A stretch of 64,000 nucleotides of DNA, from assembly GCA_030390025.1 (NCBI GenBank), contig CM059453.1, positions 7,626,001-7,690,000 on the forward strand, read 5' to 3'. This document shows, piece by piece, positions 1 to 64,000 of the stretch; positions within the stretch are counted from its first letter, which is position 1, and each line of letters begins with the position of its first letter. A program made the position numbers and the translations under genes. A model generated the notes under the pieces. It was not told the origin of the DNA and searched no databases. It saw nothing but the letters and a program-made list of their open reading frames with translations. The stretch is from Squalus acanthias. Lineage: Eukaryota.

Positions 1-12122: not shown

Positions 12123-12662
12123 TCGGCTGTCTTTCTGGTTTACTTCTATATTGTAAAATAATTGCCATTCCTCAAAAAAAGTTTTATTTTGAAATCAAAC
12201 AATTTATCATTTAGGGAAAGAAAGAGGAAAGGAGGATAGGAACGTGAGGGAAAGGAGCCCGGGGAAACAAGTTGCGAGAGAGGGAGCTCTGATTTTACCC
12301 ATGTGAAAAACTATTCCAGTGAACGGACGGTTAAGAAAGGAGCAAGTGGAAGTTGACAGATTTATGGGTAATTCTTGTAGTGTGGCGATTATAGAAAATT
12401 GAGGAAGTACTGGGAACTTACCTTGGTAGGCGATGTGATTGGAGTGAACAGATTGGGGAAGCATAAATGATTGGGTAACAGATGGGAAGGGAATTGTTGT
12501 CGCCGCATTTTCCTTGAATTTGTCAGGACAAATTCAAAATACAGGCTTTGGTGACTCCTTTCCGCAGCCGGACCATGCAATACCAATGACACTGAAAGGA
12601 CACAAGAAAGTTACGGAAATATAGAGAATCAGACGGGAGCGAGATAGAAGTGGAAAGAGTTA

Positions 12663-15600
12663 ATAATAAGAACATAAGAAATAGGAGCAGGAGTAGGCCA
12701 ATCGGCCCCTCGATCCTGCTCCGCCATTCAATAAGATCATGGCTGATCTGATCCTAACCTCAAATCTAAAGAACACAAGAAGTAGGAGCAGGACCCGGTC
12801 ACTCGGCCTCTGGGCCCGCTCCGCCACCCACAGGGCCTTGACCGATCCGAACACAGCCTCATGTCCAATTTCCTGCCCGCTCCCCGTAACCGATAATTCC
12901 CTTTACTTCTAGGAAACTGTCTATTTCTGTTTCAAATTTATTTAATGATGTAGCTTCCACAGCTTCCTGGGGTAGCAAATTCAACAGACCTACTACCCTC
13001 TGAATGAAGAAGTTTCTCTTCGTCACAGTTTTGAAAGAGCAGCCCCTTATTCTAAGATTATGCCCCCTAGTTCTAGTTACACCCATCCTTGGGAACATCC
13101 TTACCACATCCACCCGATCAAACCCCTTCACAATCTTATATGTTTCAATAAGATCGCCTCTCATTCTTCTGAACTCCAATGAGTAGAGTCCCAATCTACT
13201 CAACCCCTCCTCATATGTCCACCCCCTCATCCCCGGGATTAACCGAGTGAACCTTGTTTGTACTGCCTCGAGAGCAAGTATGGCTTTTCTTAAGTATGGA
13301 CACCAAAACTGTATGCAGTATTCCAGGTGCGGTCTCACCAATACCTTATATAACTGCAGCAATACATCCCTGTTTTTATAATCTATCCCCCTAGCATTAA
13401 AAGCCAACATTCCGTTGGCCTTCTTGATCACCTGCTGCACCTGCATACTAACGTTTTGATTTTCTTGCATTAGGACCCCCAGATCACTTTGTACTGCAGT
13501 ACTTTCCAGTTTCTCGCCATTAAGATAATAACTTGCTCTCTGATTTCTCCTGCCAAAGTGCATAACCTCACATTTTCCAATATTGTGTTGCATCTGCCAA
13601 ATCTCCACCCAATCACCCAGCCTGTCTATATCCCCTTGTAGGTTTTTTATGTCCTCCTCACTTTCTACTTTCCCTCCCATCTTTGTATGATCTGCAAACT
13701 TTGATATGTTACACTCGGTCCCCTCCTCCAATTCGTTAATATATATTGTAAAGATTTGGGGACCCAGCACCGACCCCTGCGGAACACCACTGTCTACTGG
13801 TTGCCAGTCCGAGAATGAACCATTTATCCCAACTCTCTGCTTCCTGTTAGATAACCAATCCTCCACCCATGCCAGAATATTACCCGCAATCCAGTGATTT
13901 TTTTATCTTGAGCAATAATCTTTTATGTGGCACCTCGTCGAATGCCTTCTGGAAGTCTAAATACACTACGTCCACTTGTTCCCCTTTAGCCACCCTGTAC
14001 GTTATGTCCTAAAAGAACTCAAGCAAATTTGTCAGACATGACTTCCCCTTCAGAAAGCCATGCTGACTTTGTCCTATTAAATTATGTTTAACTAAATGTT
14101 CCGTTACTGTCTCCTTAATAATAGACTCCAAAAATTTACCCACCACAGATGTTAGGCTAACTGGTCTATAATTTCCAGCCTTCTGCCTACTAACCTTTTT
14201 AAATAAGTGTGTTACATTAGCAGTTTCCCAATCTGCCGGGACCTTTGCTGAGTCCAGGGAATTTTGGAAAATTATTACCAAAGCATGCACAATCCCTTCT
14301 GCCACTTCCCTCAAGACCCTAGGATATAAGCCATCAGGTCCAGGGGATTTATCCGCCTTGAGTCCCATAATTTTACTGAGTACCAATTCCTTAGTGATTT
14401 TAATCGTATTTAGCTCCTCCCCCCCTAGAGCCCCCTGTTTGTCCAGTGTTGGGATATTCTTAGTGTCCTCTACCGTAAAGACTGAAACAATATATTTGTT
14501 CAGCATTTTTGCCATCTCCATGTTTCCCACCATTAATTTCCCGGTCTCATCCTCTAAGGGACCTACGTTTGCCTTAGCCACCCTTTTTCTTTTTATATAA
14601 TTATAGAAACTCTTGCTGTCTGTTTTTATATTTTTTTCTAATTTATTTTCAGAATCTATCTTCCCTTTCTTAATCAGTCCTTTAGTTACTTTTTGCTGTC
14701 TTTTGAAAACTTCACAATCTTCCATCCTCCCACTAAGTTTGGCTACCTTCATATGTCCTTGTTTTTAGTCGGATCCTATCCTTAATTTTTTTACTTCGCC
14801 ACGGATTGCTGTCATTTCTTTTACACCCTTTTTTCCTCAGTGGAATATATATTTTGTGAAATTTGTAAAGTAACTCCTTAAATGATCACCACTGCTCATG
14901 TACCGTCTTACCCTTTAATCTATTTTCCCGGTCCACTTTAATCAATTCCGCACTCATACCTTCATAATCTCCTTTACTCAAGCTCAGTACGCTCGTTTGA
15001 GAACCAACCTTCTCACCCTCTAATGAGATATGGAATTCAACCATGTTATGGCCACTCATTCCAAGGGGATCCTTAACTAGGATATTATTTATTAATCCTG
15101 ACTCATTACACAAGACCAGGTCCAAGGTTGATTGCCCCCTTGTAGGATCAGTTACATACTGCTCAAGAAATGCATCCCTAATACACTCAATAAAATCTTC
15201 CTCCAAGCTGCATTGCCCAATTTGATTTGTCCAGTTAATATGATAGTTAAAATCTCCCATAATTATAGCTGTTCCCTTATTACATGCCCCAACTATTTCC
15301 TGATTAATACTTCTTCCAGCAGAGTTGAAAATATTAGGAGGCCTATATACTACTCCCACTAGTGTTTTTTCCCCCTTATTATTCCTTATCTCCACTCAAA
15401 CTGTTTCATTATCCTGATCCTTTGACCCAATATCATTTATCTGTATTACAGTGATTCCTTCCTTTATTAACATAGCCAGCCCACCTCCCCTTCCTTCCTG
15501 CCTGTCCTTCCTGATTGTTAAATACCCTGGCATATTTAATTCCCAGTCGTTGTCACCCTGCAGCCATGTTTCTGTAATGGCCACAAGGTCATACCCATAC

Positions 15601-15808
15601 GTAGTTATTTGTGCCGTTAACTCGTCCATTTTGTCACGAATGCTACGTGCATTCAGATAAAGAACGTTCAAATATGGTTTCTGACACTTAGTTCCTGCTT
15701 TTTCCTTTTTTAACACTTTACATTTTACTCCATACCTTCTGTCCCTTACTGACATGCTTTCCTCTGTCTCCCTGCTCAGGTGCTCAACCCCCTGACAATT
15801 TAGTTTAC
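12663..15808 (-). mobile_element. CR1 LINE, complete ORF2 (APE endonuclease + RT), inactivated; 5'-truncated near the ORF1 stop
   Basis: ORF pieces 15396-15821 (YLNARS, ITETW), 14886-15395 (YRPP, GDFN), 14009-14752 (KSPGPDG, NYRPVSLTS), 12859-13866 (GVPQGSVLGP, FADH instead of FADD); 3' tail ttcttatgttcttat. Confidence 0.97.
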
Positions 15809-15929
15809 GGATGAGAAGCAAAAGAGATCAGAGAACGAGTAAACGAGAGAGTGAGTGTAGCGAAAGAGGAGATAGAGGAAGCAAAATCGCAATTTGAAGT
15901 CTTCAGAGAAACGTAATAGAGACCGAACT

Positions 15930-18900
15930 CTTTGACCTGGCCAGGGGAAGGCACCAGCAGCCAGGTTCATGGCACCATGGTTGGCTCTGCTGCACAGCAG
16001 GGCGGGAAAAAGAGTGGTAGAGCTATAGTGATAGGGGACTCAATTGTAAGGGGAATAGACAGGAGTTTCTGTGGCCGCAACCGAGATTCCAGGATGGTAT
16101 GTTACCTCCCTGGTGCAAGGGTCAAGGATGTCTCGGAGCGGCTGCAGAAAATTCTGGAAAGGAAGGGTGAAGAGCCAGCTGTCGTGCTGCATGTAGGTAC
16201 CAACGATATAGGTAAAATGCGGGAAGAGGTCCTACAAGCAGAATTTAGGGAGCTAGGAGCTAAATTGTAAAGTAGGACCTCAAAGGTAGTAATCTCTGGG
16301 TTGCTACCAGTGCCACGTGCTAATCAGAGTAGCATGAACAGGATAGCGAGATTAAATACGTGGCTTGAGCAGTGGTGCAGGAGGGATGGATTCAAATACC
16401 TGAGGCATTGGAACCAGTTCTGGGGGAAGTGGGACGTGTACAAAAGGGACGGTCTGCACTTGGGCAGGACTGGAACCGATGTCCTCGGGGTAATATTTGC
16501 TAAGGCAGTTCGGGAGGATTTAAACTAATATGGCAGGGGAATGGGAACCTATGTAGCGAAACAGGGGGAAGTAATATGCAGTCAGAAACAAATGTTAGAA
16601 GGGTGAGAAACAATAAGGGAAATCCGAGTAAACAAAGGCAAGAAACACAAAGGGCCATACTAAATCATAAGTCTAAAACGACAAAGGGTGTTATTAAAAC
16701 AAGCCTAAAGGCTCTGTGTCTTAATGCAAGGAGTATCCGTAATATGGTGGATGAATTGACTGTGCAAATTGATGTTAACGGATATGATGTGATTGGGATT
16801 ACAGAGACGTGGCTCCAGAACAATCAAGGCTGGGAACTGAATATGCAGGGGTATTCAACATTCAGCAAGGATAGAATAAAAGGGAAAGGGGGTGGGGTAG
16901 CATTGCTGGTTAAAAAGGAGATTAATGCAATATCTAGGAAGGACATTAGCTTGGAGGATGTGGAATCAATATGGGTTGAGCTGCAGAACACCAAAGGGCA
17001 GAAAACGTTAGTGGCGGTTGTGTACAGACCTCCAAACAGTAGTAGTGAGGTGGGGGAGGGTATGAAACAGGAAATCAGAGATGCATGCAAAAAAGGCGCA
17101 GCAGTTATCATGGGTGACTGTAATATGCATATAGATTGGGCTACTCAAACTGGAAGCAATACGGTGGAGGGGGATTTCCTGGAGTGTTTAAGAGATGGTT
17201 TCCTAAACCAATATGTTGAGGAACCAACTGGAGGGGAAGCCATCTAGGACTGGGTGTTGTGTAATGAGGAAGGAATAATCAGCAATCTTGTGGTGCGAGG
17301 CCCCTTGGGGATGAGTGACTATAGTATGGTGGAGTTGTACATTAGGATGGAGAAGGAAACAGTTAATTCAGAGACCATGGTCCAGAACTTAAATAAGGGC
17401 AACTTTGAGGGTATAAGGCGTGAATGGGCGAGGTTAGATTGGCAAGCGATATTTAAGGGGTTATCAGTGGAAGGGCAATGGCAGACATTTAGAGATCGCA
17501 TGGATCAACTACAGCAATTGTACATGCCTGTCTGGAGTAAAAATAAAAAAGGGAAGGTGGCTCAACCATGGCTATCAAGGGAAATCAGGGATAGTATTAA
17601 AAGCAAGGAAGTGGCGTACAAATTGGCCAGAAGTAGCAGCAAACCCGGGGACTGGGAGAACTTTAAAACTGAGCAGAGGAGGACGAAGGGTTTGATTAGG
17701 GCAGGGAAAATAAAGTATGAAAGGAAGCTTGTGGAGAACATTACAACGGACTGCAAAAGCTTCCATAAATATGTAAAAAAAAAGAGGTTAGTACAAACAA
17801 ACGTAGGTCCCCTGCATTCAGAAACAGGGGAAGTCATAATGGGGAACAAAGAAATGGCTGATCAATTGAACAAGTACTTTGGTTCGGTGTTTAAAGTGGA
17901 GGACACAAACAACCTTCCGGAAATAAAAGAGACCAAAGGATCTGGTAAGAGGGAGGAGCTGAGGGAAATCCTTATCAGTCGGGAAAAGGTGTTGGGGAAA
18001 TTGCTGGGACTGAAGGCTGATAAATCCCCAGGGCCTGATGGTCTGCATCCCAGAGTACTTAAGGAGGTGGCCTTGGAAATAGTGGATGCATTGACGATCA
18101 TTTTCCAACATTCCTTAGACTCTGGATCAGTTCCGAAGGAATGAAGGGTGGCTAATGTAACCCCTCTTTTTAAAAAAGGAGGGAGGGAGAAAGCAGTGAA
18201 TTATAGACCGGTCTGCCTGACATCGGTGGTGTGTAAAATGATGGAATCAATTATTAAAGATGTCATAACAGACCATTTGGAAAGTGGCGACATGATAGGT
18301 CCAAGTCAGCATGGATTTGTGAAAGGGAAATCATGCTTGACAAATCTTCTGGAATTTTTTGAGGATGTTTCCAATAGAGTGGACGGTGGGGGGGGAAACA
18401 GTAGATGTGGTGTATTTGGACTTTCAGAAGGCCTTCGATAGGGACCCACACAAGAGATTGGTGTGCAAAGTTAAAGCACATGGGATTGTGGGTAATGTGT
18501 TGACGTGGATTGAGAACTGGTTGCCACAAAGGAAACAAAGAGTAGGAGTAAATGGGTACTTTTCAGAATGGCAGGCAGTGACCAGCGGGGTACCGCAGGG
18601 TTCGGTGCTGGGGCCCCAGCTGTTTACATTATATATTAATGATTTGGACGAAGGGATTAATTGTAATATCTCCAAATTTGCGGATGACACTAAATTGGGA
18701 AGCAGTGTGAACAATGAGGAGGATGCTAGGAGGCTTCAGAGTGACTTGGACAGGTTGGGTGAATGGGCAAATGTATGGCAGATGAAGTACAATGTGGATA
18801 AATGTGAGATTATCCACTTTGGTGGAAAAATAGGGAGGCAGACTATTACCTGAATGGTGGCAGATTAGGGAAAGGGGAGGTGCAACGAGACCTGGGCGTC

Positions 18901-19607
18901 ATGGTACATCAGTCACTGAAGGTGGGAAGCCAAGTGCAGCAGACAGTCAAGAAAGCAAATGGCATGATGGCCTTCATAGCGAGGGGATTTGAGTACAGGA
19001 GTAGGGAGGTGATGCTACAGCTGTACAGGGCCTTGGTGAGGCCACACCTGGAGTATTGTGTGCAGTTTTGGTCTCCTAAATAGAGGAAGGACATTCTTGC
19101 TATTGAGGGAGTGCAACGAAGGTTCACTAGATTGATTCCTGGGATGGCCAGACTGACAGATCAAGAAAGATTGGATCAACTGAACTTGTATCCTCTGGAG
19201 TTCAGAAGAATGAGGTGGGATCTTATAGAGACGTTTAAAATCCTGACTGGTTTAGACAAATTAGATGCGGGCAGAATGTTTCCAATGTTAGGGAAAACTA
19301 AAACCAGGAGTCACAGTCTAAGGACAAAGGGGAAGCCATTTAAGACTGAGATGAGGAGGAACTTCTTCACCCAGAGAGTGGTGAATCTGTGGACTTCTCT
19401 ACCACAGAAGGTTGTTGAGGCCAGTTCGCTAAATATATTCAAAAGAGAGTTAGATATAATACTCACAACTAGGAGGATCAAGGGGTATGGCGAGAAAGCA
19501 GGAATGGGGTACTGAGGTAGCATGTTCTGCCATGAACGCATTAAATGGCGGTGCAGGCTCGAAGGACCGAATGGTCTACTCCTGCACCTATTTTCTATCT
19601 TTCTATG
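15930..19607 (+). mobile_element. CR1 LINE, near complete: SGNH/GDSL esterase part of ORF1 + ORF2 (APE + RT), several stops and frameshifts
   Basis: ORF1 blocks IGDSIVRG, LHVGTND, DGLHL (15932-16528). ORF2 CLNARS, ITETW, YRPP, GPDGLHP, GVPQGSVLGP, FADDTKL (16576-19515). Tail ctcctgcacctattttctatctttctatg. Confidence 0.97.
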
Positions 19608-19944
19608 CGTCGAGTGACTGGGAAGATCGAATAAGAAAATATTTCAAAAATGCATCTGATGCAATTACAATCAACATTTCCCACCATAACTTCCTGTCGG
19701 CTCATTTCTAATGGAACCTGTCTGTGTGAACTGATCAAACTGTAATTACACCCTCCCGAAATTTCACCTGGGTGCATGGCCAGCTGTGCGGGCGGAGCCT
19801 GATTGGAGCCAATTAAATCGTCCAAAAATGCAGAAAGTCACGTGTTGTTGTGAGTGAGCGGAAAACAGATTAACAGGACCTGAGATTTTTTTTTAGCACA
19901 GATGCACAATCAGGGCTCAAATCAAATACGTCTGAATAAATGAT

Positions 19945-21418
19945 GGGCTGGAAATACGCCTCCGACCCGCCAACCAATTACGAAATTACCTGCAGGAGCC
20001 AGGCTGCCAAAAGTTGCGGTCTCAGGCCTCGTGGCGGAGGGCAGCGTAATGGCCCACGGATCGCCAAGGGCAGAGGCGGTGCAGAAGCGTCCTTGGGAAT
20101 CACATGGGCCTGGTCCTCCAATGACAAACGAGGATTCCATTGCAGTCATTCACAAAGGGAATTCCCTAATGACATGCAGTGGAATCCCAAAAATGAAACT
20201 TACAGAATTAACAGAATTGGAATTTTATTCATAATTAGCTTCCTTCCACCAAACTCAATGGGCCAGAATTTATGGTGTCTTTGACGGCATACGCTCAGCC
20301 TATGCCCTCCTAATCCTTCAGTTTGGATCCCGCAAATTCCGGGTCTACAAATGTATTGCGCATGCGCGCAAACGCGGAACTTGCGATCTGTCAAGGTACG
20401 CGTGAACAGATCTAAAAAAACCGAAAGATAAATCACATTCGCTGGCGCACAGTTGAGCTATTTGCCCAATTACTGCCCAGCAATTGCCCACCAAACACTG
20501 ATGGTCGGGAAACGCAGGCGTAGGGCCTGCTTTCACTTGTGTAACGGTTAAAATAAATCTTGATTCAAAAATGTAAAAATAAAAAAAAGATACACAGACA
20601 CTTAAAATTTGTTTATGCAAATATTGGCCGGGCTTAAAAATTATACAATTATTTTTCAAAAAAATATTTATTTGTTTTGTTTGGTGTGATTGAGGGACTT
20701 TTAATTAAATTTGAAAAAAAATAACATTTATATTTATTAGAATTGTCTGAATTGTATAATTAATTGTGGATTGCGTTGCAAATCATTAGCGGATTCCCTT
20801 CGTAAGTGACGGCAATGGAATCCGCCATTCTCATTGGAGGATCCGGCCTTCTCGATCCCACAGACGTACCCGGACTGTCTGCGTCCCTGGGATCCAGGAT
20901 CCTTTAGCAGGCGTACGCCGCGTGGCCCAGGATCCGAATTCTCCGTAGCTGTGAAGCCAATGGGTAAGTTCAGAAATGTTTCGCAGGTGAGCGGTGTACT
21001 CCGGAAATACTCCTCCGACCCCAAATTCAGGGCCAATAAAAATATCTTTATTTGATAATAATTTCATACATCTTCAAAACTGGTATCGGGCCAGTATTTG
21101 CATAAACACATTTAATACAGTGTATGTGCATACAATTTGGATTTTCAAATGTTTTATTTGAGCCTTAGATATGTCCTTACACTGATGTACACAGACTCTT
21201 TGGGTGCATCAACCTTAAGACTTACATGAACAATTCCTGGGCAGTCGCTGGCCAAATAGCCGAAATCAGCGCCAGCGATTGCATCATCAGAGCCCCTGCG
21301 GATGGCCAGTCAATACTTAGGTTCACAGGTCGCAAGTACCAGAAATCTGGAATTACTGCACATCTCAAAGGGATTACGATGGCATACTCTACCATCTCAG
21401 ACAACGCAATTCCAGGGC
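19945..21418 (-). mobile_element. MITE copy (older subfamily), split by a nested insertion
   Basis: 19945-20200 and 21038-21418 are reverse-complement homologs of the 3' and 5' halves of 20260-21034. Confidence 0.65.
20260..21034 (+). mobile_element. MITE copy nested in a same-subfamily copy, AAT target-site duplication
   Basis: aat|GGGCCAGAATTT ... AAATTCAGGGCC|aat. Confidence 0.8.
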
Positions 21419-21489
21419 TGACAACTTAAAATTATTTGGATCTCTCGCCAGAACTCGTCTGTGCGCATAATTATGGATCTCTTTAAATT

Positions 21490-22223
21490 AGCACCAGATT
21501 TTTAGGCGCCGAATTTGGCGACCCCTACTGGTGCGTACGAGATGTGTACGCATCTGTAGGGGCATGCGAAGCGAATGCGCTAATACCCGGCACTTGCGAT
21601 CTGTCAAAAATCTTTTTGACAGATCCTCCACATCACCGGGAGATGGGCCCCATGCAGGTGGAAAGTTATGCTTTTTGCACAACTTACACCCGCTGAAAGG
21701 CCATAGAATTCTTACGCCCAGTGTAAGATTTTAAAATAACGTTAACAATATTTTTTTAATTATTTAAACATTAAAAAACCTTTGCAGTAATGTAAGGTTA
21801 ATTTAGCTGATTTAAAACATTTAGTTTTTATTTTCAAATAATGTAATTTTTGTTTAAAATATTTAATAAAATGGCAATTTAATTAATTTTTCATTTGTAA
21901 TGGTTTTTCTTTATTTCTTTCAGTGTGTTGGTGCATTTTTGTAGTCATCCCCATTCATACTTTTGACAGTTCTGTGCTGACAGAACACTCAAAAGGATGA
22001 AGGGGGATTCCTTTCTTCCATTGGTTAGCCCAGCCCACGTTATCGCAGGGGCGCTTGCGAAGCGCATGCGCCCATTGGGATACCTGGGTCTCTGCGCATT
22101 ATGAAGAGGAGAGGCCCAGGATCGCAAGCCTCGGTATCTACGGAACCATCAGGTAAGATGTTAGATATTTTTCCGATCGGAGGCATCCGCCCGCAGGAAG
22201 CCTCCGAACGGAAATGCAGGGCC
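21490..22223 (+). mobile_element. MITE copy (divergent subfamily)
   Basis: Same layout: GC-rich ends, AT core, cattgg..cccacg motif, end GAAATGCAGGGCC|att. Confidence 0.7.
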
Positions 22224-22603
22224 ATTGTCTCTGGTGTTTCATTGCAAGCTTTTTTGGTAACCTGGTCCCCGGTTGTGAGTGTTCATACTGTGGACCAATG
22301 GATTTCAATAGATTAACAGACAGATACGATCTTAGAAATAGTTTGTAAAATTGTTATTTTCAAAGAATATATGAAAAAATTTGAAAAGTTACATTAATGA
22401 AAAATTCACACTGTCAAACCTACTACAATGAACTCGAACTTGGGAACGTAAATCAAAACATGCGACCCATTTTCTGAACGCCCAACATTCTCATAGTCCT
22501 TGTTGCAATGCAAAGGTGTTTGATTTACTTTATGTTATCAGGTGTTTTAAAGTATTGTCAGTCTCAATACCAACCGCGCTGACAGTATAACTCCTGTTAA
22601 CTT

Positions 22604-22771
22604 TCAGTTCGGTTTAATTGCTGCATATTCGCAGGTCTCCTCATTTTGAATATATTGATGATGTTTGCGGAAGTTGGAGACATTGACGGTCGCGTACGCA
22701 ATCTCGTCAGTCTGAGCTGTTTTAGTCGATTGTGCGGCACCACGACCAGCCTCTGTACATTGATGGTCCCT
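22604..22771 (-). CDS. Gene B terminal exon (ITIM IAYATV, ITSM-like TCEYAAI)
   Basis: gttacag|AGG; RDHQCTEAGRGAAQSTKTAQTDEIAYATVNVSNFRKHHQYIQNEETCEYAAIKPN*. Confidence 0.9.
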   Translation of the reverse strand, partial: RDHQCTEAGRGAAQSTKTAQTDEIAYATVNVSNFRKHHQYIQNEETCEYAAIKPN

Positions 22772-25700
22772 CTGTAACGGAAGGTATTTGTGTTAGATGT
22801 GGAGTTATTGCAGATATGGATCAGAATGCGATGGGAGTGTGCTGTCTGCAACAGAACAAACCTCACTATTTTATCACTGGTAAGTTTTCTAATGGTACTG
22901 ATCCATGAAATGAGCGTTGTTAAGTCTTGATGCAAGAAATAAAGAATGTGGAAATTGTATTTTCGAACGAGTAGATAAGGCTGGGGTGTGCCACTAAATT
23001 GGGAACATCTTTCAAACAGCCAGCACAGGTACTACGGGACAAAATGTCGCTTTCTGTGCTGTAAAAATCTATGATTCTAGGCTTCTAAATAGCATACTTG
23101 ATCCGGGTTTTTATAAATTGAGGTACAGATTATGAAAACAAGGAAGATACGCTGAATCTTTACACATCAGTGGTTATGCCTCGGCTGGAGTATTGTGTCC
23201 AATTCTTGCATAACACTGTCAAAAGGATGTCAATGCATTAGAGAGCGTACAGAGCAAATTTACTATAATTATAGGAGAAATGAGGGAATGTACTTAAACG
23301 GAGAGTCCAGGGAACCTGGAGTTGTTCTCCTTAGTGTAAAGAATGATAAAGCGAGATCAGATATTGGTGATCAAAATTCTGCAGAATTTTGTTACAGTAA
23401 ATAAGGACAGATTGTTTACACTGGCAGGAGCTTCGCTAACCAGATAACACAGATTGAAGATATTTGGGTCAAGAAAAAAATTAGAGGTGAGAAGGTTTTT
23501 TTTAACTCAGCGGGTTGTTGTGATCTGGAATGCACTTATGAAAGGGCGGTGGAAACAGATTCAGTAGTGACTTTCAAAGGGGAAATTGATATATGCGTGA
23601 ATATGAAAAAAAAAAATCAGGGCTAAGGGCAAAAAGGAGTGTAGTGTGACTAATTGTTTAGCTGTTTCAAACAGCCAGCACAGGCACCGTGGGCTGAATG
23701 GCCTCCTTCTGGGCTGTATGTTTCTGTGATTATTAAGACCCAAGCGCTGATATGCAATAATGACTTTTGAATTCCTGCTGCTATTATAGGAAAAATGCAG
23801 CAACCAGTTAATTGGATGAATAGCAAATTAATCTGTTTTAGCTGGTGTTCATTGAGGGAGAAATGTTAGAAAGGGCACTGGGAAAACTCTCATCCGTCCC
23901 CTCAGTAGGACCATATGATCGTTTCCCTCCATAGGAGGAAACAAACGTGGCCTTGTTTAACATCTAATCGAAAGGACGGGTCTTCCGGCAATGCTGCACA
24001 CCTTCAGTGTTGAAGTGAAGTATCAGCCCAGATTATAGGTTCAAATGCTGGGGCGAAGCCTGAAGCCAGAATCTTCTTACCCAAAGTTTTGGACCATGGA
24101 GACCACATCGGCAGCAAGATGCAATTCGGAAGTTGCAAATAAACTTGAGGAATGGCAACGATTATCCCCTCTGGGGTCGCTGACATTTTGTGAACTTGTT
24201 GGGCATTTAGCAGATGAGACCTAATTGGTAGGGGGGTAAGATGACATTGGCAAGGCATTCTTATATTGAGAATTTGTTTTTTCAAGGAACGCCAAGGTGA
24301 GAAATACTCCCTAATTGGATTTAGTAGGTCACTACACGTAGAGTCTGTAGCTATGTTGCACTCTTAGTGACGTGAGGCGGTTAATCCTACCTTAATGGTC
24401 AACAAGTTTCTGATACATCAGTTTATCTGTTGGGTATTGCACGTTATGAGTCATTGCTGTTTGAAAGCACACCAAACATCCTTCAATTGTCAGCCCAGCT
24501 TGGCATCACTTACGTCAGCCTTTAGTGCGTACTGCACCCGACTGTAAATCACCAAATCATCGTGTGCTTCGGAGACACGTGCAGCTGCTCCGTGTTTCTT
24601 CCTGAATAGTAACAAATGCAAACGAGGCACTGCTCTTAATTAACTGGAATGTTTAATGAAAGCACACTGCGCCTGCGCGATGAAGGACGTCAGTAGGTCA
24701 GGAAAGACTTAAGAACATAAGAAATAAGAAATAGGAGCAGGAGTAGGCCATACGGCCCCTCGAGACTTTTCCGCCATTCAATAAGGTCATGGCTGAACTT
24801 CGACCGCAACTTCACTTTCCCGTCGGACCTCCATATCCCTTGATTCCCATTGAGTCCAAAAATCTATCTATCTCAGCCATGAATATACTCAAAGACTGAG
24901 CATCCACAGCCCTCTGGGGCAGAGAATTTCAAAGATTCACAACCCTCTGAGCGAAGAATTTCCTCCTCATCTCGGTCTTAAATGGCTTACCCCTTATCCT
25001 GGGACTATGCCCCCTATTTCTAGACAAACCAGACGGGAGAAACAACCTGTCAGCGTCTAGCCTCTCAAACCCCTTCAGAATCTTGTATGTTTCAAAGAGA
25101 TCCCCTCTGATTCTTCTAAACTCCAGCGAGTATAGGCCCATTCTTCACAAGCTCTCATCATAGGACAGCCCTCTCATCCCAGGAATCAACCTAGTGAACA
25201 TTCGTTGCACCGCCTCCATGGCAAGTATATTCTTCCTTAGATAAGGAGAACTAAACTTTCCACAGTACTGCAGGTGTAGTCTCACCAAGGCCCTGTAGAA
25301 TTTTAGCAAGACTTCCTTACTCTTATACTCCAACCCCCTTGCAATAAAGGCCAACATACCATTGCCTTCCTTATTGCTTGCTGTACCTGTATGCTAGCTT
25401 TCTGTGTTTCTTGAACGAGGACAGCCAAATCTGTCTGAATACCAACATTTGAAAGTTTCTCACCATTTAAAAAATATTCTCTTTGCTATTCACCATACGA
25501 AAGTGAATAACATCATATTTCCCGACATTATTCTACATCTGCCACTTTACAGCCCACTCACTGTGGGCCAGAAATTCGGGTCTCCACGTGTGAGTAGGCG
25601 CTGTGTACTCACCCGCAGACCCAACGAAAGTGCCGGTTTCGCGCATGAACTGCACATGCGCTGGAAACCAGAACTTCCTTCCCTTGAAGGAAGGGGTTCG

Positions 25701-28700
25701 GAGGTCAAATGCGTGCGCCGGAGAGGCAGCGCGCACTGTAATTATTTTTTTCAAAAATTTAAATTTTTGTTTAAAATAGTTAATTTATGCAACTTATGGT
25801 TATTTTCAAAATGTTACTGTTTTCTTAAGTTATTTGAAGTTTTAGTTCGGATTTGTGGGGTGATCTCTATTTATAGATTTGACAGGTCTTCCAGTCAAAT
25901 CTATGAATGGAGATTCCCTGCTCCGATTGCCTTCCATGGCCCACGTGATCCCAGGGGACGGCTCGAACTAACTGCGCCCCTGGGATACGCAAGCACTGCA
26001 CACCGCCACTGCAGGAGGCTCAGGACAGGAATCTCACGCGGGCCCACAGCACAACGGCAGGCGCGCAAGGTAAGTGAAGGTCGGGGGCTTGCACCCGCGG
26101 GAAGACTCCGACCCGAATTTATTTTCCATTTAGTCTATCTGTATCCCTTAGCAGACTCTTTGTGTTCTCCTCACAGTTTACTGTCCCACCTAGCTTTGTA
26201 TCATCAACACAATTGGATACATTACACTCGATCCCTTCATCTAGATCAAAATATAGATTGTAAATAGCTGAGGCCCCATTACTGATCATTGCGGCACCCT
26301 ACTAATTGCAGCCTGCCAACCTGAAAAAGATCCGTTAATACCTACGATCTGTTTTCTGTCTGTTAACCTATCCTATATCCATGCTACTATATTACCCCCA
26401 ACCCCATGAGCCCTTATCTTATGTAATAACCTTTTATGTGGCACCTTATGTCTTTTCCTTCTCCCGATTAGCACAGACCAGATCTGCAACCCAATTCTTT
26501 TCAATTTCCACCAGCCAACATTCAAAAGGGAACATTTTACTTTATCTATGATAGGCATTAATATACGTTAATGATACGGTGCTGATTGCTCTAGGTGAAA
26601 GTTGAGTGTGATAAATAACGGTCAGTGCGAGGTTTATTGATAATTTCAACCTGGGTAAATAGCAGATGCAAGTGTTTCAATGTGTAAACGCAGTCCTTTC
26701 TATTATTAGGTAGATCGCTTCAACACATTGGAGTTAGAAATTAGGAATACATAAATATTCATCATCAATCTTTTTGCGATCATTGAATAGTTGATATTAT
26801 TAAGCATGGAATTGCCTTCTTTAAATATATCATGGTACAAGAAGGGTTAAAATCTAGCACCACTCACAAGAGTCTTCTGGCTCATGTTGCTGCGGTTGTT
26901 GCCGAAACATTGGCTGTTGAGGGGCGGCGCCTATCCGAGAAGCAACGTCATAGATTTGAATTGTATACATCCTGTCCGATTGGTTGAAGGATAAATTTGA
27001 TTGGCAGCAGATTGTAAACCTAACTGGGTGTTATTTGAAATCACTTGGAGCCGGTCACAATTCTGAAGGTAATTATCAGCCTGTCTATTAAAAGCAGCGA
27101 GTCTGTCTGGAGCTTTCAAAGAGAGTTGTCAGACCAAATAGCTCAAATCACTGGTAAGAATAAGATAACACGTGCAATATAAATAACTGCTTATGTCAAA
27201 TTTTAGCAGATCAATCACACCCAATTATGAAATATAATGTTCGACTCCTTGAGCCAAACAAACTTAAGAACTACTGTAAACGTATGTGTCACGTTACTTT
27301 TACTATTTGCTTGTTGTTTTACTGTTTCCTGGACTAGCTTGATTGATAGAACTTCAGTGTCAATGTGGTGTAGTGTTATGCTGAGAGCCTGACATGGCAA
27401 GTAGGTTCGTGTGAGGCTGCCCATAAAACCACCAGCAGAAACAAACTGAAAGGGATTGTATGCCCATTCTTTGAGCATGATGAAAACTTTATCCAGATTG
27501 CACGGGAAGCGTAAACACTCCCTGGCACACAGAGCGCCAGCGATCAGAAGTCCAAAAATGTCCACTTTAAACAGAAGGAAACAGACCCCAATAACATAAC
27601 AGGAAGAATGTACAGACAGTCTGATTCAAACAGCCACTAATATTACTGTATATTTGATGCCGGGAGATGCGAACGACTGGGCAGGAATGATTGACCTTCC
27701 TACTTTACGCACCAGTTTAGGCTGATGCCCACTGTACTCATGGGAGTTTAATTTAAAGGAGATTTTGATATACGGACGTTCTGATGCAGGTTTCCTTTGA
27801 AACTTAATTCTATATAATTAATAATCACACCTACCTTTTTATCTTCAGCGTGAGGACGACTGCAATTAGAGTAACAAGCCCGATGGTTCCTCCTCCTATT
27901 ATGAGGACGATTGTCCTGGACAATATTCCTAAAATGTTGGATAACATTGCTCTATATTAGGAATTTGGGATTAAACAACAATCTATCTTGGAAGCACATT
28001 TATGAGTGTGAGGAAGCAAGTTTCCTTTATGTTCGGATCACAAAGCTAATGGTAAATTATATTCTCCACTTGATTCAACCTGTTGATCCTTGCGTAAAAG
28101 CCTTTTGTTCCTGTGTTGCGGACTGGCGTAAATTTGAATTAATAAATTAAGTTTCACTGATGTAAAAATCTCAACTGACAAATTAAGTTCACTCCACAAC
28201 CCACCCTAGGAAAAACAGTGGGCTTAATCTGATCGGAATACAGGGCCGCCAAGGTCAGCAGTTACATCGGTAAGATTTAAAATCTATAGCGATAATTCAA
28301 TTTTGCTTAGGCTATTGAATATCGGCTCTACATAACCAAATGTGTATGAACACGATTGAAATGAGCATGTAGCTAGAAAAGGGTAGATTGCAGTTTGCTA
28401 ACATGTATTGAGATAATTTTGGATTTTCTGAAGAGTTTAACTTAATTCAGAAGCATTTGTTTTCCAAGATCACTGGCAATTTATGGTGATCAAATAATTT
28501 CAACATATCTTGAAAATATAAACCGAACAAGTTGCAGAAGAATGAAAGTTAAAATGGATAATGTCGACCGCACCTTTCAGTTGGTGATTGATCACTGATG
28601 AAAGTGGTCCTAACACTAATTCGAGATAGATTCCGTATGGACTAACTAAGTGAAGCTAATATTTGCTGATACTAACACCGTTCAGTTACTGACTGACCAG

Positions 28701-31700
28701 TGATGCACCAACTCCCTTATAGTATTAAATTACAGATAAATTAAACACGTACCCTTAGAGTGGAGCTGATAATTACTGACAGAATGACCGTGCTCGTTTG
28801 CTGCAACACATGAGATCAGGTTTCCGGTTCCGGTAGGGTGAGTCAATCTCAGAGAGCTCTCCATGAGGTGACTATTCACCGCCCAGGAGATGATTTCCAC
28901 ATCTGACCTGTTCCCAGTGAGGATTCTCCCATTGAGGCCCCACGTGATGTTTCCCGGGGGATTGGCTCTGATCCGGCAGCTACAGTTCGTCCAATTCTCA
29001 GAGCTGGTGCATGTCGGGCCTGCTAAAATTGTGGCTTTATCTAAAAAAAATGGAAACTTCAATAGAAAATGATCATGTAAATAGTTGCAGTATCGAAGTA
29101 CAATTAATTCATGAGTTGAACTTACCATAATAGTTCTGGTAGATATATTTTAAGATGAAGCAACCTATGTTGCACCAGTTGATGGCGTATTATATTTTCA
29201 CTTATAATAGGTGAGCTCGTTAGGAACAATATCATATTAAACCTAATTGGTGTTCAGTCCAACCAGACCTTTCCTGACAGATATTGTGGGGGGGTTCCTC
29301 AGAAATAGCAAGGTCAGTGTGTTAATTATCTATAATATACCCACAAACGTGATTCACCCGTCACTGTTTTAACAGGTGAATTAATTTCAATTTCTTCACT
29401 TTGTGTACTGTTTTCAACATTTTCGTTTATGGTAGACAGAAGTGATTCTTCAATAAATGTCCGGCTAACAAGCCGACACTTCAAAGGACCTTGTCTCGGA
29501 ATATTACCCTGTCAACTCAACATTAGTACAAGTAACATAAGTTGTATTCAAGCCATTTTATCAGATTTCATTTTGGAAAACTTCTGCTCATGAAATTGCT
29601 GCATGTCAGTTCTAAGGATTGGAATATTGTTTACTTCAGACGACGAGTATTATTTATTAAAAATTAGTTGGTTGAGTAAAGTTCCCAGTAAATGTGCTGC
29701 TGTCGTAACCTCATAAATGTAAGACCTACTGCATTTATGGGACATTATTCCAGTTTCCACTCCTGTCATACTGAGCGAGATGCAAGGTTAGTTTCCATAA
29801 TTGGAGCCATCGAGGTAGTTTCCCGCTATTTCCGCGGGAAGGGGTGAACCTATCCCAAACTCATGCACACGGGCACCTTCCAGCCAGCAGGCAAGAGAAA
29901 ATTGGAATTTAATGCAGAATTCTTGAAGTGAAAGGCTACTATCTAATTGAAAATTCATACATACTTACATTGGACTGAAATCTGTGTGGAGCGGTTTGTG
30001 GTGCCCACGGCATTTTCAGCGATGCACCAATCTTCCCCGGCGTCCTCAGAACGAATGTTGTGGAATATTTGATTTAGTTCACCACTGGAAGATCTGCTGA
30101 TCTACTCACAATTTTTCACCCATCTTAATCTGACCTGGGGTTTTCCACAGGCTGTGCAGTATAATAATAATGAACTTCCTTCCACAGCTACTATAGATGA
30201 GTTGATGGCTGGGAGGTCCAGTCCATCTTAAACAGGCGTTAATGCAAAACGTGATTGTCGAATAAGCATAATTGAGCTCCTAATTAATTCATTATATTGG
30301 GTATGGGGATCGGGCGGGAAATATGGAGTTAAGTTCGATGATCAGCCATGATTGCCGGAGTGGTGGAGCAGGCTCGAAGGGCCGTATGGCCTACTCCTGT
30401 TCCTAATTCCTAAGTTCTTATTAAGCCCAACCAGAGCTGAGATCTGGTGTCATAGCTTCAGATCCTAACTCGGCATGGCTTTAGTTGCTTCCATTTATGA
30501 CTGCCTAAACTCAGAACCTGACTGGAAGTTCATAGAATAAGTATTAACAATCACATTAAAACATCTGTTGGAGGCACCATCATTGATTCATGGATATGAA
30601 TGTTTCTAATGTAATATGACTGATGAGAATTACATGTGAGCCATTCCGAACCTTTTTAACCCCTAATAAATTACTTGTGGTAAATGTGCAAATTTGGAGC
30701 TGGTTGGCCGACAGGATAAGTCTGTTTAGTTTAGACCGGACACTTACCTTTAATCTCCAAGCTAAGATTTTGTGCTGAGGAAGTTGGTATACCATCAATT
30801 AGAATTGTGCATCCCAGAATTTTCCCGTCATGAGCAGATGATGGTGTAAAGTTGACGACGGATGAAACTGTCCGAGAACCTGAAGTTTCATTGTTAATTT
30901 CTGCTCCAACTTGAGTATCCATTGCGGGTGGAAGGGACACATTATCAAGAATCCACTTCAGTTTCAGGTTGCCATCCGGGCAGTTGTGGGTGACGGAACA
31001 GGACAATTGTGCAGTTTGTCCAGCGATCAATTCCCCATAACCTGAAATTTCTGGCTTTTCTATAAAAACGGGAGAAAACCAGCTTGTTAGGTACATTTCA
31101 GGGTTAAAACGGGGGATCGATGGCTTACAATTAAATCTGAGAAAGAAATAACAAGAAAATCACATTTTGTTCATTTTACTCAGCCACGTGTTGCAAGTTT
31201 GTTCACCTATCTGAATTACTCCTCGCAGTTGTAATGCAGTTTTATGCCTCATCGGGTAACATATGGCACCACTTAATTAAACATTAGTCGTTATATCTCC
31301 AAATTATTTGTATCATGGATATTGTCCAGTGAACAAATTTTGCACGCTGGATTTAGAATTAACGTTAACTCCGCAAATGTCACGAATATTTCATCCTCTC
31401 GTATACCTCGTTCTGCACCAGCAATTGCCTATGTGGTGGTGATTAATGCAGACCCAGAGAGATCTCGATTCTGTTGTCAAGAAACGTCAATATAGAATGA
31501 TAATGCTCAAGACATGGAAACAACAGACAAAGGATGAGTAACACCGCCTTGTGTGGGAGAGGCAGAGCAGGTTCCTCGCGTGTAAATCTGAAGAAGGCTT
31601 CAGCAGAAATACTATTTGGAGCCTTGGGATTTTAATGAACAAATAAATTATAACTTGAACTGATTTTCACGTTACTGAAATATCTACTTTTTAATTAAGT

Positions 31701-34309
31701 TCTAATTAAAAGCGGGGTAAATGAAGCTGGATAGGGAAAGGCACGAACAAAGACTGCATTAATTCAACGCCTTTTAAGTACTCGTGACGTCAAAAGTCGC
31801 TTCACCAAAAAGTAACTTGAAATGTAATCAAGCAGCCATTGCCGATGGTAAACACAGGAGATTATTGGAGAAGATATTAATAGGTTTGGAATTAAGAATT
31901 AGGTAGAAATTGCAATATAAACTGTTTAGAAGTGACGAAGCAGCGAGTCGCTGTTAAGCGCAGTTGCTCAGAATAGTTGGATCCCAGAACGGTGTCCCAC
32001 AGGGTTGTCCTGTGGAATTGCTTCTATTCACTGTGTGCATCAATAAATTGGATAAAGCGCTAAAGAGAATGATGTCAACATTTCCCGGCAGGAATTAATT
32101 GGATTCCAAAAAAATTAAAAATGGGTGGGGTGTACAATGAGAGGTGCATCCAATATCGCCAGTTTGACACCCATGCCAACGTTGCAAGTACAACTCCCAG
32201 GAGATAACTAGAGAACTAAAGCGAGTTTCAAACGGATAGTGCAGATATAGTAGAATGGGGAGATAAGAGGCAGATATCATAAAAGTTCAGAAAATATGAG
32301 GTGGTAGATGTTCATTTGAACCGTAGGAAGCTGCGAGATGTGGAAGAGCAGAGTAATTTGGGGTCAGGTTCATGAGGCAGTAAAAGCAGCACCTCCAGTG
32401 GGAAAGTGTATGAAGATGTTTCTGGAGCTCTGGCTTTAATGGCAAGAGATCAATAATATAAATTCGAGAATAGTGGAGATTCTAACGAGAATAGTAGTTA
32501 TTTCACAGTTGGAGTAAGAATGCGGGTATTGGGCTCCAGTCTATAGGAAGGATTTAGGGCGGATTCGCGTACATTCTGGCTCGTAAAAGGAAGTTTAAAT
32601 AACAAGAAAATATTTAAAAATTGGGGTAGATCTAATTAGTTTAGAACTGATTTTGTGATGATTTAACAGAAGTGCTTAAACTTATTAAGCAACGGGACAG
32701 AGAAGATAGAAGGAGACTGAAGTAGAATTTGAAATGGACGCCCTGGTCAAATCTCTCATTCCAGATAATTCACCCATTGGAGCAACCGCCTAGTTAAATT
32801 GCCTTTCATTTCATTGGAAATAATGAGCTGCTGGTTTATGTATTGTAAGTAGGACCCAAAATCGTCAGTTTTAGTTTCAGTCAACATGTGCTAATCTATC
32901 CTCATGTGAACATATTCAGAATAGGCTCGACAGGTATTTGAAGGGAATTGCAATAAAGGGATATGGGAACTGAACTGACGCATGCGATTCGGAGTTTTGC
33001 TCATGTGAAGGACAAACAGTCACACTGACTGTCTGGGCCGAAGGGCCTGTTTTACTGCTGTAATTTCAATATACTTCTGTGTTTAGGATATCAGACATCT
33101 GCGACACTTATCAGTATCCCTGCACCCTATGTTTCAACAACCCTTTGAGATCGGTCAGGGATATTTTAATATATTCCCACTTTGCACATAGGTTGATTCA
33201 TACTAAAGCACTGGAGTGAAAATGTACAAAAGGAACAAAGGGAATACTCACCTAAAACAGAAATAATTACGTCAGTACACATAGTCTGACGTTTATTAAT
33301 ATCACTGGCCGAAGCGATCTCGATGCTGAGTTCGTATGTACCCTCATCACCCTTCCTGATATCCTTTAGCAGGAGGGAACATTGTTTCATTTCAATGTTA
33401 CACTTGAACTGAGCTCTTCCACCATAGTTATAATGCTGCCTGTCTGGATCTTTAGAATCATAGATAATGGAGAAACCTTGGTTACCAGGAGCATGTTCCC
33501 TCTTTAACCACGTCACATCAGCGATTCTCCGATAGACTGGATAATCAAACGTACACCGGATCTCTGCACATGAACCGGCCACCGCCGACACAACTTTTGG
33601 CATCAGCACAGAGAATTCAGCACTAATAACAACTGCGAAAAATAAATTAGACACACTTTAATTAGCCATTCAAAATGCATTTCAGCATCTTTATCATCCA
33701 TTACAGTATTTGTTAATTGACAAATAATCGCCCATCACAATAGCAATTAAAATATCAGTGAAGGTCTTTTCAAAATCAAGAAAAAATACTAAATAAAATC
33801 CAATCACAACACCGATTGAAATGGTCAAAGGAGTACCTATTTGATGAGCGATTTATGAACCGGTAATATACATATATAATACTCATCTAAAAAACGAATA
33901 CATATCCACTAACAAGTAAGCGAACACCAATAAAAATTCTCATTAAATATACATTAAAATATTGATCAAAATAAATATTAAACATCTATTGAATCTCCTT
34001 TGAATCACTCAATCAATATGAAGTAAGTTTTATTAAATGTGCTTTACAATAAAGTATATTGAAAATTCCTATTTTTAAATATTATTTGAATAGGCTGTAT
34101 TCGCTGTAACACAACAACAACGCATGCGTTTAGCAATCATGAAATTCATATTTCACAAGTTCTGATGTCAACAACAAAAACATCATTCATATTCTTTATT
34201 TTGCTGTTCCTTTCCCACAAGATATAAATCACTTGCAGAAATTGTAAAAAAGCATCAGAAATGTACCTTCTGTCAACATTAAGAGAGGCAGCAGCACGGA
34301 ACGCCTCAT
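22604..34309 (-). CDS. Siglec/MAG-like Ig receptor gene B (leader, V, C2, C2, C2, TM, ITIM, ITIM, ITSM-like); one in-frame TAG in the D3 exon
   Basis: Exons 34267-34309, 33252-33632, 30748-31059, 29969-30226, 28753-29040, 27835-27928, 24514-24601, 22604-22771. All GT-AG and phase-compatible (1,1,1,1,1,2,0). 543 codons in total, 457 aa if D3 is skipped. Siglec Cys pattern GSCAEIRC, QCSL, CSVTHNCP. Confidence 0.8.
22930..23735 (+). mobile_element. Degraded CR1 3' fragments in the last intron of gene B
   Basis: cggctggagtattgtgtccaattc motif and two CR1-type tails (~23080, ~23730). Confidence 0.7.
23825..24080 (-). mobile_element. Degraded DeuSINE-like fragment
   Basis: Loose reverse-complement match to 1915-2170 and 40585-40960. 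Confidence 0.5.
24514..24601 (-). CDS. Gene B cytoplasmic exon 1 (ITIM VIYSRV)
   Basis: ttcag|G ... GAC|gtaagt; KKHGAAARVSEAHDDLVIYSRVQYALKAD. Confidence 0.87.
24711..26450 (-). mobile_element. CR1 3' part, specific to gene B (absent at the matching site in C, ~55625)
   Basis: RT C-terminal peptides at 24929-25357 and 26373-26450; tail aagaacataagaaataagaaataggagcagg. Confidence 0.92.
25565..26127 (+). mobile_element. MITE copy (internally deleted) inserted in the CR1
   Basis: GGGCCAGAAATTCGGG start; interrupts contiguous CR1 sequence gcccactcact/ttagtctatct. Confidence 0.82.
27835..27928 (-). CDS. Gene B transmembrane exon
   Basis: ttttag|GA ... AAAAG|gtagg; GILSRTIVLIIGGGTIGLVTLIAVVLTLKIK(R). 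Confidence 0.9.
28753..29040 (-). CDS. Gene B membrane-proximal D4 Ig exon
   Basis: Open, 288 nt, KATILAGPTC...NCSCRIRANPPGNITW...ISCVAANEHG, resembling the last Ig domain of Siglecs/MAG. Confidence 0.92.
29969..30226 (-). pseudogene. Gene B D3 Ig exon with premature TAG (30102-30104)
   Basis: GLDLPAINSSIVAVEGSSLLLYCTACGKPQVRLRWVKNCE*ISR...EDAGEDWCIAENAVG; 258 nt; weak taag acceptor. Confidence 0.9.
30748..31059 (-). CDS. Gene B C2-set D2 exon
   Basis: Open, 312 nt, EKPEISG...LSCSVTHNCP...LGCTI...LEIK. Confidence 0.93.
31850..32720 (+). mobile_element. Very old CR1-like RT remnant in the V-D2 intron, shared with gene C (~49000-49870, minus)
   Basis: Degenerate ggtgtcccacagggt, cagttggagta and ctataggaaggat motifs. 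Confidence 0.55.
33252..33632 (-). CDS. Gene B V-set exon
   Basis: Open; core of ORF 33166..33654; F strand GTYELSIE. Confidence 0.93.
34267..34309 (-). CDS. Gene B signal-peptide exon
   Basis: accATG, MRRSVLLPLLMLTE G|gtac, phase 1; paralog at 47404-47446. Confidence 0.85.
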
Positions 34310-35169
34310 GGTTGTAAACTGCTGCCGATTTCACTCGCAAAATGAAGAACCCAATTCACAATTTACACCATTCAGATTTCAGCATTCTCCTTTCCAGTCA
34401 CTTCTTGGATTTCTTTGCTAATCAGCATCAGACTATCGGGGAAGTTCGATTCGGTTCCTACCGATCTGTAGGAACAGTGCTCACTCAATCAACTCCGTTG
34501 GTGAGGTAGGCAGCTAACACATCTTGTGCATGGGCTGCGTGTGACCGACTGTTACAGAATATGATGTTATAGTATGTTTAACCGTTGCAAAATAATACTT
34601 AATACAGAAACAATATCTCTCTCTCTCGAACAAACACACACAAACACCAAATGTACTGTTATTTATGATATTGATATATTGGCGCCTGTGATAGAAAGGC
34701 ACCGCTCACACTTGCAGACGCCTCTGACTCACATTTCACACATATTCCGCTTTCTGGCAGCTAATACGAGATGAATTTTGAAGAGTTGTTAACTACAGTT
34801 AGTTAGCATGCTGCATTCTGTGGACGTGTGGTTTCGTCACCTTCTTTCAGGAGCGCTCCAACATGTATCTCTGACGTACTAGATAGGAGCTGTTTGGCAA
34901 TAAACGATTTGATGCTGTGGTAAACTGCCTTTCTTCTAAATATTTAACTCTTTACATTCACACTCAAGCTCAGTAATTTTGCAGAACTTAAGAAAAATGC
35001 CAACCTATTTGTTGCAGTGCTTTTATTGAAATTTAGTTGTGAGGTCTGGGACGTGTAAAATGGACTTAAGGTTCCTGTCGTAAATACAAATATAGCTGTA
35101 ACAGACACAGATAAAATTGATTGACGCAATAGTTTCGACCAAACAGATCAGTGTGGTCAATATCGGGAG

Positions 35170-35440
35170 GCACTGTTTTTCTCATTGGCCACCCGGTGCG
35201 GAGTGGAATTCGGAGGACCTCCTCGTGGATATGCTTCTGGGCCTGGCTAAGGTGGCCATTCACAGGTCGAGGCATCACTCGGTCCAGGTGATTATTTGGT
35301 CTGACTGCCTGCCACCCATCACGTTCGTGTGTCCTTGAAGTGGGAGCATGCTTTGATTGCCTGCATGATTGAGGCCTTCCGCGACCGGTGGACACTGGAG
35401 GGACGAGAGTGCATTGTCGACACGGCCAAAAATGCTATTA
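35170..35440 (+). mobile_element. Tx1-clade LINE 3' fragment
   Basis: Peptide EDLLVDMLLGLAKVAIHRSR resembles the C-terminus of L1-Tx1 ORF2 (recognised from memory). Confidence 0.6.
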
Positions 35441-35580
35441 TTATAAAAAGTTTCTCTTTACATTTAATGACAATTTGAACCTTTTTGATTGTGCGTAAAA
35501 ATGGTGCAATTGTGTTAATTTTTATTAGTTTGGTGACACGTCATCCACACTGGCCAATCAGAGAAGAGTAGCAAATCTCA

Positions 35581-37750
35581 GAAAAGTGTAGAAGTAATAG
35601 GGTAATAATAGTAGGGGTTTTCAACTTCCCCAATTTTAACTGGGAGAGTCAGAGTGTGTTAGGCTTCGAGGGTGCGGAATTCTTACATTACATCCAGGAG
35701 AGCTTTTTGAGCCAGCATGTAGAAAGTCCTACAAGAGAGGGGGCAGTACTGGACCTAATTCTAGGATTGGTAGCCGGACAAGTGGTAGAAGTTTCAGTCG
35801 GAGAGTATTTTGGTGACAGTGACCATAATTCCGTGAGATTGAAGGTGGTCATGGAAAAGGACAAAGATGGACCGGAAATAAAGGTTCTAAATTGGGGGAA
35901 GGACAATTTTAATATGATAATGCAGGATTTGGCCAAATTGGACTGGGATCAGCTACTTGTAGAAATATCCACATCAGAGCAATGGGATTCTTTCAGGAAG
36001 GAAATAGAGAGTGTACAATGCCAACATGTTCCCGTAAAGGTCAAGGGTCGGACCAATAATCCGCGGGAACCCTGGATGTCAAGGGATATACAAGAATGGA
36101 TTAGGAAAAAAAGTGAGGCTTTTGGCAGATACAAAGCTCTAAAAACAGTGGAAGTTCTAGAGGAGTATAGAAAGTGCATGGGGGTACAGAAAAAAGAAAT
36201 TAGGAAAGCGAAGAGGGGGCATGAAAAAACCCTGGCGGGAAAATAAAGGAAAATCCCAAGATGTTTTATAAGTATATTAACGGCAAGAGACTTACCAGGG
36301 AAAGAGTAAGTCCCATTAGGGACCAAAGTGGCAATCTGTGTGTAGAGCCGGAAGATGTAGGTGAGGTTCTAAATGATTATGTTGCATCTGTGTTCACTAT
36401 GGAGAAGGGTGATGTAGGCATAGAAATCAGGCAAGGGCATTATGATACACTGGAAGAAATTATTATTGAGAGGGAGGAGGTATTAGCGGTTTTAGCGGGC
36501 TTAAAAGTGGATAAATCCCCAGGCTGCTGTGTGAGGCAACGGAGGAGATTGCTGTGGCTCCGACACAAATTTTCAGAACCTCTCTTGCCACAGGGGAGGT
36601 GCCAGAGGACTGGAAACCAGCTAACGCAGTACCATTGTTCAAGAAGGTTAGGAGGGAATATCCAGGGAATTATAGGCCAGTGAGCCATACATCAGTGGCA
36701 GGGGAATTATTGGAAAATATTCAGAGGGACAGAATTAGTCTCCACTTGGAGAGGCAAGGATTAATCAGGGATACTCATCATGGCTTTGTCAGGGGGAAAT
36801 CATTTCTGAACAATTTGATAGAATTTTCCGAGGGGGTGATTGGTGTCTGGATGAGGGTAGTGCAGTTGATGTAGGCTACATGGACTTCAGTAAGGCTTTT
36901 GACAAATTCCCGCATGCGAGACAGATCAAGAAGGTAAGAGCCCATGGGATCCAGGGCAATTTGGCACATTGGATCCACAATTGGCTTAGTGGCAGGAGGC
37001 AGAGAGTGATGGTCCAAGGTTATTTTTGTGACTGGAAGCCTGTGTGCAGTGGTGTACCGCAGGGTTGGTGCTGGGTCCTTTGCTATTTGTACTCTACATT
37101 AATGATTTAGATATGAATGTAGGAGGTATGATCAGTAGTTTCGCAGATGACACGAAAATTGGTGGAGTGGTAAATAGCGAGGAGGGAAGCCTCTGGCTAC
37201 AGCACGATATAGACGGGATGTTTAGACGGGCAGAACAGTGGCAAATTGAATTTAACCCTGAAAAGTGTAAGGTGATGCATTTTGAGAGGACTAACAAAAC
37301 AAGGTAATACAGAATGAAGGGCAGGACCCTAGGAAGGACAAAGGATCAGAGGGACCTTGGTGTTCATGTACATAGATCCCCGAAGACAGCAGGACAGGTA
37401 GATGAGGTGGTTAAAAAGGCATATGGGATACTTGCCTTCATTAGCCGAGGCATAGAATATAAGAGCAGGGAGGTTATGATGGAGCTGCAGTTAGGCCACA
37501 GCTGGAATACTGTGTGCAGTTCTGGTCGCCTCACTATAGGAGGGATGTGATTGCATTGGAGAGGGTGCAGAGCAGACTCACCAGGATGTTACCTGGGCTG
37601 GAGCGCTTCAGCTATGAAGAGAGGCTGGAAAGGCTGGGGTTGTTTTCCTCAGAGCCGAGCTTGCTTAAAGGGGTCCTGATTGAGATGTACAAACGTATGA
37701 AGGGCCTCTTTTTGTGCTGTGTCACTCTATGACTCTTAGAATCTGTGACT
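35581..37750 (+). mobile_element. CR1 LINE ORF2 fragment, internally deleted
   Basis: ORF pieces 35656-37732 (VLDLIL, DSDHN, NYRPVS, FADDTKIG). It splits sequence that is contiguous at ~6472 in the paralogous copy. Confidence 0.93.
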
Positions 37751-38289
37751 CGAACAATGGCTCATTTCCCAAGTAACCCACCCCGCTTTGTGATGCTGTA
37801 GAAAAGCTCCCTGTTCCAGTCACGCATCGATTCCGCTCAATTGCCCAGGTTCATGGGAGAGTTTACACTGGGGACTTCTGCTATTGTGTGTGAGTGGAAA
37901 CTTGAACGTAAATTCAGCTAGTCAACAGTGGTGCAATTTCCAGCGTATTCTGGGTGCAGTTTACAATTAAGCCACCAGCCGGAAAACCCTGCCACCTTTA
38001 CGAAACTAGGTAGAACTAGGCACCAAGAGAATGGAGAGGAAGAGAGCGAGAGGGAGACAGTAAAGATATGCACAGTGAACATGATGGGATTAGAATCAAA
38101 TTGAGAAAGTAACAGTAATAAGAGAAGAACTTTTGAAAAAGAAGCATGTCATTAGTGGGCAGTAAGCAGTGAGGAAGCGAAATTTAGGAAGGAAGGTCAG
38201 ACAAGTCAAGCAGTTTGATTAGGGCAGAATAAGACTTTAAATATCTGCAGAGTGTAAGAGGAAGGAGAGATGGGTGAGGAAGTAGAGTG

Positions 38290-38705
38290 GATTGTGCCTA
38301 TACTCCCTGGAGATAAGTAGAATGAGAGGTTATCTCATTGAAACATATAAGATTATTTCGGGAAATGTCAGGGTAGATGCTGAGAGGTTGTTTCCCCTGG
38401 CTGGAGAGTCTAGAACCATGGGGCATAATACCAGGATAAGGGGGCGGCCATTAAAGACTGAGATGACGAGGAAATGGGTATTGAATCTTTAAATTCTCTA
38501 CCCCAAAGCGTTGTGGATTCCGAATTGTTGCTTATATTCAAGGCTGATCTAGATTTTTGGATATCAAGGGACTCAACGGGCATGGAGATAGGGAGGGAAA
38601 GTGGAGTTGAGGTCGAAGATCAGCCATGATCTTATTGAAAGGTGGAACAGGCTGGAGGGGCCATATGGCCTACTCCTGCTCCTAATACCTATGATCTTAT
38701 GAACT
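38290..38705 (+). mobile_element. CR1 3' end
   Basis: LYSLE..RMRGYLIETYKI; tail cctactcctgctcctaat. Confidence 0.88.
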
Positions 38706-39219
38706 TTTTAGTTTTGAGCATTTAGCTCAACTTGCTCAACAAGCTAAAACAAAAAACAAATTATTACAGCTATTTCAGATTGCCCCGGGGACGGTTGTCA
38801 AGGAGATCTTCTGAGAAAATAACACGAGGTAATCCTGAAAATTGAGGCAGAATACTTGGGATAATTGAAAGAGCAGATTCTAGATTTATTTCAAATATCA
38901 GAGAAAAGCGAATCAAATCCGAGTGTGCAGTTCATGCTCTCGGAGTTATACCTGGAGATATATATTAAGACAGATCATTAATCGTCTGCTTTCAAGTTGG
39001 ATTATCCCCTGGTAATTTAAACACTGTGTCGTATGCAGAGGAGCCGCTAGTTGTTTCGCAAAACATTTCCTTATATTAAATGATCCAACATGTGCACCCG
39101 GTGCTGAGCTTTGTACAGGGGATTGCATATTTACATTTCCTTATTTTTATGTCTTCTGAACTAAACATATAGGAAAGCAATCTTAGCGCAGTTATTTCAA
39201 ATTTACACAAAGGACAAAA

Positions 39220-39660
39220 CCATGTCTGAAAATCAGTGTCAGTCTGCAAGCTCTTCGTGTCCTCCTCACAACTTACTGCCCCACCTATCTTTGTAACGTC
39301 AGCTAACTTGGGATACATTTCCTTTCATACTAGGCACGGGATTTCTGCATTCGTGATGGTGTTGCTGCAGTAGGGAGATTCCCTCTAGCATGTCTGTGTG
39401 TTGTTGACGTTTTACAGTTAAATAGAATTACATAGAATGGGCAGCACACAAGCAGGCCATTGGGCCCAGTTGTCTATTTCGGTGTTTATGCACCACAAAC
39501 AATATCTCCCTCCCTAATTCATCTGATTCAATCAGCATAACCATCTATTCCTGTCTCCTACATATGTTGTTCTAGCTTCTCCTAGAATGCACCTATGCTA
39601 TTCGCCTCAATTACACCAGGCGGTCGCGAGTTCCACATTCTACCGTAATGCTTTTTAAAA
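39220..39660 (-). mobile_element. Two small CR1 fragments
   Basis: KLADVTKIGGAVSCEEDTKSLQ and a 3' tail at ~39420. Confidence 0.65.
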
Positions 39661-40054
39661 AAATGTTTCCTTAAAATATTCCTGGATATTTTTAAGAGTG
39701 TTAAATTGTTAAAGTTTGATTAATACAGCTGAAACTGTGATTATCACAAGAAAGAACAATTTTGAATCACGGAGTCAAGCCACCAACTATGAGTAACCCG
39801 ATTATAATTGACTGAAACTCACTTTAAAAAACTATAGTAAAAACTATGTTCTAGTTAGATTAGGATACAGTAGTCAATTCCTTAGGATAATTTTTTTTCG
39901 TTCAATACCTTTCAAAATGTACGGATTAGTGCCTAAGAAAATCCAGTTTAATTTTGGGCCTGCAAACGAGCACAATTAGAGAAAACTAACAAAAGGAGAT
40001 TAACTCATTCTGGAGGCGTGGCCAGTAGTTTGGATGGTCCTGCTTCATTATTTC

Positions 40055-40462
40055 TAATTTATTTATTCGTTCCTGGGATGTGGGGGTCGCTGGCAAGGCC
40101 GGAATTTATTGACCACCCCTAATTGCCCTTGAGAAGGTGGTGGTGACCCACCTTCTTAAACCGCTGCAGTCCGTGTGGTGTAGGTACTCCCACAGTGCTG
40201 ACATTTTCGCAGTGGTTTGGTACAACTGAGTGGTTTGCTAGGCATTTTTAGAGGGCAGGTAAGAGTTAATCACATTGCTGTCGGTCTGGAGTCACATATA
40301 GGCCAGATCAGGTGAGGACGGCAGATTTCCTTCCCTAAAGGACATCAGTGAAGCAGATGGGATTTTACAACAATCTGGTAGTGGCATGTTCACCATTACT
40401 GATGTTAGCTTTTTAATTCCAGATTTATTTAATGCACTGAATATAAATCCCCCCAGCTGCCA
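40055..40462 (-). mobile_element. Shark-type SINE / LINE-tail composite
   Basis: Reverse complement of the 62835-63320 family (gggcaattaggg...gcgacccccacatccc tail). Confidence 0.75.
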
Positions 40463-40584
40463 AGTTCTAGCGCGATGTTTTTAAAACTACGCCGATATCA
40501 GGGAAATTGCGTCGAAAAGGACCGCATTCGAGCGGATACTCCAGGCCCTTGTATTTACATATCGCCATTCACAAACACAGTACA

Positions 40585-40960
40585 TTCAAATGCGCTTTAC
40601 AGCCAATGAAGTACTTTTGAAATATTGTAAGGTTGGAATCGCAGCAACCATTTTAGCATACAACAAGGTCGCCCAAAATCATCAATGTGATATTGAACAG
40701 ATAATCTGTTTTGGTGCGGTTGATTGAGGGATAAATACTGGCCCAGGACACCGGGCAGAGCTACACTCCCATTTTCCGAAACAGTGGCAAGGAATCTTTT
40801 CAGGCACCAAAGTAGCATCAGTTTATCGTCTCATTCGCAAGGCAGCTTCTGCGCATGTGCCACACTCCCTCAGTAGTGCACTGGGAATGTCAACATGAAT
40901 TTTGCGCTCAAGGCTCTGGAGTGGGACTTGGAACCAACGACATCTTGATTCAGATGCAAT
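40585..40960 (-). mobile_element. DeuSINE (SacSINE1-like)
   Basis: Deu domain plus tail aagtacttcattggctgtaaagcgc on the minus strand. Confidence 0.75.
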
Positions 40961-41459
40961 ATATTGTGAAGATGAATGCTCTGAGATCTCAATTCGAATT
41001 ACAGTTTAAACGTGGAGCTGAAAACACAACAGGTCCTTTAAAGATTCAGCTTACACTCTAAGCGGATGTTGCCTGACCGCAAATAAATTTATTCCGGTCC
41101 AATTGTCCAGAATGATTCACACCGAAGAACGTCATAGATAGCAGTGGGCTGTGTTCTGCAGTAACCACAACTACAGAGGCGCTGAATAGAACCCAGCACT
41201 TCACACCTCCCCTCTTTTGCTATACTGGCACACGGTGTAAACAAACCCACCTCGGTGCAGCCGCAACGAGTGAGAAACTGAGCATGCTCCATATGAACAG
41301 TCAGCGTTAAACCCAAATTGAGCCCCGAATTTCACCACACATCATTTCAAACTTCGGCTTCAAAGCAAATTGGTCTTGTGTGGAGCTTCATTGAGCAGGG
41401 GGCATTGCACCAACCGCCACTCTGTGATTGACCAGACATTATGGCTTATTTTATTGTTA

Positions 41460-41690
41460 AAGCAAACTGAGACCTGGGTCTGAACACACATCCCTAAAGA
41501 AGTCAGTAAAACCAGGCTGTGACTGGGTCTGAACACACATCCCTAAACTAGTCAGTGAAACCAAGCTGAGACCTGGATCTGAACACACATCCCTAAACTA
41601 GTCAGTGAAGCCAAGCTGAGACCTGGGTCTGAATACACATCCCTAAACTAGTCAGTAAAACCCAACTGCGACCTGGGTCTGAATAGAAGA
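41460..41690. repeat. 50-bp tandem repeat (~4.5 units), inverted paralog of 5760-5940
   Basis: ctgagacctgggtctgaacacacatccctaaactagtcagt units. Confidence 0.92.
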
Positions 41691-41949
41691 ACCAAACAAA
41701 CTCGGCCCTGGATCTGAACCCCCTTCACACCGCCAAAAAAATGGTTGTCCCAATGGATGATTTTAATCTCTTAGTTGTTTAATAAAAATAAACTGGGCAC
41801 TGGATCGGCACTCACATCCCTGAAGTGCTCTGTAAAATCAGACTGGACCCTGGATCTTACCGCAAATTCCATCTCCCTTTCTCAGACTTTCTCTGTCAGA
41901 ATGTCTCTCACACATTTTGACTTCCCTCTCTCTCTTTTTTCACTAGAAA

Positions 41950-42300
41950 ACGAGAAGGCTGAGCTGTAGCCTAATAGAGGACTTGAAAATTACGATAGGG
42001 TTTTTGAGGGTAGATGTACAGAAGGTATCCCTATTTGTGGGGAGTCCAAAACTCGGGGTCATAAATCTATGATTATCACCAATAAATCCAGTCGAGATTC
42101 AGTAGAAGCTTCACTACCCAGCGTGGTGAAAATGTGAAACTTGCTACCGCAGTGAGTGGTTGAGGCGAATAACATAGATACATTTAAGGCGAAGCTAGAC
42201 AGGTACATGTGGGAGAAATATAGAGAAGGATATGCTGATAGGGTTAGAAGAGGTAAGGTGGAAGAAGGCTCATTAGGAGCATAAACATACTGGCCTTTGT
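41950..42300 (+). mobile_element. Old CR1 3' fragment
   Basis: gagtccaaaactcggggtcata ... gtggttgaggc motifs. Confidence 0.6.
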
Positions 42301-42336
42301 TTATATGTAATTATGTAAATGTAATTCACTCTCTGG

Positions 42337-42337
<1 letters not shown>

Positions 42338-42363
<26 letters not shown>
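42338..42363. repeat. (CT)n microsatellite
   Basis: Pure CT run. Confidence 0.95.
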
Positions 42364-42367
<4 letters not shown>

Positions 42368-44299
42368 TCCCTCATTATCTCTCAATTAAGGGTATTAAAA
42401 GAGAATAAAAAAGGTGAGCAACTGCGATTTCAAAAGGGTATAAAAAGGGGGTTTAAAAGTGATCTAATAGAGGTTTAAAACGGAGATCTAAGGCGGATCA
42501 TGAAGGGGGTGAACAGGGGCTGTAGCACTGAGGTTAAGTACTGGTTTTATTAAGGGGTTGACAGTAGTATTTAAAAGGTGGGTTTAAAGAAGTGTAATTA
42601 GAAAGAGGGAAGGCGGGAGGATTCTGTGGTCTCACCGGAAGTGACATCAATCGCAGACATGACAGACAACAGCGAATGGGCTCTCATTGGATCTGTCATC
42701 ATTTCATCAGTGAATATGAAATCCTATTCTAGTGAATAGTAAGAAGATGAATATATTAAAAGAGGAATGGCCATTGGTCCAAAGGACGCTGCATCTTGCC
42801 CGTGTGAAATTCACCCTCATTGATTCTCATTCACTTATTTTTATGCTTTAGGGAGTGGAATAATCACGGGGCACTCACGAGAAGGCAACGTCCCCTTTCC
42901 CAAATTTCGAAACCAAGAGATATTTCAGGTAAACTGTTATCGCACTGGACTGAATGTTCAATTTAGTGCGTATTCATAATATAAGGCTTAAATAGTCACA
43001 CTCAGAGCTCCACACGCAGTTTCCCTCACGGACAATTATCACCCTCTGCACCATTTACACATTCCTCAGTTCTTATATTGTATTTCCATTCACTGCCTGA
43101 TGTTAGTTTATATGTTCTACTGGCCTTGTACTAACAGGTTTGTAAGCGAGTGATACCCATCCTGTAATGTCGGCCTCTGTTGTCTCGTCAGGACTTCTTC
43201 TTTCTCGCCTTACTAAACAATATGATTATCTTCCGTTTTCAGTTCTGATTAATTATATACCCAAAATGTCCACTGACATCTTCACCCCACAGACAGCGAC
43301 TGACCTGTTATGCCTTGTCAACAGTTCCTGGTGTTCTTCAATGGATGTGTGCCCGGGACGTTCAAGAGTCCTGAGTAATGAGGCTGCTGTGACCCTCTCC
43401 TTGTGTGCGTCAGAAAATAATGGAGAATTAAATATCTTTGCTGTGTTGAGAAGTCCAATTAGTATGAATAGAATGTGCAAAATATTGTAATGGGTGAGCG
43501 CCAGAAAAATAAACAATTTGCTCTGGAAAGTGTAACGGATTTCAGATTAGAATTGTGAAAATGGGAAAGAGTGAGTTGTGCAAACTGCACGAGGCTCATC
43601 CGAGGTGCTTTACTGAGATCTATAAGGTAAGGTAGCGATTGATTACTAACCTCTGCATGGTAGCAGTGATACGGTCCTCTTATCTTCCAAAGAATCTGAA
43701 CTAATTCTGCTTCATAATCTGATTCCAAATGCGCCCAGCTTGAAGCTGGACTGTGTGCGAATGAGGTTCCCGATTGTATCCAGGATTTGATCCCACTGAT
43801 CAATTTGCAGGGATTTGTTCCCGTAGATAAAAATATCACGTTGTTTCCAGCAGCATTGACACTCCAATCTGAAAGCTCACGTCACATCTCACAGTTCTAG
43901 CATTAAAGTCAGAATCTTCATAAACCCGTCATTGTAGCAACTCGGATCTCAATGAGTTAATTTCAGCAGATTTCACCTCGCTGGACTGTTAATATAAACA
44001 GCTGAAGTCACTTATAAAAATGGCAGTTTACGCTCTTGAAACTGTTTTCAGAGAAACATGAAACATTTGACATTTCAGATACGTGTTGTGCCCCCGAACT
44101 ACTGAAGGTGATCAACCCACACGTCTGCAGACAACGGCTACAGGACTAACCACAGCTTCACACTTGAAACACTCGCAGTTCAAGGGCTGATAAATAGCTC
44201 AGTGTGTGGGAGTTGAGAGTCGAGGCGTCTAAAGTTGATGCAGAGGCTATTTTAGATATTGCAATCTAAAGTGCCACTGCCTGTCCTGTAACTGTGCAG

Positions 44300-44966
44300 A
44301 TGATGAGGGGGCTGGGTGCATCTCTGCTCAGGGTTATTTTGCAATGGGTGAGCCTCATATATCCTGCAACAGCGGGCCACACACTGATGTAAACTGTTAT
44401 ATTTGAAGAGTCCCAGATTTCCAACAGTTTAGATCACCAACATTTCAGGAGTGGCGAAAGCTGTGTGAGCTACCACGGTTCCCAATGATTGTTGGGTGGC
44501 GAACAGCTGACCTCCTAATACTCTGATTCGATTCATTACGAACTCCAATATATTAGCGGCGAACCGAAAACAGAAACTACATCACTTATATCTGAGATAA
44601 AAACTATTTATGTCATTTTGACATCGTCAACCGCCTCCAGTCATGAAGAATATTAAATTTATTTCCAATCCGATATTTAGCGAAGGTAAAACATATTCAT
44701 AGGGTATGTGGTTAAAGGGAGTCCTGATCCTGGAACCTCACGGGTCTCGATTATCTATGATTCCAGGGATTCAGACAACGTACCCTTAAATTATAGCGGG
44801 CGAGCTGAGTTCACCGGCGAATTTATAAAGAAACAATGTTCCTTACGGTTAAAGGACAACGGCAAACGCGATCAAGGTGACTATTATTACATATTGAAGA
44901 TCATCACTGCCTTGAATACTACAGAAGGATATTCTTCCGGATCTAAAGTCACACTTTTTATTTTAT
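44300..44966 (+). pseudogene. Siglec-like fragment D: leader + 5'-deleted V exon (inverted paralog of gene A)
   Basis: Leader MMRGLGASLLRVILQW 44300-44347. V remnant ~44701-44966 (YSGRAEFTGEFIKKQCSLRL...GDYYYILKI) ends T|gtaag. The acceptor and A/B strands are deleted, and no D2 follows. Confidence 0.88.
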
Positions 44967-45124
44967 GTAAGTTTTTTGAATTGTTCAATTATAGTTTATC
45001 TTCCATCTCCTCAGTGCCATTTAACTTGAGCTTAAAGTGTAAAGATATCTTGTTACTCTTGGCCCAAGTCACAGGCTACAGCGGCAGGACTGGTACACTG
45101 CATAATACCCATGAGTGTGTTGTA

Positions 45125-46360
45125 GAATAGAATCATAGAATCTTACAGCACAGAAGGAGGCCAGTCGGCCAACCACGCCTGTGCCGGCTCTTTAAAAGAG
45201 CTATAAAATTTAGTCCCACTCCCCATATTTTTCCACATAACTCTGTAAATCAACCTTTTTTTTTTAGGACAGCTCCAACTGTTTTTCAAAAATTCCCATT
45301 GAATCGGATTCCACCATCCTTTCAGCTGAAGCATTCTAAATCTTATCAACCCTCTAGGTGAAGACATTTCTCCTCATTTCCCAACGAGTTCTTAGTCGAA
45401 TTGGTTTAAATCTGAGACCTTTGGTTACCAACACACTTGCCAGAGGATATGGTTTCTCCTTAATAATTCTATCAAAACCCCTCACTTTTGAATAGCACTA
45501 TAAGGTCTCCCGTTATCCTTATCTTCTATAAGGAGAACAATCCCAGCTTCTCTAATCTCTCCACGTATGTGAACGTCTTCATCCCTTGTATTATCCTGGC
45601 AAACTTCTTCTATACCTCCTCCAGGGCCTTGAACTGCTTCCTTAAATGTACTGCCGAGAATTGTACACAACACTCCAGCTGACGCCAAACCAGAGATTTG
45701 TAAAACTTGAACATGACTTCCTTGTTTTTGTATTCAATGCCCCTATGTAAAAAGAACCGAATTATCTTATATGCTTTCTTGTTAAACACCTTGTCAATTT
45801 ACACTGCCATCTTCAAAGATTTGTGAATATGTACCCCATGTCCCTCTGTTCTTGCAGCTAACCTCAAAATGGGACTATTTAGATTATATTGCCTCTCCAT
45901 ACATTTCACCCAACGTGCATTACTTCACACTTATCCGCAGCAAATTGCATCTGCCATATGCCTGCCCATTTTACCAATCTGTCGATGTACTCCTGAAGTT
46001 TGCTTCAATCATGCTCACTATTTAACACGTTGCCAAGTTTTGTATCACGCTCAAACTTCGAAACGTTACTCCCAATACCAAAGTCTAGGTCATTTATATA
46101 GAACAAGATTAGCAATGGTCCTAAGATCGACCCCCTGCGGGATGCCACAGCATACTTCGCTCCTGTCAGAAAAACAGCCGTTCACCACTTCACTCTGCCT
46201 CCTATCCCTCAGCCAATTTCGTACTCACGTTGCCACTGTCCCTTAAATAAAATGTGCTGCTATTCTCCGAATAGATCTGTTATGAGGTACTTCATCCAAT
46301 GTCTTTTTAACGTCCATATATACAACAGCTACTGCACTACCTTCATCAAACCTCTCTATT
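45125..46360 (-). mobile_element. CR1 remnant, duplicated copy of ~2735-3965
   Basis: Colinear reverse complement. Confidence 0.88.
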
Positions 46361-46361
46361 A

Positions 46362-46727
46362 GTCAGAGAGTCATAGACTTATACAGCACATAAAGATGCC
46401 CTTCGGCCCATCGTGTCCGCGGGGGCCATCAAGCCTTGTCTATTTTAATCCCATTTCCGAGCACTTGGTTCGTAGCCTTGTATGCTATGGCGTATCAAGT
46501 GCTCATCTAAATGCTTCTTGAATATTGTGAGGATTCCTGACTCTACCACTCCTTCAGGCAGTGAGTTCCAGATTCCAACCACCCTCTGGGTGAAAAAGTT
46601 TTTCCTCAAATCCCCTCAAAACTCCGGCCCCTTACCTTGAAACTATGCCCCCTGGTTATTGACCACTTGACTAAGGGGAAAAGTTCCTTTCTATCTATGC
46701 CCCTCATAATTTTGTACACCTCAATAA
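46362..46727 (-). mobile_element. CR1 3' end at the junction between the D block and the C block
   Basis: agagtcatagacttatacagcac tail; ccaccctctgggtgaaaaagttt motif. Confidence 0.85.
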
Positions 46728-47403
46728 ATCTTCAAAATTTCTGAGCTTGAGTTTGAATGTAAAGAGTTAAATATTTAGAAGAAAGGCTGTTTACCACAGC
46801 GTCAAACGGTTTACTGTCAAACAGCTCCTATCTGAAACGTCACAGATGCATATTGGAGCGCTCCTTAAAGAAGGTGACGAAACCACACGTCTACAGACTG
46901 CAGCAAGCTAACTAACTGTAGTGACACCTCTACAACATTCAGCTCGTATTAGCTGCCAGAAAGCTGAAGATGTGTGAAATGTGAGGCAGAGGCGTCTGCA
47001 AGCGTGGGCGTTGCCATTCTGACACAGACGCCAATATATCAATATCATAAATAACAGTACATTTGGTGTTTGTGTGAGTTTGTACGAGAGAGAGATATTT
47101 TGTTTCTGTATTAAGTATTCTTTTGCAACGGTTAGGCATACCATAACATCATATTCTGTATCAGGCGGTCACACGGAGCCCATGTACAAGATGTGCTAGC
47201 TGCCGACCTCACCAACGGAGCTGATTGAGTGAGCACTGTTCCAACACATCGGTAGCAACCGAATCGGACTTCCCCGACAGTCTGATGCTGATTAGCAAAG
47301 AAATCCAAGATGTGACTGGAAAGAAGAATGCTGAAATTTGAATGGTGTAAATTGTGAATTTATTTCTTCATTTTGCGAGTGAAATCGACAGCATTTTCCA
47401 GTC

Positions 47404-47446
47404 ATGAGCAGTTGCGTGCTGCTGCCTCTGATAATGTTGACAGAAG
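47404..47446 (+). CDS. Gene C signal-peptide exon
   Basis: gtcATG, MSSCVLLPLIMLTE G|gtac. Confidence 0.85.
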
Positions 47447-48084
47447 GTACATTTCTGATGGTTTTTTTTTACAATTTCTGCAAGTGATTTATATCTTGTG
47501 GGAAAGGAACAGCAAAATAACGAATATGAATGATTTTTTTGTTATTGATTTCAGAACTTGTGAAATAGGTATTCCATGATTGTTTAACGCGTGTGTTGTT
47601 GTTGTTTGATAGCGTATACAGCCTATTGAAATAATATTTAAATACAGGGATTTTCAAATTATTTTTATTGTAAAGCACATTTAATAAAATTTACTTCATA
47701 TTGATTGAGTGATTCAAGGGAGATTCAAGAGATGTTTAATATTTATTTTGATCATTATTTTAATGTATATTTAATGAGCATTTTAATGGGCGTTCTCTTA
47801 CATGTTAGTGGATATGTATTCGGTTTTTAGATGAGTATTAAATATGTATATTACCGGTTCATAAATCTCCTATCAAATAGGTATTCCTATGACCATTTCA
47901 ATGGGTGTTGTGATTGGATTTTATTTAGTATTTTTTCTTGATTTTGAAAAGACCTTCACTGATATTATAATTGCTATTGTGAATGGCGATAGTTTGTCAA
48001 TTATCAAATACTTCAATGAATGATAATGATGCTGAAATGAATTTTGAATAGCTAATTAAAGGGTGTCTAATTTATTTTTCTCAG

Positions 48085-48471
48085 TTGTTTTTAGTGCTGC
48101 ATCCTCTGTGAAGATACCAAAAGTTGTGTCGGCGGTGGCCGGTTCATGTGCAGAGATCCGGTGTACGTTTGATTTTGATTATCCAGACTATCGGGGAATC
48201 GTTGATATGACGTGGTTAAAGAGGGAACCTGGTCTTGGTAAGACTGGCTTCTCCATTATATATGATCCTAAAGATCCACACAGGCAGCATAATAACTACC
48301 GTGGAAGAGCTGAGTTCAAGTGTAACATTGAAAAGAAACTATGTTCCCTCCTGCTAACGGCTATCAGGAAGAGTGATCAGGGTAAATACCAACTCAGAAT
48401 CGAGATCGCTTCGGCCATATTTAATAATAGACCTCGGCCTCTGCATGCTGAGGTATTTCTTTCTGTTTTAG
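48085..48471 (+). CDS. Gene C V-set exon with the sialic-acid-binding Arg
   Basis: Open, 387 nt; GSCAEIRCTF, LCSLLL, GKYQLRIE (Arg codon 48396-98). Confidence 0.93.
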
Positions 48472-50166
48472 GTGAGTTTTCCCTTTGTTCCTTTTGTACA
48501 TTTTCACTCCAGTGCTTCAGTATGATTCAACCTATGTGCAAAGTGGCCAAATATTATAATATCCCTGACCGATCTCAACCGGTATTTGAAACATAAGGTG
48601 CAAGGATACTGATAAGTGTCGCAGATGTCTGATATCCGAAACACAGAAGTATATTGAAATTACAACAGTAAAACTGGCCGTTCGGCCATGAGACTCAGTG
48701 TGGCTGTTTGTCCTTAACATGAGCAACACTCCGAATCGCATGTGCCTGCTCAGTTCCCATATCCCTTTATTGCAATTCCCTTCCAACACCTGTCGAACCT
48801 ATTCTGAAAATGTCCACATGAGGATAGATTAGTACTTGTTGACTGAACCTAAAACTGACGTTGTTAGTCGTACATACAATACATTAACCAGCAGCTCATT
48901 ATTTCCAATGAAATGAAAGGCAATTAAACTAGGTCGGTTGCTAGAGTGGGTGACTTATCTGGAGTGAGAGATTTGACCAGGGCGGACATTTCAAATTCTA
49001 CTTCAGTCTCCTTCTATCGCCTCTGTCCCGTTGCTTAATAAGTTTAAGCACTTCTGTCAAATCATCACAAAATCATTTTTAAACTCATAAGATCTGCAAT
49101 TTTTAGATATTTTCTTCTAATTTAAATGTTCTCATACCAGCAAGAAACTACGTGAATCCACCCTAAATCCTTCCTATAGACTGGAGCCCCATACCCGCAT
49201 TCTTACTCCAACTGTGAAATAACTGCTGTTCGCGTTAGAATCTCCACTAATCCCGAATTTATATTATTGATCTCCTGCCATTAAACCCAGAGCTCCAGAA
49301 ACATCTTCATACACTTTCCCACTGGAGGTGCTACTTTTACTGTCTCATGAAGCTGACCCCAAATTCCTCTGCTCTTCCACTTCTCCCAGCTTCCTACGGT
49401 TCAAATGAACTTCTACCACCTCATATTTTCTGAACTTGAATTATATCTGCCTCTTATGTCCCCATTCTACTATATATCCAGTAGCCGTTTGTAACTCCCT
49501 TTAGTTGTCTCGTTATTTCCTGGGAGTTGTACTTGCAAATTTGTCATGAGTGTCAAACTTGCGATATTGGATACGCCTCTCATTGTACAACCCGCCCAAT
49601 TTTCATTTTGTTGGAATCTAATTAACTCCTAACGGGAAATTTGGACATCATTCTATTTAGCACCATCTCCAAGTTATTGATGCACCCAGTGAGTTGAAGC
49701 AATCCCGCAGCACAACTCTTTGGGACACCGAAATCGGATCCAACTATTCTGAGCAACTGCAATTAACAGCGACTCACTGCATCCTCCCTTCTAAAGTGTT
49801 TGTATTGCAACTTCTACCTTATCTTTAATTCCAAACCTATTAATATCTTCTCCAATAATCTCCTGTGTTTACCGTCGGCAATGGCTTCCTGATTACATTT
49901 TAAGTTACTTTTTGGTGAAGCGTCTTTGGACATCGCGAGGACTTAAAAGGCGCTGAATTAATGCAACTTTGTTCCTGCCTTTCCCTATCCAGCGCTCAGT
50001 TATCCAGCTTTCAATTAGATCTTAATTAAAAAGTAGATGTTTCAGTCACGGGAAAATCAGGTTAAGTTTTAATTTATTTGTTCATTCTAATCCCAATGTA
50101 AACCATCACTCGCCCGCTCTAACATTGAAATGTACCTGACACGCTGGCTTTCTCCCGTTTTAATAG

Positions 50167-50478
50167 AAACGCCACATATTTCAAGTTATGGCGTTCTGAT
50201 CGCTGGAAAAACTGCACGACTGACCTGCTCCATCAGACACAACTGCCCGAATGGCAACCTGCAACTGAAGTGGATTAATTATAATGTGTCCCTTCCTCTT
50301 CAATGGGATATACAAGAAGGAGTAGGAATGATCAAAGAACGTTCAGGTTCTCGGACAGTTTCATCCGTGCTGACCTTCACTCCATCATCTGCTCATCACG
50401 GGAAAATTCTGGGATGCACAATTCTAATTGATGGTATCCCAGCTCCTTCAGCACAAAATCTTATCTTGGAGATTAAAT
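50167..50478 (+). CDS. Gene C C2-set D2 exon
   Basis: Open, 312 nt; taatag|AA ... AAAT|gtaag. Confidence 0.93.
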
Positions 50479-51064
50479 GTAAGTGTCCGGTCTAAAGTAA
50501 ACACACTTATCCTGTCGGCCAGCGGCCTCAAAATTTGCACTTTTACCACAAGTAATTTATTAAGTGTTAGAACTGCATCAAAGAATGCATCATGAAAAGC
50601 TCAGCCTCTGTACCAGTAGAGCTCACTTCGACAATCAATGGTTCGGAATGGCTCTCATCTAATTCTTATTAGTCATATTTCATTAGAAACATTCATATGC
50701 ATGAATCAATGATGGTGCCTCCAAGAGATTTTTTAATGTGACAGTTAATCTTTATTCTAAAAACTTACAGACAGGTTCTGAGTTTAGTCAATGATAAATG
50801 CAAGCATCAAGGCCATGCCGAGTGATGATCTGAAGCTATGACACCAGATCTCAGCTCTGTTTGGGCATAATAAGAATTTAAGAATTAGGAACAGGACTCG
50901 GCCATACGGGCACTTCGAGCCAGCTCCGCCACATCGGCAATCATGGCTGATCATCAAACTCAACTCCAAATTACCGCCCGATCCAAATACCCAATATAAT
51001 GAATTACTTAGGAGATCAATTATTCGTATTCAGCAATCACGTTTTTCTTTAACGCTTGCTTCAG

Positions 51065-51321
51065 ATGGATTGGAAATCCCAACCGTCAACTCCTCTATAG
51101 TAGCTATGAAAGGAAGTTCATTATTATTGTACTGCACGGCCTGGGGGAAACCCCTGGTCAGTTTAAGATGGGTGAAAAATGGTGAAGAGACCAGCAGGTC
51201 TTCCACTGGTGAACTGAAGCAGATATTACACAACATTCGTTCTGAAGACGCGGTGAATATTGGTGCATAGCTGAAAATGCCCTGGGCACCACAAAACGTT
51301 CCACACAGATTTCAGTACATT
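51065..51321 (+). pseudogene. Gene C D3 exon with a 1-nt deletion (~51251)
   Basis: 257 nt versus 258 in B. GAC GC- GGT GAA TAT TGG TGC (DAGEYWC) is shifted, giving TAG at 51268-70. Confidence 0.9.
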
Positions 51322-52247
51322 GTAAGTATGTATGCATTTTCAATTAGCCAGTAGCCTTTCACTTCAAGAATTCTGCATTAAATTCCAATTTTCTCTTGCC
51401 CGCTTGCTGGAAGGCGCCCATGTGCATGAGTTTGGGACAGTTTCACCCCTTCCCGCGGAAATAGCGGCAAACTACCTCGAAGGCTCCAATAATGGAAACT
51501 AACCTGGCATCTCGCTCAGTATGACAGGAGTGGAATATGGCACAATGTCTCATAAATGCAGCAGACCTTACATTTATGAGGTTGCGACAAAAGCACATTA
51601 ACTGGGACATTTATTCTACAACTAATTATTCATAAATTATACTCGTAGTCTGAAAGAAACAATTTTCCAATCCTTAGAACTGATTTGCAGCAATTAAATG
51701 AGCACAAATTCTTTCTAAAAAAATCTAATTAAATGGTGTTAAGCTAACTTCTGTTACTTGTATTAACGTTGAGTTAATAGTATAATATTGTCGATACTTG
51801 GTTCTTTGAAGTGTCCCCTTGTTAGCCGGACGTTTATTGAAGAATCACGTCAGTCCACCACAAAGGAAGATGTGGAAAACAGTACACAAAGTGAAGACAT
51901 TGACATGAATTGACCTTTTAAAACAGTGACGGGTGAGACACGGTTGTGTGTATATTATACATAAACAAATCTCTGAGCTAGCTCCATCTGAGGGCCCCTC
52001 ACAACATCTGTCAGGAGATGTATTGATGGACTGAACACTCATTGTATTTAATATGGAATTGTTCCTAACGAGCTCACCTGTTATAAGTGAAAATATAAGA
52101 AGCCATGAACTGGTGAAACACAGCCTGCTTCATCTTAAAATATAACAACCAGAACTATTATTGTTAGTTCAACTCATTACTTAATTGTATTTCGACACTA
52201 CAACTGTTTTCATGATCATTTCCTATCGAAGTTTACATTTTTTTTAG

Positions 52248-52535
52248 ATAAAGCCACAATTTTAGCAGGCCCGACATGCACCAACTCTGAGAATTGGACG
52301 AATTGTAACTGCCGGATCAGAGCCAATCCCCCGGGAAACATCACGTGGGACCTCAATGGGAGAATCCTCACTGGGGACATGTCAGATGTGGAAATCATCT
52401 GCTGGGCGGTGAATAGTCTCATCATGGAGAGCTCCCTGAGATTGACTCACCCAACTGGAACCGGAAACCTGATCTCATGTGTTGCAGCAAACGAGCACGG
52501 TGATTCTCTCAGTAAATACCAGCTCCATTCTAAGG
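52248..52535 (+). CDS. Gene C D4 Ig exon
   Basis: Open, 288 nt; about 11 aa differences from B over 95. Confidence 0.92.
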
Positions 52536-53358
52536 GTACGTGTTTGATTTGTCTGTAATTTAATACTATAAGGAGTTGGTCCATCACTGGTCAGTCACTT
52601 ACTGAACATTGTTAGTTTCAGCAAATACCAGCTCCATTCAGCAGGTCCACACTGAATCTCTCTCGAATTAGTGTAAGGAGCTCTTTCCATCAGTTGTCAA
52701 TCACCAACTGAAAGGTGCGGTCGGAATTATCCATTTAAACTTTCAGTCTTCTGATACTGGCTCGGTTTATATTTTTAGATATGATGGAATTATCTGAACA
52801 CCAGAAGTAGCCATTGATCTTGGAAAACAAATTCTTCTGAATTAAGATAACCCCATTAGCAAATCCAAATTAATCTTAATACATGATAACAAACTGCAAT
52901 CTACCCTTTTGTATGTACATGCTCATTTCGATCTTGTTCAGACTCATTTAAGTATGTAATGCCGATATTTAATAAGCTATGTCAAACTGAATTATCTCTA
53001 TAGATTATAAATCTTACCGCTGTAACTGGTGATCTTGGCGGGCCGGTATTCTGATTGGTTTGTGCCCAATGTTTTTCCGAGGGTGGGTTGTCGCATGAAC
53101 TTCATTTTTCAATTATGATTTTTACACCAGCGTATCTGAAATTATTTATTTAAAAATTACGCCAGGCCGCAACACAGGAATAAAATGCTGTTTTGCAATT
53201 ATCATCAGGTTATGACAAGCGGAGTGCCTCACTTTCCATTAGCTTTCTGATCCGAACATAAAGGAAACTTGATACCTCACACTCATAAATGTGCTTCGAA
53301 GACTGTTGTTTAAATCGACTTCCCTAAGGTAGAGCAATGTTTCTTTCCGATTTTTTAG

Positions 53359-53452
53359 GAATATTCTCCAGGACAATTCTTCTCATCATCAGAGGAGGAG
53401 CCAGTGGGATGTTGTTACTAATTGCAGTCGTGCTCCTGCTGAAGATACAAAG
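53359..53452 (+). CDS. Gene C transmembrane exon, with Arg in the hydrophobic stretch
   Basis: GIFSRTILLIIRGGASGMLLLIAVVLLLKIQ(R); AGA at 53391-93 where B has GGA. Confidence 0.9.
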
Positions 53453-54579
53453 GTATGAGTGATTCCTAATTACATAGAATGGAGTTTTAAAGGGGATCCT
53501 GCATCAGAAATTCCGTGTAAAAAAAGCTCGTTGAAATTAATCTCCGTGAGTAGAGTGAGCACCTGCCATAATCGAAGCGGAAAGGAGGAGGGTCAATCGT
53601 CCCCTGACCAGTCGCTTGCATCTCCCAGCTTCAGCTATAGACCAATATTAGTGGCTACTTGAACGAGGCTATCTGTGCATTCTTCTTGTTATATTATTGC
53701 TGTTTTTTTCCTTATGTTTAAACTGACATTTTTGGACTTCTGATCGCCGGCGCGCTATTTGCCAGGGATTGTTTTCACCTACCGTGTAATCTAGAAAAAA
53801 TGCTCAGTATGCTTGAAGAATGAATAGAGAAAACCGTTCAGGTAGTTTCTGCTGCTGGCTTTACGGGGCACCCTCACACAAGCCTCCTTGCCATGTCATG
53901 CTCCCAGCATAAAACTAAACCAGAATGATATTAAGTTCTAACAATCAAGCAAGTCCAGCAAACAGTAAAACAACAAACAAATAGTAAAGGTAACGTGACA
54001 CATATGTTTACAGTAGTGATTCAGTTTGTTTGGCTCCAGGAGTAGAATATTATATTTCAAAATTGGGTGTGACTGATGTGCTAAAGTATGATATAAACGA
54101 TTATTTATGTTGGGCTCGTTATCTTATTCTTATCAGTGTCTTAATCTATTTTGTCTGACTAGCTCTCACTGAAAGCTCTCGACAGAATCCCCGCTTTTAA
54201 TGGATAGGCTGATAATTAGCTTCAAGGAGGTGAATAGTTCCAAGTGAATTCCAATTATATCTATTCGGTTTACAATGTGCTGCGACCCAAAATTACTCTT
54301 CAACAAATCACCAACGATGTTTACAATTGAAATCAGTGACGGGCTCCTCAGCTAGGCGCCCTCCACAATAACCAATGATTCGGTAACAGATATAACAAGA
54401 TGAGTTAGAACACTCTTGTGAGTGGTGCTCGATTTAACCCTTCATGTACCATGACATTATTAAAGATGCCAATTCCATGCTAACTAATATATAAAAGCTT
54501 CTTTCAGAGATACTGAGGAAGGATCTCAAAGTGGTTTTTGAGTAAAATTGATTTATTCCCCATTTCACACTCAAATTTT

Positions 54580-55370
54580 GATATATATTAATGACTTGGC
54601 CTTGGGGGCACAGGGCACAATTTCGAACTTTGCAGATAACACCGAACGTGGAAGTGTAGTGAACAGTGAGGAAGATAGTAATAGAATTCAAAGGGACAGA
54701 GACAGGCTGGTGGAATGGGTGGACACATGGCAGATGAAAGTCAACACAGAAAATTGTCAGGTGTTAGATTTGGGTAGGGAGAATGAGGAGAGACAAGACA
54801 TCCTAAATGGTACAATATTAAAGGGGGTGCGGGAACAGACAAACGTGGGGCTGCTTGTGCACGACACTTTGTAATTGGCAGGACAGATTAACAAAGCAGT
54901 CAATAAAGATTATGGAAGCCCGGACTTTATAAATAGTTGCACAGAGTACAAAAGCCAGGAAGTTGTGCTGAACCTATAGAAAACATTGGTTCGGCCCCAG
55001 CTGGAGTATTGTGTACAATTCTGGGCACCACACTATAGGAAGGATGTGAAGGCTTTGGAGAGGGTGCAGAAGAGGTTTACTAGAATGGTTCCAGGGATGA
55101 GGGATTACAGTTATGTGGATAGGCTGGAGAAGCAGGGGCTCTTCTCCTTAGAGCAGCGAAGGCTAAGAGGAGATATGATAGATTTGTTCAAAATCATGAA
55201 GGGTTTATATAAAGGAAATAACGATAAATTGATTACAATGCCTGAAATGTCGTTAACCAGAGGCAGAGGTTTAAGGCGATTGGCAAATGAACCAGAGGCG
55301 ACATGAGGACAAACTTTTTTTAAGCAAAGAGTGGTTAGCATTTGAAATGCACTAACTCAAAGCGTTATGG
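54580..55370 (+). mobile_element. CR1 RT fragment specific to the gene C intron
   Basis: IYINDL, FADNT, VRPQLEYCVQFWAPH. Confidence 0.9.
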
Positions 55371-55723
55371 ATCTAGTAATCATAGATTTTAACGTGTTTG
55401 ATCGTTGAAACTCTTCCATCTGCTACTTAATAAGGTGTTAACATATTGAATGATCCTCCTATGTCCAACAGCACAATCAGCTTTCACCATGAGCAAGCAA
55501 CACCGCGCCATTAACCAGCTTCATTGATAAAGGCAACAATTCCCTTTTTAAATGTCGGCAGATGGAAATTGAAAAGAATTGGAGAGCGGACGTGGTCTGT
55601 GCTGATCAGAAAACGTAAAAGTCATAGGTCTCTCCTGACCTACGAATGTCCTTCACAGTATACATTAAGTAAACATTCCAGTTAACTATGAAATGTGCAT
55701 CATTTTTACTTAATATTTTTTAG

Positions 55724-55802
55724 GAAGAAGAGCAGTGAGGCTGTATGTGTGCCGAAAACGGCTAGCGGTGCGATGGTGTACACTGAGGTTCTAAACGGTG
55801 AG
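55724..55802 (+). CDS. Gene C cytoplasmic exon 1 (non-canonical MVYTEV)
   Basis: ttttag|G ... GAG|gtaagt; KKSSEAVCVPKTASGAMVYTEVLNGE. Confidence 0.85.
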
Positions 55803-56110
55803 GTAAGTGAAGCCAAGCTGGAGTGACAATTGTAGGATATTTGGTGTGTTTTGTAGTTGGTGGATTTATTATAAATCTATGAATCCCGTAAGCTTTTTAA
55901 CAGCCTCAGCAACTTCGTCTGATAAAAATTTGGAAGTTATTTATTTCTTGCATCAAGACCTCAAGACGCATATCTCATGAATGAGCGCCATTAGAAAATT
56001 ACCACAGATTAAATAGTTAGCTGTGCTCTGGTGCAGACAGCGCACTCCCAACGTGTTCATCTCTAAATCTGCAATAGCGCCACATCTAACACGAATGTCT
56101 TTCGTTACAG

Positions 56111-56252
56111 AGGGAGGATCACGTGAGCCCCGCGATCGATGCAACCAGCTCAGAATGAAGAGATTGTGTACGTGACTGTCAATGTCTCACACAACCGCAA
56201 TCATGAACCATATAGCCCAAATGAGAAGACCAGCGATTATGCACCAATTAAA
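56111..56252 (+). pseudogene. Gene C terminal exon; ITIM IVYVTV and ITSM-like TSDYAPI are out of frame
   Basis: gttacag|AGG. Phase-0 reading REDHVSPAIDATSSE* stops at 56156-58; 17 nt shorter than B before the ITIM. Confidence 0.85.
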
Positions 56253-56815
56253 CATAAGAACAGAAGAAATAGGAGCAGGAGAAGGCCATTCGGTCCCTGG
56301 AGTCTGCTCCGCCATTCAATAATTCATGGCTGATCTGATATTGGCCTCAACTGCACTTTCCCGCTCTCTCCGCATAACCGTTCACTCCCCTGTAGCTCAA
56401 ATATCTGTCTATCTCCTCCTTGAATATATTCAATGACTCCTCCTCCACAGCTCTCTGGGGTAGAGAATTCCAAAGATTCATGGCTCGCTGAGAGAAGTAA
56501 TTCCTCCTCATTTTTGTTTTAAATGGGCGAGCCCTTATTCTGAAACTATGCCCCCTAGTTCTAGATTCCCCGACGAGGGGAAACATCATCTATGCATCTA
56601 CACTCTCAAGCCCCCTCAGAATCTGATATGTTTCAATAAGATCACCTCTCATTCTTCTAAACTCCAATGAGTATAGGCCCAACCTGCTCAGCCTTTCCTC
56701 ATAAGACAACCCCTTCATCCCAGGAATCACCCTAGTAAATCATCTCTGAACTGACTCCAATGCAAGTATATCCCTCCTGAAATAAGGAGACCAAAACTGT
56801 ACGCAGTACTCCAGT
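56253..56815 (-). mobile_element. CR1 3' end inserted just before the ancestral stop codon of gene C
   Basis: ATT AAA [CR1] CTT AAG TGA aagttaac versus B ATT AAA CCG AAC TGA aagttaac. Confidence 0.92.
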
Positions 56816-58074
56816 ACTTAAGTGAAAGTTAACTGTTAGCGCGGATGGTCTTGAAACTGACAATGCCTGAACACACCTGATGTTATGAAGTAAAACAGAC
56901 ATCATTACAATACAATGAGGGCTATGAGAATGGAGAACTTTCAGAATATTAGTGGATTTCTTTGATTTATATTAACAATCTCGTTGTACCTGAAATAAAG
57001 TAGGGAGTGTGAATTTTTTCTGAATGTAACTGTTCAACATTTTTCTCTATTCTGTGAAATTAACTATTTTACAAACCATTTCTTACATCGTCTTTGTCTG
57101 TTAATCTGCTGAAATGTATTGGCCCACAGTATGAACCCTCAAAACCGTGTAGCAGGTGCCAAAAAAATTGCAATGAAACACCAGGAAATAAACTTTATTT
57201 GCTACTGCGCCTGAAAATCAGGTGCGAATTTCAAGAGAACCATATATATGGGCGTAGACGAGTTCTGGCGAGAGTTCCAGACAATTGTCAATACTCATTC
57301 ATCTGGGCTTATTTGATTTGTGCCCCGATTGTGAACATTTGACAAGTATTCCCAGGGCATTTCAGTCAGTTTTCCGCTCACCCAGCACAACACTCGAGTG
57401 GCTACTTGTTTCCCCTAATTATATCAGCACAATTCAGGGAAATTTGTAGAATGAGAGCTAAAGAGCGTGGAATTTTAAACGTTAGTGCGCTAGGTCCACG
57501 ACCACTTACTCTCAATTTTTTCCTTCAACTTTTAACAGTTTTAAGTTTTAATTGTACCCAATCAGGTTCCACCGACAAAGCTGGCCTTGCACCCAGGTCG
57601 TAATTGCGAGATTGTGTTGATTCTCAAAGGCTCATAAAATTGCGCTCATTTTCTTAGGCGCAAAGGCAGGAGTAGGCATATTTTAATAGATACCTCATAT
57701 TATTAAACAAAGTGAATTTCTAAGGCACCGTAATTTTCCATTTCATATCATGCAGTTATAACTCGGGGAACTAAAAGAGTAACGTCGTCTGTGATGCACT
57801 GGGTGCTGTGCGCTTTGGCATCAGCAATGGTTCCTGAAGATTATCTGCAACTTGTATTCCCAGTTTAATCGAAAAGAGTTGAACTTTAGACCATATACCA
57901 GCCAAAGCCATTCGCTAATGGATCCAATGTAACAAATGCATTGTTTATAGAAAGGCAAAAGCACAGCGAAGTAAAGGTCATGGACTGAAACCTAACGAAG
58001 AGGTTCGAATGGCTCATGTGTAATTTAACAGATATCCAACAACGACTTCGGGATTGGATTCTGACCTATTGTTT

Positions 58075-58985
58075 TGGTTGGTTTATATGCAGAATAGCGG
58101 ATACCCGGAAGTGAGTTACAGGCTGGAATCTAATCCAGGGGTTCGGGGGGTTTATATGTAGAATAACAGATACTTGGGAGTGAGTTAAAGGCTGGAATCT
58201 AATCGAGGGGTTCGGGGGGTTTATATGTAGATTAACTGATACCCGGGAATGAGTTACAGGCTGCAATCTAATCGAGGGGTTCGGGGGGGTTTATATGTAG
58301 AATAACAGATACCCGGGAGTGAGTTACAGGCTGTAATCTAATCGAGGGGTTCGGGGGGGTTTATATGTAGAATAACAGATACCGAGGAGTGAGTTACAGG
58401 CTGGAATCGAATCGAGGGGTTCGGGCTGTTTATATATAGAATAACAGGTAGCCAGGAGTGAATTACAGTCTGGAATCTAATAGAACGGATCGAGGGTTTA
58501 TATGTGGAATACAATATACCTGGGAGGGAGTTACAGGCTGGAGTCTAATCGAGGTGTTCGGAGTGGTTTATATATAGAATAACAGATACCCGGGAGTGAG
58601 TTACAGTTTGGAGTCTAATCGAGGTGTTCGGGTGGTTTATATATAGAATAACAGATACCCGGGAGTGAGTTACAGGCTGGAATCTAATCGAGGGGTTCGG
58701 GTGGTTTATATATAGAATAACAGATAACGGGGAGATTGCTACAGGCTGGATTCTAATCGAGGGGTTTGGGGGTTTTATATATAGAATAACAGATACCTGG
58801 GAGTGAGTTACAGGCTGGAATCTAATCGAGGGGTTCGGAGGGTTTAAAAAAAAGAATAACAGATACCCGAGAGTGAGTTACAGGCTGGAATCTATTCAAA
58901 GGGGTTCGGGGGTTTTATATGTAGAATAACAGATACCCGGGATTGAGTTACAGGCTGCAATCAAATCGAGGCGTTCGTGGGGTTA
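58075..58985. repeat. ~69-bp minisatellite (~13 units), inverted relative to 9040-9700
   Basis: ggtttatatatagaataacagatacccgggagtgagttacaggctggaatctaatcgaggggttcggg units. Confidence 0.95.
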
Positions 58986-58987
58986 AT

Positions 58988-59746
58988 TGCCCGAAAATTA
59001 AACCTAATACGCGAGAGTACGCATGTGTAGTCTCGCGTATTCGATCCCGAATTGCCGGTTTCCTGCATGCACTGCGCATGCGCGGGAAAGCGGCATTTCG
59101 TGAATTGAAAAGGGGGCGGTTCCTAAGTGAACCGCGTGCGCGCTACAGGCTGTGCGCACGCAGTGCACTTAGTTTTTTTTCAGCTTTGAACGCGCAGGTT
59201 GGTGGTGAAGATTTTACACACAAAGAAAGCAGGCGTAGGAGCCCCTTTTAAGAAGGTAAGTAGTTAATTAAGTGTTATTTTAAATTTTTTTCAAAAGGTT
59301 TATCTTTTTTAGAGAGTTTAAAGAAAGGTAAGTTTATCTTTACAACTTTTAAAAAGATTTAAAATTTTTTCAAAAAATTATTTTTTTGTTTAAAGTGGTT
59401 AATTTATTTAACTATATCTATTTTATTAATGTGATGGCTTTTTTAAATTTAATTGAGGTTTAGCTGTTCTTTTGGGGTGTGTAACATTCATAGCTTTGAC
59501 AGCTCTTGCCGTCAAAACTATGAATGAAAGATGGTGTGCTGCCATTGGCTCTAACTGAATCACGTGATCCCAGAGCTTGCACGAACTAATTGTGTCTCTG
59601 GGTCACGCAAGCACTGCACGGTTCCAACAGAGAGAGCCTTTGAAACTAAAGTTCGTGAGGGCCAGGAGCTAAAAGGAAGGCGCGGAGTGCGATGCCGCGG
59701 GGAATCCTTACCCCCGCGGGAACCATCCATGTTTAATTTCTGGGCC
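58988..59746 (+). mobile_element. MITE copy
   Basis: aat|TGCCCGAAAATT ... AATTTCTGGGCC|aat. Confidence 0.8.
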
Positions 59747-59756
59747 AATAAATGCA

Positions 59757-60497
59757 GGGGCAGAAATTCGTCATTTGTCGTTTGAGTACACACTGTGTAC
59801 TCACCCGTGGACTGAACAAAAGCGCCGGTTTCTTGCATGCACTGCGCATGCGCGGGAAACCAACACTTCCGTTCCCCTGAGGAAAGGGGTTCAGAGGTCG
59901 AACGGCCACGCCAGCGTACCAGCGCGTTCGCCTCGCACTTCGGGTTTTTTTGCAGGTTCCTCCGTGAAGGTAAGCGTGGAGAAGATACACTTTGAAAAAG
60001 GATGCGCAAGGCCTTCTTTTAACAAGGTAAGTGCTGATTTTATTTAAATGTCAACATTTTTTTCACAGATTTGTATATTTTAATTACTTTAAAGAAAGGT
60101 AAGTTTAGTTTTATCACCGTTAAAAAACGTAATTAATTTTTTCAAACATTTACATTTTTGTTTAAAATAGTTAATGAATGTAATTTATAGTTATTTTAAA
60201 AATGTGATGTTTTAAATAAAAATATTTGTAGTGTTAGGGATGTTTTGGGGCCGATCTGTATTCCTAGATTTGAATGAAAGAGGGTCTGCTGCCATTGGCT
60301 CTCCATGGCCTACGTGATCCCAGGGGATACATCGCACTAACTATGCCCCTGGGATACACAAGCACTGCGCACCAGCAGTTCGGGGAGGCCCAGGAGCCGA
60401 AGTCCCTGTGGGCCCAGAGGTCAACGGCAGGCACGGTAGGTAGGTGCGCGCGCGATCTTTGCACCCGCGGGAAGCCAGGGAGCCGAATTTCTGGCCC
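59757..60497 (+). mobile_element. MITE copy, 10 bp from the previous one
   Basis: GGGGCAGAAATTCG ... CGAATTTCTGGCCC. Confidence 0.82.
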
Positions 60498-60632
60498 TAC
60501 TCAATTTACATGTCGCTAACACAAAGAATGTAAAGGTAAGAGAGACAAGTGTGAGTCTCTCTATCCCCCTATTTTGTGTTTCCCAACAGTGATTCTGTTA
60601 AAATCGATGCAGAAAACATTATTGGTATCGCT

Positions 60633-60960
60633 GTAACACGTGTTCATTGTGTATCTGTACCACGTGTTCTTTGTCTATCTGTACCACGTGTTCTTTATGG
60701 ATCTGTACCACGTGTCCTTGGTGTACTTGTATTACGTGTTCTTTGTGTATCTGTACCACGTGTTCTTATTGCATCCGTACCAAGTGTCCTTGGTGTACCT
60801 GTACCACGCGTTATTTGTGTATCTGTACCACGTGTTCATTGTTTATCTTTTCCACGTGTTCTTATTGGATCGGTACCACGTGTTCTTGTTGTATCTGTAC
60901 CAAGTTTTCTTTATCTAACTGTACCCCGTTTTATTTCTGTATCTCTACCACGTGTCCTCT
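60633..60960. repeat. 24-bp tandem repeat (~13.5 units) with a CACGTG core
   Basis: Unit gtatctgtaccacgtgttctttgt; gives the 8-aa periodicity in three ORF-track peptides. Confidence 0.95.
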
Positions 60961-60992
60961 TTTATACGCTGCACGTGCTGTTTCTGTTGCAG

Positions 60993-61214
60993 AGGGATCA
61001 TCCAGACAGTGACGGCTGGGAAGTGATATCCAACTCAACTTAGCAGAAGGAAGAAATTACTTACGCCACTGTGCACTTTTCAAGTATTCCTCAAGGGCAC
61101 GGATATGTACATAGCAACGAGATGAGCGAATATGCAGCTATTAAATTTACCAGAAAAGGACCAGAACTTAGAGAGGACGCTTCTCTGAATCTCAAAGTTT
61201 CTTTGTCCAAATGA
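60993..61214 (+). pseudogene. Orphan Siglec-type terminal exon E (ITIM ITYATV, ITSM-like SEYAAI) behind an in-frame TAG
   Basis: ctgttgcag|AGG; RDHPDSDGWEVISNST*QKEEITYATVHFSSIPQGHGYVHSNEMSEYAAIKF...*; homologous to 22604-22771. Confidence 0.85.
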
Positions 61215-61950
61215 ACCAATTATAACAAAGAAGAGATACGACACGTTTTTGCAATCAAGACATTGGAAACACTCGTTGTTCTTGCTTGCAGTATTTGCCC
61301 CAAAATTCTCCACTTCCAACTTCAACGCTTGCTGAAGTTCGATTTCTCCAATCTCTCGCTAAAGCTGCTATTTTTGCAGATACCTCCCTTCACCATGAGG
61401 TTTGTCCCGAGGCCCTATACCCCGGTGTCTGCTCCTGTCCTCATTGGATATCGAAAAGGCTACTTGCTTCAGGGTTCACCGAACAGCGATAAAGACTCGG
61501 GATGAATTGCCCCTCTCCAACCCGGGACTCCGAGTGCATTTGGATTCCCTCAGCCGAGATTGTTCAATGGGCGAATTGATTACTTTCGGAGCTGCATTGC
61601 ACAAGTGCATCGGTAAAAGCAACGCATTGCCACCTCCCCCCCCCCCCCGGGTAACCTAATGCTGATTTATTACCTAAGGAAGAAGCGTCCGCGGTAAAAG
61701 GAATGGGGAGGAACGGGAAACCGTGCACTCTGATCTCCATAATGCTACATTTCCGATTGTCCCACCGATAGATAGAGTGTAAAGGAAATCTGACGGACAC
61801 TTCAAAGTCTTCTCATCTGATTAGACATGTTAAACAAGCTGTACACTGATTGAAGGCTTGGACCAATCGGTGCAGTGCAGACCCATGTTCCGGCCTGTGA
61901 ACACAATAAAATTCAAGCTACTTTCTTTGTGTTGACTATTGCCTGTTATT

Positions 61951-62691
61951 GGGCCAAAAAATCATCCCGCGACGCGAGAGTACGCACTGCGTACTCTCGC
62001 GTATTCCCACTCCAATTGCCGGTTTTCTGCATGCCCTGCGCATGCGCTGAAAACCGGCAATTGGTCTTTTGAAAAGGGGGCGGTTCCTCGGTGCATCGCG
62101 TGCGCGCTACAGGCTGCGCGCACGCTGTGCACTTCATGCTTTGGACGCGCAGGTTAGTACTGAAGATTTTAGAAATGGAAAAAGGAGGAGTAAGACCCAC
62201 TTTTAACAAGGTAAGTTGTGAATTAAGTATGTTTTTGAATTTTTTTTAACAGGTATATCTTTTTTAGAGACTTTAAAGACAGGTAAGTTTATTTTTATAA
62301 CTTTTTAAAAGATTTAAAACAATTTCAAAAATTTTATTTTTTATTTAAAATGGTTAATTTATTTAACTATACTTATTTTATTAATGTGATGGTTTTTTTT
62401 AATTTAATTGAGGTTTAGATGTTATTTTGGGGGGGTGTAAGATTCATAGATTTCACAGCACGTAAGTGAAACTTATGAATGGAAGATGGTGTGCTGCCAT
62501 TGGCTCTAACTGAGTCACGTGATCCCACAGCTCGCACGAATTCACTGCGCCGGTGGGATACGCAAGCACTGCCCAGCTGATGTCTCGAACATCAAGTTCG
62601 TGCGAGCTGCATCTGAAAAAGCACAAGCGGAGTGAGAGAACGCGGGGAAGCCTTGCCCCCGCGGGAACAGAGCGAGATCAATGTCTGGGCC
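61951..62691 (+). mobile_element. MITE copy with ATT target-site duplication
   Basis: att|GGGCCAAAAAAT ... ATGTCTGGGCC|att. Confidence 0.82.
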
Positions 62692-62834
62692 ATTGAATCA
62701 CTCTCAGCTGCTTTCAAACATATTATGCAATGTATTAATAGACTATTAAACAGGAGAGCCAACCGGATTATTAAAGCGCTTTCACTGTAAGGTTGGTTAG
62801 TATATATTTGTTTGTCAATATGCAGGGCCACATT

Positions 62835-63320
62835 ATGGTTATGTTACTGGTGTAGTAAACCAGAGGCCTGGATTAATGATCCAGAGACATGTTTTCAACT
62901 CCCACCACGGATGCTGGGGAAATTTAAATTGAGTTAAACAAATGAACCTGGAATAAAAAGTTAGTATCAGTAATGCTGACCAGGAAAGTACAGGATTGTC
63001 GTAAAAACCCAACTGGTTCACTAATGTTTTTTAGGGAAAGAAATCTGACGTCCTTACCCGGTCTGGCCGACATCTGACACCAGAACCACAGCAATGTGTT
63101 TAACTCTTAACTGCACTCTGAAATGGCGGAGCAAGTCACTCAGTGATTGGGCAATTAGGGATAGGCAATAAATGCTGGCCTTGACAGCGACGCCCACATC
63201 CCGTGAATCAATAAAAACAATATATTGCATGTGTTCAAGTAAGCGGCTCAGCACCACCTTCTCAAGGGAAACTAGGGATGGGCAATAAATGCCGGCTTTG
63301 CCAGCAACGCCCACAGCCGA
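62835..63320 (+). mobile_element. Shark-type tRNA-derived SINE plus a second copy of the 3' tail
   Basis: Degenerate A/B boxes (tggttatgttactgg, ttcaactcccacc); tail gggcaataaatgctggcctt..gcgacgcccacatccc occurs twice. Confidence 0.75.
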
Positions 63321-64000
63321 GAGCTATTTAAAAAATGTCCCTGCATTTTTCCACGGCCAATTTTCCAATTATGCCCCCTTCTGAACATCGCGTTTCTTGT
63401 TGAAATGTGATTCCCGCCGGCAGCTCTCAAATGATCAGATCTTAGCTTTCAAGCCTCAAAGCGAGTGTCGGCGGGATTTTTAACAGGAGCGGGAGCACTG
63501 ACTGACCTTTAAGTGCCTAGCCCAGTTGAGCTAGACAGCAAACAGACTGATTGCTGTATTGGTTCTTGGTTTTTCAGAATGTTGGACAATCTACAATTGC
63601 AATTTAAATTGCAGTTTATTATAATTTCACTGGTTCCTCCTGCAGCCCGAGGTTTTGCTTGTTTCATGTTCTGTGTGAATGAAGTCTTCGCAATCCAATA
63701 GCGCCACACAGTGGCAGACCAACAGCATTACATAGGCGATCTGTCACTGTATCATCAGACACATCTGAGTCCAACAGGGGCAGAAATCCCGCATCTTGCG
63801 CAGACAAACTGCTAGTTTACCTCACCCAACCCAACATAGACTGTTTAAGTATGTACAGGTGCGTTGACCGAAGCAGATGCGGATGGAGAATGTGCTCTGC
63901 TTGATGCGATGCACTTGCTTCCTTTGTCCGTTAGATGGCGTGCGCTGTGATCTGGTCGCTTTGTGCACAACCTCTCCAAGCGCAAAAGACCATTTGAACC

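Follow-up and report, generated by a model that had tools for sequence, protein, structure and literature searches.

A broken, putatively skippable Ig exon in a head-to-head pair of shark Siglec-like receptor genes and its possible likeness to KIR pseudoexons

KIR genes provide the closest described case of the exon state considered here: lineage III KIR2D genes all carry a D0-domain pseudoexon 3, whose mode of inactivation varies from gene to gene (PMC2194033), and macaque Mamu-KIR1D skips an exon 3 that bears a 5-bp deletion though its splice sites are intact (PMC6288254), as far as the accessible parts of both sources go. More generally, nonsense mutations are estimated to cause skipping in 5–30% of cases (PMC8464065, accessible part). 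In the available portions of the literature on related receptors, SIGLEC11 and SIGLEC16 are placed head-to-head about 9 kb apart (PMC5701461), null alleles are described as common in human SIGLEC16 and SIGLEC12 (PMC5701461, PMC6288428), the LILRA pattern combines a transmembrane Arg with a short tail, and soluble forms of LILR are able to serve as decoys (PMC10679719). The literature searched on shark Siglecs and Siglec pseudoexons, which included the accessible part of PMC8455134 and covered few subscription journals, held nothing on exon loss in shark Siglec-like genes.

The window analysed here, meaning the whole stretch of 64,000 nt, contains a cluster of Ig-superfamily receptor genes amid many repeats. 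Two of these genes lie on opposite strands, B on the minus strand (34309 to 22604) and C on the plus strand (47404 to about 56260); they form an inverted duplication, 84–89% alike across about 8 kb, and are arranged head-to-head, a distance of 13,095 nt separating their start codons. Both consist of eight exons (leader, V, D2, D3, D4, transmembrane and two for the tail), all Ig exons in this receptor family being phase 1-1, and the similarity between the two genes is higher towards the 5' end and drops past the transmembrane exon. A candidate tail exon at 26930-26868 was rejected on account of stops or a frameshift in both genes, the real tail exons lying further on.

34267..34309, minus strand: B leader exon, with ATG at 34309
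33252..33632, minus strand: B V-set exon; Ser at 33327-33325 occupies the column of the sialic-acid-binding Arg of MAG
30748..31059, minus strand: B exon D2, C2-set
29969..30226, minus strand: B exon D3, an I-set/C2-type Ig domain of 258 nt, phase 1-1, broken by TAG
28753..29040, minus strand: B exon D4, membrane-proximal, aligning with the last Ig domain of MAG
27835..27928, minus strand: B transmembrane exon, hydrophobic core without a charged residue
24514..24601, minus strand: B cytoplasmic exon 1, with ITIM-like VIYSRV
22604..22771, minus strand: B last exon, with ITIM-like IAYATV and ITSM-like TCEYAAI, then the stop
47404..47446, plus strand: C leader exon, head-to-head with B
48085..48471, plus strand: C V-set exon; Arg at 48396-48398 occupies the column of the essential Arg of MAG
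50167..50478, plus strand: C exon D2
51065..51321, plus strand: C exon D3, 257 nt, with a 1-nt deletion at about 51250/51251 and a shifted-frame stop at 51268-51270
52248..52535, plus strand: C exon D4
53359..53452, plus strand: C transmembrane exon, with Gly>Arg (53391-53393) within the best hydrophobic window
55724..55802, plus strand: C cytoplasmic exon 1, with MVYTEV, a non-canonical ITIM
56111..56260, plus strand: C last exon, with a net 17-nt deletion and a stop at 56156-56158

B and C resemble the KIR genes in that one internal Ig exon of clustered receptors is disabled differently in each paralog, in a setting where a gene with one domain fewer can work. They differ in that skipping is shown by transcripts in KIR, whereas B and C are known here from DNA alone, and in that the domain lost is the first one in KIR and a stalk domain in B and C; the stop that creates its own in-frame donor, described below, is a feature of B that goes unmentioned for KIR in the accessible parts of PMC2194033 and PMC6288254. 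If skipping holds, the D3 phenomenon would plausibly be of this known, KIR-like kind. Nonsense-associated altered splicing shares with B a nonsense substitution that alters a splice motif, yet in the accessible part of PMC8464065 skipping comes about through enhancer loss, whereas in B the base that makes the stop supplies the missing letter of a new 5' splice site. The SIGLEC11/SIGLEC16 pair is likewise head-to-head, with similar 5' regions, ITIMs in one partner and, in its own case, null alleles (PMC5701461, accessible part); unlike that pair, C carries its charge on an Arg close to the outer edge of the membrane span, as LILRA does, and B and C are about 87–90% identical, below the level of a fresh conversion.

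The V exons of B and C match Pfam V-set and Ig_CD22, D2 matches C2-set_2 just under the cut-off and D3 matches I-set, with zero Pfam match for D4 of either gene. Leader and transmembrane exons are present, and the layout is that of a type I membrane protein whose N-terminal V-set domain precedes C2-type Ig domains. Compared with solved structures, the family profile matched MAG best (PDB 5lf5; E 2e-34), then Siglec-8, CD33 and Siglec-5. The Siglec cysteine pattern, an extra Cys in V and in D2, aligns with MAG (Siglec-4) and its Cys columns are kept in B and C, and D4 corresponds to MAG's last Ig domain; MAG differs in having five Ig domains against four, and the B/C family is multi-copy and fast-evolving. 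Judged by these likenesses, B and C are shark MAG/Siglec-like receptors. The essential Arg of the V-domain F strand is present in C and replaced by Ser in B, which makes B a Siglec-like receptor and not a canonical Siglec; the residue is missing in many shark homologs too, and the Ser was rejected as a second lesion of B, intact homologs carrying Ser, Ile or Leu there. RefSeq homologs from sharks and rays are named 'sialic acid-binding Ig-like lectin 8/12/13/14' or 'myelin-associated glycoprotein-like', and the relatives recognised in the family comprise XP_041032759.1, XP_067831324.1, XP_067831356.1, XP_067831293.1, XP_067883557.1 and Pristiophorus P0169. The closest of these models share 37–76% identity per domain with B and C, together with the same exon-sized modules and tail motifs.

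The lesion of B lies in D3, where two changes stand out.

30102..30104, minus strand: premature stop TAG of B (codon 30104-30102), a Glu codon in C, 133 nt before the D3 donor
30030..30032, minus strand: Tyr>Asp of B in the D-x-G-x-Y-x-C motif (GEYWC>GEDWC), private to B

A preliminary description of this DNA had proposed that the TAG is the sole lesion in the eight exons of B, that it is accompanied by GEYWC>GEDWC and extra Cys, and that D3, flanked by phase-1 introns in both B and C, can be skipped in frame. Sequence and exon reading agree with each of these points, with two extra cysteines (W26C and G39C) and a D3-skip product of 457 aa for B. The seven other exons of B are open, all with GT/AG sites and with the tail motifs intact, so that the 1374 nt of coding sequence outside D3 are lesion-free; both D3 splice sites are themselves still canonical. 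B thus combines a disabled Ig exon with otherwise intact exons, and the disabled exon is symmetric (phase 1-1), as in a KIR-type pseudoexon. The weaker D3 acceptor that had also been suggested is real as far as its sequence goes (taag versus tcag), though its pyrimidine content is ordinary: it has 14 pyrimidines out of 20, where the other acceptors of B have 11–16, and only the A at -3 is unusual. The motif TGAAG occurs three times in D3 of C and not at all in D3 of B, a count too weak to carry an argument for enhancer loss.

The 1-nt deletion reported for D3 of C was found again, one base being missing at about 51250/51251. Skipping of D3 would give the predicted 416 aa in frame, yet this product is truncated too, since a second lesion, the 17-nt net deletion in the last exon, leaves the ITIM/ITSM-like motifs out of frame and so removes them. 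D4 of C has eight derived changes, one of them an extra Cys. The case for a pseudoexon is weaker in C because the distal tail motifs are also lost, and a functional C is less likely than a functional B, unless C is an activating partner. The Mustelus homolog P0003 has an Arg at the place of C's transmembrane Arg and has kept an ITIM-like motif.

The third copy, A, is a more distant paralog than B or C are to each other, and is cut by the edge of the window.

1..158, minus strand: 5' part of A exon D3, cut by the window edge; TGA at 90-88 replaces the B-strand Cys codon
958..1254, minus strand: A exon D2, with a 1-nt deletion and a stop
4123..4503, minus strand: A V exon, with a 1-nt insertion and a stop

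The TGA at 90-88 is present as first described. With five lesions in its three visible exons, A is uninformative, and the preliminary description had rightly given it little weight. The D3 hit in all three paralogs is not a strong coincidence: when B's single lesion and C's two are distributed at random according to exon length, a hit in the same exon of both has a chance probability of 0.30, which makes the shared exon weak evidence by itself, and the chance of both lesions falling in a D3 named in advance is 0.046. Further dead material in the window comprises a truncated copy of V (about 44700-44965) and, at about 60993, an orphan last exon carrying a stop.

Selection on D3 was compared with that on the other Ig exons. 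Between B and C, dN/dS is 3.6 in V, 0.81 in D2, 0.34 in D3 and 0.52 in D4, the value for D3 lying under 1 at p=0.006 and that for V above 1 at p=0.006. A D3 more relaxed than its neighbours is thus not supported; equal relaxation elsewhere had been named beforehand as evidence against its dispensability, and D3 has the lowest ratio of the four. On the branch leading to B, with A as outgroup and the first 156 nt of D3, seven synonymous and eight non-synonymous changes give an omega of about 0.34 (p=0.056 against neutrality), so any decay of D3 is recent. The two ratios rule out long-standing relaxed selection on D3, and neutral decay confined to D3, as expected of a pseudoexon, is not seen; since such decay needs more time than a very young pseudoexon would have had, the result limits the age of a pseudoexon state and is compatible with the state itself.

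Counted against protein outgroups, derived amino-acid changes in B number 11 of 85 in D3, 14 of 103 in D2 and 2 of 95 in D4. D3 therefore exceeds D4 (Fisher p=0.007) and equals D2 (p=1.0), whose changes also touch conserved columns, W46M and L44P among them. The contrast with D4 may come from gene conversion homogenising that exon, where B–C divergence is 0.06 against 0.12–0.24 in neighbouring windows. D3 of B is distinguished by the nature of its changes, which comprise the stop and, at conserved columns, the core Tyr>Asp and a Gly>Cys; among the domains of B, only D3 has lost an Ig-core residue, the F-strand Tyr. Had all of B been neutral for 0.02–0.04 substitutions per site, a span roughly inferred from two to four private changes at 43 conserved D3 columns, 2.3–4.7 lesions would be expected elsewhere in the gene, and none was seen (P=0.10–0.01); with death 0.01 substitutions per site ago, a lesion-free remainder of B has a P of 0.31.

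Whether receptors of this family do without D3 was read from 35 named shark and ray proteins, classified by BLAST against the four Ig exons of B. After four rows were left out as isoforms or cluster-mates (P0168, P0176-P0178), 31 models remained: D2 runs directly into D4 in 16, D2-D3-D4 is present in eight, D2 is lacking in three and both domains in one, and three are partial. The count covers named models, other hits being mostly distant and unnamed, and the RefSeq relatives are predicted proteins only, in which an absent D3 may have been deleted or omitted by the annotator. In the alignment of white shark XP_041032759.1 with B the gap is exactly the D3 exon, the D2-D4 junction being the same. 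A tree of D2 plus D4 (22 rows) places D3-less models as sisters of D3-bearing ones in two clades with good support, Heptranchias (96/89) and Scyliorhinus (100/98), and D3 loss thus looks recurrent; D2 is sometimes lost as well. B and C differ from the D3-less models in that the broken exon is still in the DNA. For three genes with an intact D3, 11 of 11 RefSeq isoform models contain the exon; skipping of an intact D3 is therefore not routine. The suggestion that D3 is dispensable therefore holds in the sense that a V-D2-D4 form is normal in the family, and fails in so far as it had rested on D3 being more relaxed than other exons.

DNA of other sharks was also consulted at D3, through contigs from four of twelve available runs, none of the twelve being recorded as RNA; the four come from four organisms and were aligned to 28740-31070 at 80% likeness, the largest run being read to about 55%. 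All four runs cover introns and several distinct contigs occur per position; the material is thus DNA, in which joints between D2 and D4 could not appear. At position 30104 all 17 covering contigs give Glu, and at position 30032 all 17 give Tyr, so that both the stop and the Tyr>Asp are private to B, and at these two codons D3 looks intact in the related copies. The contigs represent such copies and not B itself: B differs from all of them at intron positions, e.g. 29231, 29304-29306, 29438 and 29625, and their letters consequently do not test B's own stop. An apparent excess of substitution rows in D3 over D4 (nine against none, p=0.001) was not relied on, as it comes from the best 40 of 595 rows and D3 was no different from D2 (p=0.62) or intron 4 (p=0.38).

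Besides inclusion and skipping, a third route that the earlier reading did not contain is offered by a donor made by B's own stop mutation.

30104..30109, minus strand: GTGAGT donor consensus in B, phase 1; the exon ending there would be 117 nt long (30226-30110)

The TAG arises by a G>T that also completes a phase-1 GTGAGT starting 5 nt upstream; together, a synonymous GAA>GAG and the GAG>TAG convert the GTGAAG of C into the GTGAGT of B at 30109-30104. Cut there, the exon ends at 30110, ahead of the stop, and a frame of 496 aa without internal stop results. Across the seven exons scanned in each of B and C, the new donor is the sole GTRAGT. Pairing energies were computed with the motif at the 5' end of U1 and amount to -7.1 kcal/mol for the new donor and -7.3 kcal/mol for the real D3 donor of B, with 6.5 and 9 of 11 consensus positions matched, respectively. 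None of the 260 nonsense substitutions possible in seven further stretches of Ig exon would create a site of this kind, against a background of about 0.002, figures to be read knowing that the donor was spotted after the fact; its phase is dictated by geometry and so is not a second coincidence. The short-D3 product would hold 39 D3 codons, with an orphaned B-strand Cys and a new Cys three residues on. A half-D3 isoform was absent among the fetched homologs, in which 14 of 14 motif matches run on as full D3.

The reading we prefer, to which we give about an even chance, is that D3 is a young KIR-type pseudoexon in a still-working B, predicted to encode a membrane-bound inhibitory receptor. After the divergence of B and C, each gene gained a recent private lesion in D3. 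B could then escape its stop by skipping D3, giving 457 aa, or by splicing at the stop-made GTGAGT, giving the 117-nt exon and 496 aa with a half-domain stalk. A stop well upstream of the last exon junction normally triggers NMD, and in transcripts with full D3 the stop would lie several junctions upstream of the last; with these cleared, the rescued forms would dominate the surviving message, which would encode a shorter ITIM receptor. In favour of this account, the other seven exons of B and their splice dinucleotides are intact and a D3-less form is normal in the family; against it, D3 has the lowest dN/dS, D2 of B is equally changed, the D3 splice sites are canonical and all 11 isoform models include D3.

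The same facts can be read as the recent death of both genes, which is the main rival and somewhat less likely than the preferred reading: B and C would be pseudogenes of recent origin, or null alleles, within a cluster that evolves by birth and death, with D3 spliced in, the mRNA destroyed and the shared exon a coincidence. Purifying selection on D3 until recently, the 0.30 chance of a same-exon hit, the second lesion and eight derived D4 changes of C (extra Cys included) and three more dead pieces in the window (A, the V copy at 44700-44965 and the orphan last exon at 60993) all fit such an end, and with death under 0.01 substitutions per site ago the lesion-free rest of B has a P of at least 0.31. 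Precedent points the same way, given the low prior for skipping after a nonsense change (5–30%; PMC8464065) and the common null alleles of human SIGLEC16 and SIGLEC12 (PMC5701461, PMC6288428), as far as the accessible parts of these sources go. It sits less easily with the concentration of stop, Tyr>Asp and Gly>Cys in D3 while the other 1374 nt and the splice sites of B are lesion-free, with the coincidence of the stop and a new in-frame donor, and with the normality of a D3-less product in the family. Error in the assembly at one or both D3 lesions is improbable. B's TAG occurs in none of the 17 contigs, and the 1-nt gap of C, a single-base indel possibly in a CC pair, is not among the best 12 of 26 indel rows; but the contigs differ from B at several intron positions and so do not test it, the stop stands amid several private substitutions, beyond what one base-call error would produce, and the second lesion of C is a 17-nt deletion. 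Least credible, and very unlikely indeed, is full inclusion of D3 with secreted V-D2 decoys (286 aa from B, 315 aa from C) as the functional products: leader, V and D2 are whole in both truncations and decoy action has a precedent in soluble LILR forms (PMC10679719, accessible part), whereas both stops lie where NMD would normally follow, each product would terminate in half a domain bearing free cysteines, and B has kept its transmembrane and tail exons intact.

Compatible with the young-pseudoexon reading, though unlikely, is the idea that B and C form an inhibitory/activating couple like SIGLEC11/SIGLEC16, in which the tail frameshift and the Arg of C are adaptive and both genes have dropped D3 in parallel. 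The sequence pattern of paired receptors, an ITIM partner and a short-tailed partner with a charged transmembrane residue, is present in B and C; the two are head-to-head, 13 kb apart where SIGLEC11/16 are about 9 kb apart (PMC5701461, accessible part), their similarity is higher in the 5' part and falls after the transmembrane exon, the V domain evolves at a dN/dS of 3.6 (p=0.006), and the Arg and short tail of C follow the LILRA pattern (PMC10679719, accessible part). Yet the Gly>Arg is a single base and could be decay, Mustelus P0003 joins the same-place Arg to an ITIM-like motif, C keeps one non-canonical Tyr motif, and the couple would need both D3 skipping and adaptor binding in C, each of them hypothetical. 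More speculative still, and doubtful, is the full combination in which the nonsense change of B rescues itself by trimming D3 to a 39-codon stalk with a new Cys-x-x-Cys, while B and C, as inhibitory and activating partners, lose one and the same domain in parallel, each along its own route, as part of a family-wide domain loss in progress.

Should the young-pseudoexon reading be right and B be expressed without D3, the locus would be a snapshot of a receptor family dropping a domain, the exon being disabled first and deleted later. That order, if true, would explain why D3-bearing and D3-less shark genes are adjacent on the tree, and the pseudoexon pattern known from KIR would then be found in cartilaginous fish as well; the case also carries a warning that pseudogene calls in such receptor clusters can be wrong.

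A repeat lies close to the broken exon.

30300..30424, strand not assigned: repeat, probably SINE-like, about 75 nt ahead of B's D3 acceptor

It is high-copy, common to B and C and present in the contigs of other organisms, and its SINE-like nature is judged from its copy number and length.

In gene B, one of the three paralogous MAG/Siglec-like receptor genes (A, B and C), the stop mutation in the lesion-bearing third Ig exon (D3) itself completes a phase-1 GTGAGT donor at window positions 30109-30104 (-). Judged from the sequence, splicing at this donor would take the stop out, yielding a 117-nt exon and a 496-aa frame. In B and C, but not in A, the D3 acceptor is preceded at a distance of about 75 nt by a very high-copy short repeat (30300-30424), which could have an effect on exon recognition.

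Between the V exon of B (33632-33252 (-)) and that of C (48085-48471 (+)) there are 46 non-synonymous changes against 4 synonymous ones, giving a dN/dS of 3.6, which suggests positive selection on the ligand-binding domain. At the column of the sialic-acid-binding Arg of MAG, C carries Arg, B Ser and A Ile. Divergence between B and C falls to 0.06 across the D4 exon (29088-28789 vs. 52248-52535), as against 0.12-0.24 in neighbouring windows, and climbs 3' of the transmembrane exon; patchy gene conversion is a possible explanation of this pattern. Gene C also carries a Gly>Arg substitution in its transmembrane segment (53391-53393 (+)) and a frameshift in its last exon (56111-56158 (+)), the latter costing the gene its ITIM/ITSM-like motifs. 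Together with the head-to-head layout with B, these changes resemble, at the level of sequence, a paired inhibitory/activating receptor couple.

Two further pieces of the family were found in the window:

44700-44965 (+), V exon representing a fourth copy; it duplicates the V exon of A in inverted orientation
60993-61200 (+), orphan last exon of the same receptor family

The former lacks its 5' part and acceptor, removed by a deletion of ~470 nt, and is otherwise open. The orphan exon could be part of the fourth copy or an alternative end for C, its ITIM/ITSM-like motifs being cut off either way by an in-frame stop that precedes them. In three DNA sequencing runs from other sharks (X6, X7 and X8; small assemblies of 170-255 million letters), several distinct contigs were recovered per position over window 28740-31070, which suggests that the receptor family is multi-copy in those organisms.

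An assembly gap of 141 N (11809-11949) lies between A and B. Long ORFs at 12862-19600, including an open one of 347 aa (13902-12862), resemble fragments of LINE endonuclease/reverse transcriptase in their motifs, and a tandem array of ~69-70-nt units occurs in two inverted copies (9039-9800 and 58055-58987).
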